From positions 10,097 to 74,096 of IMG/VR virus record IMGVR_UViG_3300032304_000721: 64,000 bases of DNA; one strand, given 5' to 3'. The DNA is from a virus. How positions within the stretch are numbered: the stretch's first letter is position 1; every line of letters begins with the position of its first letter. Positions 1 to 64,000 of the stretch are shown here, piece after piece. Below the pieces are notes generated by a model. That model was not told where the DNA came from, did not search any database, and was given only the letters and a program-made list of their open reading frames with translations. Made by a program: the position numbers and the translations under genes.

Positions 1-2
1 AT

Positions 3-1193
3 CGTATAAAGCAGGGGCGAGCGTATCCTAACCTAGCTGTACATGCCGCTGAACCTTATACACCAGCGTGGCGTGAGTTTGGTCAGCATTGGCCCTACGT
101 TGTGCCCTTTGAACTAATTACACACTGTGAAACTCATGCGTATCCGTATAGCGTAACCGCTACCAGTGAGTATCTAGCTAGTAATACAACGCTTCGACAC
201 TGGTATCCTGTACAGTGGGGATGGTTCAGCTTTGATCTGGACTACTTCTCACTGTTACCGCCCGAGGTTAAATGCTTATTAGCAGATACGAGCCTTAATT
301 TACGGATATTATTTTATTATCATGAAGGTGATAACCCTAATAAGATAAAACAACGGTTAGATCTACTGTGTGAGCGAAACGGTTTAGCATGTAGTGTATA
401 TAGGTTAGTAAGCGGAAACACAGCCGGTGATCGTTTAGAACACACTAGTTATTTTTGTGATCATGAATTACTATATTATATGAGAAATAAAGCGATACGG
501 GCAAAACAGCCAGAATTCCTTAAAACCGGGGTTCCCATGAGGTCGAGTTTTTTATTACTGTCTAGATCGCACAAATGGTGGCGAGCAACGGTTCTAACGG
601 ACCTGCAGCGCCAGGGACTGTTGCGCAGTGCCGTGTGGTCGTACAATACCACCGTAGACATAGGCGATCGTGTAGAAGAGTGTCCTTTTGAATTAGATCG
701 CTTGGCGATAAGAGCGGATATAGAACGGTTTCTCGCTGCGGGTCCTTACACATGTGATGATCTAGATGCTCGAGCACATAATGATCATTCTATACACGTA
801 CAGCAACACTATGATCGAACAGCGTGTAGTATAGTGTTAGAAACTCACTTTGATGCAGACGGTAGCCGCGGTGCTTTCCTAACCGAAAAGACCTTTAAGT
901 GTTTAAAGCATGGTCACCCGTTTGTGTTGTTTGCACCTGCCCATAGCTTACAAGCATTACGTACGATGGGCTATAGAACCTTTGATACTGTAATAGATCC
1001 CACATACGATACAATAGCAAATAATACTGAACGTTATCTAGCTGTGATGCACACTATACAGCAATTAAGTCTCGTCGAGCCTAACGCATTATATAACAGC
1101 TGCTTGGATGATATACAGCATAATCAACAGTTATTTTTGGCCTCCAAATGGTCGCGTTTAAATACATTATACGAAAGATTACACAATGAATAA
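3..1193 (+). CDS. Hypothetical protein with glycosyltransferase (GT10-like) C-terminal motif; 5'-truncated by window edge
   Basis: Frame is open from position 3 (RIKQGRAYPNL...) upstream of the listed GTG at 102. ETHFD...FLTEKTFKCLKHGHPF motif is shared with 10538..11686 and resembles the 'TEK' motif of GT10 fucosyltransferases. Confidence 0.5.
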   Translation, partial: RIKQGRAYPNLAVHAAEPYTPAWREFGQHWPYVVPFELITHCETHAYPYSVTATSEYLASNTTLRHWYPVQWGWFSFDLDYFSLLPPEVKCLLADTSLNLRILFYYHEGDNPNKIKQRLDLLCERNGLACSVYRLVSGNTAGDRLEHTSYFCDHELLYYMRNKAIRAKQPEFLKTGVPMRSSFLLLSRSHKWWRATVLTDLQRQGLLRSAVWSYNTTVDIGDRVEECPFELDRLAIRADIERFLAAGPYTCDDLDARAHNDHSIHVQQHYDRTACSIVLETHFDADGSRGAFLTEKTFKCLKHGHPFVLFAPAHSLQALRTMGYRTFDTVIDPTYDTIANNTERYLAVMHTIQQLSLVEPNALYNSCLDDIQHNQQLFLASKWSRLNTLYERLHNE

Positions 1194-2220
1194 TACTACA
1201 GGAATTAGCAGTTATACCAGTTGGCAACCGCTTGAAGAAGTCATAGTGGGACGTGCATACAGTCCGGACTATTTTGACTTTGTAGACAATGCACAAGTAC
1301 GAGCTCAACTACAGCAGATCTTGGCCGAAACCGAAGAAGATTTAGATGCATTAAGTCGTACTATAGAAACATATGGTGCCCGTGTGCGTAGACCGGATTT
1401 GCCTAGTAAAGACAGCTTTGTATGGCATCAAACCGAAGGTGGTGGAGCACCTTTACCACCGTTAACTCCGAGGGATTGGCAGATATCGTTAGGTGATAAA
1501 CTATTGCGTGTACTAGCTATGCCGGAGTTAGATTCAATATGTCGAGACTTTGCGGATCAGGTTGTTAATCCACATAGATCGGCTTGGGATCCTGACTGCA
1601 TATTAAATCAAGCGTCAGCATCGTGTATAGTACGTGTGGGTGAGGATGTGTTCTTTGATAACTCAGACTTTTTGCGTCCCGAACAGACTGCTTGGATAGT
1701 GGACAACGTACTAGATTCAAGATACCGCGTACACGAAGCTGTAACAGACGGCCACGGTGATGCTGTGTTTGCTATCTTAAAACCCGGGGTTATATTGTCA
1801 AGCAAACACGATATGCACCTGGATCTAGCTGGTGACTTTCCCGGTTGGGAAGTGTGCAAAGTGTGGGACAGTTCGATCTGGGCTGCTATGGAAGTGGGCA
1901 AGTTTAAATATGAACAATCGCCCGGGGCTTGGTATGTACAGGGTCAAACTCCCACGCCAGAGTTTACAGACTTTGTCAATACGTATCTAAACAAGTGGAC
2001 CGGCTTTGTGGCCGAAACAGTATTTGATGTCAACTGTCTAGTACTAGACGAAAGTCACGTAATATTCTCAGCTTATAATAAACCAGTGTTTGACTTCTGT
2101 AGAAGCCACGGTATTGAACCTATTATAAGTGAACTGCGACACAGTTACTTCTGGGACGGTGGTATTAGCTGCTGTACTCAGGATCTACGCAGGCGCGGTG
2201 GGTTAGAACGCTACTTGTAA
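1186..2220 (+). CDS. Amidinotransferase (glycine/inosamine-phosphate amidinotransferase family)
   Basis: N-terminal SYTSWQPLEEVIVGR, PRD, HGD and C-terminal GGISCCT with catalytic Cys, typical of pentein-fold amidinotransferases. Confidence 0.85.
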   Translation: MNNTTGISSYTSWQPLEEVIVGRAYSPDYFDFVDNAQVRAQLQQILAETEEDLDALSRTIETYGARVRRPDLPSKDSFVWHQTEGGGAPLPPLTPRDWQISLGDKLLRVLAMPELDSICRDFADQVVNPHRSAWDPDCILNQASASCIVRVGEDVFFDNSDFLRPEQTAWIVDNVLDSRYRVHEAVTDGHGDAVFAILKPGVILSSKHDMHLDLAGDFPGWEVCKVWDSSIWAAMEVGKFKYEQSPGAWYVQGQTPTPEFTDFVNTYLNKWTGFVAETVFDVNCLVLDESHVIFSAYNKPVFDFCRSHGIEPIISELRHSYFWDGGISCCTQDLRRRGGLERYL

Positions 2221-2766
2221 TTAAGAAAAGTACCAGTAACTTGATACTCTGATATGACCCGCTGGTACCGGATTCAACATGGCATGCCACTGCAGGGGTT
2301 GACTACCATCCGGGTCGGCGTGATTCAACATGATGTAGCCTGAGTTGGGTCTGCTCTCAAACTGGTACAACAAACTCTCTAGTGTCTTATAATGATAAAA
2401 ACCGGTGCCCCACTCGGGTCCAGGCACTGTCCAGTACAGCTGCATGGCCGTGGGCAAATGCCCATCTGTATGCATTAAACAGGTAAAGCCCGGCAGATCT
2501 ATCCAGAAATGCCCGCGTGACTGTTGGAACTCGGTGCCCAGGGCACGATTTATTTCCGGTAAGCACCTGTTGATATACCCACTGTAACGCACTGCTGTGG
2601 GATCCGACCATGTCACTTGTTGACGTGGCCATGACTCTTGTCCGCTACTTGATTCACGGGTCACAGCGCACCAGTCAGTGGCACATATTTCATCTGCTTG
2701 AGTTGCAGGCAACAAGTCCGATACCTGCCATAAACGACCCGGCACTATAGGCGTAAACTGAGTCAT
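2221..2766 (-). CDS. 2OG-Fe(II) oxygenase superfamily protein
   Basis: HTD...WH facial triad and C-terminal RVS (RxS) 2-oxoglutarate-binding motif. Confidence 0.75.
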   Translation of the reverse strand: MTQFTPIVPGRLWQVSDLLPATQADEICATDWCAVTRESSSGQESWPRQQVTWSDPTAVRYSGYINRCLPEINRALGTEFQQSRGHFWIDLPGFTCLMHTDGHLPTAMQLYWTVPGPEWGTGFYHYKTLESLLYQFESRPNSGYIMLNHADPDGSQPLQWHAMLNPVPAGHIRVSSYWYFS

Positions 2767-4241
2767 TAGCTGTGTACTCGTACACCGTACAGCTGCTCAA
2801 AGCGATCGGCATCTGATCGATCGTTTACCATGGGTTCACCACGTATGTTCAAGCTGGTATTTAACAACATGGGACAGCCAGTTGCTGCGTACCATGCTTC
2901 TAGCAATCGTCTAATGCCCGAGCCATCTTTACTTACTGTTTGTATTCTGCTGGTACCGTCGTGATGCACAATGGCCGGGTACAGGTCGGGCCCGAGACAA
3001 CGACCCACTGCCTGCATGTAACTGGTGTCAACAAAGCCCGCGGGCATGTTAAAATAGTCTGCTGCATATTCCGCCAACACCACAGGCGCAAAGGGTCTAA
3101 ATGCTTGTCTACGTTTGATTTGATTTACCAGATCCTTTATATCAGGTCCGCGGGGGTCTGCGAGCAAACTTCTGTTTCCCAGGGCTCTGGGTCCAAACTC
3201 TGCCCGACCGCTAGCGACACCGCAGATTCTATCATGTTGTAAACTATGTAGGCAGGCATCAACGGGATACTCACCAGGGATTGCCTGGCCAAGGTAGGCT
3301 GTGTGCCAGTTAATGCGACCTCCATACGCGAGGGCGGCAGCACCAATGCTACTACCACTATCACCAGGGCAAGGCATAATCCAAACGTTTTCAAAATAAT
3401 CACCTAAGTTTCTATTGGCAAGACAGTTTAATGCAACACCGCCTTGATATACTAGATTTGTGCTCCACCCAAAATCTCTAGCACGACGCATAATGGTATA
3501 TATCAGTTGTTCTGTTATCGCTTGTGCAGATGCCGCAATATCCGCATTTCTGGCCGCTGGCAACCAGTCAGGGTCTATGCCTATGTGCAAGTTCTCCTCC
3601 AACAAGGCTCCCAATTCATCCACATAACAGGGTTCACCATATGCAGCCATGCCCATGGTAATGTACTCTTCATCCATGGGGTGCAGGCCTATACGTTGCG
3701 TAACAGCCGAATAAAATAGGCCTATACTGCGTGGGTAGCGTTGTACCCATAGCCGTTTATACACAGCATGTCCTGCGCGATCATACTCAGCAGCATATAT
3801 AGTGGCAGTATCAAATTCGCCAATGGCATCAATGACCACCACAGTGGCCCGGTCAAACGGGCTGGTTTGAAAGCCTGCGGCTGCATGGCTCAGGTGATGG
3901 CTGTAACTGCGTATGTGCGGGTGTGGGTGCTGTAACCACCCACCCAGTTGTTGTTCGATCACTTGGCCCGTAGTTATGCTGTTCCAGTCTATGCCCTCAC
4001 TTGATCTCAGTCTACGCAACTGTTTGAGCCAAGGACGTTCGTAGTAAGCAATGGTATCTATTTGATAACTGTCAAACTCGGCCAACAGGGCCGGGTGTAT
4101 GTCAGCATCGTTCTTGCGTTTGCTGTAGCGTTCTGCATGCCCAGCAAATACTATGTCGCCCTGTGTGCTGATCACAGCTGCTGCAGCATCGTGGAATCCG
4201 GCACTGATGCCTAGGATGTATTCCGGGGGCGCCAGTTTCAT
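2766..4241 (-). CDS. O-carbamoyltransferase, NodU/CmcH family
   Basis: ILGISAGFHDAAAA, ERYSKRK, HHLSHAAA, DAIGE, GGVALNC, GRAEFGPRALGNRSLL, RPFAP, LLNTSLN motifs. Confidence 0.95.
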   Translation of the reverse strand: MKLAPPEYILGISAGFHDAAAAVISTQGDIVFAGHAERYSKRKNDADIHPALLAEFDSYQIDTIAYYERPWLKQLRRLRSSEGIDWNSITTGQVIEQQLGGWLQHPHPHIRSYSHHLSHAAAGFQTSPFDRATVVVIDAIGEFDTATIYAAEYDRAGHAVYKRLWVQRYPRSIGLFYSAVTQRIGLHPMDEEYITMGMAAYGEPCYVDELGALLEENLHIGIDPDWLPAARNADIAASAQAITEQLIYTIMRRARDFGWSTNLVYQGGVALNCLANRNLGDYFENVWIMPCPGDSGSSIGAAALAYGGRINWHTAYLGQAIPGEYPVDACLHSLQHDRICGVASGRAEFGPRALGNRSLLADPRGPDIKDLVNQIKRRQAFRPFAPVVLAEYAADYFNMPAGFVDTSYMQAVGRCLGPDLYPAIVHHDGTSRIQTVSKDGSGIRRLLEAWYAATGCPMLLNTSLNIRGEPMVNDRSDADRFEQLYGVRVHS

Positions 4242-4339
4242 TTGTATATAAATGGGTCTCTTTTGCGCAGTTCTTTCAGCTTCTTGCGATAGCGCATCTC
4301 CAGCCGTATCCGATTGTACAAGTTCTTTATCCAGTTCAT
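4238..4339 (-). CDS. Small basic 33-aa protein MNWIKNLYNRIRLEMRYRKKLKELRKRDPFIYK (not in ORF track)
   Basis: Fills the operon gap exactly, with ATGA overlaps to both neighbours and an AAGGA RBS upstream. Confidence 0.8.
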   Translation of the reverse strand: MNWIKNLYNRIRLEMRYRKKLKELRKRDPFIYK

Positions 4340-5367
4340 TTCAGTTCCTTTATTTGTAGTTGTGCGTAGTCTGCATCTCGCCAATGATACGGGTATTCTG
4401 CTCGGTGCAGACTGGTACGTACAGCAGTCACATTTAATCTAGTATTTAATAGCGCCCAAATCCGTCTATAATCTTCTGTGCCAAATGTGCGAATCAAGTC
4501 AACTTGTGCTATTTGAGGGTGTCCTATAGTAAGGCTTTTGTCGTCTGGGTCAAATCCGTTCGCAGTCAACCAAGTTCTAAACTCTGCTAACTGTCGTCGT
4601 TGCCACTCGTATGCTCCGGGATTGTTGGCCCACTCTATGTCAAAGTCTGCACAGGCCAAGGTCTGCGTGGCCAAACTAGTTGTGGTCAGTTCACCTATTC
4701 TGCTGTCACGTCCTTCATCGCAGAACACTTCCCAATGATGTTTGCCCACTGCTTTGTTAACACCCACATACACACCACCCAGACTTCTATTAATAGTGTC
4801 TATGCCAAACAGCTTATAATCTTCTGTGTCCAACTCAAACCTTGGCGCATTTAACCAGCACATGAGTTGGCTGGGACGCATCCATTCTGGAGCAGTTTCC
4901 AGCTTGCGTTTGCTCAGTTGCCATGATTCAAACTCATGACACAAGAGATTCAACTGACGTATGTGCCAGCGTGTGTACGGGTCAGCAGCTGTATAGTAAG
5001 GGCTAGGTGCGTGTGCAGTGCCCTGTAGATCTTCAAAGTATCTGTGCAACAGGTTAAATTCTGCATGGTCAACACCACCGGCTGCTGTGACACTGCGTTG
5101 CATGGTAAAGGTATGATCTATTCGGTAGTCTATTGCACTGGCATTGACGGCAGCTATGCTGGAGTTGATGGCAGCTATCAAGTAGTCACCTGTGCGTGGA
5201 CCTTCGGCCCAGCCCAACCAGCAGTAGTTCTTTTCCAAGTGTAGACCCTGCTCTATTACACCATTTAAAGCGGTCAACCATTTTCTACTAAGACTGTTGT
5301 CCACCACATCAATGTACACAGTCAAGTCTGTCAAGTCTAGTTCTACAGTATCAAGCAATGCCATCAT
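4336..5367 (-). CDS. Hypothetical protein
   Basis: 343-aa ORF overlapping both neighbours in the operon; no recognised motif. Confidence 0.7.
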   Translation of the reverse strand: MMALLDTVELDLTDLTVYIDVVDNSLSRKWLTALNGVIEQGLHLEKNYCWLGWAEGPRTGDYLIAAINSSIAAVNASAIDYRIDHTFTMQRSVTAAGGVDHAEFNLLHRYFEDLQGTAHAPSPYYTAADPYTRWHIRQLNLLCHEFESWQLSKRKLETAPEWMRPSQLMCWLNAPRFELDTEDYKLFGIDTINRSLGGVYVGVNKAVGKHHWEVFCDEGRDSRIGELTTTSLATQTLACADFDIEWANNPGAYEWQRRQLAEFRTWLTANGFDPDDKSLTIGHPQIAQVDLIRTFGTEDYRRIWALLNTRLNVTAVRTSLHRAEYPYHWRDADYAQLQIKELK

Positions 5368-6637
5368 ACCATGCTCCTATTTCAGGGTCTTCGTGCAGTA
5401 TATCTGCCAGTGTGTACGTGTCGCCACGTATGCGTTCCAGTTGTTGTATTCTTCGTTTGCCCATTGCTAGCTGCGCTGCGGCTTCGCCGTGGTTCCATTG
5501 TTCACTAAAGGTGGGCCTGCGTTTTAGCTGTTGTAACACGTCGTGTAGTGCGCCTGCGGGTAAGTCGGCTGTTAAACGATCCACTGTACGGTCCAGCAGG
5601 TCACGCGGCAGTGCCAATGGGCTTAAGATAATATCTGGGCTAAAACTGAATATGACTTTGGCCAGGATGTCCACATCAAATTCATCAGCTAACTGTTGTA
5701 TGTTTTGGACTTCAAATAAACCGGGCAGTGTGAGTGTAAAGTCTATACGCATTTGTCTACGGTTCCGTGCGTATTGTAGGCCTTGTTCAAAGTTTGCCCG
5801 CCATGACTCATAGTTCAACCCTGTGCGTATATACTCTCCCACACGTCCTGTGCCATCCAGACTGGCGCATATTTGCCAGTCACGTACATGTGCCAAGATA
5901 TCTGTGTACAGGTTCACACCCCGATAGTTGACCCTGCTAAGGTTGGTGTTGTAACGTGCATACACACGTGGACCGTCTCCCAGGGCCACTATGCGTTGCA
6001 TGTAGCGCCAGTGTTGTTCGTACATGAGCGGTTCGCCACCTACCCAGTACACTTCTTCTACTCTATGCTGTTCTACAGCGTCACCGAACTCCTGCTCGAT
6101 TTGTGTGTCTTGGAATGCTGTTATCGATTCACGTACAGCAGGTTGCATCCATGAATTCTTAGGGTTGGTCCAGTCAATCATGGCATGTGTACGCTGTTCC
6201 GTTTCCCAGCTACTGCTCAACATATCCCCACATGTACGACATTTAAAGTTGCACAAGTTTGAGAAGCGGTAGTCCCAGCTTACAGGTAGGGCAGTTGTCG
6301 ATCCTGCGTCGTCTGTGGCAGCCAATACTGCGTCACGCAAGTGCCCAAACATTCTGTTAAAGTAACTACGATACACGTCTGTATTCAGTAACTGTTCGTT
6401 GCATACAGCACATTCTGGCAGGGTTTCGTTGGCCATCATACGGCGTCTAACACTGCGCATGTGATCACTGTTCCAATGCTGTTCTAATGTTTGGGGCCGG
6501 TACTCACCTGTGCCTGCAGCAGTGTCTATGTACTGCTCAAAGCTCTGTGCAGGTTCTCTTGATGCACAGCACATACGCCGTTCAGTTTGTGGGCTAACGT
6601 ATGTGTGTACCCAAGGTGCTAGACACAGCTTATCCAT
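5351..6637 (-). CDS. Radical SAM protein with N-terminal SPASM/twitch-like Cys domain
   Basis: CNFKCRTC (CxxxCxxC), GGEPL; N-terminal CLAPW...MCC...CAVC. Confidence 0.92.
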   Translation of the reverse strand: MDKLCLAPWVHTYVSPQTERRMCCASREPAQSFEQYIDTAAGTGEYRPQTLEQHWNSDHMRSVRRRMMANETLPECAVCNEQLLNTDVYRSYFNRMFGHLRDAVLAATDDAGSTTALPVSWDYRFSNLCNFKCRTCGDMLSSSWETEQRTHAMIDWTNPKNSWMQPAVRESITAFQDTQIEQEFGDAVEQHRVEEVYWVGGEPLMYEQHWRYMQRIVALGDGPRVYARYNTNLSRVNYRGVNLYTDILAHVRDWQICASLDGTGRVGEYIRTGLNYESWRANFEQGLQYARNRRQMRIDFTLTLPGLFEVQNIQQLADEFDVDILAKVIFSFSPDIILSPLALPRDLLDRTVDRLTADLPAGALHDVLQQLKRRPTFSEQWNHGEAAAQLAMGKRRIQQLERIRGDTYTLADILHEDPEIGAWYDGIA

Positions 6638-7856
6638 GTGGACCTGGGTAGTTGATCAAGTCAGCAAACTCGGGTTGTACAGTTCTAAGATCTTGCTCAC
6701 GCTTGCGATCTAGATCTGCTATTTTCATACGTAGTAGTTGGCCGTCTAGGCTTGCACCTGCTGTCATAAATGCCACTATGCGATCGAACTCTGCTTGCGC
6801 GGCGTCGCTCACGCTCCCGCTGGTGCGTAGTCGGGTTGTGATAGCAGACTTGGCCCCTTCGGGCAAGGTACTGACGCTAAAGTAGTAGGCTTCGTGCATC
6901 ATATTCCAATACACATAGTCAAAGCCCTGTGCGTAATTCCACTCTGCCAATTCTGGCAAGTATAGCACGTTAAACACATTCACTGTTGAACATACCTGTA
7001 AGCGTATGTTGGACAATTCTCGACGCAGTTGTCTAAAGCGGGCTATGTTAGCTTCTACTTCGGTCCATACAGCATTGCTGCGTTGATATTCAAAACGTGC
7101 TCCTACATCATCTATACTAAACGCTATTTCTACCAGTTTAAAGTGACGCCATATAGCAGGTCCTTGTTCTGGCCATTGTGTACCGTTTGTGTTATAGTGT
7201 ATTTCGATGCTGCCTGCCAGCCCACGGTCAACCAGTCCTTGTAACATATCAAAGTGCTCTTGTATCATAAAAGGTTCACCGCCGGTAAACTCTATGTACC
7301 GAATTTGATCACTTATCTGTTCTATTTCACGCCAAAACGTAGGGTTCTCTCTGGGCCATGCTCCTTGTTTCAACATGGTGTAATGATGGCTGGCTTTACG
7401 ATCGGCCGTTGGCCCTAGCCAGTTGAGTTCTTCTGCGGCAAACGTACTTGAACTCCACGATCCACATATACGACATTTTAAGTTACATATATTGCCCAGC
7501 TTGAGATCTAGAAACATCAGGGGTTTGGCTGCAGCTGTCCACTCTGTCTCGTGATCCAGCATGTGCTTGAGTCTATCTAGTGTATGCATACGTTTACTGG
7601 TACGGCCTGCACGTTCTTCTCTCCAGCACTTTCTGCATGTTTGTGGTTGCTTTGCATCAATAAAGTCTTGTCTGAGTTGTCGCATACTTGAGCTGTTTTG
7701 TATGGCGCTGAACTCAGCATGGGCCAGATTAAACTTTGTACCATCATCGTCGACCAGCTCATCTTCGGCCAGGCAACAAGGACGTACAGTGCCAACAGGA
7801 CTGGTTTCTAAACTGACCCAAGGCAATACACAAAATTTGTCATGTGGTATGTTCAT
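6630..7856 (-). CDS. Radical SAM protein with N-terminal SPASM/twitch-like Cys domain
   Basis: CNLKCRIC, FTGGEPF, YNTNGT; N-terminal CVLPW...PCC...CRKC. Confidence 0.92.
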   Translation of the reverse strand: MNIPHDKFCVLPWVSLETSPVGTVRPCCLAEDELVDDDGTKFNLAHAEFSAIQNSSSMRQLRQDFIDAKQPQTCRKCWREERAGRTSKRMHTLDRLKHMLDHETEWTAAAKPLMFLDLKLGNICNLKCRICGSWSSSTFAAEELNWLGPTADRKASHHYTMLKQGAWPRENPTFWREIEQISDQIRYIEFTGGEPFMIQEHFDMLQGLVDRGLAGSIEIHYNTNGTQWPEQGPAIWRHFKLVEIAFSIDDVGARFEYQRSNAVWTEVEANIARFRQLRRELSNIRLQVCSTVNVFNVLYLPELAEWNYAQGFDYVYWNMMHEAYYFSVSTLPEGAKSAITTRLRTSGSVSDAAQAEFDRIVAFMTAGASLDGQLLRMKIADLDRKREQDLRTVQPEFADLINYPGPHG

Positions 7857-9211
7857 TTGTGTTTGAGTATTCTGTGAGCACGTCCAGTGGGCAAACGCTG
7901 TTCTTCTGGACGATATTTGACAATTGCTTCCAGTTCCGGCACCACTGCCAGTAGGCTTTCGTTACGTGCCCAATCCAAGTCGTTTACTGTGCGCCAAAAG
8001 TCTGGAAGCAGATGACTATTGTCAATGGCCATCATAAACTCTATAGCACCTCGAAAGCCGCCAATGGCACGTTGTATGCCATCTATGGGTTCTAGCCAAG
8101 CTATATGTTGTTCAAAGTCTTGTTTAAATTGTTGTTTAATATCTGCGGGCAACATGTCTATACGATAGTCCTGCGGTCCTTGCAAGATGTTTAGGTTAAA
8201 GTCTTGTGCCGCAATGAACCCGGATTCTACCATGTAACGATGAAAACGTGTAAAGTTCCATATGTTCATCATGCTTAGGGTGGGGCTGATCATAAAGTCT
8301 ATATGCGGACATTGCTCCTTCAGGTCACGTATGTTCTGCTCTACCTGTGCCCAGTCTGTTCCTGACCGTATGACTTCAGCTCTAGCACCCATGTCATCCA
8401 AACTGGCGGCCACACACACTGCGGGGAACTGTTTCCACAGGTCCAGTACACTTTCTCGTTTGTAGCGCAACTCGTTCAAGTTAGTATTATAAATTAGTCT
8501 AACATTGGTATTGCCTTTTTCTATTAACAATTTAAGTATGCGATTATGCTCTTCCATGATTAGCGGCTCGCCGCCGGCAAAGTATATTTGATCCAGGTGC
8601 GGAACATGTTCTTGCATCTGCTCCCACACATCTTCTTCGTGTCGGCCTGCAAACTGTACACGCGGACGTAGTTCTTTGCCCCAAAGTTTGACATCGTCGT
8701 CGTACCAGCGACTACTGAATATACTGCCGCAACTACGGCATTTGAGTTGACAGATGTTGGAGAAGCGAACGTCCCAATAGTGCAGTTTAAAATCAGGCAA
8801 ACTACCGTCGGGCAAGGTAGCGTCTACTTCTGCTATGTGTTGTCCAAAGTTTTTGTTGCTGTTGTTGCGCATACTGGCAAATCCAAAGCTTTCTTGCTCG
8901 TAACAATCACCACACTCTGCACAAGGCTTGTCTTCCAGCATGTTCTGACGCATGGTTCGCATGGGCGCATCGTTCCATATGTCCCGCATGGGTTTTTCTT
9001 TAAAATTGCCCACAGGGTGTTCGGCCTTGCCCAAACAACAAGGATAAGCACGACCGTCGGGCCATGCATGTAAGTGTATCCAAGGCAACATACAAAATGT
9101 GTCTGATTCCATCAGTCTATGCTGTTGTTGCTCAGTGAGATCTTCTAACGGAATATAACTGGGCACACGATCTTGCCAGTTGTACTTGCCTATAATTTTC
9201 TTTTCGCTCAT
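7853..9211 (-). CDS. Radical SAM protein with N-terminal SPASM/twitch-like Cys domain
   Basis: CQLKCRSC, FAGGEPL; N-terminal CMLPW...PCC...CGDC. Confidence 0.92.
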   Translation of the reverse strand: MSEKKIIGKYNWQDRVPSYIPLEDLTEQQQHRLMESDTFCMLPWIHLHAWPDGRAYPCCLGKAEHPVGNFKEKPMRDIWNDAPMRTMRQNMLEDKPCAECGDCYEQESFGFASMRNNSNKNFGQHIAEVDATLPDGSLPDFKLHYWDVRFSNICQLKCRSCGSIFSSRWYDDDVKLWGKELRPRVQFAGRHEEDVWEQMQEHVPHLDQIYFAGGEPLIMEEHNRILKLLIEKGNTNVRLIYNTNLNELRYKRESVLDLWKQFPAVCVAASLDDMGARAEVIRSGTDWAQVEQNIRDLKEQCPHIDFMISPTLSMMNIWNFTRFHRYMVESGFIAAQDFNLNILQGPQDYRIDMLPADIKQQFKQDFEQHIAWLEPIDGIQRAIGGFRGAIEFMMAIDNSHLLPDFWRTVNDLDWARNESLLAVVPELEAIVKYRPEEQRLPTGRAHRILKHK

Positions 9212-10545
9212 AATGTGTTGTACCAGTCTGCTAATAAAGGAAATGTCAGAGCAAAATCCTTGTTACGACGCTGATCATATTGTGTAAAGAACTGTTTAAA
9301 ATCATTGTGTAGTTTTGGCATGTCAAATGCGTCACTGTGTGGCGTTTTAACTATGTCCAGATAATCAATTAATCTCTGCAAATGGTTAAGCTCATGCTCA
9401 TGCATGAATATATTATTGCGATTGTGGTCTAAGAAATTTTGTAGTTTTTCTTTATAGTGTGTGCGTAAATTATCAGGCAACACCAATGGACTTTGAAAGC
9501 TGGGAAAACGCAAAATGTTCAGTGTAAAACTTACTCGCTCTCGTCCATATACTTGTTTTAGTTTTATCAACTGGTCTAACAACATACCCAAACTGTCAAG
9601 ACAAAGAGCATTGATGGTACACATACAATGCACAGCCTTGATTGCATCATGCTCTAACAATTCTTGAATATTGTGCATCCATTGATTGTAGTCTAGCCCG
9701 TCACGAATATACTCAGCCTGAGCATCAATGGCTTCCATGCTGGTGTATATTTCCAAGTGTGGAATGTCTTCAATCTTGGCAATAAATTCTTGTAACTTGA
9801 TTGAGTCCATTCCTAGGTTACTGTTAATTGCTAACCGGGTCTTACTACGTCCTCGATTCTCTTTAAACCAATCAATCAGTTTCCAGGTGTCGCCACTCAT
9901 AAGCGGCTCACCGCCAGTGATTCTCAGCTCTTGGAGAGTTTTGTGTAGATCTGTTTCCCACCAAGCAAAAAACGCTTCAACATAGGGGTTAGTTTCACCA
10001 AACCGGTATAGTTGACTATGATCGTGAGCATGAGTAAAGTGGCCACGCCCATCAGACACCAGGCGCTCATAAGGCCCGTTACGCCGGATATCGTTAACCC
10101 ATGTGGTACTGAAAGCAGGGTTACAATAGCTACAAGCGAATTGGCAAGTGCGATCGAATGCAATTTCAAGTGTGCGTAAATTGACATCAGCTTGGTGTGG
10201 GGTTTGGTATGCTTCATCTAGGGCCTCTATAGGATAAATTCGACTTTTGTATACACGGTCTGAGATAGCATCTCGCCCCATGTCTTCAATCTTCCAACAG
10301 TATTCACATCCCTTGGGTCTGTTACCCAACTGCATGTTTAACCGATCTATTTTCTTTTCTACTGTGTTGTGTATGGCACTGGGATTAGTTTTGATCTCTT
10401 CTGCATCTATAGCATGTGCAGGCGGGTGATGACAACTGGTGGTTTGCCCTGAGCCCAACCATATGGTAGCATTGTACCATTTGGCCGCGCAGAAGCTGGC
10501 ACTTTTAGTGTCTAATACTTGATGTTTAAAATCTAAATCAGTCAT
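9208..10545 (-). CDS. Radical SAM protein
   Basis: CQFACSYC, ITGGEPL; N-terminal CAAKW...SCHHP...CEYC. Confidence 0.92.
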   Translation of the reverse strand: MTDLDFKHQVLDTKSASFCAAKWYNATIWLGSGQTTSCHHPPAHAIDAEEIKTNPSAIHNTVEKKIDRLNMQLGNRPKGCEYCWKIEDMGRDAISDRVYKSRIYPIEALDEAYQTPHQADVNLRTLEIAFDRTCQFACSYCNPAFSTTWVNDIRRNGPYERLVSDGRGHFTHAHDHSQLYRFGETNPYVEAFFAWWETDLHKTLQELRITGGEPLMSGDTWKLIDWFKENRGRSKTRLAINSNLGMDSIKLQEFIAKIEDIPHLEIYTSMEAIDAQAEYIRDGLDYNQWMHNIQELLEHDAIKAVHCMCTINALCLDSLGMLLDQLIKLKQVYGRERVSFTLNILRFPSFQSPLVLPDNLRTHYKEKLQNFLDHNRNNIFMHEHELNHLQRLIDYLDIVKTPHSDAFDMPKLHNDFKQFFTQYDQRRNKDFALTFPLLADWYNTL

Positions 10546-11686
10546 TGATGTAAGGTGTAATAAATTGTGTAAAACGATCGGGGAATTCTTGTCGTACTTT
10601 TAGCCGCATCTCTGCTAGGTGATTCTGATTGTATTTACATGTATTATAACACTGTTCAAGGAAACTTGCAAGATCTTGTTGACATAGCTCTTCAACCACT
10701 TGTGCTATGCGTTCAATTCGTTCTTGACTATTCTCAATGCAATCAAAACTTTCGTCAATTACATGCCCAAATGTTTTAAATCCTAACCGATGTAGGTCTT
10801 TATAGTACCCCTGATTGGCTACTGCTATAAATGGATGTCCCATGGCTATAGGTTTCCATATCTTTTCTGTTCTAAAACTATAAGGATAATCAAACACCGT
10901 TTCAGTTACTAGACTAAAGTAAGTGTCGATGTATGGTTCTGCGCGAAGATATATTTCTCCCCAGGTGTGTTTAAATAGATAATTTTTAACAAAACTCACA
11001 TTATCGGCAGCCGGATCCATTGGATCGGCGTAGTCAACATATTCATAATTGGGCGGTAACAACTGGATTGGCATACAATTGCGCATAAGATCTATACCAT
11101 TATGGAATAGTTTTAATTGTCGGTTGTGTGCATCTGTAGTATCTAGATTGGTCCATAACGCACTGTCCAGTAGTCCGTTCAGTTTAAACTGCTCCAACAG
11201 ATATTTTCTATGCGGCCTTGTACGTCCATTAAGAAATAAAAACTTGTAAGGTTTAACAGAGTTGGAATAGATTTCATTACTTCTGCTGGCCGCCGCAAGA
11301 TTTTCATCATAGTCTAATATTTTAGGCAAAAAGCTATCGTACTGCAAACAAGGCCACCTGGCATCCATATCGCCGCCGCCAATAATTAATATTTTTTTAT
11401 CATGCGCTAGATCCTGTATTCTGGCATTGGCACATTGTCCTGCTAGAGTTTCACTGCCTTCGGCTGGATTGCTAAACACCAGTAGCGCCTGGCCACTGTC
11501 GGCAATGGCTCTTACTTTGTTAATATTTTTTAACACTTCTTTACGGCTAACTAGATACACAGCGCCTGAAATAATTTCATGTGTTGAAAAATCCCAAAAA
11601 TCATGATCCATACACGGCTCAAGCAAATCGTATACTTCACAAAACGTATCTAATACTAGTTTACGATTGCCGAGCATGATACTCAC
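10538..11686 (-). CDS. Hypothetical protein with GT10-like C-terminal motif
   Basis: YFSLVTETVF...FRTEKIWKPIAMGHPF...GFKTFGHVIDESFD; paralog of 3..1193. Confidence 0.55.
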   Translation of the reverse strand: MSIMLGNRKLVLDTFCEVYDLLEPCMDHDFWDFSTHEIISGAVYLVSRKEVLKNINKVRAIADSGQALLVFSNPAEGSETLAGQCANARIQDLAHDKKILIIGGGDMDARWPCLQYDSFLPKILDYDENLAAASRSNEIYSNSVKPYKFLFLNGRTRPHRKYLLEQFKLNGLLDSALWTNLDTTDAHNRQLKLFHNGIDLMRNCMPIQLLPPNYEYVDYADPMDPAADNVSFVKNYLFKHTWGEIYLRAEPYIDTYFSLVTETVFDYPYSFRTEKIWKPIAMGHPFIAVANQGYYKDLHRLGFKTFGHVIDESFDCIENSQERIERIAQVVEELCQQDLASFLEQCYNTCKYNQNHLAEMRLKVRQEFPDRFTQFITPYIND

Positions 11687-13076
11687 ATTCTTTCCACCAA
11701 GCAGTCATTTCAGGAAAAGTTTTAAAAAAATCAGTGCCGCGTCTGCGATCGTGTTCTGCGAAGAAACGGTAAAAGTCTGCTTTATTTTTTTGAATATACT
11801 CTACATTTAATTTCTGCCCATCACGCATCCAGGCAATGTCTCGATCTAATCTGGCCAGTTCATAGTCTTTGAATCCTTGGAATCTTGTTTGTTCTGTTTC
11901 AATTTGTCTGATCATCCAAGCCCATAGTTGTTCAAGTTGGTCCACATAGCTTTCTGGCAGTAGTTGTAGGCTTTGCCAGGTAGGTGTGCGTAGCACAGGA
12001 GTATCAAACCATACACGTTGATAGGTTTTGCTGTATAACTTTCTAAGTCCAAGTATGCCAGCAAACAAATGCGGAAGACCTGTTACACTTAGATTATTCA
12101 TGGTCACAATGAATGTTATACTGTTACGGCCAGGAATCTCTGTTAAAAATTGGTTAACACGATCCCATAGCAAATCAAAATCAAGCCCGTGTCTGATGTA
12201 TTCTGCTTGGTCACCAAAGCTATCTAAACTAACATACTGCATAAAGTGTTCAATCTTCTCGCCTTCGCATAATTCTTTTACATAGGCTTTATACTTTTGC
12301 CAGCTTTTTTCATCTACGCTAAAGTTGCTGGTTACATTCAAATGCAAGTCGGGTTTGGGATTGGCCAACACATAGTCAAAAACACGATAGGTATTCTTGT
12401 CCAACATGGGCTCACCACCAGTCATACGAAAGTGTTCTAGTTCTGGATACAAGGTAGGCCACCACTGCCAAAAAGCATCTACATAAGGATTGTGTTCTCT
12501 TACTGGTATAGGACAATTACGCCCAGTGAAGTGGCTAGGATCATTGTGGATAGTTGAAGTAGGATATCCACCATGGGTGTTAACTTCCTGTTGCCAGGTG
12601 CTCGAAAACTGCGGACTGCAATAGCTACATGCAAGATTACAAGCATGATTAAAATTAACTTCAACGTAACTTGGAACGACATCTTCATCTCCGTTTGAAT
12701 TTACAATAATGCCAAAGTCTTTGGCGGCCCAAGGCTCTCCACTACGGTAGTGTCTATCTGATAACTTGTTGTTATCTTCCATGGCCCAGCAATAGCCGCA
12801 CTCCGTAGGACGTTCTTGTTTCAGCATGATTTTACGTTGCTCTTTTTTGTGCGGAGTGTTGTGTAGCGCACTAGGATTGTCTTTTAAAAGGTCTGCATCT
12901 ATAGCGTGCAATGGCGGATGGTAGCAGGAGTTGTTGAGTCCTGTGGGCAGGTGTAGACTAACCTGTTTCCATTTGGCCAGGCACAGTGCAAAACCCAGAT
13001 TGTCCTTCATTTCTTCTGCACTACTTAAGAATTTAGATTTAAAATTTGTAGTGACTTGGTCGCCTTTGTTTACCAC
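11661..13076 (-). CDS. Radical SAM protein
   Basis: CNLACSYC, MTGGEPM; N-terminal CLAKW...SCYHP...CGYC. Confidence 0.92.
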   Translation of the reverse strand: MVNKGDQVTTNFKSKFLSSAEEMKDNLGFALCLAKWKQVSLHLPTGLNNSCYHPPLHAIDADLLKDNPSALHNTPHKKEQRKIMLKQERPTECGYCWAMEDNNKLSDRHYRSGEPWAAKDFGIIVNSNGDEDVVPSYVEVNFNHACNLACSYCSPQFSSTWQQEVNTHGGYPTSTIHNDPSHFTGRNCPIPVREHNPYVDAFWQWWPTLYPELEHFRMTGGEPMLDKNTYRVFDYVLANPKPDLHLNVTSNFSVDEKSWQKYKAYVKELCEGEKIEHFMQYVSLDSFGDQAEYIRHGLDFDLLWDRVNQFLTEIPGRNSITFIVTMNNLSVTGLPHLFAGILGLRKLYSKTYQRVWFDTPVLRTPTWQSLQLLPESYVDQLEQLWAWMIRQIETEQTRFQGFKDYELARLDRDIAWMRDGQKLNVEYIQKNKADFYRFFAEHDRRRGTDFFKTFPEMTAWWKECEYHARQS

Positions 13077-13987
13077 CCTTCCTGACTCCTGATAACGTCA
13101 ATTTCTTTAACCGTAACACCTTGATTGTGCCAATTTGATCTATAATGATGTTTAAAGAATTTACTTTCGGCTGGGCCTATCATGGTAACGGGTAAATCTA
13201 ATTGTTCTACTAACGGCTCTCCTACGTGCCCAGCTAACAACTCTGGATCTTGATTTTTGACTGTAATCCACAAATCCTCTAGTGCTGAAAAATCTTGCAC
13301 CGCACGATAGTCCCACTGCGGAGTGATCATGGTCATATACGTGCCCATACGACTACCTGCAATAGCCCAAATACCGTTGTCTACATCACGTCCTACATTG
13401 TGCCATATGGTCAAATGATCTAGATTGCGTTGATGTACACGTTGTTTAAATTCTTGTAAGGTGGGTCTAGCGCCTTTATTCAAACACATTTTAACACCTT
13501 CACGAAATCCAGCTCGCCATGCTTGGAAAGCCGAACCATTAGGATATGTAGTTGAATAGCAATCGTGCATGGCATAGTAGTTAGGATAAAAACAAAACTC
13601 TACATCATTTTCTGCTGCACCATCGCTTGCTTCGTGAGTGCGCATGTTATAAACGAATTTTTTAGACCATATGCTCAGTCCGCCGTTGCCATACATTAAT
13701 CCGTTAATGTGATTACGGGCACGCCACCGGTAAACACATACCTCGTCTGCATCAAGTGTAAGGTTAAAAAATTTTGGATCTGGTATATTATCGCCATCAA
13801 TTAGTACAAATTGATCTGTGTTACTAGCATCAGCGGCTGCCTTGTGTGCAGCATCGCTACCTTTTACTCCGTCTACACGAGTAGCCCAAGGCACCATGTT
13901 TTTGATTTTAACCCACGATTCTTCTTTGTTGGGCTCATCATATGTTAAAAATACACAGTCTAAATCTGCTATATCAATTGAGTTCAT
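13070..13987 (-). CDS. Putative glycosyltransferase (GT-A-like)
   Basis: FVLIDGDN DxD motif after AHKAAA helix. Confidence 0.5.
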   Translation of the reverse strand: MNSIDIADLDCVFLTYDEPNKEESWVKIKNMVPWATRVDGVKGSDAAHKAAADASNTDQFVLIDGDNIPDPKFFNLTLDADEVCVYRWRARNHINGLMYGNGGLSIWSKKFVYNMRTHEASDGAAENDVEFCFYPNYYAMHDCYSTTYPNGSAFQAWRAGFREGVKMCLNKGARPTLQEFKQRVHQRNLDHLTIWHNVGRDVDNGIWAIAGSRMGTYMTMITPQWDYRAVQDFSALEDLWITVKNQDPELLAGHVGEPLVEQLDLPVTMIGPAESKFFKHHYRSNWHNQGVTVKEIDVIRSQEGW

Positions 13988-14309
13988 TGCTTACTTTTGT
14001 CCATTTTATGTGCGGTTGATCAGTATTGACTACTATGCACACATCTTGAGGGTCGCATGCAGTACCATCCGTGCTGGGTTGTAATTTTTTAACAGTGATT
14101 ACCGGTTTGATATAAACCAGTTTACCGTCACTTACCTTAACATTAAAAGGGGCCAATACGTAGATCGATTGATCAACTTCTATGTAATTACCTGGCAAGT
14201 TCTCCATGCTGTAGATAATAGGAGATCCATCATCATTATAATACAATCTATAAAATGTAGGAATAGGGGCTGGCATGGCCTGTAAAATTACCCAAAATTC
14301 TTCTTCATT
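13974..14309 (-). CDS. Hypothetical protein
   Basis: ORF track gives 13974..14330; ATG at 14309 (MNEEEF) is preceded by GGTGGAC and overlaps the upstream stop, so it is the likelier start. Confidence 0.6.
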   Translation of the reverse strand, partial: NEEEFWVILQAMPAPIPTFYRLYYNDDGSPIIYSMENLPGNYIEVDQSIYVLAPFNVKVSDGKLVYIKPVITVKKLQPSTDGTACDPQDVCIVVNTDQPHIKWTKVSNELN

Positions 14310-15075
14310 CATTTGTCCACCCCTTAACATGATAATGTACCAGCCCCCACTGTGCCACAGTATTAATTCTAAACGGATTGTTTTCCCAGATTAATTCCTT
14401 GGTCCAATCATTACTTTGTATAGGATTGATATGACGTTTCATATGTACTATGGTGGGACCCAGACCTGCAGGCAAAGTCACTTGCTCCGGACCCATGATC
14501 ACTGCGGCCATGGCATACACTACATCTGTGGTTGGCATATCGTCTGGAAATTTTAAAATCTTCTTATAACTATCCCACTGCTCAAAGATTTGGCGCACTA
14601 TATTAAAAAACTCTTTGGCAGTTTTGCTTAACCGCCAATAGGTAATGGCATTGTAAACATCTGGCAAGTGATTAGCGTCAAATATTTTTCTGTAGTATCT
14701 TGATTCTGCAGGTTGATCATAAAATGTCCTGGCGCAGTGACTTACCACAACATCACGGTGTTCGAATAAGGTCCACCAATGATCTATAGGGCTAGTACAA
14801 ATCATGTCTGCTTCTAATTTAATAGTTTGTCGATACGGACTGGCTGCAAACACTTGCCAATCATTGGAATAGCCGCCTTGATCACCGTACGGCAACGGAA
14901 TCACGTGATCGAACACTGGGTCACTACACTTCTTTACAGTTAGCACAGAAATATTGGCGTCTGGATGCCATTGTCGAATAGAGTGAGCCAACTGTGCTGC
15001 GCAACACAAATAGTCAACAGTGTCTGTATCGATGGCTGGTATCAAGTAACCGCGTTCAGCAAGGATTGGCAACAA
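14305..15075 (-). CDS. Putative glycosyltransferase (GT-A / GT8-like)
   Basis: SPYRQTIKLEADM (DxD-position motif) and TDVVYAMA; paralog of 15056..15811. Confidence 0.55.
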   Translation of the reverse strand: MLPILAERGYLIPAIDTDTVDYLCCAAQLAHSIRQWHPDANISVLTVKKCSDPVFDHVIPLPYGDQGGYSNDWQVFAASPYRQTIKLEADMICTSPIDHWWTLFEHRDVVVSHCARTFYDQPAESRYYRKIFDANHLPDVYNAITYWRLSKTAKEFFNIVRQIFEQWDSYKKILKFPDDMPTTDVVYAMAAVIMGPEQVTLPAGLGPTIVHMKRHINPIQSNDWTKELIWENNPFRINTVAQWGLVHYHVKGWTNE

Positions 15076-15811
15076 TAGCTCCTAGTTGTTGTTTGCCCAT
15101 GGCATGGAAATCTTGTGTTAATGTTATCCAGCGTAGGTTATTCTCTGTGTTTACAAAATCTACTCTGTAACTGTCTCGATCAAGCTGTGTTAATTTATGA
15201 TCGGGTGTTAAACTGGCCAATGCCCAAGGAATACCAGGGTGATCTAATGTATGCCCGTTAACTATGCCTAGGGCAATACTCAGCGCATGGTCGTTACGAT
15301 AGGTTGCATTTGTATTTTTATATAAATTTCTATAATGAGTCCAGTTGTCTCGGATCATCTGCATTGAGTCAAAAATTAATTCTGCGTGTCGACTACGACG
15401 AAACATCATTACAGTTGCCCACCACATAGGCATACGATTGTCGCCAAAGTAATTGAGCCCTTCAAAGTTGTTGTTGCCGGTAATATCGTACGCCCAGCGA
15501 TGCGCTAAAAAATCTTGGTCTATGTCTAGCACACATTGTAACTGATCGCTAGCCACTACATAGTCTGCATCCAGCACTAGAGTGCAATCCCATGGGCTCA
15601 GTCGATACGCATCCATGCGATTGAGATTGTGCCATGTAACTGGACCAACATCTGTAAAGTGTCTTGTGTTAGTAGATGGTGCAGAATCATCGGTTACAAT
15701 GTGTGTTGGTATACCAAGATGTCGTTCAATATTTTTAGACGACCAGCGAGCCATTGCCTCATAGTCAATCTTCTCATTATTGCGGGCAAATATTAATGCA
15801 CCTGTTGTCAT
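15056..15811 (-). CDS. Putative glycosyltransferase (GT-A / GT8-like)
   Basis: SPWDCTLVLDADY DxD motif and RNDHALSIA. Confidence 0.6.
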   Translation of the reverse strand: MTTGALIFARNNEKIDYEAMARWSSKNIERHLGIPTHIVTDDSAPSTNTRHFTDVGPVTWHNLNRMDAYRLSPWDCTLVLDADYVVASDQLQCVLDIDQDFLAHRWAYDITGNNNFEGLNYFGDNRMPMWWATVMMFRRSRHAELIFDSMQMIRDNWTHYRNLYKNTNATYRNDHALSIALGIVNGHTLDHPGIPWALASLTPDHKLTQLDRDSYRVDFVNTENNLRWITLTQDFHAMGKQQLGAIVANPC

Positions 15812-16110
15812 CTTTTTTGATTAAGCTCTTCGTATTCTACTAACCACGCATTAAGTTGTTCTTGCCAGCGTTGTAATACTTGTTCGTAAAACTCTTCAGC
15901 ATCAACTTGCACAGGTGTTTCGTATAGATCTAATATCACCACGCTACCAGTACAACATTTTAATGTGGTCAGCAGTTCTGGACCCGCTTGCCACATGCCG
16001 CCAGCATGCGCAAATATAAATTTAGCTTGATATTTTTCTTTAAGAGTGCGTCGTGCGGCCGCGTGTTCAAAACGGCTACGACCGTGAGCTACAAGTTCGT
16101 TGGTATCCAT
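15808..16110 (-). CDS. Hypothetical protein, first gene of the minus-strand modification operon
   Basis: 100-aa ORF directly downstream of a sigma70-type promoter; ATGA overlap with next gene. Confidence 0.7.
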   Translation of the reverse strand: MDTNELVAHGRSRFEHAAARRTLKEKYQAKFIFAHAGGMWQAGPELLTTLKCCTGSVVILDLYETPVQVDAEEFYEQVLQRWQEQLNAWLVEYEELNQKR

Positions 16111-16116
16111 GGATTT

Positions 16117-16145
16117 ATTATACTACAAAAGAAGATAAAAGTAAA
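16117..16145 (-). promoter_or_regulatory. Sigma70-type promoter TTTACT-N17-TATAAT
   Basis: Minus strand reads TTTACT tttatcttcttttgtag TATAAT aaatcc ATG. Confidence 0.75.
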
Positions 16146-16163
16146 GGGTCCTAAGACCCTTTT
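16136..16163 (-). terminator. Intrinsic terminator ending the tail operon
   Basis: 8-bp stem AAAGGGTC-N4-GACCCTTT (16143-16162) followed by a T-rich tract on the minus strand. Confidence 0.75.
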
Positions 16164-16182
16164 GGTAAAGCTGGTATGGCTA

Positions 16183-17169
16183 TTAACTTACGCTGGCCGC
16201 AATACTTGGAGTACCCCAGGTGTTGGTTAGGTATGTTGTGCTTGGCGGAATATAAGTAACCAAAGTGGTTGGTGCTGTTGCAGCACCAATTGAGGTTGCT
16301 GGACTGGACACCCCTGTGCCGCCAGAAATATTAGCACTAGTACCTGCGCCACTAGAGCCGTCACTGACCCAGGTGGTAACCAAGGTCAACACTGTGGCGG
16401 ATGTTGCTGTGGCAGTGGTACGAATAAACTCACCTGTGTAAGTTGCGCCTGAATTGTTTAGTTGGAATATAGTAGTAGGTGAGCCAGTAAGTGCATACCA
16501 CCCTGTGCCTGTGGCTAATGTAGTCTGTGTGCCGCCTGTGCCGCCTATACGTGTGGTACCTGTGTAGGCCTGTGCAGCAATAGTTTGCGCACCGCCGGTG
16601 AGGTTGATACTGCCGACCCAGCCAGCAAGCGTGTTCCAGTCTGGGTCAGCGTCTGTGCCTGTGCTACTCTTACCATAATTAATTCTTATAATACCACCAG
16701 CGTTAAAGAAATAACGTGTTTGATCAGCACTTGGGAAGGTAACAGTGTGTGTAAATGTAATGGTCCATGCTGCTTGGCCTGATCCTGTGGCTGTAGTTTT
16801 GCTGGTTGTTCCAGAGAATGTGCCAAACTGTGTACCCGAAGCTACTGCATTACCACGATTGTTAAAGCAGTTGGTCAAGTCTGTGTTGACAGCGGCCAAT
16901 ACGCTAATTGTTTGGCCTGCAGTTGGCGCACTTCTTGCTGTAATCGCTGTACCGGTTTGACTACCCATACTGGACAGTGTGTTAACCAAACTGGCCCACT
17001 GAGTTGCTGTTACTGTTCCGCCAGCACTCACTGTGTTGAGTGCTGTTTGACCCCAACCAGTATTGGTACTGCCTGTGCTCCATGTTGCGTTGACGTTAGC
17101 GCCCGATGTAGTACTAACAAACCCGTTGTAGTCTGTTGCTTGTATTAATCCGCCTGATGAGTAAGTCAT
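16183..17169 (-). CDS. Virion structural protein (tail-associated, Thr/Gly/Ser-rich)
   Basis: T/G/S/A-rich composition and position at the end of the tail operon. Confidence 0.6.
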   Translation of the reverse strand: MTYSSGGLIQATDYNGFVSTTSGANVNATWSTGSTNTGWGQTALNTVSAGGTVTATQWASLVNTLSSMGSQTGTAITARSAPTAGQTISVLAAVNTDLTNCFNNRGNAVASGTQFGTFSGTTSKTTATGSGQAAWTITFTHTVTFPSADQTRYFFNAGGIIRINYGKSSTGTDADPDWNTLAGWVGSINLTGGAQTIAAQAYTGTTRIGGTGGTQTTLATGTGWYALTGSPTTIFQLNNSGATYTGEFIRTTATATSATVLTLVTTWVSDGSSGAGTSANISGGTGVSSPATSIGAATAPTTLVTYIPPSTTYLTNTWGTPSIAASVS

Positions 17170-17185
17170 TGTTCGATCCTTGGTA

Positions 17186-18466
17186 TTATTTAATTGTTAC
17201 TATAGCTTCCACAGTTCCTACGCCTGTGTCTAACTTATCTCTAAGTGCGCGGCCAATTACATTAAATGCTGTGGCCTCACCTACTTGTGCAGCTCTTGCC
17301 TGTCCGTTGCCGGCACTGACCAGTCTGTCGCCTTTCAGCACTGATCCAACGACATTAACAGGAACTCGTCCAGTCATTGCAACTGGGGGATGTGTAGCGT
17401 CTGAGCCTGCCAAACTGTTCATTAAATATGCTGCTCGTGTACTTATGACTCCAAACACTTTTTCGCTTAATTCAGCAGAAACTTGGGTGATTTCTGCTGA
17501 GCCGCCCAGCTCAACCACAGTGCCCGGAAGCAAAACTTCGTCGGCTTCAAAGCGTTCTGCAACGTCGGCATAGTTGGCGTTGATTTGATTGCCGCTGATA
17601 GCACCATTGGCGCCAAACATGGTCAAGGTTGGTGTTGTGTTTCCTGCAACATTGACGCCAAAATACAGATTGCCACCCGATGTTTGATTTCTTATTGTAA
17701 CGTCGTTAACAGCTACTGAAACTCTAAAGTTACTGCTGGAACCAACTGCTAGACCAGTATTATTAAGTACTGACATGGTGCCAGTTGTGCTAGTGTTAGC
17801 ATCAGAGCGCATAAAACTACTACTACCCAAGTTGTCTAAATATTGTGAGTTAGTGGCTGTGCCTTGAAATAATGGAACTTGACTTCCAATTATAGTTGCT
17901 AGAGTTATACCAGGACGCACTGTGGTGAATCCAGTAATTGCAACAGCAGGGGTAAAAGTTGCATCCTTGCTGATAATGCCTACAATACTGTCGTTTACAA
18001 ACAATTCAATAACAGTGTGAGCAACACTTGTGTTATCTGTAATTGTGGCTGCAATAGCACCAGTGGTGCCTTGGCCGGCTGTGAATTGTGGCCCGACTAA
18101 TAAAAAAGCTGTGCCGGTCCATACGTTTAATTGTTGGTTTGTAGTGTCGTACCATAAGTCACCAGTTACGTTGTTGGTTGGGGCAGTTGAACTAGAAGTA
18201 GCACTACTAATAGTTTTCCAGTTAGTGCCAGTATACACCTTCATTAAGCTGTTGCCAGAATCCCACCAAAGTTGACCAGTAAGTGGTGCGCCTGGTGCGG
18301 TGGTGTTTGATGCATTTTCTAACAGGTGGATAAAGTTGGTATCTAAAAATTGACCGTATCCAGCGTAGTTTTTACCCACTAGGGTCATTGAGCTGGAGGT
18401 ATTGATTGTACCGTCTGCTATGGTAGCAAATAATGCACCATCTGTTAAATTAATTGTATATGACAT
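17186..18466 (-). CDS. Tail fibre-like protein with C-terminal autoproteolytic chaperone (peptidase G2-like) domain
   Basis: Repeated GQLWWDS/GDLWYDT fibre motifs; C-terminal YADVAERF...PGTVVELGG...GVIST...VAMTGRVPV. Confidence 0.75.
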   Translation of the reverse strand: MSYTINLTDGALFATIADGTINTSSSMTLVGKNYAGYGQFLDTNFIHLLENASNTTAPGAPLTGQLWWDSGNSLMKVYTGTNWKTISSATSSSTAPTNNVTGDLWYDTTNQQLNVWTGTAFLLVGPQFTAGQGTTGAIAATITDNTSVAHTVIELFVNDSIVGIISKDATFTPAVAITGFTTVRPGITLATIIGSQVPLFQGTATNSQYLDNLGSSSFMRSDANTSTTGTMSVLNNTGLAVGSSSNFRVSVAVNDVTIRNQTSGGNLYFGVNVAGNTTPTLTMFGANGAISGNQINANYADVAERFEADEVLLPGTVVELGGSAEITQVSAELSEKVFGVISTRAAYLMNSLAGSDATHPPVAMTGRVPVNVVGSVLKGDRLVSAGNGQARAAQVGEATAFNVIGRALRDKLDTGVGTVEAIVTIK

Positions 18467-18486
18467 TTTATTGCTCCGTATTCATG

Positions 18487-18492
18487 TATTTA
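18487..18492 (-). promoter_or_regulatory. T4-type late promoter core TAAATA
   Basis: GGTAAATAC upstream of GGAG RBS and ATG at 18466. Confidence 0.6.
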
Positions 18493-18514
18493 CCGCAAAA
18501 TAATATACTCATAT

Positions 18515-19120
18515 TTATGCCGCACTCAAGTTAGTTAATGTTTGAATACGCAAAGTATAATCTATCTGTATCTGACGATTTAAACTCTTTTGTACGGGGT
18601 GGAAAATTACATGGGTGATCAATAATAAATCACTAGCACTTCCATTCCAGCACTGTAACCCTAGCTCGTCGAACACATACTCACCATTAAAATTGGTGCT
18701 GTTATCAAATGCTTGTTGTCCAGCAGGCTCGCCATAATCCAACAAACAAGTGGTTATAATATCGGTGTACACATTGCCCGATGTGTGTACCACAGTCATG
18801 TAGTTGTTGGCAGGATCTGTGTTGGCAGCTGAGTTATCATCAACCACCTTGCTGTAGGTTTCGTTATACAGGCTGGCATTTTGTCCAGTGGTGTTTGGCG
18901 GCAAATAGGTAATAACACCTGTGGGATCTACAGCACTTCCGCCGTTGCCAAAGGCCATTTTATAAATGTATCCGGTGTTTCTATCAGCTAACGTATTGGC
19001 CATGCAGATACTGATATTTTCATAGTGAATTGCGTTCTTTTTATCCAACAAGACTGCGCCGGTGGCAGGATCTGTAATTTTGACAAACCCTTCAATTTTG
19101 CATAGGCCTGGTTGGATCAT
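18515..19120 (-). CDS. Putative baseplate/tail structural protein
   Basis: 201-aa ORF between giant baseplate protein and tail fibre; MAFGNGG...FDELGL...FHPVQKS. Confidence 0.55.
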   Translation of the reverse strand: MIQPGLCKIEGFVKITDPATGAVLLDKKNAIHYENISICMANTLADRNTGYIYKMAFGNGGSAVDPTGVITYLPPNTTGQNASLYNETYSKVVDDNSAANTDPANNYMTVVHTSGNVYTDIITTCLLDYGEPAGQQAFDNSTNFNGEYVFDELGLQCWNGSASDLLLITHVIFHPVQKSLNRQIQIDYTLRIQTLTNLSAA

Positions 19121-19248
19121 GCTCGTTTCTCCACAAATACTTGTTTGGTTTTTGGATCAAAAATCTTTACGAATCCTTCAACACTAATAGACCCAGTTTC
19201 ATTAGGGCGTTTTGTTGCAGGAGTTGGTTGTTTAGTAGTATCGCTCAT
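19117..19248 (-). CDS. Small 43-aa protein MSDTTKQPTPATKRPNETGSISVEGFVKIFDPKTKQVFVEKRA (not in ORF track)
   Basis: ATG 7 nt downstream of TAAATA (19256-19261); stop overlaps next start as ATGA. Confidence 0.75.
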   Translation of the reverse strand: MSDTTKQPTPATKRPNETGSISVEGFVKIFDPKTKQVFVEKRA

Positions 19249-19267
19249 TGTAATTTATTTACCTGTA

Positions 19268-22200
19268 TTATAGGCCCCGTAAAAACCTTGCGGCCTGTGT
19301 TTCGGTAATCTGCAACGGATTACCATTGCTGGCAGTGCCGGTTCCTTGCTCATACCAGGTAACACCGCGCCGCACTAGCATGGTTACTTCGGAACCAGTA
19401 GCAGGAGCTGTTTCAAACACAATTTCAGCTGGGTTACTAGCAACAAGTGTGTAGCCAGAAACTTGAACTATGGATTCAGCTTCTGGAGCAGTCACAAATG
19501 TCAACGTTGTTTCTGTTATTGAGTAATCTGTAACATTGGTTTGCACTGCTCCGTTAACAGTTACAATTGAATCTGTCAATGCAACTATTCCAGTTAATGC
19601 AAATCCAACAGTGCTACCGTCGCCAATAAAGTGTTCTGATTGTTTGAATCCGCCCACGTATACTTCAAGTGCATCCAAGCGTAACGTACTGTCCTCAGGA
19701 GTTAAATTGATATTGTCTGCTGTAAACACAGTAGTGGTTCCATCACCTAATGTGCTGGTACTTACAATGTAATCTTGATATTGTTCTGGTAACAAGTTAC
19801 CTCGGCCCATATTGTAAACTATAGCGCCATTGTCATGTGCTGTAACGGCGGTGCCAGCTGTGCCACGCATCAATCCACTGATAGTATTGTTTACAGTGTC
19901 TCTATAACGATACATAATACGTTCAGCGTCTATAGTTGCAACTCCCCAAACGTTGATATCAAAATTAGGTTCGGCTAGCGTATTGGCATTGTCTACATAA
20001 ATTATATCAGCATTGACAGTCACAGCAGCTGTGGTTGTAGTAGTGGTTTCTGGAGTGATACGGTAGGTAGCCTGTACTCCACGCATGTCTTGGAATATGC
20101 GGAAGGCCATGCTTTCCGGCACTACAAAATTTGTGAACTGTGTTATCATAACCACGTCTGCAGCACTCAATATTCCTGAAGTTAAAATTACCTCAGTTCC
20201 GCTCACAGTGAATCCAATATTATTAAATAACCTACGACCATTTAATGATACCAATAGACGATCTGGGTCTGTTATTACAACACCCATATCAAGATTGTTT
20301 GCAGTTACAGTAATTCCAGAACTATAATCGTAACTGCCCGGGGCATTGGTAATAAGTCCAACATCAAAGTCAGTACTGTCGTATGGTTCTACTACTGTAA
20401 CTCCTGTGGTTACTGGTCCAACAAAACACTGACTTAATATTTGTTGTTGGCGTGTATCATTCCATGTTGTAACAGCTATCACATCGCCAGTAACCGGAAC
20501 AAGTCCGTTGCCCAAGTTAAACACTAATTGATTACCGTTGACATAGCATTGAGTATTGGTTATTACATAAATCAATATTTCAGAATCAACAGGTGGTTCT
20601 GTAATAAAAATCACTTCTCTTGGTGTACCGTCGTAGGGTTCTAATATAAAATCTACAAGTAAAATTTGTGGCTCATTATCAACATACACATGCACTTCGT
20701 TGTCTACAATTAAAGACTGACTGAATCCCAATCTGTCTGGCAAGGTATAGGCAGTGCTGCCATCACCAATATGACGTATTCCGGCGGCGGTCCTAGCACG
20801 GACACCGTTGACTGTGACTATTACGCTGTCTGGATTCACATACTCAAGATTATTGTCAAGGGTGTAAGTTAATACAGAAGTAACGCCATTAATCAACTGA
20901 GTTTGCGGCATACTCCAACTATAATCAATTGTAGTAGCATTTACCACAGTAGGTGCAATTACATACAAGGTAATACTGTCAGTGTTGGTGTAGGTTGTAT
21001 CAAAGGTAACAGTTGTATTCTGGTCGCCATCTGCGGCATAGGTATAATCTGTGGTTATTACACCGTTTACAAAGATCACAAATTCTTGTATTTGTTCAGA
21101 CCCAGTAGCAGTGTAATAAGCCACAGGTACAGTCACAGTATTACCTACATCGGCACCGTTGTAGATATTTTTATAAAGTTGGTTGCCACCACCAATTTCA
21201 TAGGCAGTGATTACAATCACATTGCCTGCCTGTACATTACCACCGGGTATCATAGTTACAGTTTGGGCCACATAATCCACTGTGTAATCACTACCCAAAT
21301 GCAAATCTATACTTTGAGTTTGATTGGCTACAGTTACCAGTGCTGTGTATGGCAACAACCCAGCAAAGCTCAAACTTAATTCGGACAAACTCAAGGTGTA
21401 TTTGACGTTGGCACTTGGAAATCCGTGGCCGCGTTGCAACCAGTCTGCTCCAGGGCGTGTGTATACACGTAGATCCAGGGTGTCAAATTCACTACCTGGC
21501 ACCAACTCTTCTGGAGCATGGCTGCTGTAAGGACCAACATACTCGCCACCATCCACATTGATGTCTGTGGCTCTGGTGCCAAGATATGGGTCTATGTATT
21601 GGCTCGAATAGCGAGCATCCAAGATTGCTGGGTCGTAGGTTGGGCGACCGTTTTCATCAAACGAGATATTGTCAAACGGATTTATATCATAATTGCCTAC
21701 GTCAAATCCAGTATTTTGATTAAAGTCTGGAGCATCAACTTGTACGCCTGGATAGCTAACTCCGTCAATTAACAGTGGCAAGCTAAGTCCAGGCATGTTA
21801 ACTGTGGGGACATAAAATCCCATGGTGCGATCTACACCACTCAATGAGTCGGCATCAACCAAGGTCCAATCTTCAACAACAAAAACAGAAGACGATTGCG
21901 TGGCATCAGCCGACCAAACAAGGTTGTTCCAACGCACCTGTTCACCTTCAGCATACACTACATCTGCTTGCCATTCATAAATGGTAGTGACATATTGATA
22001 ACGGTCGTACTTGATAGTGGTCTTGATACTTCTGACTAAATTGTTACCCATCACCGGCACTAATTTTATAGCGGATGTGGTAAAGTTAGGGTATGTCCCG
22101 TTAATAGCAATTAATGGAGTAGTTAAGTAACCAGATCCAGCGACTGTTACGGTAACGGTGGATATGGTGCGATTGGCTCTGAGAACGGCTGTGGCCTGGG

Positions 22201-25200
22201 CACGTGGGCCTGTGTAGGTTAACGTTACGGTGCCGTTGACCACACTGCCTGCGGTAACGGTTGGCGCTGTGCTGTTGGTAGTTCCAGCCACAGTCACAGT
22301 GTAAAGATTGTTTCGATAAGCAATTTGCTCTCCAACCGTGTATGCCGTATTGGCTTGCCATTCAGCACCGATAGTTATAACTGGCACTGTGACATATGTA
22401 GTTGTGGTATCAATCACAGCAATGCTGTCTACGCTCAAAGTATAGTTATTAAACCAGTCACTCCAGGGACGCTCTAACCATATCTGTGCGTTGCTGGCAG
22501 CATCACTGATGAATGATTGATTGACACTGTCACTGTAGGTGTACGGTGTTAATACTGGACTTATAAATTGTGGAAGATCCAATGTGGTGTTCCAGTAGGC
22601 AGGTACATCATAGTCGGTTAATGCGCCGGGATATGTGTCAATGCCATCATAGATCAAGTTAAACGCAAGGTTCTGTACGTGGTACGGCTTGACCTCGTTT
22701 AGATAATCCAACACAAAAGTTTGGTTGTCTGGTTGATATAGTTCATACGGCAACAGGCCGCGGATTACGTGATCCACGTTGATATAGCTGGATTTGAATA
22801 ACCAGTTAGGGCTTGTAAATTCGCTGTATATAAATTTGAATGTCAATATCAATGCTTGATTGCGATTAATAAGCAAATCATCAATGAACAATTCTTCGTT
22901 GATAGCTTTGATAATTTGACGAGTTTCGATTACAGGTTCTTGGTCAAAATAATTGGCATCAAACACTTCAACATCAAACCCAAATCCGCCGGCAGTATAA
23001 TCCCACAACACTGAACTAAACTCAATGGTGCCATCCTCAAGTCCCACACGGTCCCATCCCAACGCAGTACGCAGATAAATTTCAAATTTACCTTGACCGT
23101 TGGCCGTGACCTTGACACTACTACCTACTGGCGCTGTACTTAAACTTAAAGTTTGTAGTCCGGCTGTGTTCGCCACTGTTGCAACAGGCTGAATACTGCT
23201 GTTGTATCCAGGAAGGTACCAATTAATATAATTCCAATATAATGGAGTGTCGTAGTTTTGTACTTGTACTAGATTCAATACACGTTCGCCAGGTAGAGTA
23301 CCAAGAGCAACTTCGTATATGGTCCAACGGCCATTCTGACTTGTGTCAGTTTGTACCAGGTATAGATAGCCAATAGGCACCACATTGAGATCTTGATAAG
23401 CTAATATTTCCAACGTGGCCACTTCAAAATCCCATGCACCTGTGTTGGCAGCCGGAGTAGGCTCGCTGCTATTCAACAAATTAAAACTGCGAGTTTCGCT
23501 AATAGGATATTGCGCCAATACAGTGTTGGCATAGCCTAGATAATTTTCTAGCGCCGTAAAGCGATTAACAAACATGCTTTGACGTGGGCGGAATTGCACA
23601 CCATATTGCATGCCCGGACTCAACAGTGGATCTGGTACAGCGGCACCTGCAGTGGTTACACCGCAAAAGCTGTCTAAAAATTTACGATATAAATTTGCAT
23701 TTAAAAATGCATCAGCTTTGCCATCGGCAATGAACGCATATTCTGTGTGTATGTCATTGTCACCACCCGGAGCTTGCCGGTCATACTCAATGTGTAATAT
23801 AGTGTCAAAGGCCGACAACAGGGTGTCAGCATTGTAGATAGCAACAGAGTTGGCTGACAAGGCTGCTATGTAAGGTAAGCCACTGCTGAGCGGATTCAAA
23901 ATATAACTGGCAATGGCGGTAGCACTTAGCGTTTTGCCTTGCGCAGTTGCTACAGTGTTGATTCCAGCCACCCAAAAATAATATGTTGTGATTAACAACC
24001 CTTGATTGTTAATGGACGAGTAAACAGTATAACTGGTAGTGCTGAGTGGGGTGCCTGTGCCTGTGTAGTTGACTGGTGGCACTGAACTAGCAATCCATTG
24101 ATAGATGTCAATAGTGCTGCCGGGAAATACTTGACCCCACCTGCGGCTGGCATAATCTATATTGTCTTGGTTGGCATCAATAAACCTAACTGAGTTGGTA
24201 TCCCACCAGATTTCTCCTTCGTGTGACGGGCCCCAGCTGGTGCCTATGTTGTGTACTGTTCCAGTATTGTAACTGGCTGGATCTACTGCACCAATGTAAT
24301 CAATGTTTCTGCGGGCTACACCCAAGATTTTACCTTGTAAGGGATCAATAAAATCAAAGTAGGTCTGTGTGCTGTTTAACAGTTTATCATATGAGTACAC
24401 TGAATTAATTAGATTTACATCAACCATGGGTTGTTGAGAGTAGATTACTTGCCATACTGCGGCATCGTTGGCATTGTTTAATACTGACACACCTCCGTAA
24501 TTTCCAGTGCTATCACCTAAATCGCTACCAGGTGCACCCACTAGCAATCTGCCGTTTCTGTAGTTGACTGCTGTGCCGAACAGGTCTCCAGTGGCCAAGG
24601 TAGTTGTATATACTTGTTGTCCAAATACAAACTGTCCTGGATTGGCTACACTGCTGTCGGCACTAGGCAAGAAATCATATGTAAACACCACCCCAGAATT
24701 ACTAATAAATCCAAAGAATGTAGTGCTACGATCATCAAAGTATGTTTTGCCAGCGTCAAAGGTAGTAGGTTCGTACACGCTGCCATTGGGTGCACCTACT
24801 ACTAGATTTGTAGCACTGGAATTTACATTCACTGCTGCACCAAACTGTGCAAAATCTGTAGGTGCTGGGCTTGTGATAGTTTGTGCGTAAGCATAGGTTA
24901 CAAAGCCAAGATCATAAAATGCTGAACCAATGGTGCTGTCGTCTGCGGCAACTCCTGGCAACACCGTGAGCTTGTTAAATTGTTCGGCTGCAGCAAGATT
25001 TATCACACTCACTGTCATGCGGCCAGCTACTACTAAAATCTCTGCACCCAAAACGGGAGTTGATACAAATGCAATCTGCTGTAGGGTATTGTTATAGGAG
25101 TAGTTCACTCCGGCAGTTTGTAACACATCATCAATGTAGACCAGTGTAGTATATGCGCTGGCAGCAGAATAAATGTTGCCAACGTTGAATATTTTTGTTA

Positions 25201-28200
25201 TGCCGTCGCCAGTTAATATAACATTGGTTGCGTTGGCTGCTACCACATTAGGTATACCAGCAGAATTAATGGCTGCTACTAGTCCGGCTACAGTATTATT
25301 GGGACTATTTGGCACAGCAACTTCTATATGGTTAATGCGAATAGTATCGCCAGCGATCAATGTAGGGTTGGCCACAGTGCTGGTGATTATGCCATATAAC
25401 CTTGACTGATTTACCTGACGCTCAACCATACCAGCTTGTGGAACTCCGCTAGCACTGGAATCAAGTGGTGCGCCAACATATACACTACAACTGGTAGGGC
25501 AGATATCTATGCTGTGACCAAATTGTGATTCGTCGATTACGTTATCGGCCGTGAATCTTTGTACAAATTGGAATTGGTTAGTTTCAATTTCTAAAGTATC
25601 GCCTACAGTCAAGGACACCGAGCTGGACAACACAATAGTACTTCCATTTATGGTAAATTGTCCGTTGATATATTGAGCTGTGTCGGTTAGGTATTGATTG
25701 TTTAATACCACTGCTACAGGATTGTCGTAGTCGCCCGGAATGGCGTAGATTAGCTGGGAAGCATCGGTGATTATGTATCTGACTACACTGCGATCAAATG
25801 CGTACACTGCACCTGCATTGGGAATGGTATCTCCTTCAGCATCCACAGCACTGTCATACGGTGCGCCTGCTAGTATTTGAGTACCTACTGTGTTGGTAGT
25901 AAGACTGTGGCCAAGTTGGGCATTAGGATCAACTGTGATAGGATAGTAATTAGAGTCAAGTGTGTTCACATACTGCCAATATGCACCAACAGTAGCTGAT
26001 TGTACCGCAATAATAGCACCTGGTGCCGGCACAGTGACAAATGTAAGTGTGCCACTGCTGAATGTGTAATCAATATAAGGACGTTGTAGTACGCCGTCAA
26101 CAAGTACTGTAAATGAGTCATACGTGGTCACTGTGTACAAGTAATTTGTTAAAGAAAACACTGAGGTATTGTCAACTCCGTTGCCCGTCCATGTAAATCC
26201 AGTGATGCCACCGCTAGTGACTTCAGTAACCGTGACAGTAATATTGTTGGCTGCACTTCCTGTGGGATCAACCTGCAGGTAACTAATGGTCAATTGATTG
26301 CCAACTACATAATTGATACCGGGCGCTGACAAGCTGACTGAATAATCTCCGCGAGTATTAGTCACGGTGAATGTGGCGCCAGACCCTGCCCCTGTGGTGC
26401 TGTTTTGTACTACTCCAAGATAAGTTTCAAAATCCAACTGCACTGATGAGCGACGACGGATACGCACAACGTTGTTGGCGCTAGGTGGGTTTAAAAATTG
26501 AACCAAAACATCATTGATAATGTAATCTGTACCATACACCTGCAAGCTGTTATTAAAAGTTACTAACAACTGATCAGGATATGTTGGATCAATCATGATA
26601 TCATTGTTGTAGACAAATGTAGCTGTTGTTCCGTCAGTGACATAAGTTACTGATTGATTAGGAACATCAACTCGGCCGTATGCGTAAACTTGATTTGCCT
26701 CGGGCGCACTAATATACATCCAACGTTCGTTGTCGCTTATTTGTACCGCGGTTCCAAACCCAGTAGCACTAAAATTTTCATCTGGTGCCACTAACAATTG
26801 TGTTTGTATGTAATCGTTTGAGCCAGGAACCAGATAAAGTATTGTGGCATAACCTGCGCCAGAATTACTGGTATTTGCACCAGCTACTGCCCAGGTACGA
26901 TTACCAAAGTCTACACTGCATCCGTAGCCGCTAGTGTCTGTGGCCAGCAGTAATAGGTCTGTATTTTCTACATAGTCGTTGACGTCGCCTAAACGATAAG
27001 TGTAAACTGATCCTGCGCCATTTGCAGCGGCAGGCGCCCCTACTAATAAAGCGTAATTATTGGCACTTTGAGACACACTGGTACCAAACAATGAATTAAC
27101 TTCTGGATTGTTTGCCGACAAGGTATCAATAGACGCAAATGGATTGGTCTTTTGTAGCACTTGCCAGTGGCCTGATCCGTCATTGTCAACCCAGGCTGTG
27201 GCACCAGGAATAAGTTGATTTACATAAGGCAAGGTACTAACATCACTTGCCTGTGCCACACGCATGGTTTGTAGGTAAAAGGCAATGCCTACTCCAGTGA
27301 GTGTGGTCTGGTTGGAGTTGGTAAATGCATATTGAATAACTACTGTGTCGATGGTTGGACGGCTCAACACACGGTACACACCATCCACTACATCGCTGAA
27401 GTAACGAATAATTATTAAGTCACCTACTGCAAGGTCAACTGTGGTGCTGAACTGGGCGCGGCTGGTGCCGTTAAGATTATCGGTGATTTGTGTCACACGA
27501 CCTGTGACCTGGGCACACTGATAAATGTTCCAGTCATAGCTGTTGTCTTGTGCTACCCAGATTGTAGTGCCGTTGCCAACTGTGCTTAGATTGGCCGCAA
27601 TGTTGTTGGGGTCGTTGAGATTGAATACTGTGATGTCTACATCATTGATATTGACATAGCCTGCAGTTGGCAAGGCAGTGTCTGAATCGGTGCTGTAGGT
27701 TGTTGGCAAGATGTTGGTGTTAGGTATTGCATAACTTTCGGCCCAAAGATTGCTTAACAAGATAGCCTGATCTGCTTGGCTTTCTGTTCCTGGCTGAACA
27801 ATCTGTACCGTACTAGGGTTACCGGTCAGTACCGCTTCATTAAGAGCAATTTCAAACCAACTGCGGTTGGCATTGGCGCCGTAAGTTCCAACCAGGATGC
27901 CCCAATTTTCATATATGTTGTATTGTGCTGACAACTCGTTAAAGTTAACCTGCGTAAACAAGTCTGTGGCCTGCGTGGTTCCTTTGGTTTTAATAAACTG
28001 TTGATACAAACTTATCTGACTAGTATCGCTTAAATCTAAATCCACCATGTACTGTCTTGGGTTAAATCCAATTAAGTTATAGGCTAGTAAGTCGTTATCT
28101 CTGTTAAGGTTTGCAGTTTGTGTGTTATAACTGTTGGCCAACTGGTCTGCCTTGGTCGCCAAGTTTTGCAACAATCCTTGTTGTACAGCATCATAGTTGC

Positions 28201-31200
28201 TCTTGTACCAGTCCGCGTATTCAAACTTGAGTTTGGGCTGTACGATTGTCGCGGCTTGCCAATAACTATTTTTGTAAATGACAATGTCGCCTTTAGTATA
28301 TTTGGTATTGGCCTTCCATGCCACCACATTGTTTTGATTTAATATAAAGCCTTGGGCATTTAAGGTGCCGTTCCATTGAGTACTTGTGGCAGCTATCAGT
28401 TTGAGACGACTTTGTCTTTCACCTGTGACAGTGTTGTAGATCAAATCGTTGAAGATTGTGCGATTGTCTAGCACTACCATATCTTCGTAGTCGGTAAATT
28501 TCAATTGCAAATAACTGATAGTTTGATTACCGCTAGGTTCTGGGTTAAGCGTAAATGTATTACCTTCGCGTTGGATAATCAAATTTCTAGCATTAAATGC
28601 CTGACGATTTTGATCCAACAGCAAATTCTCTGGAGTGTAGGTCACAATAGAATCTACCACTGCTCCAGCGCGGAATGATATAACTTGAGTAGCTGAAGGA
28701 TTTAGGTTGATAATTGTCCCAGTGGCCCAACCCTGATTGGCAAAATACAAGAATTCTTGAGCCATCTGAATCCAGTTCAAGGTATAGCCGTTTTCCTGGG
28801 CGATAAATGTGAGTCCTTGACTAGCCAGGTATTGTCCGTAGCTCAATAAGAAATCTACCACACTGGTCAAGTTGGTAAAGGTATAGCCATAGGGTATTTG
28901 TACTGTGCGGTCGGTGTACTGTTTGGGAACAGTTACTGATATGTTTCCACCTGTAAGCGTTTGTGTAAGGCCGGCAACCTGGCTAGCCAGAGTTGAAAAA
29001 TATGGATTGACAGTGCTGTAGCCGTACACACTGTAGCCGCCATCAACCACTTCCACAATCACAGCACTATAGTTTATTCTGTTAAATGGCTGATTTTTGT
29101 ATAGTAATAGGTTGTAACTCTCAGGAGGAATTAACAAACTGCTATTCTGGCTGTTGGGACTACCTTTCTCCAAGTACATGGCCAAGTTTTGTTGTGTAAT
29201 AAATGACGCGGCCCGATAACACAAGCGCACATCTAGATTGGCTAGGTCTGTGGTTAAGGCGTCGGTGCTATCAATACCCAACTGTTGATTATAGTCAACA
29301 ATCCAGTTAATATAACTGGCTTTGCTGACACCATTGCCGTAGACTTGTATGTTTTGCGGCTGTATTCTATAACGACCCTTGTAGAGGTACTGATCGAATT
29401 CTGCACTGTATTTGTAGAGGTCTCGGTCAGCAAACAAGCTGAAGAATTCTGCCGGGCGTGTAAGGATTAATAATCGCATTACAGCAAATGGATAACTGCT
29501 GCTTGACCACCATGACGCCTCTACAGGGCCGCCGTCACCTACTTGCCAACTCTTAACAAATCCCTGCGGATTGTAAGCGCCCATAACACTGTAGAAAGGT
29601 GGCAACAACTGTCCTTGACTGTCAACAGGAATTACATCAGTTAATTCTGATCGTATATACTTGGGATTTATGTAAGGTACAACAGGATCCTTAACTAAGC
29701 CTGCGGCTAGGTCTTCCCATAGCACCAAGTTGTCACTAGTGTATGGTGCTGGACCGTAGGTATTTTCCCACCATTCTGGCTGTTCGCTTAGTCCTAACAT
29801 TTCCCATGGTGTGATGTTTGGAGTTAACGTATCATAGAAGTAACGATAGATACCGCGCCATGCGCCAAGCAATGGCGCTTGGTCAAGTCTGTTGCCGGCT
29901 TGACTGTAGTTGTAGGTAAATTCGTTGTCAGCAATGTACGTCTGCGCGGTATAGTCTAACTTGTTGGCACCAACCCAGGCTAAGAAATTTTCACCCAAAA
30001 TTTGAGTAACTTCTGCTTGTGTATAATCTGTAGTGCGGAAATAGCCAGGAATTACATCCTCGGCTACTAAAGGAGGAGGGTTGCCATCATTCTTTAGATT
30101 GCTAAAAATACGTTGTTCAAATTCTAATAATACTTGATCTCGGATGTCACCAAACGCTACGGTAATACTTCCGTCGTGACCTTGAATAACTGGCGTAGGA
30201 TTTACATAATCTTCATCTAAGAAAATTTTAGGTTCATATTTAGGATACAGGCCTAATTTAGTAGGAGTGTTGGGAACAAAATTACCAGCGGTGTCTGCAT
30301 ATTCATTGATAGTAACTACGTCGCCCACTGTCAATGGTATGGATATGGTCAAGGTGGGACCTTCAGTGCTGACCACATACTGGTAATTGCGTGTTAGTAA
30401 AACGTCATTAACATACACACATAGACCTAGATAATTTGATTCAGTAAAACTGTAGGTCTGTGTGGTATTAAACGTGTTGGTAGTTATTGGATTAACAGTG
30501 TAACTATTTGAAGTAAACACAGTGCCAGTGGGCAACATGTCGCTCCAATAAAATGGATTTAGATCAGTTCTGCCTGCTGTAATTTGAGCAATTGATTGAT
30601 CCAACAATTTAGCCACGGTCCAATTGTCGTAGTCTGCAATACCAAATGTGGTCACAGCGTTTAACAATTGTGATTTAAATTTAATGTATTCTGTGCTGTT
30701 ATAGGCCAACGATGCAAAAATATCATAGTTGGCATCACGCATAAAATATCCGGTCAAGGTTAATGGCGAGCTTTGTTGTAAAATCTGTAGGCCGTAGGGA
30801 ACAATGTTGCCTAGGTCTCTAGTATTGTTGGGGCCTATGGCTGGACCTTGCAATGCTATGAGATTTTCTGCAAGTCCAATGTAATGATTGCGTATAGTGC
30901 CCAGGGTAAATTGATTACTATTGCCGTTTAGAGGATTGTTTTCTAAATTAATAGGAACTTCATAAAATCCAGCCACACTAACTTGATCACTCAACACTGT
31001 TACTTCAATCAAATCACCAGGCACATACGTGGTCAACAAATTGATTGTGGTAGTGTTGGAGCCTACTGTGTACTGATAATTATAGGCTTCTTGAAATTGT
31101 CCATTGGCATATATTTGTACGGCAGGAACTGTGGTATTGGCATTGACAGCCACATCCAATAGGAGTGGGCTTCCATCATAAGTGAATTGAAACTGCTGAC

Positions 31201-34090
31201 GTACTAGACTAGGAGTAACTGCGGTTTGCCAGCCAAACTCTCGATCAAATGTAACTCTGGTACTGTATTCGCGCACAAAGCCAGTACTGAGTGGAACTGT
31301 TTGTCCAGAACTGTTTATGGTATAGTTAAACGAATCCTTGTAAAAATTGTTATCAAAAACAATGTCGCCGATGTTGGTCAAGCTAAGATAAGTCAGTGGA
31401 AATCCTAGTACTAAATCAGGATCAGCATTGCCTATGGCATAACTGAATAAAGGACTGCCTGTGAAGTTTGTGCTAGGGTAGATAGCACGGTCGCCAAAGC
31501 TAACACCGTTAGTGTCGTAGATATCAAACAACGGAGGTTGGTTTACACTGATTTTTTGTTGTGCTTTGATCCAGGCCACACCATCATAGTAGTACGATAA
31601 TCCTTTTTCAGTGTTGCCACTACGGATCACGGTTGTTTGATCTACCAGTGCTGTGGCAATAGGTGTTAATACAATCACCGGTACATCTACAATGGTAGAA
31701 TCTTCAGCATTGGTGTTGGTGATGACAAATTGCACCTCGTACACTGTTCTACGAACTTCTAGATCTAAATCTGCGGCAAAAATAATTGTGCTGCCGTTGA
31801 TCAAAGTGTACCCGTCGGTTCCATAGCCAAGAGAGCCGTTGACATTGCTTAAAGCGTCGGTTTGTACAGTGTCAATAATGTCTACCGGTGCTAGACCGTC
31901 GGTACCAAAATCAAACAGTCTTGTACCAGCACGGTATTCCAGGATTGGCCTGCGGGCACGGAACGCATTGTTCAACACAGGTGTTGTGTTATTGTATTCT
32001 GCACTGGCTGTAATTACATCAATGTGACACCAACGATTACTACGTGTCCAAGCATTAAGATCTGGACTTGCGCGGTTGATGGTTAAGTAATCTGGCACTG
32101 TAGGTTGATTTAGATTTCCATCAAAGTTGCCAAAATCGTAGGGTGTAGTATCGAACGGAATTGTTTGGTCATTAGTGTAGGTTTCTGGAGTAACATAATC
32201 AAGTACTGATAACAATTGTATTGCTGTGCCTACTCCTTCTACATAATATTCGTTATTTTGATAACTTGCAGGATAAACATTGCCACGGAATACTACCTTC
32301 ATACCATTAGTAAAAGTTACTCCATTTGGACTAGTATAAGTGGGCGATCCGATAATAGTATCAACATCAATGGTGGTCGACATATCAAGATCAATTATGT
32401 TAAATCGTCCTACTATTTCTGGATCAGTGCCATCCTGGTAAAATAAAACATTTTTGTCAGCAGTAAGCAATGGAATCTGTTCAAAAAATCCATCTGAGTT
32501 TTTGTACCATCCTGTACTGGAATACTCAGTGCCAAAACCAACTGTAAATTTATTTTCAAGATCTACATTTTCTACAAATTGTAGTGACATGTAGGTGCCG
32601 CCGCCCACAGCAGTTAGATACTGTATGCGCCATACGCTGTATTGTGTAGCTTGGTCTGTGATATAGGTAGTTTGGTCAAACGTAGTGGAGTCAAACGATC
32701 CAATCCCACTTTCCACATTGCCTGCATTAAGCAAAGGATCAAAAAATGTAGTCTGCTGCCAGCCCCCGGTAAGGGGATTTGAATCCTGTGTAATAAACGC
32801 AATGGTGCGATTTTGTAAATTTGTAATACCATCAATACCATTACGATTGGCCGCAAAAAATGGTTCTAAGAACTGATTATTGATTTGATCAAATTGTAAA
32901 TCAGTAACCAAGTCCACCGTACCAATACTGGGCATATTGTAGTAAAAATTCTGTGCGTTGGCCAAAGGCACGTTGAATGTAACTGTACCTAGATCTTCGC
33001 CGTTGTTTTCTACACCCAAGACATCTCGACTACTGATGTTAGGAGTAGCAATTACACGACCGTCAACTCCCGGGTCGGATTGTATAAAAAATCCAGGACC
33101 TGTTGTGCGCGGAGCAGAATAGTCAAAGCTGCCTGCTTCGTTAGTAATCTGTCCTGAGTCAAAATCAGTAGTGTCAAACGGTTGAGTTGATCCTGGATTT
33201 ACTACAGTAAACTGCCCACGCAAATTAAATTGTATATCATTACAATAGTACAGTGTATCGGGTGCGTCTTGTGGTACTGTGAATGTGATTAGACCAGTAG
33301 CCGCACCGTTGTTAAATACTCCGTCTGAATATATGTTTGTAGTTCCTAAACTAAGCTCGGTCTTGATAAAGAATGACCATGGAAAAGTTTGAGTTAAATT
33401 GAACACATAGGTATTGCCACGAATCAAAGTTAATGTTGGATTGGGTGAAAAATCTATGTTCCAACTGCTGGTATCGTTGTTGGTCACACGGAAATTGACG
33501 GTTTCTGTTTGATTCTGAGCTACATTAAAAGTATAGCTGCCGCCGCGAACCAAGGTAATTGTTGGGTTGTCACCGGCGATGCCTGAAAAAGTATATACTC
33601 CATTGGCTCTAGTAACTGTAAAGCTATCAGTTAGCGGAATATCTGTGGCTGACACATCCACTGCTAACGGGCCGCCTGGAAGCCAATAGTACTGGGCATA
33701 GTTTACAAATTTGTCAAAATCAACAAATGGATCCCAAGTATAATAGTCACTGGTGTAAAGTCTATCAGCATTGTTGGTAACGGCACCTTGTAATTGCAGT
33801 GCATCGTTGATGCCGGGATAAGTTATGGCATCCACTACCTTGCGAGTGTCTTCAGGATTAACCTGTACTACTCCTGGCTCCAGTTGATAGTCTGTACGAG
33901 TCTTGGTAGGCTCAACCACATACCGGTCATTGGCATTGACTCCAGGACCAATTCGACGTCCAATAAATCCTTGTGTTTGCGTATATTCTGGATTCTGGAT
34001 CAACTGATCTAGAGTAGCAGACAAAAACTGTTTGTTAATTGGCGTTTGAAATATTTCTGGCAGGAATTCTACACTGCGAACTTGTTTCAT
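19268..34090 (-). CDS. Giant 4940-aa baseplate/adhesin protein (gp7-position) with FG-GAP propeller and CBM-like repeats
   Basis: Uninterrupted ORF coupled (TAATG) to gp6; seven FG...GAP-like blades; three W-x-A-(N/D)-x-x-Y-x-x-G repeats. Confidence 0.75.
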   Translation of the reverse strand: MKQVRSVEFLPEIFQTPINKQFLSATLDQLIQNPEYTQTQGFIGRRIGPGVNANDRYVVEPTKTRTDYQLEPGVVQVNPEDTRKVVDAITYPGINDALQLQGAVTNNADRLYTSDYYTWDPFVDFDKFVNYAQYYWLPGGPLAVDVSATDIPLTDSFTVTRANGVYTFSGIAGDNPTITLVRGGSYTFNVAQNQTETVNFRVTNNDTSSWNIDFSPNPTLTLIRGNTYVFNLTQTFPWSFFIKTELSLGTTNIYSDGVFNNGAATGLITFTVPQDAPDTLYYCNDIQFNLRGQFTVVNPGSTQPFDTTDFDSGQITNEAGSFDYSAPRTTGPGFFIQSDPGVDGRVIATPNISSRDVLGVENNGEDLGTVTFNVPLANAQNFYYNMPSIGTVDLVTDLQFDQINNQFLEPFFAANRNGIDGITNLQNRTIAFITQDSNPLTGGWQQTTFFDPLLNAGNVESGIGSFDSTTFDQTTYITDQATQYSVWRIQYLTAVGGGTYMSLQFVENVDLENKFTVGFGTEYSSTGWYKNSDGFFEQIPLLTADKNVLFYQDGTDPEIVGRFNIIDLDMSTTIDVDTIIGSPTYTSPNGVTFTNGMKVVFRGNVYPASYQNNEYYVEGVGTAIQLLSVLDYVTPETYTNDQTIPFDTTPYDFGNFDGNLNQPTVPDYLTINRASPDLNAWTRSNRWCHIDVITASAEYNNTTPVLNNAFRARRPILEYRAGTRLFDFGTDGLAPVDIIDTVQTDALSNVNGSLGYGTDGYTLINGSTIIFAADLDLEVRRTVYEVQFVITNTNAEDSTIVDVPVIVLTPIATALVDQTTVIRSGNTEKGLSYYYDGVAWIKAQQKISVNQPPLFDIYDTNGVSFGDRAIYPSTNFTGSPLFSYAIGNADPDLVLGFPLTYLSLTNIGDIVFDNNFYKDSFNYTINSSGQTVPLSTGFVREYSTRVTFDREFGWQTAVTPSLVRQQFQFTYDGSPLLLDVAVNANTTVPAVQIYANGQFQEAYNYQYTVGSNTTTINLLTTYVPGDLIEVTVLSDQVSVAGFYEVPINLENNPLNGNSNQFTLGTIRNHYIGLAENLIALQGPAIGPNNTRDLGNIVPYGLQILQQSSPLTLTGYFMRDANYDIFASLAYNSTEYIKFKSQLLNAVTTFGIADYDNWTVAKLLDQSIAQITAGRTDLNPFYWSDMLPTGTVFTSNSYTVNPITTNTFNTTQTYSFTESNYLGLCVYVNDVLLTRNYQYVVSTEGPTLTISIPLTVGDVVTINEYADTAGNFVPNTPTKLGLYPKYEPKIFLDEDYVNPTPVIQGHDGSITVAFGDIRDQVLLEFEQRIFSNLKNDGNPPPLVAEDVIPGYFRTTDYTQAEVTQILGENFLAWVGANKLDYTAQTYIADNEFTYNYSQAGNRLDQAPLLGAWRGIYRYFYDTLTPNITPWEMLGLSEQPEWWENTYGPAPYTSDNLVLWEDLAAGLVKDPVVPYINPKYIRSELTDVIPVDSQGQLLPPFYSVMGAYNPQGFVKSWQVGDGGPVEASWWSSSSYPFAVMRLLILTRPAEFFSLFADRDLYKYSAEFDQYLYKGRYRIQPQNIQVYGNGVSKASYINWIVDYNQQLGIDSTDALTTDLANLDVRLCYRAASFITQQNLAMYLEKGSPNSQNSSLLIPPESYNLLLYKNQPFNRINYSAVIVEVVDGGYSVYGYSTVNPYFSTLASQVAGLTQTLTGGNISVTVPKQYTDRTVQIPYGYTFTNLTSVVDFLLSYGQYLASQGLTFIAQENGYTLNWIQMAQEFLYFANQGWATGTIINLNPSATQVISFRAGAVVDSIVTYTPENLLLDQNRQAFNARNLIIQREGNTFTLNPEPSGNQTISYLQLKFTDYEDMVVLDNRTIFNDLIYNTVTGERQSRLKLIAATSTQWNGTLNAQGFILNQNNVVAWKANTKYTKGDIVIYKNSYWQAATIVQPKLKFEYADWYKSNYDAVQQGLLQNLATKADQLANSYNTQTANLNRDNDLLAYNLIGFNPRQYMVDLDLSDTSQISLYQQFIKTKGTTQATDLFTQVNFNELSAQYNIYENWGILVGTYGANANRSWFEIALNEAVLTGNPSTVQIVQPGTESQADQAILLSNLWAESYAIPNTNILPTTYSTDSDTALPTAGYVNINDVDITVFNLNDPNNIAANLSTVGNGTTIWVAQDNSYDWNIYQCAQVTGRVTQITDNLNGTSRAQFSTTVDLAVGDLIIIRYFSDVVDGVYRVLSRPTIDTVVIQYAFTNSNQTTLTGVGIAFYLQTMRVAQASDVSTLPYVNQLIPGATAWVDNDGSGHWQVLQKTNPFASIDTLSANNPEVNSLFGTSVSQSANNYALLVGAPAAANGAGSVYTYRLGDVNDYVENTDLLLLATDTSGYGCSVDFGNRTWAVAGANTSNSGAGYATILYLVPGSNDYIQTQLLVAPDENFSATGFGTAVQISDNERWMYISAPEANQVYAYGRVDVPNQSVTYVTDGTTATFVYNNDIMIDPTYPDQLLVTFNNSLQVYGTDYIINDVLVQFLNPPSANNVVRIRRRSSVQLDFETYLGVVQNSTTGAGSGATFTVTNTRGDYSVSLSAPGINYVVGNQLTISYLQVDPTGSAANNITVTVTEVTSGGITGFTWTGNGVDNTSVFSLTNYLYTVTTYDSFTVLVDGVLQRPYIDYTFSSGTLTFVTVPAPGAIIAVQSATVGAYWQYVNTLDSNYYPITVDPNAQLGHSLTTNTVGTQILAGAPYDSAVDAEGDTIPNAGAVYAFDRSVVRYIITDASQLIYAIPGDYDNPVAVVLNNQYLTDTAQYINGQFTINGSTIVLSSSVSLTVGDTLEIETNQFQFVQRFTADNVIDESQFGHSIDICPTSCSVYVGAPLDSSASGVPQAGMVERQVNQSRLYGIITSTVANPTLIAGDTIRINHIEVAVPNSPNNTVAGLVAAINSAGIPNVVAANATNVILTGDGITKIFNVGNIYSAASAYTTLVYIDDVLQTAGVNYSYNNTLQQIAFVSTPVLGAEILVVAGRMTVSVINLAAAEQFNKLTVLPGVAADDSTIGSAFYDLGFVTYAYAQTITSPAPTDFAQFGAAVNVNSSATNLVVGAPNGSVYEPTTFDAGKTYFDDRSTTFFGFISNSGVVFTYDFLPSADSSVANPGQFVFGQQVYTTTLATGDLFGTAVNYRNGRLLVGAPGSDLGDSTGNYGGVSVLNNANDAAVWQVIYSQQPMVDVNLINSVYSYDKLLNSTQTYFDFIDPLQGKILGVARRNIDYIGAVDPASYNTGTVHNIGTSWGPSHEGEIWWDTNSVRFIDANQDNIDYASRRWGQVFPGSTIDIYQWIASSVPPVNYTGTGTPLSTTSYTVYSSINNQGLLITTYYFWVAGINTVATAQGKTLSATAIASYILNPLSSGLPYIAALSANSVAIYNADTLLSAFDTILHIEYDRQAPGGDNDIHTEYAFIADGKADAFLNANLYRKFLDSFCGVTTAGAAVPDPLLSPGMQYGVQFRPRQSMFVNRFTALENYLGYANTVLAQYPISETRSFNLLNSSEPTPAANTGAWDFEVATLEILAYQDLNVVPIGYLYLVQTDTSQNGRWTIYEVALGTLPGERVLNLVQVQNYDTPLYWNYINWYLPGYNSSIQPVATVANTAGLQTLSLSTAPVGSSVKVTANGQGKFEIYLRTALGWDRVGLEDGTIEFSSVLWDYTAGGFGFDVEVFDANYFDQEPVIETRQIIKAINEELFIDDLLINRNQALILTFKFIYSEFTSPNWLFKSSYINVDHVIRGLLPYELYQPDNQTFVLDYLNEVKPYHVQNLAFNLIYDGIDTYPGALTDYDVPAYWNTTLDLPQFISPVLTPYTYSDSVNQSFISDAASNAQIWLERPWSDWFNNYTLSVDSIAVIDTTTTYVTVPVITIGAEWQANTAYTVGEQIAYRNNLYTVTVAGTTNSTAPTVTAGSVVNGTVTLTYTGPRAQATAVLRANRTISTVTVTVAGSGYLTTPLIAINGTYPNFTTSAIKLVPVMGNNLVRSIKTTIKYDRYQYVTTIYEWQADVVYAEGEQVRWNNLVWSADATQSSSVFVVEDWTLVDADSLSGVDRTMGFYVPTVNMPGLSLPLLIDGVSYPGVQVDAPDFNQNTGFDVGNYDINPFDNISFDENGRPTYDPAILDARYSSQYIDPYLGTRATDINVDGGEYVGPYSSHAPEELVPGSEFDTLDLRVYTRPGADWLQRGHGFPSANVKYTLSLSELSLSFAGLLPYTALVTVANQTQSIDLHLGSDYTVDYVAQTVTMIPGGNVQAGNVIVITAYEIGGGNQLYKNIYNGADVGNTVTVPVAYYTATGSEQIQEFVIFVNGVITTDYTYAADGDQNTTVTFDTTYTNTDSITLYVIAPTVVNATTIDYSWSMPQTQLINGVTSVLTYTLDNNLEYVNPDSVIVTVNGVRARTAAGIRHIGDGSTAYTLPDRLGFSQSLIVDNEVHVYVDNEPQILLVDFILEPYDGTPREVIFITEPPVDSEILIYVITNTQCYVNGNQLVFNLGNGLVPVTGDVIAVTTWNDTRQQQILSQCFVGPVTTGVTVVEPYDSTDFDVGLITNAPGSYDYSSGITVTANNLDMGVVITDPDRLLVSLNGRRLFNNIGFTVSGTEVILTSGILSAADVVMITQFTNFVVPESMAFRIFQDMRGVQATYRITPETTTTTTAAVTVNADIIYVDNANTLAEPNFDINVWGVATIDAERIMYRYRDTVNNTISGLMRGTAGTAVTAHDNGAIVYNMGRGNLLPEQYQDYIVSTSTLGDGTTTVFTADNINLTPEDSTLRLDALEVYVGGFKQSEHFIGDGSTVGFALTGIVALTDSIVTVNGAVQTNVTDYSITETTLTFVTAPEAESIVQVSGYTLVASNPAEIVFETAPATGSEVTMLVRRGVTWYEQGTGTASNGNPLQITETQAARFLRGL

Positions 34091-37000
34091 TAAATTACTC
34101 CACTGCCAGGCGCAGTCTGTAGATTAGTGCTGGTCAAGGCAGTGATAACTTCTATATCATTCACTGTGGCTCCGTTAACAAAAATTTGATTAGGAGCCGA
34201 TCTAATTTCATATAGGTCACCAAAACTCTTTTGTGTGTCCAGCGGAACTAATACTACACTGCTGACAACGTCAGAAATGTTTTGATGGATGTAGGCTGCA
34301 AGTTCACTAAAGTAGAAAGTGTCACCAAAGTTCCAATTGTCCAGACTAAAATACGCATTTATGTTGGACACTACTAAATTCTTGATAGTGCTGACACTGG
34401 CAGTGCTGCCAAATGCTCGAATGACCTTAATTGTGGCTCTCAATGCTGGCTCGGCCTTTTGTCCAAACAAGGGCTGAAAATCTACTGTATTAAGAATCAT
34501 GTTGTCAGATATCATTTTGTAATTTTGCAAGCCTTGATAAGCAGTATTTAACTCATCTATAGTTGGAGCCGAGGGCTCTGTAACAGTACCGGTAGTGTCT
34601 TGTAACCAATTGATATAGGCAGTGTAATAAGCATTGGTGACCACGTACACATCAATAATGTTGGTAGATCCTGGATCAATTCTGCTGGTCAGCGGACTAT
34701 TGTGACGATACTGGAAGTACAAGTCTTGACGACCTACACGGGCTATGTAATCATAGGTCACAGTTAGTGTAGGATTGTCTAAGCTATCTACTCCTAGGAT
34801 GTAAAATGTTCCAGCTGTATAATTAATTGTGGTGGCACTGGTAGGATTATAAGCATAAAATACTTGGCCAGTCACATACTGTGTCTGCACTGCTTGTATG
34901 TCTGCTAAAGTTGCATAATCACTGTTGATTATGCCTGCTTCAATTAACAAATAACGTTGCAAGTTATCAAAGTCCACTGTGGCTTGGAAGAATACTAATT
35001 TCTGAGTAGAATCTACCGCGGGTGCAACAATTTCGTCAAAGAAATCTGGATTGACTGGTGCCGCATCTCCACCGGTTCTATCAAAACTAACCACAACCTG
35101 GAAGTCGTCAACAAGCCCATCACTAAGCACAGGTTGGTCAATGATAGTCAGCACATTGTCTGCGCCCATTGGTGTAGCACTATCTGGTTGGCTGTTAACC
35201 TTGAGCACATTGATGTAATCACGGATTACTGTGCCTGTTCTGCTGTCGTAGATAGGATCACTGGTGTAAAAGAAAAATCTAGTTTGTAGAACACTACCAA
35301 AGTAATATTCTAAACTTCTTGAAACTACAGTGTAGGTTGATCCACTATAGGTGGCTTGTATTAACCAGCTAGCGTCAAGATTTGCACCTGCGGTGCTTTG
35401 TGCATTGGCTTGACTCCAATCTGCATTTACCGCAAGATTACTAGAAGTAATCACATACCAAGTGTCAGTAAGATTATTATATCCTAAGCCAAAGTTTTGA
35501 TTTAGAGCAATTTGAGCCACCACAGTTTGTTGCACACTGGTAGGAATGTCTGTGGTAAACACTGGAATCACTTGCACAGGAATTGCACCAGTGGGTACAT
35601 AATTATTTAATACCACTGGGCCAACACCCGATGGCAAATTGCCTAGACCTTGTGCTGTCCCTGCCAGATACACTGCTGTAGGACTAGCCCATATTGTAAG
35701 TTTTTCATCGGGCTGGATAGGTGTGCCAACAGCCAATCGATTGGTAGCAGTAAAATAATATCCAGTGGGCGCTGCAAACTCAACCAGGCTGCCTTCGGTA
35801 ATATATCGGCCACTGTTGCTGGTAAAGGTCCCAATGGCCACTGGATTGCCTAGTTCATTTTCAAAATAGCCTGTAGTTTCGTTGGTTATAGATGTACTTT
35901 GATTCCAGGTGTAGTTTAGTACCGCTAGATTAGGGCGTGGAAAATTAGCATAGTAAAATTGTTGCAGGCCTGCCCTCAGCGCCAACGGATTGATTTGATT
36001 GATTACCGCATCACTGATGTCATTTGTGGTCAACCAACTGAACTGAAACGTATACAGGTTATCAGATTCATACAAGGCGCCGTCGCTGGCAAATATGTTG
36101 GTGCTGGAATATTTTCCTGTTCCATCCACTAGGTCAAGATAGCGACTGGTTCCAATACTGGCACGATTGATGGCTGTACTTTTGAGAATGCTGGTGTATT
36201 GGGTAAATGGAAAGTTTGTGTAGTCTTCACCGTTAACCATGCGATTTTGCGTGTAGTACTGAGCTGGAGCACGTTGTTTGATCTCTGCAATAGTTTCACG
36301 TGCCTGAGCATTGGTCACTGGCTCTGTGATACCGCAAGTGAATGTCAGTGTTTCAATTTGTCCTGTACGACTTATGTAACTAATAGGTACAGCTACACTT
36401 TGCATTTCCACAGGATTGATAATGTAGGTCAGGCCGTTGCTGGCGCGAACATAGGTGCGGAACGTGCCAACCGGTATGGTGGCAAATATACCATCACCAA
36501 AATTTAAAGTAATTTGATCATTGGTTCTACTGCTGACACTATAGATATCTCTTGTGCCCGGGGCCAGCTGTTCTACTGCGGCCGCATATACGCTTTGCAC
36601 TCTTTCCCAAAGCCCTGCAATATTACCCAAGTTATCTAACTGATACAGCCAGATATCGGTGTTGTTGATGCCTTCAATGTTGATGGCCACTGCACGATTG
36701 TCAATTCGCTCAGGCAAATTAAAATCTTGATTTTGTAATACCCCTTGTTTGAACAAGAAGAAAAATCCTGTATTGTCGCTGAGGAATCCTTGTTGGTCGT
36801 TACGGAACAGCACATTGAACTGCCCGTTGGGCAATGGAGCCGGTTCGTAAACAAAATCTTCACCAATGGATGTGGCATTAACCACTTCAAATGGCATGTT
36901 CACAGTGTCTACTGTGGCTGTGTATGGAATTACTGGCAAGAATCCAGGCACTAGATTAATGGTGTATTCCTGTGTGTCTACCCCTAAAATTGTTTGTCGA

Positions 37001-37524
37001 TTACCGGGATTGCCAAATTTTTGTGCGTTGGTTAAACTGGCATTGATAATTGTGATAAACTGTTCTTGCCAGTCAAGATTTGTAGGGTCAGCCCAGTTGA
37101 CTGTAAGGTTGGCTAGATTAATGCCGTTGTAGTCAGTAAGACTTTCTGTAGTTGAGACAGAAAATACTTTAAGATATCCACTTGCTTCTGTGTTACGTTT
37201 GGCAGTATAACTAACTAAATTTGCAAGTTTAACAACACTGTCTCTGCGTTCTGCTGTGTCAAGGTAGTTTTCTCTTGTGTTTAAATCTGTGCGAAATGCT
37301 AGACTTTGGCCCATAAAAGCCATGACATCAAGCAGAGCAATAAACTCACTTGACTCAATATAATCGTTAAATGTTTCTGGGTAATACAGGCGCAAATAAT
37401 CCACAAAACTCTTGCGAAGTGTTTCAAAATCGTAGCTTTGAAAATCAGCTTCACGGTAGGTTTGATAGATTCGTTTCCAATCTTCAACACCAAAAATCAC
37501 AGTTTGTCTTGAGGTTGTGGCCAT
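34090..37524 (-). CDS. gp6: Baseplate wedge subunit, T4 gp6-like
   Basis: DFETLRKSFVDYL...FNDY...ENYLDTAERRDSVVKLA N-terminus and RAPAQYYTQNRMVNGEDY motif. Confidence 0.85.
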   Translation of the reverse strand: MATTSRQTVIFGVEDWKRIYQTYREADFQSYDFETLRKSFVDYLRLYYPETFNDYIESSEFIALLDVMAFMGQSLAFRTDLNTRENYLDTAERRDSVVKLANLVSYTAKRNTEASGYLKVFSVSTTESLTDYNGINLANLTVNWADPTNLDWQEQFITIINASLTNAQKFGNPGNRQTILGVDTQEYTINLVPGFLPVIPYTATVDTVNMPFEVVNATSIGEDFVYEPAPLPNGQFNVLFRNDQQGFLSDNTGFFFLFKQGVLQNQDFNLPERIDNRAVAINIEGINNTDIWLYQLDNLGNIAGLWERVQSVYAAAVEQLAPGTRDIYSVSSRTNDQITLNFGDGIFATIPVGTFRTYVRASNGLTYIINPVEMQSVAVPISYISRTGQIETLTFTCGITEPVTNAQARETIAEIKQRAPAQYYTQNRMVNGEDYTNFPFTQYTSILKSTAINRASIGTSRYLDLVDGTGKYSSTNIFASDGALYESDNLYTFQFSWLTTNDISDAVINQINPLALRAGLQQFYYANFPRPNLAVLNYTWNQSTSITNETTGYFENELGNPVAIGTFTSNSGRYITEGSLVEFAAPTGYYFTATNRLAVGTPIQPDEKLTIWASPTAVYLAGTAQGLGNLPSGVGPVVLNNYVPTGAIPVQVIPVFTTDIPTSVQQTVVAQIALNQNFGLGYNNLTDTWYVITSSNLAVNADWSQANAQSTAGANLDASWLIQATYSGSTYTVVSRSLEYYFGSVLQTRFFFYTSDPIYDSRTGTVIRDYINVLKVNSQPDSATPMGADNVLTIIDQPVLSDGLVDDFQVVVSFDRTGGDAAPVNPDFFDEIVAPAVDSTQKLVFFQATVDFDNLQRYLLIEAGIINSDYATLADIQAVQTQYVTGQVFYAYNPTSATTINYTAGTFYILGVDSLDNPTLTVTYDYIARVGRQDLYFQYRHNSPLTSRIDPGSTNIIDVYVVTNAYYTAYINWLQDTTGTVTEPSAPTIDELNTAYQGLQNYKMISDNMILNTVDFQPLFGQKAEPALRATIKVIRAFGSTASVSTIKNLVVSNINAYFSLDNWNFGDTFYFSELAAYIHQNISDVVSSVVLVPLDTQKSFGDLYEIRSAPNQIFVNGATVNDIEVITALTSTNLQTAPGSGVI

Positions 37525-37543
37525 AGTTATTCCAATGTTAAAG

Positions 37544-37549
37544 TATTTA
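37544..37549 (-). promoter_or_regulatory. Late promoter core TAAATA
   Basis: CATAAATAC upstream of gp6 start. Confidence 0.6.
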
Positions 37550-37570
37550 TGGAACTAATAATCTGGGTAG

Positions 37571-37945
37571 TTAAACGACGGTGGCTGTGCGTTGTTGCTG
37601 ATCAAAAAACAGGCTTAACTGTTGCGCTGTAGTACTGGGTGCCACTGCCAATCCTAGTTGTATTAGGATGCCGTTTTGTTGAGGGAATATCTGTATGCCA
37701 CTAATATAGAGCCTAGGATCTCCAGCACACACACGCTGTATTTCTGTGTAGATTGCCGATTCTGTTTCAGGAGTCTGATTTTCAAACAGGTAATTCCAGA
37801 TCACTGTTCCGTAGCCAGGACGACCTACTAGTTCGCCTTGACGTATGTTAAAGGCATTGAGTAGGTCAATTTTGATCAGATCAAAGTCCACGGCAGTGAA
37901 TTTTTTGTTTTGACCTATGGTGTTGAATCCAATAAATGTGGGCAT
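37571..37945 (-). CDS. gp25: Baseplate wedge subunit, T4 gp25-like (GPW/gp25)
   Basis: LIKIDLLNAFNIRQGELVGRPGYGTVIWNYLFE...DPR motif. Confidence 0.85.
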   Translation of the reverse strand: MPTFIGFNTIGQNKKFTAVDFDLIKIDLLNAFNIRQGELVGRPGYGTVIWNYLFENQTPETESAIYTEIQRVCAGDPRLYISGIQIFPQQNGILIQLGLAVAPSTTAQQLSLFFDQQQRTATVV

Positions 37946-37949
37946 GTTG

Positions 37950-37955
37950 TATTTA
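37950..37955 (-). promoter_or_regulatory. Late promoter core TAAATA
   Basis: AGTAAATAC, 4 nt upstream of gp25 ATG. Confidence 0.6.
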
Positions 37956-37960
37956 CTCTA

Positions 37961-39595
37961 TTAAACTATCTGGTTTACACTGGTTCTAACACCGGCCAGC
38001 AATGTATTGGCTTGCCCTTGAGCTTGAGTGGCCAGTCCTTGAGCTTGGCCGGCCAGTCCTTGGGCTTGATTCAGCAGAGCCGTGCCTTGCCCTTGCAGAT
38101 TTTTTAACGCAGTCTGGGCTTTGCCGATATCAAGCGCGGCACCAATACTAGCTGAGTTAGGCAAGTCTGCGCCAAAACTAGGAACAGGTATTTTAGCACT
38201 GCCAAGTATTTTTGTAAATGCTGTATCAACACTGGCACGATTTACTGTGTTGGCAAAACCTGCGGCCTTTTGCACGTTTGACACAAGACTGTCGCCCTGC
38301 GCAATTAATGAATTAAATTGTCCTTGTGCTTGTGTCAACAATGCATTGGCTTGTCCTTGTGCTTGTGTCAATAATGCATTGGCTTGTCCGGTTATTTGTC
38401 CTTGCAACTGACCGGCAGCAGCAAGAGCACGTCCTTGTATCTGACCTGTTAAGGCCGAAACACTAGGCAAATTAGATGTTAAATTGCTGACGTTAAGATT
38501 GGATAATTTGTCTAAACCGCCAGTGAGTGTGCTAGATGCTGTGGCAGCAAATTGACTGGCTTTGCCTAGGCTGTCCATGGCAGTTTTTACTGATGCTAGA
38601 TTAGGAGTTATGCCAGAGGTAAGTGAGCCAAGACTAGGCAAGCCCGGAACTTGACTTGACAATGCTGACAGACCCTTTATGCTGGTCAAGTTTGAAGTTA
38701 GCGTGGTTACTCCAGGCAAACCTTTGGCCCATTGTGCGGTAAGTTGTGTACCATATTGACTGGCATTGGTAACCAAAGACGCTATTTGACTGTTTACACT
38801 GTTGGTTATTGTGGTTGTTGCGGTGGTCAATGCTGAGTTGGCTCCAGTGTACAATTGTCCTACTACAGCTGATAAGGATTGTGCGGCCGGTGTTGTAATT
38901 ACACCGGCTGCCTGCAGACTGTTGTACCCATCACGCATCAAGGTTGCTTGGGCAGAATTCTGTGCGTTAACATTTTGTAAGAACTCGTCAGCAGAAGTAA
39001 TGCCTTCGCGGCCAGTCCATATGCCTGGGGCCGATAACACATCAACTAAGGTGCTGGATCCGTTTCGTAAAAATTGTTGCCAAGTGCCCGGTTTAACATA
39101 TCCAGCCATTTCTAATTGTTGACAACTGAGTCCATATTGCCCTACTCCGGTTTCATTGGTCATGACATCAGCTGCTTGGTCTACAGTGTTGGCCACTTGT
39201 GACATAAGTGCTAGAGTTTGATTGCTGGTCAATGATCCTATAGCCGGAGCAGTAAATCCTGTGCCTGCTATTGACGCTATATTGGCCTGTGTTATAGGAT
39301 TGGTCAACGGAGTATTGATCAAGGATGGGATGTCAGCTGCTGTAGGTAAACCGTTAATAATGGCCAAGATTACAGTGTCGTCAACTCCGGCAGTGCCACG
39401 ATCCAGCCGACTCAGCTCAAATTTAGCCAAGACAGATGTGGTTCCACTAACACTTTGCCCGGGTTCAAATCCTACCAAAGCTCCTGCGGCTACCTGACTA
39501 TAAAATGTAAAGTCAGCCTGATCTTGTGTGGTGCCTTCGGGTGCCTGCATAGTAAATTCTGCGCCAGATGGAAGTGTGTACTTAAATTGGCTCAT
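37961..39595 (-). CDS. Tail/baseplate protein with possible lysozyme-like domain and Gln/Ala-rich repeats
   Basis: GVGQYGL...LEMAGYVKPG...WTGREGI...FL segment; QAQGQANALL repeats; coupled to gp5-like gene. Confidence 0.5.
   Translation of the reverse strand: MSQFKYTLPSGAEFTMQAPEGTTQDQADFTFYSQVAAGALVGFEPGQSVSGTTSVLAKFELSRLDRGTAGVDDTVILAIINGLPTAADIPSLINTPLTNPITQANIASIAGTGFTAPAIGSLTSNQTLALMSQVANTVDQAADVMTNETGVGQYGLSCQQLEMAGYVKPGTWQQFLRNGSSTLVDVLSAPGIWTGREGITSADEFLQNVNAQNSAQATLMRDGYNSLQAAGVITTPAAQSLSAVVGQLYTGANSALTTATTTITNSVNSQIASLVTNASQYGTQLTAQWAKGLPGVTTLTSNLTSIKGLSALSSQVPGLPSLGSLTSGITPNLASVKTAMDSLGKASQFAATASSTLTGGLDKLSNLNVSNLTSNLPSVSALTGQIQGRALAAAGQLQGQITGQANALLTQAQGQANALLTQAQGQFNSLIAQGDSLVSNVQKAAGFANTVNRASVDTAFTKILGSAKIPVPSFGADLPNSASIGAALDIGKAQTALKNLQGQGTALLNQAQGLAGQAQGLATQAQGQANTLLAGVRTSVNQIV
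38318..38389. repeat. 33-bp tandem repeat x2.2 (encodes ANALLTQAQGQ)
   Basis: ttgtccttgtgcttgtgtcaa(c/t)aatgcattggc repeated. Confidence 0.9.
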
Positions 39596-41115
39596 CGGGT
39601 TTTAGTTATAGTTGTGTCGGCTGGAACTGGTGGAGCATCAGGTGGCGGTGTAGGAGCGCCACTAAATTTAACCGATACACTCACACCTTGATTATGATAT
39701 GGATAAGGTTCGTGAGTAGGTGCACGAGTCACTATGCTTTCCAATCCTGTGGGCTGTACTATCCAACCAGCACTGGCATTGAACTCTACGTTGGGTAACA
39801 GGTACTTGGTCAAGCCTGCAGGTGTAGCCACTTCTGTTTTAGGACCACCGTTGAGATTTATTTTGCTTCCATTAAAACTTAGTGTGCTACTTGCGGCCCA
39901 ACTGCCCAATTGACTGGTCATGGCCAACGTACCAGGAGTTTTTAATCCTATACCAGCTTGACTGAACAGAGTCAGCTGACCTTTGTTTGACACAGTCATG
40001 TCTGTGTCACTTTGCATGGTTGTGCCCTTGGTGCTTTTCATGTTGATTTTTCCGCCGGCAAACATGTTGATATCTTCATCAGCATGCAGATTAATAGTGC
40101 CTTGTGTGCGTAGATTCACACTGTTGGTAGTGTAGACATCTAAGGTACCTTCTTGACCTAGTTCAATGTAGGCCTGGCCGTTGGCATGGCAAATGTACAA
40201 GCAGTCGCCGTCGTCACTCATGGTAATTTGATGGCCTTTGCTGGTGCGAATGCGTACAAGATTGTCATTGCCTTGCAAGTCGCCATCATCCATGACTAGG
40301 GTGTGGCCGCCACGTCGTGCTATCACTGTGGCTGCATTGGGTGCCGCGGCATTTAAAGTTTGACCAGTAATCCCTGCTTCGCCGCCGGCACCTGCGCCAA
40401 TACCACCTTGATAAATTGCACGTCCAGGAGTGCTAATACCGTAGCAGTTGCTAGGGCTTTCTCGTTGGCTAGTGCTGCCAATACTTCCACGCACTTGGTC
40501 GTTGATTAGGCCTTGTTGAAACAACACACCAGCCAGATAACTGTGTACTGGTTTAGGTTGATCAAAATATTTGGGATTTTGACTGATTTGTTTGTTGGTA
40601 TTATTGATTTCTGTTACGGGCAGTCGTTCAGACCCAGCAAAGTAACTGGTCTGAGTGGCATTTTGTGTCATGGCCTGATCTTTGACAACAGACCCAATGG
40701 CAGGAATCATGTGCGTAATTCCTTGAGTCGGAACACAACCTATGTAGTAGCCAGTTGGTTCGCCAGCAACAAACAAGCACAACACTTGTACTCCAATGTC
40801 GGGCGGTGTAAACCACATGCCATAACTTTGTGGATTGCCCTGTTCAAATGCTCCTGTGCCTGCACCAGCACCAGCTGGAGTAGATCCATAGAATGGTGGA
40901 CAGTAGCTCACAGTGGCCCATGTTTGTGAATTGGTTGGATCTGGACTGCCAAACTGTTGGATATAAACTTGGAGTTTTCCTGAACGTGCAGAGTCAACGT
41001 TGTTTTTTACTATGCCAATGTACGCCCCGGGAGGTACCGGCATACCTCCACGATCGGGTTTGTAATTACGTGGTTTTCCTGCGCTGAGTTCTAGATTCTC
41101 GCCTGACATGGTCAC
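39592..41115 (-). CDS. gp5: Baseplate hub/spike protein, gp5/VgrG-like
   Basis: N-terminal OB-fold (YIGIVKNNVD...GKLQVYI...YGMWFTPPDIGVQVL) and beta-helix repeats (GHTLVMDD, GHQITMSD). Confidence 0.8.
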   Translation of the reverse strand: MTMSGENLELSAGKPRNYKPDRGGMPVPPGAYIGIVKNNVDSARSGKLQVYIQQFGSPDPTNSQTWATVSYCPPFYGSTPAGAGAGTGAFEQGNPQSYGMWFTPPDIGVQVLCLFVAGEPTGYYIGCVPTQGITHMIPAIGSVVKDQAMTQNATQTSYFAGSERLPVTEINNTNKQISQNPKYFDQPKPVHSYLAGVLFQQGLINDQVRGSIGSTSQRESPSNCYGISTPGRAIYQGGIGAGAGGEAGITGQTLNAAAPNAATVIARRGGHTLVMDDGDLQGNDNLVRIRTSKGHQITMSDDGDCLYICHANGQAYIELGQEGTLDVYTTNSVNLRTQGTINLHADEDINMFAGGKINMKSTKGTTMQSDTDMTVSNKGQLTLFSQAGIGLKTPGTLAMTSQLGSWAASSTLSFNGSKINLNGGPKTEVATPAGLTKYLLPNVEFNASAGWIVQPTGLESIVTRAPTHEPYPYHNQGVSVSVKFSGAPTPPPDAPPVPADTTITKTR

Positions 41116-42833
41116 TCATCCTTTGCTATTTGTTGTGATGCTCTTGTGTTTGGTGCAAACGGACTGGTACGTCCTGCAAATGCCCCAGTCTGTCCTGCAA
41201 ATGCCCCAGTCTGTCCTGCAAATGCCCCAGTCTGTCCTGCAAACGGTGACCGAATGTCGCCGCTTGATGTTGGAGCTGCAGGAGGTGCCGCTGGTTGCGG
41301 CGATGGCAATGCCGACCCAGCTGTGCCAGCAGGATCATAAAGATCACCGTATTCGTTTCTGCGCAGATTGGATACCTGTCCAGTTTCATCCACAACCTCA
41401 GATCCCAACGAACCATCATTAGGTATACCAGTGGTGCGCGAAGCAGCGGTGGCAGTGGCAGCGGGCGTAGTTGCTGGTCTTCCGGCACCAGTGGCAGCGG
41501 ATGCTTTTACCTCACCTGTTAATAATTTACCTGTGAGTTCCTGTTCAAACTTGCCTTTGCTGAATATACTTTTGCATTCAATGGCTGTAAACGTATAATT
41601 TTCTTGCGGTAATCCTTGACGGTTCATGGCGTTGGTATTCATAATGCCGGTGTTAAAATCATAATCCACAGGTTGATTAAAACTCACGTCAAACATGATT
41701 GCCGAAGCATCAAAGTTGATACTACCGTCAGGGGTAAATGGAGCAAAGTTAAATGTTCTAGCACTTACTCCAAGACCACATTCACCCTGTTGTAACCAAG
41801 CCGGATCTCCAACAATACGCATTTTGACTGTGCTCAACGACTTGGGATCATATAAAAAACTAGCAGCATTGTCGCTGGGTTCGTTGGCATAGTCCTTGGC
41901 ACCTTGAGCATGATTTTCACTGGTAGCCACATAGATTTTGCGATTTTGATCGCGCCAATCTGTTTTGAGCTTTTTTTGTATGTTGGCGCCAATGCCGGTT
42001 AGGGCTATACGATAAGCATTGTCATATTTTTGTTCGTAGCTTAGGATCTGTGTGTTCTGCCCAGTGAACCAATATTGATACGACTTGTGTACTCCACGAT
42101 ACCGACTTTCAGGATAATATTGGCTGATCATTTGTGCAGGTTGGTATGGACTAACAATAAATCTCATTCGATAAGCAAAATCATTTATAATGTTGTCTTT
42201 GCCCAGTGGTTCTGCAGCCACACTAATTTTAAACCAAGCCATGGGTTTGCCAGTACCCGGACTAGAAACTTGTTTTTGTACACCGGTTACTGGATCCGGT
42301 ACTGGGCTAATTTGCACTATCTGTTGATCTGTAATAAAACTGCTGACACGCATCACGTTGTCAATTACTTGTACAATTTGTGATCCGGCCGATACTGGCC
42401 AAGTCATAGCACTGAGATTTACACTATTTTCATCTGGGTCAAGTTTCTTTGCAGTGGCATTGTTCTGCATAGGAGCTTGAGCTTTATTTTGATCTCCGGG
42501 ACGCTTGATTGTAGAATCACCTAGAGCCGCTGGGGCAAATTCAATCACATACTGGTCAGGAATTTCACGTTTTTTATCTTTGACCAATTGCGCTTGAAAT
42601 TGGTTAAGGGCAGCACATAGGCCAGTAAACAGATTTTCTTTGCCGGCTACTGGAGCAGCCGAGGCTTTGGCCGGTGCACCGGTGTTGTTAATACCTGCAG
42701 TAAAACCACCAGACGTGGAGCCTGTAGCCTCGGCCGCAGCCGCTGAACCGCCAAACTCAGCGGCAAAACTGTCGCCGCGAACGCCAGCATTTTCCTCTAC
42801 TGGTGGTGGGCGTAAGCGTTGTCCTCTTGCCAT
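41112..42833 (-). CDS. Baseplate hub-like protein, C-terminal part
   Basis: YQYWFTGQNTQIL, MRIVGDPAWL and FSKGKFEQEL motifs; upstream of gp5-like gene; AGGAG RBS. Confidence 0.55.
   Translation of the reverse strand: MARGQRLRPPPVEENAGVRGDSFAAEFGGSAAAAEATGSTSGGFTAGINNTGAPAKASAAPVAGKENLFTGLCAALNQFQAQLVKDKKREIPDQYVIEFAPAALGDSTIKRPGDQNKAQAPMQNNATAKKLDPDENSVNLSAMTWPVSAGSQIVQVIDNVMRVSSFITDQQIVQISPVPDPVTGVQKQVSSPGTGKPMAWFKISVAAEPLGKDNIINDFAYRMRFIVSPYQPAQMISQYYPESRYRGVHKSYQYWFTGQNTQILSYEQKYDNAYRIALTGIGANIQKKLKTDWRDQNRKIYVATSENHAQGAKDYANEPSDNAASFLYDPKSLSTVKMRIVGDPAWLQQGECGLGVSARTFNFAPFTPDGSINFDASAIMFDVSFNQPVDYDFNTGIMNTNAMNRQGLPQENYTFTAIECKSIFSKGKFEQELTGKLLTGEVKASAATGAGRPATTPAATATAASRTTGIPNDGSLGSEVVDETGQVSNLRRNEYGDLYDPAGTAGSALPSPQPAAPPAAPTSSGDIRSPFAGQTGAFAGQTGAFAGQTGAFAGRTSPFAPNTRASQQIAKDE
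41171..41243. repeat. 21-bp perfect tandem repeat x3.5 (encodes FAGQTGA)
   Basis: gtcctgcaaatgccccagtct repeated. Confidence 0.95.
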
Positions 42834-42837
42834 AGTG

Positions 42838-44154
42838 TTATGCTCCTACTACGTTGAAAGGACTGGTTGTGTCGCCGGTAAAATTACCATTGGCATCAAC
42901 TCCGGCATTGGCTTGATCAATGGCCACCGACGCAGCCACTGCTTCATTGACTGGAGCAGGTTGATCTTTTCTGGCACCAGGATCGGTAGTATTTTTTACA
43001 GTTATTGGTTTGCCATTTAACAATTGATTTACAGTTTGTCCAGTCATGACAAAGTCATGTGGAATTGTGCCACGGTCAGTACTACTGTTATATTTCATAG
43101 GAATAGGTTTGCCAAAGATTGAATATTCTATGGCTTTGTTGGCCACTGTAAATTTTATATCTGTCAAAGTAAACGGATAATACTTGGTAATCACAGCTGT
43201 CTGTCCGTACCCACCGCTGGCACTACTACTGTTGGTGCTGTAGGTTCCTTTTGCTGGTGCAACCAAGTTGCCATTTACATCGTATCCGTAGAATTGTATG
43301 ACCAAACAGTATTGTGCTGTGAGGTAGTTGGGGGTATCATTGGTGCCGCTGGTGGTAGGTGTGGCGCCGTATACTGATTTTACAGCATTGAACAAACTTT
43401 GTATCAGTGTGATGCCGTTGGGCTCGGTTACTCGAAATCGTATGTCCACAGCATTGTTGGCCGCATTTTTCCCACCGCCCCATATCTTGCTACTGATTTC
43501 AAGATCGTCCATGTAGTAGTCCACAGGAAACGCTGGACTACGGCCTTTGGTTGCCGCACCGCCACTTTGCATCAGCAGTTGCCAACCGGATATATTGGCC
43601 TTTTGTGTGTTGACCATGGCGGTAAATTGTGCCGGACTCAGCAGATACCAACTGATGCCATAGGTATAACTGGCATACTGATCCAGTTGATTGGGTTGTG
43701 TTGGGATAAGCTGATTGGCGTTCCCAGTTGAAAACACAGCCAGTACCTGTTGTGTGGCTGCGGTGTTAGGGCCTGGGTTGTTGTCGGACCCTTTGGATTC
43801 AAATGCGTTGGATGAGGTGCCAGCGCCGGTGCCACCCGATGTGGGTGCTTGAGTAGGACCGTCATCTCTGGCATTGGGTGCTGGCGTGCTTTGACTTTGA
43901 CCGGTGGTTACTGCGGGGCTGGCTAGCTCAGGCGAAGGAGAGGTTATGATTTCTTGTAAACGATTGGCGGCGTCAAGATATTGTGGTGTCAGTGCGCTAG
44001 CCTGTTGTTGATATTGTTGTGCCTGTGGCGACCCGATACCAAATTCTCTAGCGGCTGCATCACGCTGATCCAACAGAGCATCAACTTGTTGTTTGAGTGC
44101 ATCTTTTTGTGCCAGGGCTTCGTTATAGCCTGGTTTGGAATTTAAACTGCTCAT
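42838..44154 (-). CDS. Baseplate hub-like protein, N-terminal part
   Basis: PNQLDQYASYTY...YYMDDLEI...FRVTEPNGITL...IQFYGYD; follows gp53. Confidence 0.55.
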   Translation of the reverse strand: MSSLNSKPGYNEALAQKDALKQQVDALLDQRDAAAREFGIGSPQAQQYQQQASALTPQYLDAANRLQEIITSPSPELASPAVTTGQSQSTPAPNARDDGPTQAPTSGGTGAGTSSNAFESKGSDNNPGPNTAATQQVLAVFSTGNANQLIPTQPNQLDQYASYTYGISWYLLSPAQFTAMVNTQKANISGWQLLMQSGGAATKGRSPAFPVDYYMDDLEISSKIWGGGKNAANNAVDIRFRVTEPNGITLIQSLFNAVKSVYGATPTTSGTNDTPNYLTAQYCLVIQFYGYDVNGNLVAPAKGTYSTNSSSASGGYGQTAVITKYYPFTLTDIKFTVANKAIEYSIFGKPIPMKYNSSTDRGTIPHDFVMTGQTVNQLLNGKPITVKNTTDPGARKDQPAPVNEAVAASVAIDQANAGVDANGNFTGDTTSPFNVVGA

Positions 44155-44155
44155 A

Positions 44156-44458
44156 TCAGAATCCCAACACTGTTTTTAAGGTGTCAATTTTTGGCAAGTA
44201 AATTACAGCGCCTGCTTCAAAGTCCATGGGCGGCGCTGTTAGAGTATTAGGATTGCGTTGATAAAACACCCACCATAGACCAGCATCGCCGTACAGGTCA
44301 TAGGCCAACAGGTCTGGTCTGTATTGAAACGTAGTATTGATAGTAAACATGATGTCGTCGGTGCTTTTGGGTATGGGTCTATTGACCATGACATCTAAAA
44401 AGAATTGGCTATATCCTGTTAGAAAATACGGACTGGTGCTAGAATATTGATCGCTCAT
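44156..44458 (-). CDS. gp53: Baseplate wedge protein gp53-like (LysM-like)
   Basis: YRPDLLAYDLYGDAGLWWVF...N...IYLP. Confidence 0.8.
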   Translation of the reverse strand: MSDQYSSTSPYFLTGYSQFFLDVMVNRPIPKSTDDIMFTINTTFQYRPDLLAYDLYGDAGLWWVFYQRNPNTLTAPPMDFEAGAVIYLPKIDTLKTVLGF

Positions 44459-45558
44459 TACCAGAACCCTCCTTTGAGTAATTGACCATTAGCAAATCCT
44501 TTGAGACTAAATTGTCGACTGACCTGTTGACGACTTTGCACTGGCAACAAGGTCAACTGTATATCTATCTTGCTGGGCACATAGGTAGGATTATTTAATA
44601 GACCCTGCAAAGGCGCCGGTATGGCATTTTGAGCGCCTGGCGGCAAGAATGCTGTGGCCAGTCTTGTTGCTGTGGGTGCTACAGCATTTAGCGTAGTAGA
44701 ATATAAATTTTGCAAAGGTTGTAGGTTCAATCCAAGATTGTTTGCACTTCCTGAACTGATATAATCAACATCAGCTGGTAATACATAGTTGAATGATTGT
44801 ACTAGGCAAGGATGGTTGTTGAACTGATAGTCGCCCAGACCACTTAGGAACACTAAAGGTGGTGGGCTTCCGCGCTGTGCATCTTGGCCATAAAACATTT
44901 TGGTCACTGAACGGAAAAAATGAATTACTGCCAGCACATAAGATGCATCTGCGGTGCTTTGAGCAGTAAAGGTAGCATTCATGTTGATTGCATCTGTGTA
45001 ACTATTCTGATAAAAATATCCCCGATAGTTTGAGTGAGTCAAATCATAGTTGCTATAGTTGGCCTTGTAGGCTGTGGTTATAGACGGAGTGTAGGGAAAT
45101 ATTACTCCATTGGTAACTTTTAACGGTTGCAACAAGCCAGCGTCTGGCGCTGCATATAGGTATGTGGCACCTGGTGCCAATCTAAGGGTCACACGCCAGT
45201 CAGTATTACGTGGCATTTGTTGTGTTAAATTGGTATTGGTCTCTTGGTTCTGTGCCTGGACCACTCCAGAGGTCACTTCACTTTGAGTGCTATTTAAGGG
45301 CCGACCAGTTTCGTCATCAACTTCGGCCGCACGAAATAACGATCCGTTTTTAAACGTGTTACCCAGACTGTCGGTGGTGTATTGATCTCCAGACTCTTCT
45401 GGTTCGTCGCCGTAGCCCACTGCTGATGCTGGTGGCACTGGTTCTGCGGAGGTTCGTACGTCTGACGCTGGCACTGCCACAGTTTCGCCTGCACTGAGTC
45501 CGGCTTGGTAGTCGCCGTCGCCCGGATCAACTGGATCGTTTTCGTTAATATCTGCCAT
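44458..45558 (-). CDS. Tail tube initiator / baseplate-tube junction protein (gp48/gp54-like)
   Basis: VIFPYTPSI...THSNY...FTAQ...GSPPPLVFL; likely start ATG 45558 below TAAATA at 45577-45582. Confidence 0.6.
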   Translation of the reverse strand: MADINENDPVDPGDGDYQAGLSAGETVAVPASDVRTSAEPVPPASAVGYGDEPEESGDQYTTDSLGNTFKNGSLFRAAEVDDETGRPLNSTQSEVTSGVVQAQNQETNTNLTQQMPRNTDWRVTLRLAPGATYLYAAPDAGLLQPLKVTNGVIFPYTPSITTAYKANYSNYDLTHSNYRGYFYQNSYTDAINMNATFTAQSTADASYVLAVIHFFRSVTKMFYGQDAQRGSPPPLVFLSGLGDYQFNNHPCLVQSFNYVLPADVDYISSGSANNLGLNLQPLQNLYSTTLNAVAPTATRLATAFLPPGAQNAIPAPLQGLLNNPTYVPSKIDIQLTLLPVQSRQQVSRQFSLKGFANGQLLKGGFW

Positions 45559-45618
45559 GTGTGTTCTCTTGTACAATATTTAGTGGAAAAATAAACCACC
45601 CAGATAATGATTTAAAGG

Positions 45619-45651
45619 TTGACAACCGTGGTTTTTGTGCTACAATAAATA
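45619..45651 (+). promoter_or_regulatory. Sigma70 promoter TTGACA-N16-TACAAT (extended -10) with overlapping late core TAAATA
   Basis: TTGACA 45619-24, TGcTACAAT 45638-46, TAAATA 45646-51. Confidence 0.7.
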
Positions 45652-45671
45652 TACTATTAGGAGATCAACGA

Positions 45672-46586
45672 GTGTCAACCACCCCCACAAGAACACCAGC
45701 AAAAACGAATTATTTAAATAATCGTGACATCTTAAAACAAATACACCTAAGCAAAAATACCTACTGTACCTATCTAGATCCGGTTGCAGATCATCAGTAT
45801 GATATTATTTTACCCACGCTGGCCAAGATCAATCAACGTACCATTGCCGAAGCTAGACGCAATCGGGCTGATAGATTAAAGCGTGAAGGCGTTGTTGTAG
45901 ACCCAAAAAAGATACCAAATACTGATCTGGTGTTTAGAATCACTTGTTGGGATCACATACCAATGGCACCTAAAAAAGTGCCCAAGACCGCGGCAAAAAA
46001 GAAAAAAATTGAAGATATTTTTGAACTGGAACTGGATGCCGAAGAAGATCCCCTGGCAGAATTGTTGGATATTCCTGTTCTGGACGAAAAGCATGTGCGC
46101 CTAAACTTTCCGCCATTTTATCACTATCGCTTGGATGAAAACAAGCAACCGTTCCAAGTGGGCAAGAGCCACTGGATTGGCGATTTTGAACACGGTGAAT
46201 TCTCCAAAGATCACGGCAATGCCACACGCACGCTTGCTACTATGTACATGAAGCTGTGTGAACGCTATGCTACTCGATCAAACTGGCGCGGTTATACCTA
46301 CAATGAAGAAATGCGAGGACAGGCTCTGCTACAGTTGAGTCAGATTGGTCTACAATTTGACGAATCAAAAAGTCAAAATCCATTTGCTTACTACACTGCG
46401 GCTATCACCAACAGCTTCACCAGAATTTTGAATCTTGAAAAGAAAAATCAAAACATTCGTGACGACATGCTAGAACAAGCTGGACTGAACCCTTCGTGGA
46501 CTAGACAAAACGCAGGTAAAAAGAATCCTAACTTTGGCGCTGTGGTCACTAATATTGACATTGCCGAATATAACAACAACGATTAA
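45672..46586 (+). CDS. gp55: Late-transcription sigma factor, T4 gp55-like
   Basis: NYLNNRD and NWRGYTYNEEM...FDESKSQNPFAYYT motifs; GTG start at 45672 after AGGAG. Confidence 0.85.
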   Translation: MSTTPTRTPAKTNYLNNRDILKQIHLSKNTYCTYLDPVADHQYDIILPTLAKINQRTIAEARRNRADRLKREGVVVDPKKIPNTDLVFRITCWDHIPMAPKKVPKTAAKKKKIEDIFELELDAEEDPLAELLDIPVLDEKHVRLNFPPFYHYRLDENKQPFQVGKSHWIGDFEHGEFSKDHGNATRTLATMYMKLCERYATRSNWRGYTYNEEMRGQALLQLSQIGLQFDESKSQNPFAYYTAAITNSFTRILNLEKKNQNIRDDMLEQAGLNPSWTRQNAGKKNPNFGAVVTNIDIAEYNNND

Positions 46587-46595
46587 CCAGATGGG

Positions 46596-46624
46596 TTGCA
46601 AAACCCGTCTTTGTAGTGTATACT
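46596..46624 (+). promoter_or_regulatory. Sigma70-type promoter TTGCAA-N17-TATACT
   Basis: Exact 17-nt spacing; ATG 8 nt downstream. Confidence 0.65.
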
Positions 46625-46632
46625 TCTAAACT

Positions 46633-47646
46633 ATGAGTCTATTTAAAAAAGTAGCAGTCTGTACCGATATCCACTTTGGCCTAAAGTCCAACAGCCTACA
46701 ACACAATCAAGATTGCAGTGATTTTATTGATTGGTTTATTGCAACAGCCAAAGAGCAAGGTTGTGAAACTGGCATGTTTCTAGGTGATTGGAGCCATCAA
46801 CGTGCGGCAATTAATATGCAAACGTTACAGTATAGTCTGCGTAGTTTGGAAAAATTATCAGCGGCATTTGACCGCTTTTACTTTATTCCGGGCAATCACG
46901 ATTTATACTATAGAGACAAACGCGATATCTATTCAACAGAATGGGCCAAGCACATACCCAATATTCAAATTGTTAACGATTGGTTTCAAGACGGTGATGT
47001 TGTAATTGCGCCTTGGCTAGTTGGGGATGATCATAAACGCATACCAAAACTCAAGGGTCAGTACATGTTTGGACATTTTGAACTGCCACACTTTAAAATG
47101 AATGCCATGGTAGAAATGCCCGATCACGGCGAAATACAGGTTGCTAGCTTCAGCGGATTCGATCGAGTTTTTAGTGGTCACTTTCACCTGCGTCAACAAA
47201 AGCGCAACATCAGTTATATTGGCAACTGCTTTCCACACAACTTTGCCGATGCTGGTGATTCGGCACGTGGCATGATGATCCTAGAATGGGGCAGTACTCC
47301 GGTATATCATGCCTGGCCAGGTCAACCCCTATATCGAGTAATGAGGCTCAGTGAAGCCATTGACAATGGCATCAACATATTTGTGCCCAACATGCATGTG
47401 CGTGTGGAACTGGATATTGACATCAGTTACGAAGAAGCCAACTTTATCAAAGAAACATTTGTCAAGGATTATCGTTTGCGAGAAATGGCATTGATTCCTG
47501 TTAAAAGTAGTGCGGTGGACGCAGATATGTCCCCAGGAGAAGTCAAGTTTGAAAGCGTGGATCAAATTGTCACAGATCAGATCACCAATATCGAAAGTGA
47601 ATTCTACGATCCCAAGCTGTTGTTGAAAATTTATCAAAATCTATGA
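46633..47646 (+). CDS. gp47: Recombination endonuclease subunit, gp47 (Mre11/SbcD-like)
   Basis: DIHFG, GDW, GNHD, GHFE, SGHFH phosphoesterase motifs. Confidence 0.93.
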   Translation: MSLFKKVAVCTDIHFGLKSNSLQHNQDCSDFIDWFIATAKEQGCETGMFLGDWSHQRAAINMQTLQYSLRSLEKLSAAFDRFYFIPGNHDLYYRDKRDIYSTEWAKHIPNIQIVNDWFQDGDVVIAPWLVGDDHKRIPKLKGQYMFGHFELPHFKMNAMVEMPDHGEIQVASFSGFDRVFSGHFHLRQQKRNISYIGNCFPHNFADAGDSARGMMILEWGSTPVYHAWPGQPLYRVMRLSEAIDNGINIFVPNMHVRVELDIDISYEEANFIKETFVKDYRLREMALIPVKSSAVDADMSPGEVKFESVDQIVTDQITNIESEFYDPKLLLKIYQNL

Positions 47647-48104
47647 GTTGGAGATCGTTACAAATAAAACAAAATGCTTGTACACAAGATCAAGTAGTTT
47701 TGAATTTATTTAAAAATAAAACAGTTCGTTATGTGGGGAAAGATTTAGAGTTTGCATCCAAATTAAATGTAGATGTTGACGCAAGACATCTTGTTGCAAT
47801 AATAAATTCTCCATTTTGGTTATCTGCCTGTATAGATTATGTTAAAAGTTTATTGGAAATTGGCCAATTTGAAACTTTTTATATTGGCATCAATAGATAT
47901 TGGATCCTCGGGAACGATACCAATTTAAAATTTGATCCAAGTTGTGACAGTGGAGCACACATAATAAATTTGTTGTCACAAATAGCAACAGCACAAGGAT
48001 ATACTGTAAAACAATCTAGTTATTTTGACGAAGATTTAGGAAGACATATGAATTTTGTACAACCGGTGACCTGGGTATATGGAACATCAACCGTTAACAT
48101 TTAA
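47643..48104 (+). CDS. Hypothetical protein
   Basis: 153-aa AT-rich ORF, ATGA-coupled to gp47. Confidence 0.65.
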   Translation: MSWRSLQIKQNACTQDQVVLNLFKNKTVRYVGKDLEFASKLNVDVDARHLVAIINSPFWLSACIDYVKSLLEIGQFETFYIGINRYWILGNDTNLKFDPSCDSGAHIINLLSQIATAQGYTVKQSSYFDEDLGRHMNFVQPVTWVYGTSTVNI

Positions 48105-48678
48105 AGCAATCAATCGCAGTCCAGACTCATTTTATAGACACGTATATCCAGTTCTTAAAATGAAAAAAGACGAGTTGATCGATCTTGAAACTCTGTATAG
48201 CAATAAAAAAATTGTTATTGTGGATAGCTGTGGGTGGGTTTATCAAACGATGTTTCCTAATTCTGACATATACAAAATCGAAGGCATAGATATGTGTAAA
48301 AATGTATCAATGACTCAAGAAAAACTTGATTGTCTATTTGATGATAGAGATTTTAAAAATCAAAAATTTCCTAATAGGCCGTTTGATGGTTCTGTTCTTA
48401 TTATTGATCACAGCCCATTGATGAAATATCGTAACGGCAAACAAATACGTAAAATTTTTAACGATTTAGCGCAGAGCATTCGACCTGAATTATTTCACAT
48501 TCGCATGCTGTTAGACACCACCGACGATTATAGATTTGATAATCGTATATTAGAACTTGTCAACATTGTTCCTGATAACTACGTCACAACAGAATTTTTG
48601 TTTTTTCTCGACGTGGGAAATCGCAAATTAGTTGCTAAATTTAAAAGATTAAAAAATTATGCACCAGATTTCAATTGA
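48079..48678 (+). CDS. Hypothetical protein
   Basis: 199-aa AT-rich ORF overlapping both neighbours. Confidence 0.65.
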   Translation: MEHQPLTFKAINRSPDSFYRHVYPVLKMKKDELIDLETLYSNKKIVIVDSCGWVYQTMFPNSDIYKIEGIDMCKNVSMTQEKLDCLFDDRDFKNQKFPNRPFDGSVLIIDHSPLMKYRNGKQIRKIFNDLAQSIRPELFHIRMLLDTTDDYRFDNRILELVNIVPDNYVTTEFLFFLDVGNRKLVAKFKRLKNYAPDFN

Positions 48679-49519
48679 CTTTGTGGCCGGCAGTCACGGT
48701 AATTTTTTGGAATTTGTATGCAACAAGTTTCTCGCTAAACTCGATATAACTTTTAAGCCTTTTGATTCCTTGGGTGCTAGCCACGTTAAAACTCAAGATT
48801 ATTTGGACAACAGAGTGTTTCTTGCCGATCACTATGTGTTACAAAGACATCAGTTGGCTAGACAAATTATAAGAATAACCTTTGATGAAGATGACCTGTT
48901 GCAGTTATCATCAGTGTGTTTTTTGCGTGCCGGTAATGCCAACATAGATCACAATCTCTTAGAACACAACACCTACAACAAGTTACACAATTCCTACTAT
49001 AAAAATTTAATCAAAGAGATCACACAGGCGTATCCAAGTATTGTATTGTCTATTGATTCTCCAGATTGTCCAAGATATATTTTAAGAGAGTTTTTTAAAT
49101 TTGGATTTAGAGATCATCAAACACACGGATTGTTGTTAGAATTAAATAAAATGAATTACGGTCCGGACCATCAAGTGTTTGACTTTGCCTTTGAAAAGTT
49201 TTATAATACAGAAATGTTTGTTGACCAAATAAAAGCACTGGCAAAATGGTATGATACCAACATACAAAATGTTGATGGACTTGTTGAATTACATCAACAG
49301 TTTTTGGACAAACAAATTTTTAAAAACAGTAAAATTCAAGCAGACAGTGTGATCGGCGCTGTTCAACAAAGACAAGAAGTGCCAATCTCTAAATTGAGTT
49401 TATTACAAGAAAGTTATATCAACGGTGTGTTAGAACGCATGTACAATATCGAAATGCCGTTTGTGCAACCAGTGTATTTTTCTAACACCACCCAAATAAT
49501 AAAACACTTAGGTCTATGA
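48659..49519 (+). CDS. Hypothetical protein, possibly sulfotransferase-fold
   Basis: N-terminal strand-loop-helix IDFVAGSHGNFL; weak resemblance only. Confidence 0.4.
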   Translation: MHQISIDFVAGSHGNFLEFVCNKFLAKLDITFKPFDSLGASHVKTQDYLDNRVFLADHYVLQRHQLARQIIRITFDEDDLLQLSSVCFLRAGNANIDHNLLEHNTYNKLHNSYYKNLIKEITQAYPSIVLSIDSPDCPRYILREFFKFGFRDHQTHGLLLELNKMNYGPDHQVFDFAFEKFYNTEMFVDQIKALAKWYDTNIQNVDGLVELHQQFLDKQIFKNSKIQADSVIGAVQQRQEVPISKLSLLQESYINGVLERMYNIEMPFVQPVYFSNTTQIIKHLGL

Positions 49520-50262
49520 TTGATACAACTGACGATCGACGGTTATTGGGAGTAGCAAACTTATATGGTAAATCTACATTTGACAAGTTTCAAAAGTCGC
49601 ACGTGATAGTTGTTGGGCTAGGTGGCGTGGGATCGTGGTCTGCCGAAGCATTGGTTCGCAGTGGCATTGGAAAAATAACATTGATTGATTTTGACCATGT
49701 GTCGGTTAGCAATACCAATCGACAACTACATGCCACCCAAGGCGAATATGGTAAATCAAAAGTATCAGCTATGCGTGAACGACTGTACACTATCAATCCT
49801 GATATTGATATTGTTTCTATAGACGATTTTGTCACGGCCGAGAATGTAAACCAACTTTTGCCCAATGGTGCATCTGTAATCGATGCCACTGATTCGGTTG
49901 CAAGTAAAATAGCAATGGCGGTACGGACGCGAGAAACCAAATCTAACTTTGTCATGTGTGGCAGTGCCGGCGGCAAAAAAGATCCTAGCAAACTTACAGC
50001 TGGTGATCTAGCAAAAGCTATACAAGATCCGTTGTTGTCAAAAGTTAGAGCCAGTCTAAGAAAAGATTTTCAATTCGAAAAGAATGTCAAGAAAAAAATT
50101 AAAATACATACAATATATTCTCAAGAACATAGATCTCCTGCGGTTCCTGGTGGGTTATCGTGCCACGGATATGGGTCTGTTGTTACGGTCACCGCCACCA
50201 TGGGACTCTATGCAGCAGCTATCATATTAAATCAACTCAGCATACAAAATGATACAAATTAA
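49516..50262 (+). CDS. tcdA: tRNA threonylcarbamoyladenosine dehydratase (ThiF/E1-like)
   Basis: GLGGVGSWSAEALVRSG, SNTNRQLHA, GSAGGKKDP, DPLLSKVRASLRK, CHGYGSVVTVTATMG: TcdA-type C-terminal half. Confidence 0.85.
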   Translation: MIDTTDDRRLLGVANLYGKSTFDKFQKSHVIVVGLGGVGSWSAEALVRSGIGKITLIDFDHVSVSNTNRQLHATQGEYGKSKVSAMRERLYTINPDIDIVSIDDFVTAENVNQLLPNGASVIDATDSVASKIAMAVRTRETKSNFVMCGSAGGKKDPSKLTAGDLAKAIQDPLLSKVRASLRKDFQFEKNVKKKIKIHTIYSQEHRSPAVPGGLSCHGYGSVVTVTATMGLYAAAIILNQLSIQNDTN

Positions 50263-52012
50263 AAACCTTACTGTAAAAAACTTCATGAGTGTGGGCAATA
50301 GCACACAGGCCATTGATTTTAATCGACAGGATCTTACCCTGGTGTTGGGAGAGAATCTGGATCTGGGCGGTGATGGCAGCCGTAACGGCACAGGCAAGAC
50401 CACAATCATCAATGCTCTTAGCTACAGTCTATATGGACAAGCACTTAGTAATATCCGCAAGGATAATCTTGTAAACAAAACCAACAATAAAAACATGTTG
50501 GTCAGTTTAGATTTCAGTGTGGGCGGTAAAGATTACAAAATTGAGCGTGGTCGTAAACCTAACTTGCTAAGATTCTTTGTAAACAATCAAGAACAAGTGG
50601 TCACAGACGAAGCACAAGGTGACAGCAGAGAAACACAGGATGCAATTGAGCAAACTCTAGGCCTGAGTCACGACATGTTCAAACACATACTAGCACTTAA
50701 TACTTACACAGAACCTTTCCTAAGTCTTAAAGCAAACGATCAGCGTACCATTATCGAGCAGTTGTTGGGCATTACCATGCTGAGTGAGCGTGCCGACCGA
50801 ATCAAAGAGCATAATAAAGCTACCAAAGAAGGCATCACACAAGAAGAATTTAGAATTCGTGCTGTTCAAGAAGCTAACAAACGTATTGAAGAACAGATTG
50901 AATCATTAAAGCGTAGACAAACATTATGGACCACCAAACATGGCGAAGATATCACGGAACTTGAGAAAGCCCTTAAGGCGTTACAGAATATACAGATTGA
51001 AAACGAGATTGCGGCGCACCAAGATCACAAGGCGTGGGATCAAAAAAGAAAGGATATCAATGAACTATCTGGTCAGATCTCAAGAATCAAATTGGATATT
51101 AATCGGGAAGAAAAGCTGGCGGCCAAATTATCAAAAGAAATCGAAACGCTTGAGAATCATGAATGTCATACGTGTGGGCAGGCCTTCCACGACAGTAAGC
51201 ACGAACAAGTTTTGGAAAGCAAAAAGACGGAGTTGGCTACAGCTCGACAGAGTGGCACGGAATATAGCACCCTCTTATCAGAATTGGAGACTGCCCACAC
51301 AGACTTGGGCACGCTAGGAAAACCGCCCACAATGTTTTACGATAAAGAGTCGGATGCTATACAACATCAAGCCACTTTGTCTAATTTAGAACAACAAATC
51401 TCTACCAAACAAATAGAAACAGATCCATATGCAGAACAGATTACAGAAATGCAACAACAAGCCTTACAGGAGGTAACATATGACACACTTAATGAGCTTA
51501 CTAGGTTGCAAGAACATCAAGAATTCTTGCTCAAACTACTCACCAGCAAAGACAGCTTTATCCGTAAAAAGATTATTGAACAAAATCTTAGCTATCTAAA
51601 TGCTCGACTCACACACTACTTGGATCGTGTGGGCTTGCCGCACACTGTGGTATTCCAAAATGACTTGACTGTCAGCATTGAAGAGCTGGGACGTGAGTTA
51701 GACTTTGATAATTTGAGCCGCGGTGAGCGTAATCGTTTAATTCTTTCTATGAGCTGGGCATTTCGTGATGTGTTTGAAAGTTTATATCAACCTATTAACT
51801 TGTTGTTTATAGACGAGATGATTGACAATGGATTGGATACGCAAGGTGTAGAAAATGCCCTAGCTTTGCTCAAACACATGAGTCGTGAACAACACAAGAG
51901 TATTTGGCTAGTAAGTCATAGAGACGAACTTGCTGGGCGTGTAGAAAATATTCTCAAGGTCATCAAAGAAGGTGGATTTACAAGTTACAATACGGATGTA
52001 GATATTGTTTAA
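50249..52012 (+). CDS. gp46: Recombination ATPase subunit, gp46 (Rad50/SbcC-like)
   Basis: Walker A NGTGKTT, zinc hook CHTC, signature LSRGE, Walker B LFIDE, H-loop LVSH. Confidence 0.95.
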   Translation: MIQIKNLTVKNFMSVGNSTQAIDFNRQDLTLVLGENLDLGGDGSRNGTGKTTIINALSYSLYGQALSNIRKDNLVNKTNNKNMLVSLDFSVGGKDYKIERGRKPNLLRFFVNNQEQVVTDEAQGDSRETQDAIEQTLGLSHDMFKHILALNTYTEPFLSLKANDQRTIIEQLLGITMLSERADRIKEHNKATKEGITQEEFRIRAVQEANKRIEEQIESLKRRQTLWTTKHGEDITELEKALKALQNIQIENEIAAHQDHKAWDQKRKDINELSGQISRIKLDINREEKLAAKLSKEIETLENHECHTCGQAFHDSKHEQVLESKKTELATARQSGTEYSTLLSELETAHTDLGTLGKPPTMFYDKESDAIQHQATLSNLEQQISTKQIETDPYAEQITEMQQQALQEVTYDTLNELTRLQEHQEFLLKLLTSKDSFIRKKIIEQNLSYLNARLTHYLDRVGLPHTVVFQNDLTVSIEELGRELDFDNLSRGERNRLILSMSWAFRDVFESLYQPINLLFIDEMIDNGLDTQGVENALALLKHMSREQHKSIWLVSHRDELAGRVENILKVIKEGGFTSYNTDVDIV

Positions 52013-52970
52013 TTATCGTATAGTACACCTCGAAATTAGTAGTAAATGTGTGCTAAAGTGTCCACGGTGCCCTCGAACAGAATTAAATTTAGATCGATTA
52101 AACCAAGAGATAACACTTGCAGATTTTAAATCTGGATTTCCTGTAGATGTATTATCTCAAATTGAATATTTTATATTTTGTGGGGATATTGGCGATCCTA
52201 TATATGCTACAGAATTTTTAGAAATTATTGAATATGTCAAACAGCATGGCCAAACTCGCATAAAAATCATAACCAATGGCAGTTATAAAAAAGCCGATTG
52301 GTGGCAAAGATTAGGACAGCTATTAGACCATAACGATCTAGTAACATTTAGTGTCGATGGGTGGGACAATGAATCCAATAATCGATATCGAGTTAATAGT
52401 GATTTTGAAAGTATCATACTAGGCATCAACACTTTACGAGCATCAAGTGAGTGCCTGATACAATGGTCAGCAATATATTTTGCATTCAACCAACATAAAA
52501 TTAGCAACATGCAAGAATTTGCAAAATCGTTAGGATGTAATCAGTTTCAAACCGTTAAAAGTTCAAAATTTGATGGCAGATATATGTTAGGCAATGTTGA
52601 TCCATTGAAACCTGCTAGTCAACTGGTTGCCTCTACCCTGGTCTACGAAACCAATATAGAGATATTAAATTCTAGTAAATACATATCTATTGTTCCAGCA
52701 ACACCTGTTTACCCACACCAATGGGCCAAGTGTTTAAATTATAAAAAAGAGTTGTTTATTGGAGTTGATGGGGTCGTAGCACCTTGTCCTTGGTTTAACA
52801 ACAGTTATCAAGACAATAGTTTTATAAAAACATATCGCAATTGTTTGTCAATTAAAAATCGATCATTCTTTGAAATACTTAATGATGTTGAGTTGTGGAA
52901 TCAACTAGTAACAAGTTTTGATACTGATCCTTTAGAAATTTGTCAACTAAAATGTAAAAATGCCCAATAG
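52005..52970 (+). CDS. Radical SAM protein with C-terminal SPASM/twitch-like domain
   Basis: CVLKCPRC, GDIGDP, TNGS; C-terminal KC...DGVVAPC...CQLKC. Confidence 0.9.
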   Translation: MFNYRIVHLEISSKCVLKCPRCPRTELNLDRLNQEITLADFKSGFPVDVLSQIEYFIFCGDIGDPIYATEFLEIIEYVKQHGQTRIKIITNGSYKKADWWQRLGQLLDHNDLVTFSVDGWDNESNNRYRVNSDFESIILGINTLRASSECLIQWSAIYFAFNQHKISNMQEFAKSLGCNQFQTVKSSKFDGRYMLGNVDPLKPASQLVASTLVYETNIEILNSSKYISIVPATPVYPHQWAKCLNYKKELFIGVDGVVAPCPWFNNSYQDNSFIKTYRNCLSIKNRSFFEILNDVELWNQLVTSFDTDPLEICQLKCKNAQ

Positions 52971-54273
52971 TAAAATATTTTGTAATATTCCTTGGTTTGA
53001 AATAAACATTAATCATGATGGTAGTTATGATTTATGTGGCTGTCAGAATGATAAAATTGTTGGTACCAAGCAAGGACAAATTTATAATATTAAAAAAATT
53101 CCAATAAAAGAATATTGGAACGGCCCTCGACTACAAGAAGCACGGTTAAGAAAATTAGGCGACACACCAGATTCTATGTGCAAGATGTGTCAACAAAAAG
53201 AATCTATTGGGTATGAAAGTAATAGAATAAAAGAAAATCTTAAATCTGTAATTTTTAAAGAATCGTTTGATCGTAGTTTTCAACAAAGTCCAAATTATCA
53301 ACATTTTGAATATAGCAAAAACAACAACGGTCTTACTAATTCTCATATACACAGCTTACACGTAAATCTTGGCAATACGTGTAACTTTGCTTGCCGCATG
53401 TGTAGTCCGTTTGCTAGTACCCGACTACAAACTGAATTTTTGCAATTAGGATGGATGCAACTCGAAGACAAGTTTACGCATTGGGCCGAGACTGATGCAG
53501 GGTGGACTAATTTTTTAAATTTCTTAGAACACCAAGCTCAAAACATTAAAGTTATACATATCATTGGCGGCGAAGTTGAGTTCATGCCCAAATTTGAATT
53601 TCTAATAGATTACTTTATTCAGCGTGGTCTGGCAGCCACTGTTAACATTAGTTTCACTTCTAATGGCAGTGTAAACTACTCAAAATATTTTGAAAAATTA
53701 AGTCAATATAAAAAATGCGAAATTGGAATTAGTATTGAAAGTGTTGATCCCATCGGCGACTATATTAGACAAGGTGGCGATATCAAAAGTATATTAAAAA
53801 ATATACAAACTATGAACCAGAATAAGCACAACAACATGCAGTTAATCATTAGAACTGTTCCTAGTTTATTAAGTCTACCATCTTATGTCAATTTAATAAA
53901 ATGGGCATTAGACATGAAATTACCTATAGATAATAGTGTGTTGGTTAGCCCGGCATGGCAACAGGCTATTCTGTTGCCCAATAATATTAAAACAAAAATT
54001 ATTAGCAGTATATCAAAAATGCTCACTGAGTTGCCAGCAGCGGATAATAAATTTAATAATCAAAAAGATCCAAATAATATTACTGTTAGTATTCGTAACG
54101 AATGTGAAAGTATTATACGGCTAGCTCAACAACTTGCACCGCCCGATGCTGATGTACTTCGCCGTCAATGCGCAGAAAAACTAAGTCAATGGGATCAAAT
54201 GAAACAAATTAGTATTCAAGCATATTCTCAGGATCTTTATAATTTTTTATTAGAGTTTGGGTACCATGCGTGA
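52960..54273 (+). CDS. Radical SAM protein with N-terminal SPASM/twitch-like domain
   Basis: CNFACRMC, IIGGE; N-terminal CNIPW...LCGC...CKMC. Confidence 0.9.
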   Translation: MPNSKIFCNIPWFEININHDGSYDLCGCQNDKIVGTKQGQIYNIKKIPIKEYWNGPRLQEARLRKLGDTPDSMCKMCQQKESIGYESNRIKENLKSVIFKESFDRSFQQSPNYQHFEYSKNNNGLTNSHIHSLHVNLGNTCNFACRMCSPFASTRLQTEFLQLGWMQLEDKFTHWAETDAGWTNFLNFLEHQAQNIKVIHIIGGEVEFMPKFEFLIDYFIQRGLAATVNISFTSNGSVNYSKYFEKLSQYKKCEIGISIESVDPIGDYIRQGGDIKSILKNIQTMNQNKHNNMQLIIRTVPSLLSLPSYVNLIKWALDMKLPIDNSVLVSPAWQQAILLPNNIKTKIISSISKMLTELPAADNKFNNQKDPNNITVSIRNECESIIRLAQQLAPPDADVLRRQCAEKLSQWDQMKQISIQAYSQDLYNFLLEFGYHA

Positions 54274-54736
54274 TGTTAAATTGGAATTAGTGATTGACCC
54301 GTTATACTGGGCAGATGCTCCAGAAATTCAAATTGACTTTAACCAAGTGCCGATAGTTAAAACAACACTTACTAAAGTAGAAAGATTTAATTGGATATTT
54401 GCTGCTAACGAGGTTAATCGTTTAAGTGTATTTTTTTTAAACAAAACAGATAATGATACTGTTGGAACATTAGACAAAGCGATTATTATCAAAGAAATTG
54501 GAATAGAAGGGTTTAAATATCCAAGTTTTTTACACCGTAGTCAGTATTGTCCCAATTATTCTATAGGATATTACAATTATGCTAAAGAAAACAATCTCAC
54601 AGTTGAACCGATAATACACTCTAATTATTTAGGATTTAACGGCGAATGGTTTTTAGAATTTACTTGGCCTACATTTACTTGGATTTACGAAACCGAAACT
54701 AAAAATTTAGGGTGGATCTATGAAAAAAATATATGA
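54266..54736 (+). CDS. Hypothetical protein
   Basis: ORF track 54257..54736; ATG at 54266 overlaps upstream stop. Confidence 0.6.
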   Translation: MRDVKLELVIDPLYWADAPEIQIDFNQVPIVKTTLTKVERFNWIFAANEVNRLSVFFLNKTDNDTVGTLDKAIIIKEIGIEGFKYPSFLHRSQYCPNYSIGYYNYAKENNLTVEPIIHSNYLGFNGEWFLEFTWPTFTWIYETETKNLGWIYEKNI

Positions 54737-54764
54737 TTGAGAGACTTGTGATAACTACTAATCC

Positions 54765-55193
54765 ATGGTATGGCTGTATGAAAACACTCAAATTGAAACA
54801 TTACCCGATGACTGTGTCGGCTTTGTGTATCTAATCACAAACAATGTAACAGGCAAAAAATATATTGGTAAAAAATTAGCAAAGTTTAGCAAGACAACAT
54901 ACAAAGTAGTAAAATTAAAGAACGGCAACAAAAAACGTAAACGAATTAAGAGCAAAATAGATTCAGACTGGCAGCTATACTATGGAAGCAACGATCAACT
55001 CAACCGAGACATTCAGGCGCTGGGCGCCGACAACTTCACAAGAGAAATATTATTTTATTGCACATCAAAGGCAGCTTGCAGTTACATAGAAGCTAGAGAA
55101 CAATTTAATCATAGAGTATTAGAGTCAGATGACTACTACAACGGGCAGATAGTTTGCCGTATACATGGTAGTCACATAAAAAACAAAATTTAA
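54765..55193 (+). CDS. Short GIY-YIG endonuclease
   Basis: GFVYLITN...KYIGKK, YYGS, REIL, E and YYN; catalytic domain only. Confidence 0.88.
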   Translation: MVWLYENTQIETLPDDCVGFVYLITNNVTGKKYIGKKLAKFSKTTYKVVKLKNGNKKRKRIKSKIDSDWQLYYGSNDQLNRDIQALGADNFTREILFYCTSKAACSYIEAREQFNHRVLESDDYYNGQIVCRIHGSHIKNKI

Positions 55194-55199
55194 AATTTA

Positions 55200-55612
55200 G
55201 ATAGGCAGCTTTACTGACTCTGTGCTAGGCGATATGGCCTAGCCCCATCGAAGAACGGTGCAATACCCGGTCTGGAAAACTTTGGGCGTCAAAGGCAATT
55301 GCTAACTTAAGGCAACAAATGGTTTGAGCTCTGTAGAAAAAGATACAACTCATGCTTATAGGACTTGGATTTATTATTGGGTCACTAGGGTTCCGTTGAT
55401 ATGTGAAGCTAGAGTAGGGGGTACCGGTCAACCGCCTCCGTGTCGTAAGACAATCTCTTTATAATAAATGACTGCTGTCACTCGGATAATGTGAAAAGAG
55501 TCAATTCACCGTGCATACGGTGAATTGTGACCACATAATCTGGATAATGCGTAAGAAAAACAATGTGTCTGAGCTCTAGCGAAAGACACAGATTAGCGTA
55601 GCTAATCTTTAA
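55200..55612 (+). ncRNA. Candidate structured ncRNA (or structured DNA origin), family unknown
   Basis: About ten hairpins, including an 11-bp perfect stem (55502-55527) and a GTAA tetraloop (55441-55452), plus a 9-bp long-range helix (55369-77/55461-69), in the only long non-coding gap of the window. Confidence 0.55.
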
Positions 55613-55619
55613 ACATCAC

Positions 55620-55955
55620 TCAGAATGTATCGGGCCAGTCCCGAAATAGGGCATGCTGTATGTCTCCAGCAACAAACTGATTGAAGCTTTTGTGCTTGAC
55701 TTCAAGCTCTCCTTCTAACGGAGCAACACGTTTAAATGCTGAATCCATTTGTCCCATGTCTGTGAACTCCATTAGTATCATCCACTCGGGCATATCGGCA
55801 ATGCTTCGGAATCCCATTTTGCAACGAGTGATTCTATATGATTCCATTTTGCCTTCAACGATTAAATGATCAAAGAAACTTTTCATTCCGTTTACCCAGT
55901 CTAAGTCTGAGATGTCACCTTCTTTGTTTGCCCATATTGTGTATAAGTCTGCCAT
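55620..55955 (-). CDS. Small dimeric alpha/beta-barrel-like protein (DUF6614-like)
   Basis: YRITRCKMGF...PEWMILMEF...ALFRDWPD; AAGGA RBS. Confidence 0.6.
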   Translation of the reverse strand: MADLYTIWANKEGDISDLDWVNGMKSFFDHLIVEGKMESYRITRCKMGFRSIADMPEWMILMEFTDMGQMDSAFKRVAPLEGELEVKHKSFNQFVAGDIQHALFRDWPDTF

Positions 55956-55993
55956 TATTTTTTCCTTGAGTGGTAAAGTACATACATAATTAT

Positions 55994-56671
55994 ATGAAAA
56001 TTCAGTTCAGTCATAATTTTGGTCATCAAGAACAAGGTGAATGTTTTCACTTTGGGTGTAATCTAGTTGATGTTGCTCCAGAGGAATATGACACAGCTCT
56101 AGCCATGGGATTTTTACTCACAGTTGATCAAGGACAAGCACGTTGGTATCAAAGCCGCAGCTGTCGTGTGCGCACAGCTGGCACTGATTATGATCTGATT
56201 GAATCGGCACAAGTTATGAGCCGACCCTTGCCTGTGGCAGAAATGGATCACATCTACACTGCCTACTGCTACTATAAAAAGTTTAAAAAATATTTTGAAG
56301 TTGGTGAACATTTGCCTTTGGATCAGTTCATGGCCTATTACAACGACAACAAAGAAATGGTAGCTTGGGCGAAACTCAGGCACTATACTCCAAGATCAAT
56401 CGAAACAGCCTTGTTTGTGTGGGACTACAGCGTGCCTGCTAGTAGGTTAGGAAGTTGTAGTTTAGAACACGAAATTGCTTGGGCCAAACAAGCTGGCTAT
56501 GAATTTGTTTATCTAGGACCCGGGTACGAGCGCAGCAGTTTGTACAAAGCAGACATACAAGGATTTGAGTGGTGGGACGGAATAGAGTGGAATACTGACA
56601 CTGATCAATACCGTCAACTATGCCGACGTGATAGTAAGATTAAATCTGTCGCGGATCTTTACGATGTTTGA
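55994..56671 (+). CDS. Aminoacyl-tRNA-protein transferase-like (ATE/Bpt C-terminal GNAT domain)
   Basis: RLGSCSLEHEIAWAKQAGYEFVYLG...YK...FE matches the ATE_C/Bpt pattern; ATG at 55994 preferred over GTG at 55970. Confidence 0.7.
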   Translation: MKIQFSHNFGHQEQGECFHFGCNLVDVAPEEYDTALAMGFLLTVDQGQARWYQSRSCRVRTAGTDYDLIESAQVMSRPLPVAEMDHIYTAYCYYKKFKKYFEVGEHLPLDQFMAYYNDNKEMVAWAKLRHYTPRSIETALFVWDYSVPASRLGSCSLEHEIAWAKQAGYEFVYLGPGYERSSLYKADIQGFEWWDGIEWNTDTDQYRQLCRRDSKIKSVADLYDV

Positions 56672-57152
56672 ACAACGCTGTTAGATATTCTTCTGGCCAT
56701 GAGTCATAAAAGCCCTTCAGGGCAACAAGTTGGGCTTTTTCATTTAGGTCACTTAGACTTTGCACCAACGCTAATGCATAGGTGCCCTGATTCATTGACA
56801 CACCGTTGACAATTTCTGGATCCCCAGGATGATCCTCCAAAGCTAATAAATTGTTTGGTAATAAAAATTCTTTGTTGGCGATATCCAGTGCAACACTAAA
56901 ATCTTCATAATCATGCAACTCTGGATCGTACACAATGATCACCACACTCTTGCCACCCAGTCCGTGTTTGCTAACTTTAATCAAATCATGCATGGGCGCC
57001 AACCCTAGCCTCACTTCAAAGTCTTTGTCCAGCCTGGCTTTTCTAGCATACGGACACGGAGCCCATCCACCTAGCGCAGGATGAGGAACTTCTACAAAGT
57101 TCCGTATCCATGATTCTATATTGGCGTGTACGGTATCTAAGTTTAACATCAA
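56640..57152 (-). CDS. Hypothetical protein (DUF1415/DUF6875-like)
   Basis: W...PCPYARKA and DHP motifs. Confidence 0.5.
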   Translation of the reverse strand: MMLNLDTVHANIESWIRNFVEVPHPALGGWAPCPYARKARLDKDFEVRLGLAPMHDLIKVSKHGLGGKSVVIIVYDPELHDYEDFSVALDIANKEFLLPNNLLALEDHPGDPEIVNGVSMNQGTYALALVQSLSDLNEKAQLVALKGFYDSWPEEYLTALFKHRKDPRQI

Positions 57153-57361
57153 AAGAATGGAAGACCCGATTTTTTAGTGGTCTCTAAATTTTCTTTGATT
57201 AGTTCGCTGATTAGAGTACGCTCGCTGACGCTGAGCTGTAAGGCCTGATCATATGTGATGCCGCCTCGCATGTACCACGATAATTGTAACGCCTCTCGTC
57301 TAATATCAACAGTTTCTTTATCCATCTGATCGACCATCTTACTGATCTGGTCAGACGACAA
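57149..57361 (-). CDS. gp51: Baseplate hub assembly protein gp51-like (possibly made as a frameshift extension of gp26)
   Basis: WYMRGGITYDQALQLSVSER; immediately follows gp26-like gene; weak TTG start. Confidence 0.6.
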   Translation of the reverse strand: MSSDQISKMVDQMDKETVDIRREALQLSWYMRGGITYDQALQLSVSERTLISELIKENLETTKKSGLPFF

Positions 57362-57363
57362 GA

Positions 57364-58203
57364 CTAAGAGGCGTATCCGAAAAAACTTGCCATGTCCAAT
57401 GTTATGCTTTGCTCATAATTGTGCTGGCACTCATCGCATGCAATTTTTAATGGTTGCATTTCGGAACTGGCTTTGAGATCAAGAATACAATCTTTAATTT
57501 GATTGAACAATTTACTGTCACAATTTTTTAACATTTCTTCAATGTATTCGGGCTCATACACTGTGGCCTGTGGAGTTTTTACAGCAGCAATACTTTGCGC
57601 CAATGCAGTGACAGTGATATCGGTTATCTTTTTTAAAGCGTCGTTTAGCGCAGTCATTTTTTCAACGTCGGGAATTTCGGCGTCGGGCAACATCTGCAAC
57701 AATTTCTGATTTTCGTACTGCATTTGATTGTTGTTGTTGAGATGTTTGTAAGTGAGCGGCTTAAAATATATTTCCATGTCGCCGGCATGTATGGTTTTGG
57801 TGTAGTCAGCTACTCTAATAGAATCGAGTACAGTTCTAAGATCAATGGTGCGTTCACTGTCTTTTTTACAGGCCGGACAAGTGGTACCAAACTCCATGTC
57901 GTGCCCGTGTGTAGCAATGCGAATAGCTATTAACAAAGTGTCAAGATCAGTTGTGGGAATTGCCCATGCGTCTTTGATGTCTGGAACACAACTTTGAATT
58001 ACATTTATAGTGGCTTGTCCGTTGTATAGTGCATCCGGTGTGCGATAGGTAATTTCGTCAATGGCAGTCATGGGATACACTGGCAATTCGCCTGTAGGCG
58101 GCACAGTTAACGTGCCAGCAGGATAGTTTTGACCTTGACTGGGCAATTTGATGTAAATTGCTGGCTGTCTAAAGTATTGTTTGAGTGGATTGTTTGGATT
58201 CAT
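57364..58203 (-). CDS. gp26: Baseplate hub subunit, T4 gp26-like
   Basis: IKLPSQG, PMTAIDE, DLDTLLIAIR, CPAC and CDEC zinc motifs, C-terminal SFF. Confidence 0.8.
   Translation of the reverse strand: MNPNNPLKQYFRQPAIYIKLPSQGQNYPAGTLTVPPTGELPVYPMTAIDEITYRTPDALYNGQATINVIQSCVPDIKDAWAIPTTDLDTLLIAIRIATHGHDMEFGTTCPACKKDSERTIDLRTVLDSIRVADYTKTIHAGDMEIYFKPLTYKHLNNNNQMQYENQKLLQMLPDAEIPDVEKMTALNDALKKITDITVTALAQSIAAVKTPQATVYEPEYIEEMLKNCDSKLFNQIKDCILDLKASSEMQPLKIACDECQHNYEQSITLDMASFFGYAS
57379..57385 (-). promoter_or_regulatory. Candidate -1 ribosomal frameshift heptamer T TTT TTC
   Basis: In-frame X XXY YYZ near the gp26 stop; the -1 frame runs without stop into the gp51-like ORF. Confidence 0.55.
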
Positions 58204-58217
58204 GTTTTTTACTCCGG

Positions 58218-58223
58218 TAAATA
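58218..58223 (+). promoter_or_regulatory. Late promoter core TAAATA
   Basis: GGTAAATA, 5 nt before ATG 58229. Confidence 0.6.
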
Positions 58224-58228
58224 TAATT

Positions 58229-60373
58229 ATGGCTGATCAATACACCCCGGAAGAAATTCGCGAAATATTTGAAGAGTACAACAATGCTACCAAAGACGGA
58301 AGCCAAGCAACGGCTGAATTAACTAAACGTTTTAAAGATGCCCAAACTGGTATTAAAAACTACACAGACCAACTAAACGCAAGTCTTAAATCACTGGGCT
58401 CAAGTGTGTTGGGTGTTGCCAAAGCCATGAAAGACGGCAAGCAAGGTGCCGAGGTCTACAATCAAAGCATCAACTCATTTGCTGATGCAATAGACTCATT
58501 CCTTAGCAGATTTGGATTTGTTGGCAAAATGCTTGGAACCGTGCTAACAGCCGGTGCTAGATATGCCGCCGAAGTAAACAAACAATCCGATGCACTGTTT
58601 GACGCTTATAAAAATCTCAGCCAATCCGGCTTAAGCGATGCCGGCGGCATGCGCAACATATTCGACAACATGCAGAAGTTTGGTTATGGTATTGAGCAAC
58701 TGGGCGATATGACAGCCCTGCTCAAAGCCAACAGCAAAGAGTTGGCGGCATTTGGTGGCACGGCAGCCTCAGGAACCAAGGCCTTTGCTGATGCCGCTGC
58801 AGATATACAACGTAGTGATGTAGGTAAGTCCTTGCAGATGCTGGGCAAAACACCAGATGAGATCAACAAAGGCATAGCACAGTTTGTCAAACAACAACAA
58901 TCAGCTGGTGTATCGTCTGCAAACATACAACAAAATTTAGCACAAAAATCAGCCGACTATGTAAAAAATCTTGATTTATTAAGCAAACTCACCGGTGATG
59001 ATGCTTCAAGATTACAAGAAAAATTAGATGCAGCCATGGCCGAGGATGCGTTCAATCAAACCGTTTATGAATTAAGAAAGAAAGAAGCAGCCGGCGATAA
59101 AGAAGCTGGTCGGCTAGCAAACGAATACGAAAATGCAGCACGTAGATTAACTGGCGAAGCATTAAAAGAATTTCAACAAGGTGTGGGCGGTGATATTAGT
59201 GCAATGGGCAAAACATTACTAGCCGCCGGCGATGCGGTGGGCATGATTGGAAAAAGCTCATTTACAGCCAGCGGTTACATAGACACGTTAACCAAAGGTG
59301 TAGTACAACAACGCGACGCTGCAGGCGAGTTATTCAAGTTAAATGCGGCTAAAGATTTTATGTTTTCTGCCAAGGAGATGAGCGAACTAGAATCCCGCAA
59401 TGCCGAAAAATCAGCCAAGATACAAGAAGACCGAGCCAAAGCTGAGCAAGAACTACAGAAAAACGGGCTAGATCCAGCTACCAAAGCACAGGTCGAAATG
59501 CGTGTAGAGCAGATGAAAACTAGAGATAGTTTACAAAGTCTAATCAACAAAGGAATAAATCCGGTCACTGACGCCATGAAACATCTTGCCAGTGGAATTG
59601 AAACAGTCACAGGTAAAATTCCCGGAACTGGCACCAGTACAGGCACGCAAATGGGCGGGTCGGGCGGCCCCAGTGGTGGATTCTTTTCAAATCTATTTGG
59701 TGGCGGCAAGAAAGTCAGTGGCCAATCTGGGGCATTGCTAGATTTGATTGGCAAAGGCGAAAGCGGTGGAAACTATAATGCGTTAGTTGGTGGCGGCACA
59801 GCAGATCTTACCAACATGACTGTGGCTCAAGTTCAAGAGCTACAAAAGAAAATGTTAAAAGAAGGCCGTGCCAGCTCTGCTGTGGGCAAGTATCAGATGA
59901 TTTCTAGTACCTTGGCAGAGCAGATGAAAAAAGCTGGATTGGATCCTAACACTACCAAGTTTGATCAAGGAACACAAGATTTATTGGCTCAACAACTGGT
60001 CAACCAAGCTGGATACGGCAGAAAAGACCCTGCTACTGTAATGAGGAATTTAGCCGGAACCTGGGCAGCGTTGCCAAAAGACATGTCTGGTCGCGGAGCC
60101 TACGACGGATACAATACCAACAAGGCCAACATAAATCCCAACGAATTAATGGCCGCTATAACTGGTCCGAACGGCGGCTACCGATCCACAACATCTGGGC
60201 TAAATCCGTCTGGATCGTTGCCAACTGCAACTAGTAGTAATGCCCCGGCAACCTCAGGGTCTGATCAAACTCAAAGTTATGATAGAATGGTTGAACTCCT
60301 GGAACAGCAAACTCGTATAGCTAGTGAATCTGCCGATGCCCTTGGTAGAATACGTCAAAACACTGCGGTTTAA
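58229..60373 (+). CDS. Tape-measure-like protein with C-terminal lysozyme-like domain
   Basis: Long Ala/Gln/Lys helical region; C-terminal LIGKGESGGNYN...AVGKYQM...TQD...WAALP; likely start 58229. Confidence 0.7.
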   Translation: MADQYTPEEIREIFEEYNNATKDGSQATAELTKRFKDAQTGIKNYTDQLNASLKSLGSSVLGVAKAMKDGKQGAEVYNQSINSFADAIDSFLSRFGFVGKMLGTVLTAGARYAAEVNKQSDALFDAYKNLSQSGLSDAGGMRNIFDNMQKFGYGIEQLGDMTALLKANSKELAAFGGTAASGTKAFADAAADIQRSDVGKSLQMLGKTPDEINKGIAQFVKQQQSAGVSSANIQQNLAQKSADYVKNLDLLSKLTGDDASRLQEKLDAAMAEDAFNQTVYELRKKEAAGDKEAGRLANEYENAARRLTGEALKEFQQGVGGDISAMGKTLLAAGDAVGMIGKSSFTASGYIDTLTKGVVQQRDAAGELFKLNAAKDFMFSAKEMSELESRNAEKSAKIQEDRAKAEQELQKNGLDPATKAQVEMRVEQMKTRDSLQSLINKGINPVTDAMKHLASGIETVTGKIPGTGTSTGTQMGGSGGPSGGFFSNLFGGGKKVSGQSGALLDLIGKGESGGNYNALVGGGTADLTNMTVAQVQELQKKMLKEGRASSAVGKYQMISSTLAEQMKKAGLDPNTTKFDQGTQDLLAQQLVNQAGYGRKDPATVMRNLAGTWAALPKDMSGRGAYDGYNTNKANINPNELMAAITGPNGGYRSTTSGLNPSGSLPTATSSNAPATSGSDQTQSYDRMVELLEQQTRIASESADALGRIRQNTAV

Positions 60374-60401
60374 TAAATTACTAGTGCATCCACACTAACT
60401 C

Positions 60402-60409
60402 CATAAATA
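60402..60409 (+). promoter_or_regulatory. Late promoter CATAAATA
   Basis: 7 nt before portal ATG. Confidence 0.65.
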
Positions 60410-60416
60410 TACTACC

Positions 60417-62243
60417 ATGGCAGATAACGACAATAACCGTAAACGCGGTTGGAAAAAGTACTTCCGAGTGGCCAGCACCGGTGGCCAACTCAGCCCAATA
60501 TCGGGACAAAATCAATTTGGACTTGACGGTTACCCCAGACAAACAGGCGACGGATACAATGCCGGTGGTACACCTAATGACTTTGCCTTCCGCAACTATG
60601 CCAGCCGACTGCCCGAAGTGTATTCCGGACATCCCAACCGTATTGAACGTTATAATCAATACGAAAACATGGACATGGACAGTGAGGTCAATGCCTGTTT
60701 AGACATCATTGCTGAGTTTAGCACACAGATCAACGAAGACAACAAAACACCGTTTGACATCAATTTTACAGACAAACCCACTGATCACGAAGTGGAAATT
60801 ATCAAAAAGCAACTACAACAGTGGACCAAATTAAACAAGCTGGACCAACGAATTTTTAAACTGTTCCGCAACACCATCAAGTATGGCGATCAAGTGTTTG
60901 TGCGTGACCCAGAAACCTTTGAAATGATGTGGGTGGACATGGTCAAAGTGGCCCGTGTGATTGTGAACGAAAGCGAAGGCAAACGCCCAGAGCAGTACAT
61001 TATTCGCGACATCAACCCCAACTTCCAAAACATGAGCGTGGCTCAAAAAACCACGTCGGACTACTATGTGAGTCGTGCCATCGGCGGCGGAACCAGTACT
61101 AATAATTACACTTCCCCGGGCGGCGGCGGAGCTGGCGGCGGTACTGGCAATGGCGGAGTAGGCAACAGCAGATTTACACAGGCTATGAACGAAACCTGTA
61201 TCGATGCACGTCACGTAGTGCATATTGGTCTTAACGAAGGACTTGACTTTTTCTGGCCATTTGGTCAAAGCATACTAGAAAACATATTCAAAGTATTCAA
61301 ACAAAAAGAATTGTTAGAAGATTCAGTGTTAATTTATCGCGTAGCACGTGCCCCAGAGCGTAGAATGTTTAAAATTGACGTGGGCAACATGCCGAGTCAC
61401 ATGGCCATGCAGTTTGTGGAACGTGTCAAAAACGAAATGCATCAGCGTAGAATTCCTACCAACAACGGTGGTGGTGCCAACATGATGGATGCCAGTTATA
61501 ACCCACTCAGCATCAACGAAGACTTCTTTTTCCCACAAAATGCGGAAGGCAAAGGTACTAGCGTTGAAGTATTGCCCGGCGGTTCAAACCTAGGCGAAAT
61601 TGACGATTTAAAATACTTCAACAACAAAATGGCCCGCGGCCTGCGTGTGCCCAGTAGCTATTTGCCAACTGGACCAGACGATTCAGATCGTGCTATGAAT
61701 GATGGCAAAGTAGGCACAGCCTTGATCCAAGAGTATCGTTTTAACCAGTATTGCATGCGTTTACAACGTTTAATCATGCAGAAGTTAGACGACGAATTTA
61801 AAATGTTCCTGCGTTGGAGAGGCTTCAACATTGACGCAGGCCTGTTCTCAGTTAGCCTTTGTGAGCCACAAAATTTTGCCAGCTATCGTCAAAGCGAGCT
61901 AGATACCAGCCGCATTGCATCCTTTACACAGCTGGAGCAAATGCCCTACATGAGCAAGCGTTTTATGATGAAACGCTACCTGGGCTTGACCGAAGAAGAG
62001 ATTGTAGAAAACGAAACACTCTGGGCCGAAGAGCGCGACGACCCAGAATTGACCACCACACAAGGTCAAGACCTACGCAGCGTTGGTATTACACCTGCCG
62101 GCCTAGAAAGCGATATTGCAACCGGAGAAGAACTAGCCGGCGGAGAAGTAGGTGTTGAAGCGCCCGAAGGCGGCATGCCCGGCGCTCCAACCACTGCACC
62201 CGGTCCTGCACCGGCACCAACTGGCGGAGTTCCAGGAGTATAA
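60417..62243 (+). CDS. gp20: Portal vertex protein, T4 gp20-like
   Basis: LLEDSVLIYRVARAPERRMFKIDVGNMP, EDFFFP, LPGGSNLGEIDDLKYF, LRVPSS. Confidence 0.95.
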   Translation: MADNDNNRKRGWKKYFRVASTGGQLSPISGQNQFGLDGYPRQTGDGYNAGGTPNDFAFRNYASRLPEVYSGHPNRIERYNQYENMDMDSEVNACLDIIAEFSTQINEDNKTPFDINFTDKPTDHEVEIIKKQLQQWTKLNKLDQRIFKLFRNTIKYGDQVFVRDPETFEMMWVDMVKVARVIVNESEGKRPEQYIIRDINPNFQNMSVAQKTTSDYYVSRAIGGGTSTNNYTSPGGGGAGGGTGNGGVGNSRFTQAMNETCIDARHVVHIGLNEGLDFFWPFGQSILENIFKVFKQKELLEDSVLIYRVARAPERRMFKIDVGNMPSHMAMQFVERVKNEMHQRRIPTNNGGGANMMDASYNPLSINEDFFFPQNAEGKGTSVEVLPGGSNLGEIDDLKYFNNKMARGLRVPSSYLPTGPDDSDRAMNDGKVGTALIQEYRFNQYCMRLQRLIMQKLDDEFKMFLRWRGFNIDAGLFSVSLCEPQNFASYRQSELDTSRIASFTQLEQMPYMSKRFMMKRYLGLTEEEIVENETLWAEERDDPELTTTQGQDLRSVGITPAGLESDIATGEELAGGEVGVEAPEGGMPGAPTTAPGPAPAPTGGVPGV

Positions 62244-62246
62244 ATA
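62239..62246 (+). promoter_or_regulatory. Perfect T4 late promoter TATAAATA
   Basis: Overlaps portal stop; 4 nt before ATG 62251. Confidence 0.75.
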
Positions 62247-62250
62247 CAGC

Positions 62251-62472
62251 ATGATCCTAAATGAAATTTATTCTCGCGAACCCGAAGCATATCAAGACCT
62301 CAGCCAGGACAATAGCCAACCTCAACTGCATAATCTACGTAAAACACGCCTGACCTTGCGCCAACTCAATAAATTGCGTCAAATGCAAGATGTTAGAAGT
62401 TGGGAATTTAAAGAAAAACTCAAAAAAGTCAAACGGCAGTACGCACCTGCTCCGGCTGCACCTGTAATGTAA
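62251..62472 (+). CDS. Small head-module protein (73 aa)
   Basis: MILNEIY...RKTRLTLRQLNKLR; ATG after late promoter rather than the listed TTG at 62152. Confidence 0.65.
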   Translation: MILNEIYSREPEAYQDLSQDNSQPQLHNLRKTRLTLRQLNKLRQMQDVRSWEFKEKLKKVKRQYAPAPAAPVM

Positions 62473-62585
62473 TCGTAATAATTATTACATAATTACAGTC
62501 AAAAACACCCAGTTTTCTCCACATAATACACCAGTATTACAGAGCTGTAGTAAATAGTTTACGAGCCATACCTTAAGGAGAAATT

Positions 62586-63446
62586 ATGACATCGAAATTT
62601 GAACAATTGATTGAATACGTGATCAATGATGAAGAAGCCAAAGCCAAAGAGCTTTTCCACGACATCGTGGTAGAAAAATCCCGTGAAATTTATGAAAATT
62701 TAATGGATGAGGAAGTAGAAGAGTTAGACGAAGAGTCTGACGCTGAGCGCGACGATCATGCTGAAAAAGCTGGCAAAAAAGTTGCCAAAGACATTGAATA
62801 CGACGAAATGCACGAAGACATGGGCGGCGACGCCAGTGACGACTTGATCGACGACGTAGAAGCCGAAGAGCAAGGCATGATGGAAGAAGGTGACGAAGAG
62901 TCTGACGTTGAATTTGACGACGCTGCTGAAGAAGACGGCGAAGACTTGACACACGACATGGAAAAAGATCATGACGACGGTGCTGATATTGAAGACCGCG
63001 TGGTTGATTTGGAAGACAAACTCGACGAACTCATGGCTGAATTTGAAAGCCTAATGGGCAACGAAGGTGGTGACTCTGTATCCGACATAGACGGCGGCGA
63101 CGCTTTAGAAATGGACGACACAGACACAGCTGAATTTACTGACGAAGAAATGGGTATGATGGAAGCTATTAACTTGGCCAAAGCTCCTGCTCCTGTAACG
63201 TCTGAGCCAGCTGGTACCAACACCAAAAGCACATACGCTGACAACAGTGGCGCCAAAGGTGCTGTAGCAAGTCCTGTAAAAATGACTGGTGACACAGCCC
63301 AAGGCCGTCCTGCTCCTAAAGCTGGTGAGTTGATCGGTAAAGTGCAAAACAGCGTAGGTGGCAACAAAACCATGTCAGCAGCTCCAAAGCCAGTTACAAC
63401 ACAAGCCAGTGGTGTGAATACAAAAACTCCATTTCCTAAGGCTTAA
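62586..63446 (+). CDS. Acidic prohead core/scaffold-like protein
   Basis: Very Asp/Glu-rich; AAGGAG RBS; upstream TAAATA (62551-56); lies between portal and protease. Confidence 0.65.
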   Translation: MTSKFEQLIEYVINDEEAKAKELFHDIVVEKSREIYENLMDEEVEELDEESDAERDDHAEKAGKKVAKDIEYDEMHEDMGGDASDDLIDDVEAEEQGMMEEGDEESDVEFDDAAEEDGEDLTHDMEKDHDDGADIEDRVVDLEDKLDELMAEFESLMGNEGGDSVSDIDGGDALEMDDTDTAEFTDEEMGMMEAINLAKAPAPVTSEPAGTNTKSTYADNSGAKGAVASPVKMTGDTAQGRPAPKAGELIGKVQNSVGGNKTMSAAPKPVTTQASGVNTKTPFPKA

Positions 63447-63454
63447 TTACAGAT

Positions 63455-64000
63455 ATGGCTCGATATCTACAAGAACATCTAAGCTTTACTCAAGCACAGG
63501 CGGAAGTCTTGCTTGAGGAAGCCATGGATGGCTCTGGTCAGAAAACCATGAAGTTAAAAGGTATCTGCATTGAGGGCGGCGTTAGAAACGCAAACGAGCG
63601 AGTATATCCTGTAAGTGAAATAGCCAATGCAGTAGACACTATCAACGAACAAATTAGAACTGGTCATTCGGTACTGGGCGAAGTCGATCATCCAGATGAC
63701 TTGAAAATTAATTTGGATCGTGTAAGTCACATGATTGAAAAAATGTGGATGGACGGTCCTGCTGGAATGGGTACATTAAAGATACTACCTACACCGATGG
63801 GCGAACTGGTTAAAACCATGTTGCAATCTGGTGTTAAATTAGGTGTTAGCAGTCGCGGATCAGGTAATGTAAACGACGCTAATGGACATGTCAGTGACTT
63901 TGAAATTGTCACTGTAGATGTAGTTGCTCAGCCAAGTGCTCCAAATGCATATCCCACAGCAATTTATGAAGGCCTTTTGAATCACAAAGGCGGTCAAAGA
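63455..64000 (+). CDS. gp21: Prohead core protease, T4 gp21-like (3'-truncated; not in ORF track)
   Basis: Own translation: MARYLQEHL...RNANERVYP...LGEVDHP...LPTPMG...LGVSSRGSG...DVVAQPSAPNAY. Confidence 0.93.
   Translation, partial: MARYLQEHLSFTQAQAEVLLEEAMDGSGQKTMKLKGICIEGGVRNANERVYPVSEIANAVDTINEQIRTGHSVLGEVDHPDDLKINLDRVSHMIEKMWMDGPAGMGTLKILPTPMGELVKTMLQSGVKLGVSSRGSGNVNDANGHVSDFEIVTVDVVAQPSAPNAYPTAIYEGLLNHKGGQR

What the first reader, a model, noticed from the sequence alone, without database searches (positions are those of the whole stretch)
54765..55612. Minimal GIY-YIG nuclease followed immediately by a ~410-nt ornate structured element: candidate nuclease-ncRNA system
Seen: the only long non-coding gap in the window starts right after the nuclease stop and is packed with helices. 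Local stems: GCTAGGC/GCCTAGC (55224-43), CATCG/CGGTG (55246-60), CTTTG/CAAAG (55280-94), TTGCT/GGCAA (55299-315), TGAG..TGTA/TACA..CTCA (55325-52), CAATTCACCGT/ACGGTGAATTG (55502-27), TGTGTCT/AGACACA (55564-90), AGATTAGC/GCTAATCT (55590-608). A long-range ATTTATTAT/ATAATAAAT helix (55369-77/55461-69) encloses GGGGG..CGG-TCAA-CCG-CCTCC and a GTAA tetraloop hairpin. TGACTCT/AGAGTCA (55215-21/55497-503) may also pair, and GGATAATG occurs twice. G-U pairs and the GNRA loop favour a plus-strand RNA. The 142-aa nuclease has a very basic insertion (KVVKLKNGNKKRKRIKSK) and no separate DNA-binding domain. Inference: a large ncRNA of a family I do not recognise that may partner with, guide or regulate the nuclease.
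Basis: partly seen in the sequence, partly recalled or inferred. Interest (0 to 1): 0.85.

Follow-up and report, generated by a model that had tools for sequence, protein, structure and literature searches.

The report
Twin-box structured RNA behind phage nuclease
The gene-free 426 bases behind a small nuclease gene of this uncultured T4-like lake phage encode a real, intricately folded non-coding RNA that carries one 7-letter word twice, always changing in step; it is an uncatalogued variant of the little-studied Polynucleobacter-1 RNA, its job is unknown, and nothing shows that it guides the nuclease.

Summary
Window 55194-55619 is non-coding and is a plus-strand structured RNA. On 21 relatives, 85 proposed pairs are 91.5% paired (about 40% when slid), and 39 show changes on both sides. 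It has no Rfam hit. Its 3' half is homologous to RNAs whose 5' 140 nt are Rfam RF01718, Polynucleobacter-1. That makes it a front-end variant of a known orphan family. This scan had already found the same RNA on other genomes.

The nuclease link is mostly synteny. The order is gp46, accessory genes, GIY-YIG, RNA, then convergent baseplate-hub genes. Of 92 RNA-selected loci with upstream sequence, 78 have the GIY-YIG gene (9 of them with other genes in between), 8 have an unrelated PD-(D/E)XK nuclease, and 6 have neither. GIY-YIG homologues in cultured cyanophages have no such RNA. No nuclease residue tracks the RNA's variable word.

The most unusual feature is two 7-nt words (55484-90 and 55542-48). 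They are identical in 106 of 109 RNAs across 16 haplotypes and flipped together in 13/13, 12/12 and 9/9 independent contrasts. Function is unknown. My best guess is a trans-acting scaffold with two identical recognition sites.

The parts
54765..55193 (+). 142-aa GIY-YIG nuclease gene, catalytic domain only (Pfam SegE_GIY-YIG, phrog_447, cyanophage 'T4-GC 213'). It is the upstream neighbour of the RNA.
   Evidence: Pfam E 7.6e-33 over the whole profile. phrog_447 E 4.8e-37. Y, Y-I-G, R93, E109 and N126 are invariant. 38% identical to PSSM2_218.
55194..55223 (+). 5' leader of the RNA with a conserved TAGAYAGGCARC-like motif (55198-55209). The motif is kept even where another gene, not GIY-YIG, lies upstream.
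   Evidence: Alignment A1 and upstream flanks of 20 loci. No conserved sigma-70 promoter was found; the promoter scan is at chance level.
55224..55243 (+). Hairpin H1 (GCTAGGC/GCCTAGC). The sequence varies and the pairing is kept.
   Evidence: 5 of 7 pairs change on both sides.
55244..55286 (+). Helix H2 (CCCA/TGGG) enclosing hairpin H3 (GAACGG/CCGGTC).
   Evidence: H2 is 100% paired with 2 pairs changed on both sides. H3 has 4 of 6 pairs changed on both sides.
55299..55315 (+). Hairpin H5 (TTGCT-AACTTAA-GGCAA).
   Evidence: 93% paired, 1 pair changed on both sides.
55321..55356 (+). Hairpin H6/H7 (GGT.TGAG...TGT / ACA...CTCA.GCT) with a GAAAAAGATAC loop.
   Evidence: 99% and 98% paired, 5 pairs changed on both sides, invariant G-U pairs.
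55369..55469 (+). Central domain closed by the long-range helix H8 (55369-77 with 55461-69). It contains a near-invariant 33-nt segment (55378-55410), helix H10 (AGAG/CTCT, 55411-14/55455-58), the universally conserved hairpin H11 (GGGGG-TAC-CGG-TCAA-CCG-CCTCC, 55417-39) and hairpin H12 (GTC-GTAA-GAC, 55442-51).
   Evidence: H8 is 97% paired with 3 pairs changed on both sides. H10 has an A-U/U-A swap of 14:7. H11 has GC/AU at 13:8. H12 has 8 double changes. H10 and H11 also covary across both family branches.
55480..55491 (+). Box 1: ACTC plus the word GGATAAT(G). The word lies at 55484-55490.
   Evidence: Identical to box 2 in 106 of 109 RNAs across 16 haplotypes. Mutual information with box 2 is about 1 bit, close to the entropy.
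55500..55531 (+). Hairpin H14 between the boxes (GTCA-ATTCACCGT / ACGGTGAAT-TG-TGAC).
   Evidence: Across branches it changes to TTTGCCC/GGGCAAA, with 5 of 9 pairs changed on both sides.
55538..55549 (+). Box 2: ATCT plus the word GGATAAT(G). The word lies at 55542-55548.
55564..55590 (+). Hairpin H15 (TGTGTCT / AGACACA) with an inner GC-N4-GC helix flanked by GA/GAAA. By eye this looks like a tandem-GA, kink-turn-like internal loop.
   Evidence: 5 of 7 plus 2 of 2 pairs change on both sides, and 6 of 6 plus 2 of 2 across branches. The kink-turn reading is inference only.
55591..55610 (+). Terminal hairpin H16 (GATTAGC-GTA-GCTAATC) plus TTT. It is the probable 3' end or terminator, at the point where transcription converges.
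   Evidence: 5 of 7 pairs change on both sides and 6 of 7 across branches. With only 3 T it is not called as a plus-strand terminator by the scan.
55620..55955 (-). Convergent DUF6614 gene. It is a variable accessory neighbour and not part of the RNA.
   Evidence: Pfam E 1.2e-19. It is absent from most related loci, where the gp51-like and gp26-like genes follow the RNA directly.

Best explanation
Window 55194-55610 is a gene for a plus-strand, multi-domain structured non-coding RNA of about 415 nt.

It belongs to a family common in uncultured freshwater T4-like phages. Earlier reports of this scan call it the 'twin-box RNA'. The family shares a 3' domain made of a central hairpin cluster, two identical 7-nt words flanking a hairpin, a GA-rich hairpin and a terminal hairpin. 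It has at least two alternative 5' domains. One is the catalogued Polynucleobacter-1 motif (RF01718). The window has the other, uncatalogued one.

The RNA is the last element of the rightward DNA-metabolism transcription unit (gp46 ... nuclease gene). It probably comes from read-through transcripts, because no conserved promoter of its own is visible. It ends at the hairpin where leftward baseplate-hub transcription converges.

Inferred, not shown: the folded RNA acts in trans as a scaffold. It presents two equivalent recognition sites (GUGAC-N6-AYYY plus a 7-nt word) to a partner that is dimeric or present in two copies. The partner's specificity differs between phage lineages, so both words must change together.

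The GIY-YIG nuclease gene is a conserved neighbour, not a demonstrated partner.
For: Structure:
- 85 pairs are 91.5% paired, against 39-44% for slid controls. 39 pairs change on both sides, and 0 of 500 shuffles reach the observed values.
- The shared 3' domain across both branches has 36 pairs, 24 changed on both sides, 89% paired against 41-50%.

Strand: there are invariant G-U pairs and GC-to-GU changes.

Non-coding: stops occur in all frames, and the minus-strand ORF is not conserved.

Family:
- nhmmer finds the 3' half behind 66 of 80 GIY-YIG loci.
- A core pattern retrieves about 100 more RNA loci.
- RF01718 scores 83-118 bits on the 5' domain of relatives but does not hit the window.

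Position: the RNA sits at the operon end in a conserved gene order and stays there when other genes are inserted upstream.

Twin words:
- Identical in 106 of 109 RNAs, with 16 haplotypes including all 8 combinations of the three main variable positions.
- Mutual information is about 1 bit, against at most 0.4 for any other column.
- Independent contrasts give 13/13, 12/12 and 9/9 co-flips.
- No cis complement co-varies.

Phage-specific: only 4 exact core matches in 185,579 prokaryote species genomes, all on MAG contigs of one study.

Weak expression hint: contigs from metatranscriptome libraries of four studies cover the nuclease gene and the RNA, and two bridge the stop codon.
Against: - No experiment or raw-read mapping shows the transcript, its ends or its abundance. 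RNA-library contigs can derive from DNA.
- The trans-acting, two-site-partner mechanism is inference. No partner was identified.
- The words could instead be under an 'identity-only' constraint such as realignment or templating.
- 85% of RNA loci do have the GIY-YIG gene upstream, so a functional tie cannot be excluded.
- The tree behind the independent contrasts is a FastTree of recombining phage DNA. A recombination tract covering both boxes, which lie 58 nt apart, would move them together.
Confidence: 0.6

Rival explanations
1. Nuclease-RNA ribonucleoprotein. The RNA binds the DNA-binding-domain-less GIY-YIG enzyme, or the PD-(D/E)XK enzyme that replaces it. It supplies target recognition or regulation, with the twin words acting as a programmable address.
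For: - The RNA directly follows a nuclease gene in 76 of 92 RNA-selected loci, and a nuclease gene lies upstream in 86 of 92.
- Two unrelated nuclease families occupy the same slot.
- The GIY-YIG protein is catalytic domain only and its catalytic residues are intact.
- The words vary like a short address, with all 8 combinations of the three variable positions.
Against: - Gene order is conserved throughout the clade, so adjacency is not independent evidence.
- 9 loci have 1-1.8 kb of other genes between the nuclease gene and the RNA, and 6 loci have no such nuclease upstream.
- The same small GIY-YIG family exists in Melnitz, P-HM1 and P-SSM2 phages with no RNA downstream. Those homologues also have the basic insertion.
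- Both nucleases occur with both RNA front ends and with the same word types.
- No GIY-YIG residue tracks the word: maximum mutual information 0.2-0.33 bit against about 1 bit between the boxes.
- The own word or its complement is not enriched in 0.8 Mb of flanks, and ATTATCC is absent from the 64-kb window.
- A 7-nt word is too short for a conventional guide.
Confidence: 0.1
2. Cis-acting 3' element of the operon. The RNA would be a long structured 3' UTR that stabilises the upstream mRNA against 3' exonucleases. It could also insulate or terminate convergent transcription at the module boundary, with no trans function.
For: - The RNA is always the last element before the convergence point, whatever gene precedes it.
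- No conserved own promoter is visible.
- It ends in a covarying hairpin.
- RNA-library contigs bridge the stop codon.
Against: - A terminator or stabiliser needs one hairpin, not 330-500 nt with a near-invariant 60-nt core, long-range helices and exchangeable 5' domains.
- The identity constraint on two 7-nt words has no role in this model.
- The RNA also occurs in four loci with quite different surroundings (L099, L111, L142, L164).
Confidence: 0.15
3. Identity-only mechanism. The two words must match each other rather than a partner, because a polymerase or ribosome leaves one word and re-pairs at the other. Comparable cases are template realignment in telomerase RNA or DRT-type RT ncRNAs, and matched take-off and landing codons in translational bypassing.
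For: - The words are direct repeats flanking a stable hairpin, 47-60 nt apart. They are identical while their sequence drifts freely.
- No complementary third site exists in cis.
- 104 of 106 words read as NNN followed by U-R-A, which looks like a codon plus a stop codon, as at the T4 gene 60 take-off site (haplotypes; the resemblance is my own knowledge).
Against: - No reverse transcriptase or other candidate polymerase gene was seen beside the RNA in the neighbourhoods I annotated.
- No reading frame leads into box 1 consistently. The AUG-to-box distance differs by 1 nt between close relatives, and the Polynucleobacter-1-type relatives have no AUG there.
- If a ribosome landed on box 2, it would meet the same stop-like triplet.
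Confidence: 0.07
4. DNA-level element. The region would be a replication origin or protein-binding site, with the two words as iterons and the inverted repeats as DNA hairpins. This is the alternative noted on this window as e1-6101164.
For: - Directly repeated words that co-evolve are typical of iterons read by one protein.
- The site is a module boundary.
- The terminal hairpin closes with GC-GTA-GC.
Against: - Covariation keeps G-U pairs that would be A-C mismatches on the other strand. It extends over 15 helices, including long-range ones, and this points to a single-stranded plus-strand RNA.
- There are only two word copies, and no further copy of the 8-mer anywhere in 64 kb.
Confidence: 0.04

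Closest known systems
Polynucleobacter-1 RNA motif (Rfam RF01718; Weinberg et al. 2010, Genome Biol 11:R31, PMC2864571)
   Same: - The habitat and carriers are the same: fresh water, phage-like contigs.
- The position is the same: downstream of homologues of cyanophage gene PSSM2_218, which is this GIY-YIG family.
- RNAs that carry RF01718 as their first 140 nt share the window RNA's whole 3' domain: core hairpin, twin words, GA hairpin and terminal hairpin.
   Different: - The window RNA's own 5' 210 nt do not match RF01718 even at E <= 10.
- The Rfam model covers only 141 nt and none of the shared 3' domain, so the twin words and the full 330-500-nt RNA are not catalogued.
- In the paper library I searched, the motif appears only in the 2010 survey, in a table and one supplementary paragraph, and was tentatively classed as cis-regulatory.
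Large ornate phage-associated RNAs of unknown function (GOLLD, ROOL)
   Same: They are large, multi-domain, highly conserved non-coding RNAs carried by phages or prophages, found by comparative genomics, with no known function (my own knowledge, plus the abstract listed).
   Different: There is no sequence or structure match to any Rfam model of these families. The window RNA is smaller, at about 415 nt. It also has the twin-word feature and a fixed place in T4-like genomes.
Nuclease-associated guide RNAs (TnpB/IscB omega RNAs, HEARO)
   Same: They are structured RNAs encoded directly next to a small nuclease gene.
   Different: - The nuclease families differ: GIY-YIG or PD-(D/E)XK here, not RuvC/HNH.
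- There are no transposon ends.
- There is no 16-20-nt variable guide at an RNA end. The only variable single-stranded segments are two internal 7-nt words.
- There is no Rfam HEARO or omega RNA match.
- The RNA occurs without the nuclease and the nuclease without the RNA.
Seg-type free-standing GIY-YIG homing endonucleases of T4 (SegA-G)
   Same: The catalytic domain matches Pfam SegE_GIY-YIG over its full length. The gene sits between conserved genes at a module boundary.
   Different: - There is no C-terminal DNA-binding domain: the protein is 142 aa, and the Pfam catalytic-domain match covers residues 3-129.
- It is not sporadic. It is present at the same place in 85% of related loci at 68-95% identity.
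- It belongs to the widespread small family phrog_447 / T4-GC 213.

Membership tests
Polynucleobacter-1 RNA (Rfam RF01718) | Match to the RF01718 covariance model at or above its gathering score (37 bits). | tested here: not met
   There is no RF01718 hit in the window at the gathering threshold or at E <= 10 on 55100-55700. Nine relatives score 39-118 bits.
Polynucleobacter-1 RNA (Rfam RF01718) | Lies downstream of a GOS11034 / PSSM2_218-like gene (Weinberg 2010 supplement). | tested here: met
   The window's GIY-YIG protein is 38% identical to PSSM2_218 (E 8e-20). The supplement text was read.
Twin-box phage RNA family (informal; the shared 3' domain) | Conserved core hairpin G(R)GGUAC-CGG-N4-CCG-CCUC(Y) closed by a covarying 4-bp helix. 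| tested here: met
   Present at window 55411-55458. It is conserved and covarying across 23 RNAs of both branches.
Twin-box phage RNA family (informal; the shared 3' domain) | Two identical 7-nt words, 47-60 nt apart, flanking a hairpin. | tested here: met
   GGATAAT occurs at 55484 and 55542. The words are identical in 106 of 109 family members.
Twin-box phage RNA family (informal; the shared 3' domain) | Sequence homology of the 3' half to Polynucleobacter-1-type RNAs. | tested here: met
   An nhmmer profile built from window-type RNAs hits profile positions about 213-425 in the divergent loci, several of them confirmed as RF01718-type, at E 1e-8 to 1e-23.
RNA-guided nuclease systems (TnpB/IscB-type) | A variable guide segment of about 16 nt or more at one end of a conserved scaffold. 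| tested here: not met
   The variable parts are paired hairpin stems or the two internal 7-nt words. No terminal variable single strand is seen.
RNA-guided nuclease systems (TnpB/IscB-type) | Obligate co-occurrence of the nuclease and the RNA. | tested here: not met
   Of 92 RNA loci, 6 have neither nuclease upstream and 8 have a different nuclease. GIY-YIG homologues in Melnitz, P-HM1 and P-SSM2 have no RNA downstream.
RNA-guided nuclease systems (TnpB/IscB-type) | RNA-dependent, sequence-programmed cleavage. | not testable with these tools
   This needs biochemistry.
Free-standing GIY-YIG homing endonuclease (Seg type) | GIY-YIG catalytic domain with conserved Tyr, Tyr, Arg, Glu and Asn. 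| tested here: met
   Pfam E 7.6e-33. Y22, Y33-I34-G35, R93, E109 and N126 are invariant.
Free-standing GIY-YIG homing endonuclease (Seg type) | A separate C-terminal DNA-binding domain. | tested here: not met
   The protein has 142 aa, and the catalytic-domain profile covers residues 3-129. All 80 retrieved relatives match over essentially the full length, query residues to 134-142.
Free-standing GIY-YIG homing endonuclease (Seg type) | Sporadic presence or absence among close relatives. | tested here: not met
   The gene is present at the same position in 78 of 92 RNA-selected loci, in a conserved gene order.

The most novel reading that the evidence does not exclude
The twin words are a re-programmable short address. 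Three variable positions give all 8 combinations, always written twice. Through this address the RNA would base-pair with two copies of a nucleic-acid target, or with a two-fold symmetric one. This would be a new kind of phage RNA-directed recognition system, possibly delivering the neighbouring GIY-YIG or PD-(D/E)XK nuclease, or discriminating self from competing phages.
Probability: 0.1. Interest if true: 0.85.

Novelty: new variant of a known kind. Interest (0 to 1): 0.55.

Why it matters
Large, highly conserved structured RNAs with no known function are rare. In the past they have led to new biochemistry.

It is absent from cultured phages. Rfam represents it only by a 141-nt fragment of one branch.

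Two identical words that have co-flipped many times are an unusually clean signature of a specific two-site interaction or a realignment mechanism. This gives a direct experimental handle: mutate one box, or both.

For annotation, it shows that RF01718 is the front end of a much larger RNA, and that a second front end exists which current models miss.

This is a repeat sighting within the scan, not a first discovery.

Tried and rejected
- **Rfam:** no hit for the window at gathering and at E <= 10. The three weak hits are chance.
- **tRNA/tmRNA scan:** none found.
- **blastn 'distant' against 50,697 GenBank phage records:** no match for the 2.5-kb region.
- **Single-sequence folding:** z-scores are weak and do not separate the strands.
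- **Protein-coding reading of the gap:** rejected.
- **Cis partner for the words:** the best complements have 9 of 11 pairs with many G-U and do not co-vary. No third column has mutual information above 0.4.
- **Own word or its complement in the flanks:** 84 against 72 and 54 against 48 expected from other words, so no enrichment.
- **GIY-YIG residues against the word:** no signal.
- **Sigma-70 promoter scan:** at chance level. The plus-strand terminal hairpin was not called as a terminator.
- **Prokaryote genome scan with the 23-nt core:** 4 hits, all MAG contigs of one study. They are probably binned phage DNA, but I did not check this further.
- **RNA libraries:** contigs only. The runs showed no cover over the variable flanking genes, so nothing can be said about relative expression or transcript ends.
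- **Alignment tools:** MAFFT Q-INS-i was not installed. The E-INS-i alignment of all 117 RNAs is gappy and was used only for the mutual-information analysis and an overview.
- **Not run:** a covariance model of the full RNA (too long for the calibration limit), the protein structure and complex tools (they would not change the verdict), and a test of the pseudoknots reported by earlier notes. The hairpin AGGACTTG/TTGGGTCA around the H8 5' strand is only 62% paired in my alignment.
Full report
**1. What is at the coordinates**

The window is a fragment of an uncultured T4-like myophage. It is an IMG/VR record of 74 kb with a completeness estimate of 21%.

The 142-aa ORF 54765-55193 matches Pfam SegE_GIY-YIG over the whole profile (E 7.6e-33). 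It also matches PHROG 447.

The next gene is DUF6614 (55620-55955), which converges on the minus strand. The 426 nt between them are the only gap above 150 nt between ORFs of at least 80 aa in the window.

All six frames of the gap carry stops. A 68-codon minus-strand ORF (55225-55431, TTG start) is frameshifted or cut short in about half of the close relatives. It is therefore not a gene.

**2. Is it a structured RNA?**

Folding the single sequence gives only weak z-scores: -1.8 on the plus strand and -2.3 on the minus strand. The case rests on comparison.

- blastn found the gap sequence at 70-93% identity behind the gene in 28 of those loci.
- An alignment of 21 copies (A1) gave an RNAalifold structure with 24 of 76 pairs compensated.
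- I then wrote a structure of 15 helices (85 pairs) from the covariation pattern and counted it.
  - 91.5% of cells are paired, against 39-44% when the 3' partners are slid.
  - 39 pairs have changes on both sides.
  - The covariation score is 0.279, against 0.115 in shuffles, and 0 of 500 shuffles reach it.

Three do not: CATCG/CGGTG, CTTTG/CAAAG and TGACTCT/AGAGTCA. The first two are replaced by the covarying CCCA/TGGG and GAACGG/CCGGTC helices.

Invariant G-U pairs and GC-to-GU changes put the RNA on the plus strand.

**3. How wide is the family, and is it known?**

A sequence profile of A1 found only its 3' half (profile positions about 213-425) behind the GIY-YIG gene in most of the remaining loci, 66 of 80 in all. 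There is therefore a shared 3' domain with different 5' parts.

After I had noted the two co-varying repeats, I looked up the scan's earlier notes. Seven follow-ups on other genomes describe the same 'twin-box' RNA and name Polynucleobacter-1 (RF01718) as the closest known motif. I tested that claim.

- RF01718 hits the first 140 nt or so after the nuclease gene in L022, L065, L031, L095, L075, L060, L038, L117 and L166, at 39-118 bits against a threshold of 37.
- It does not hit the window, even at E <= 10.
- A cross-branch alignment of the shared 3' domain (23 RNAs, A3) supports its helices: 36 pairs, 24 changed on both sides, 89% paired against 41-50% when slid.

The window RNA is therefore a second, uncatalogued front-end variant of a family of which Rfam knows only a 141-nt piece.

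The only text on that motif in the paper library I searched is the 2010 survey. Its supplement says the motif lies mostly downstream of genes resembling PSSM2_218 of cyanophage P-SSM2, and that it was found in no purified phage. PSSM2_218 is a homologue of the window's GIY-YIG protein (38% identity, E 8e-20). The gene-RNA neighbourhood was thus noted in 2010 for the other branch.

**4. Is the nuclease a partner?**

*Gene order.* The order is conserved across the clade: gp46 (Rad50-like), optional radical-SAM and other genes, GIY-YIG, RNA, then on the other strand optional DUF6614/ATE-like/p170 genes and the gp51-like and gp26-like hub genes. Adjacency therefore largely reflects shared descent.

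*Counts in the RNA-selected set,* which is not biased towards the nuclease. Of 92 loci with enough upstream sequence:

| Upstream of the RNA | Loci |
|---|---|
| GIY-YIG gene directly upstream | 69 |
| GIY-YIG gene with 1-1.8 kb of ordinary accessory genes in between | 9 |
| Unrelated PD-(D/E)XK nuclease, Pfam PDDEXK_15 | 8 |
| Neither | 6 |

*Further points against a partnership:*
- GIY-YIG and PDDEXK_15 never co-occur in these loci.
- Each is found with both RNA front ends.
- The small GIY-YIG family is widespread in cultured cyanophages and relatives (239 GenBank phage records). In Melnitz, P-HM1 and P-SSM2 a protein gene follows it and no such RNA is present.
- No GIY-YIG alignment column tracks the RNA's variable word. 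The maximum mutual information is 0.2-0.33 bit at hypervariable columns, against about 1 bit between the boxes.

Two nuclease families in the same slot is a curious fact. It is the best remaining argument for a functional tie. It is equally explained by non-orthologous replacement of a recombination or repair nuclease in the gp46/47 module.

**5. The twin words**

The repeated 'GGATAATG' is part of two extended direct repeats (GUGAC-N6-AYYY-word) that flank hairpin H14.

- Across the family the 7-nt words are identical within each RNA, in 106 of 109, while differing between RNAs.
- There are 16 haplotypes, including all eight combinations of R at position 1, R at position 5 and W at position 7.
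- Mutual information between equivalent positions equals their entropy (1.06, 1.05 and 0.96 bit). No other column exceeds 0.4.
- I built a tree with the words masked. Phylogenetically independent contrasts on supported branches show the second box following the first in 13 of 13, 12 of 12 and 9 of 9 cases (p from 2e-4 to 4e-3). At least 16-26 changes per position are needed on the tree.

Caveat: recombination tracts spanning both boxes would inflate these counts. Even so, the absence of mixed pairs still requires selection for identity.

The words are not complementary to each other. No covarying complement exists in the RNA. Neither the word nor its complement is enriched in 0.8 Mb of flanking phage DNA, and ATTATCC does not occur in the 64-kb window.

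Nearly all words (104 of 106) read NNN followed by U-R-A, which looks like a codon plus a stop codon. No reading frame leads into box 1 consistently. I record this pattern as unexplained.

**6. Expression**

No conserved promoter precedes the RNA. A short AGGCA-containing motif at its 5' edge is conserved whatever gene lies upstream.

Contigs from metatranscriptome libraries of four studies, at 80-99% likeness, cover the nuclease gene and parts of the RNA. Two of them bridge the stop codon. This agrees with co-transcription, but contigs cannot prove transcription.

**7. Reading**

*Shown:* a real, plus-strand, multi-domain RNA gene. It belongs to a large phage-specific family, sits at a fixed operon-terminal position, and carries two words under a strong identity constraint.

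*Inferred:* it works in trans as a scaffold offering two equivalent recognition sites to a dimeric or duplicated partner whose specificity varies between lineages.

*Less likely:*
- a nuclease RNP or guide (about 0.1);
- a purely cis-acting 3' UTR or terminator module (about 0.15);
- an identity-only realignment mechanism (about 0.07);
- a DNA-level origin (about 0.04).

**8. Novelty and score**

This is a new variant of a known kind. The family is represented in Rfam by one partial model and was re-found several times by this scan. The window adds an uncatalogued 5' domain.

A specialist in RNA would find the twin-word signature surprising and experimentally tractable. Interest: 0.55.

Noticed in passing
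L120:2614-3126 (+), L108:3893-4423 (-), and also L117, L135, L137, L166, L167, L197: In GIY-YIG-less relatives, the gene in the slot upstream of the RNA is a protein of about 170 aa from Pfam PDDEXK_15 ('phage putative PDDEXK endonuclease', PHROG 'RusA-like Holliday junction resolvase'). It never co-occurs with the GIY-YIG gene in these loci. This suggests non-orthologous replacement of one small nuclease by another.
   Followed up: partly
window 55484-55490 and 55542-55548, and family-wide: 104 of 106 twin words read NNN followed by U-R-A (for example GGA-UAA, AGA-UGA, GCA-UAA), like a sense codon followed by a stop codon. The two copies flank a hairpin 47-60 nt apart, which recalls take-off and landing sites of translational bypassing. 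No consistent reading frame leads into them.
   Followed up: partly
window 55198-55209; L024 about 4430-4450: A short motif, TAGAYAGGCARC (variants TAAGGCAT and CAGGCAAC), marks the 5' edge of the RNA whatever gene lies upstream. It is duplicated in L024. It could be a processing site or an unconventional promoter element.
   Followed up: no
window 55970-56671 (+): A 233-aa protein has a weak match to the C-terminal domain of arginine-tRNA-protein transferase (ATE_C, E 5e-6). In relatives the homologous gene is found in either orientation, or is missing.
   Followed up: no
window 52005-54273 (+): Two adjacent radical-SAM/SPASM genes (321 and 437 aa) are inserted between gp46 and the nuclease gene. 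They are present in only some relatives.
   Followed up: no
L203, L204 (Haliscomenobacter MAG contigs of 148 and 183 kb); L202, L205 (Flavobacteriales and Flavobacterium MAG contigs): The only exact core matches in 185,579 prokaryote species genomes lie on MAG contigs from one study. Two of the contigs have the size of T4-like phage genomes, so these are probably phage contigs binned into bacterial MAGs. No RF01718 hit was found on them.
   Followed up: partly
L099, L111, L142/L164: Copies of the RNA occur outside the usual gp46...gp26 setting. One lies after a MazG-like gene (L099), one after a tail-fibre-like gene (L111), and one in another context (L142/L164, where only the 5' part matches the profile).
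   Followed up: partly
window 55225-55431 (-): A 68-codon minus-strand ORF lies inside the RNA gene. It could be mis-annotated as a hypothetical protein, but it is frameshifted or truncated in about half of the close relatives.
   Followed up: yes
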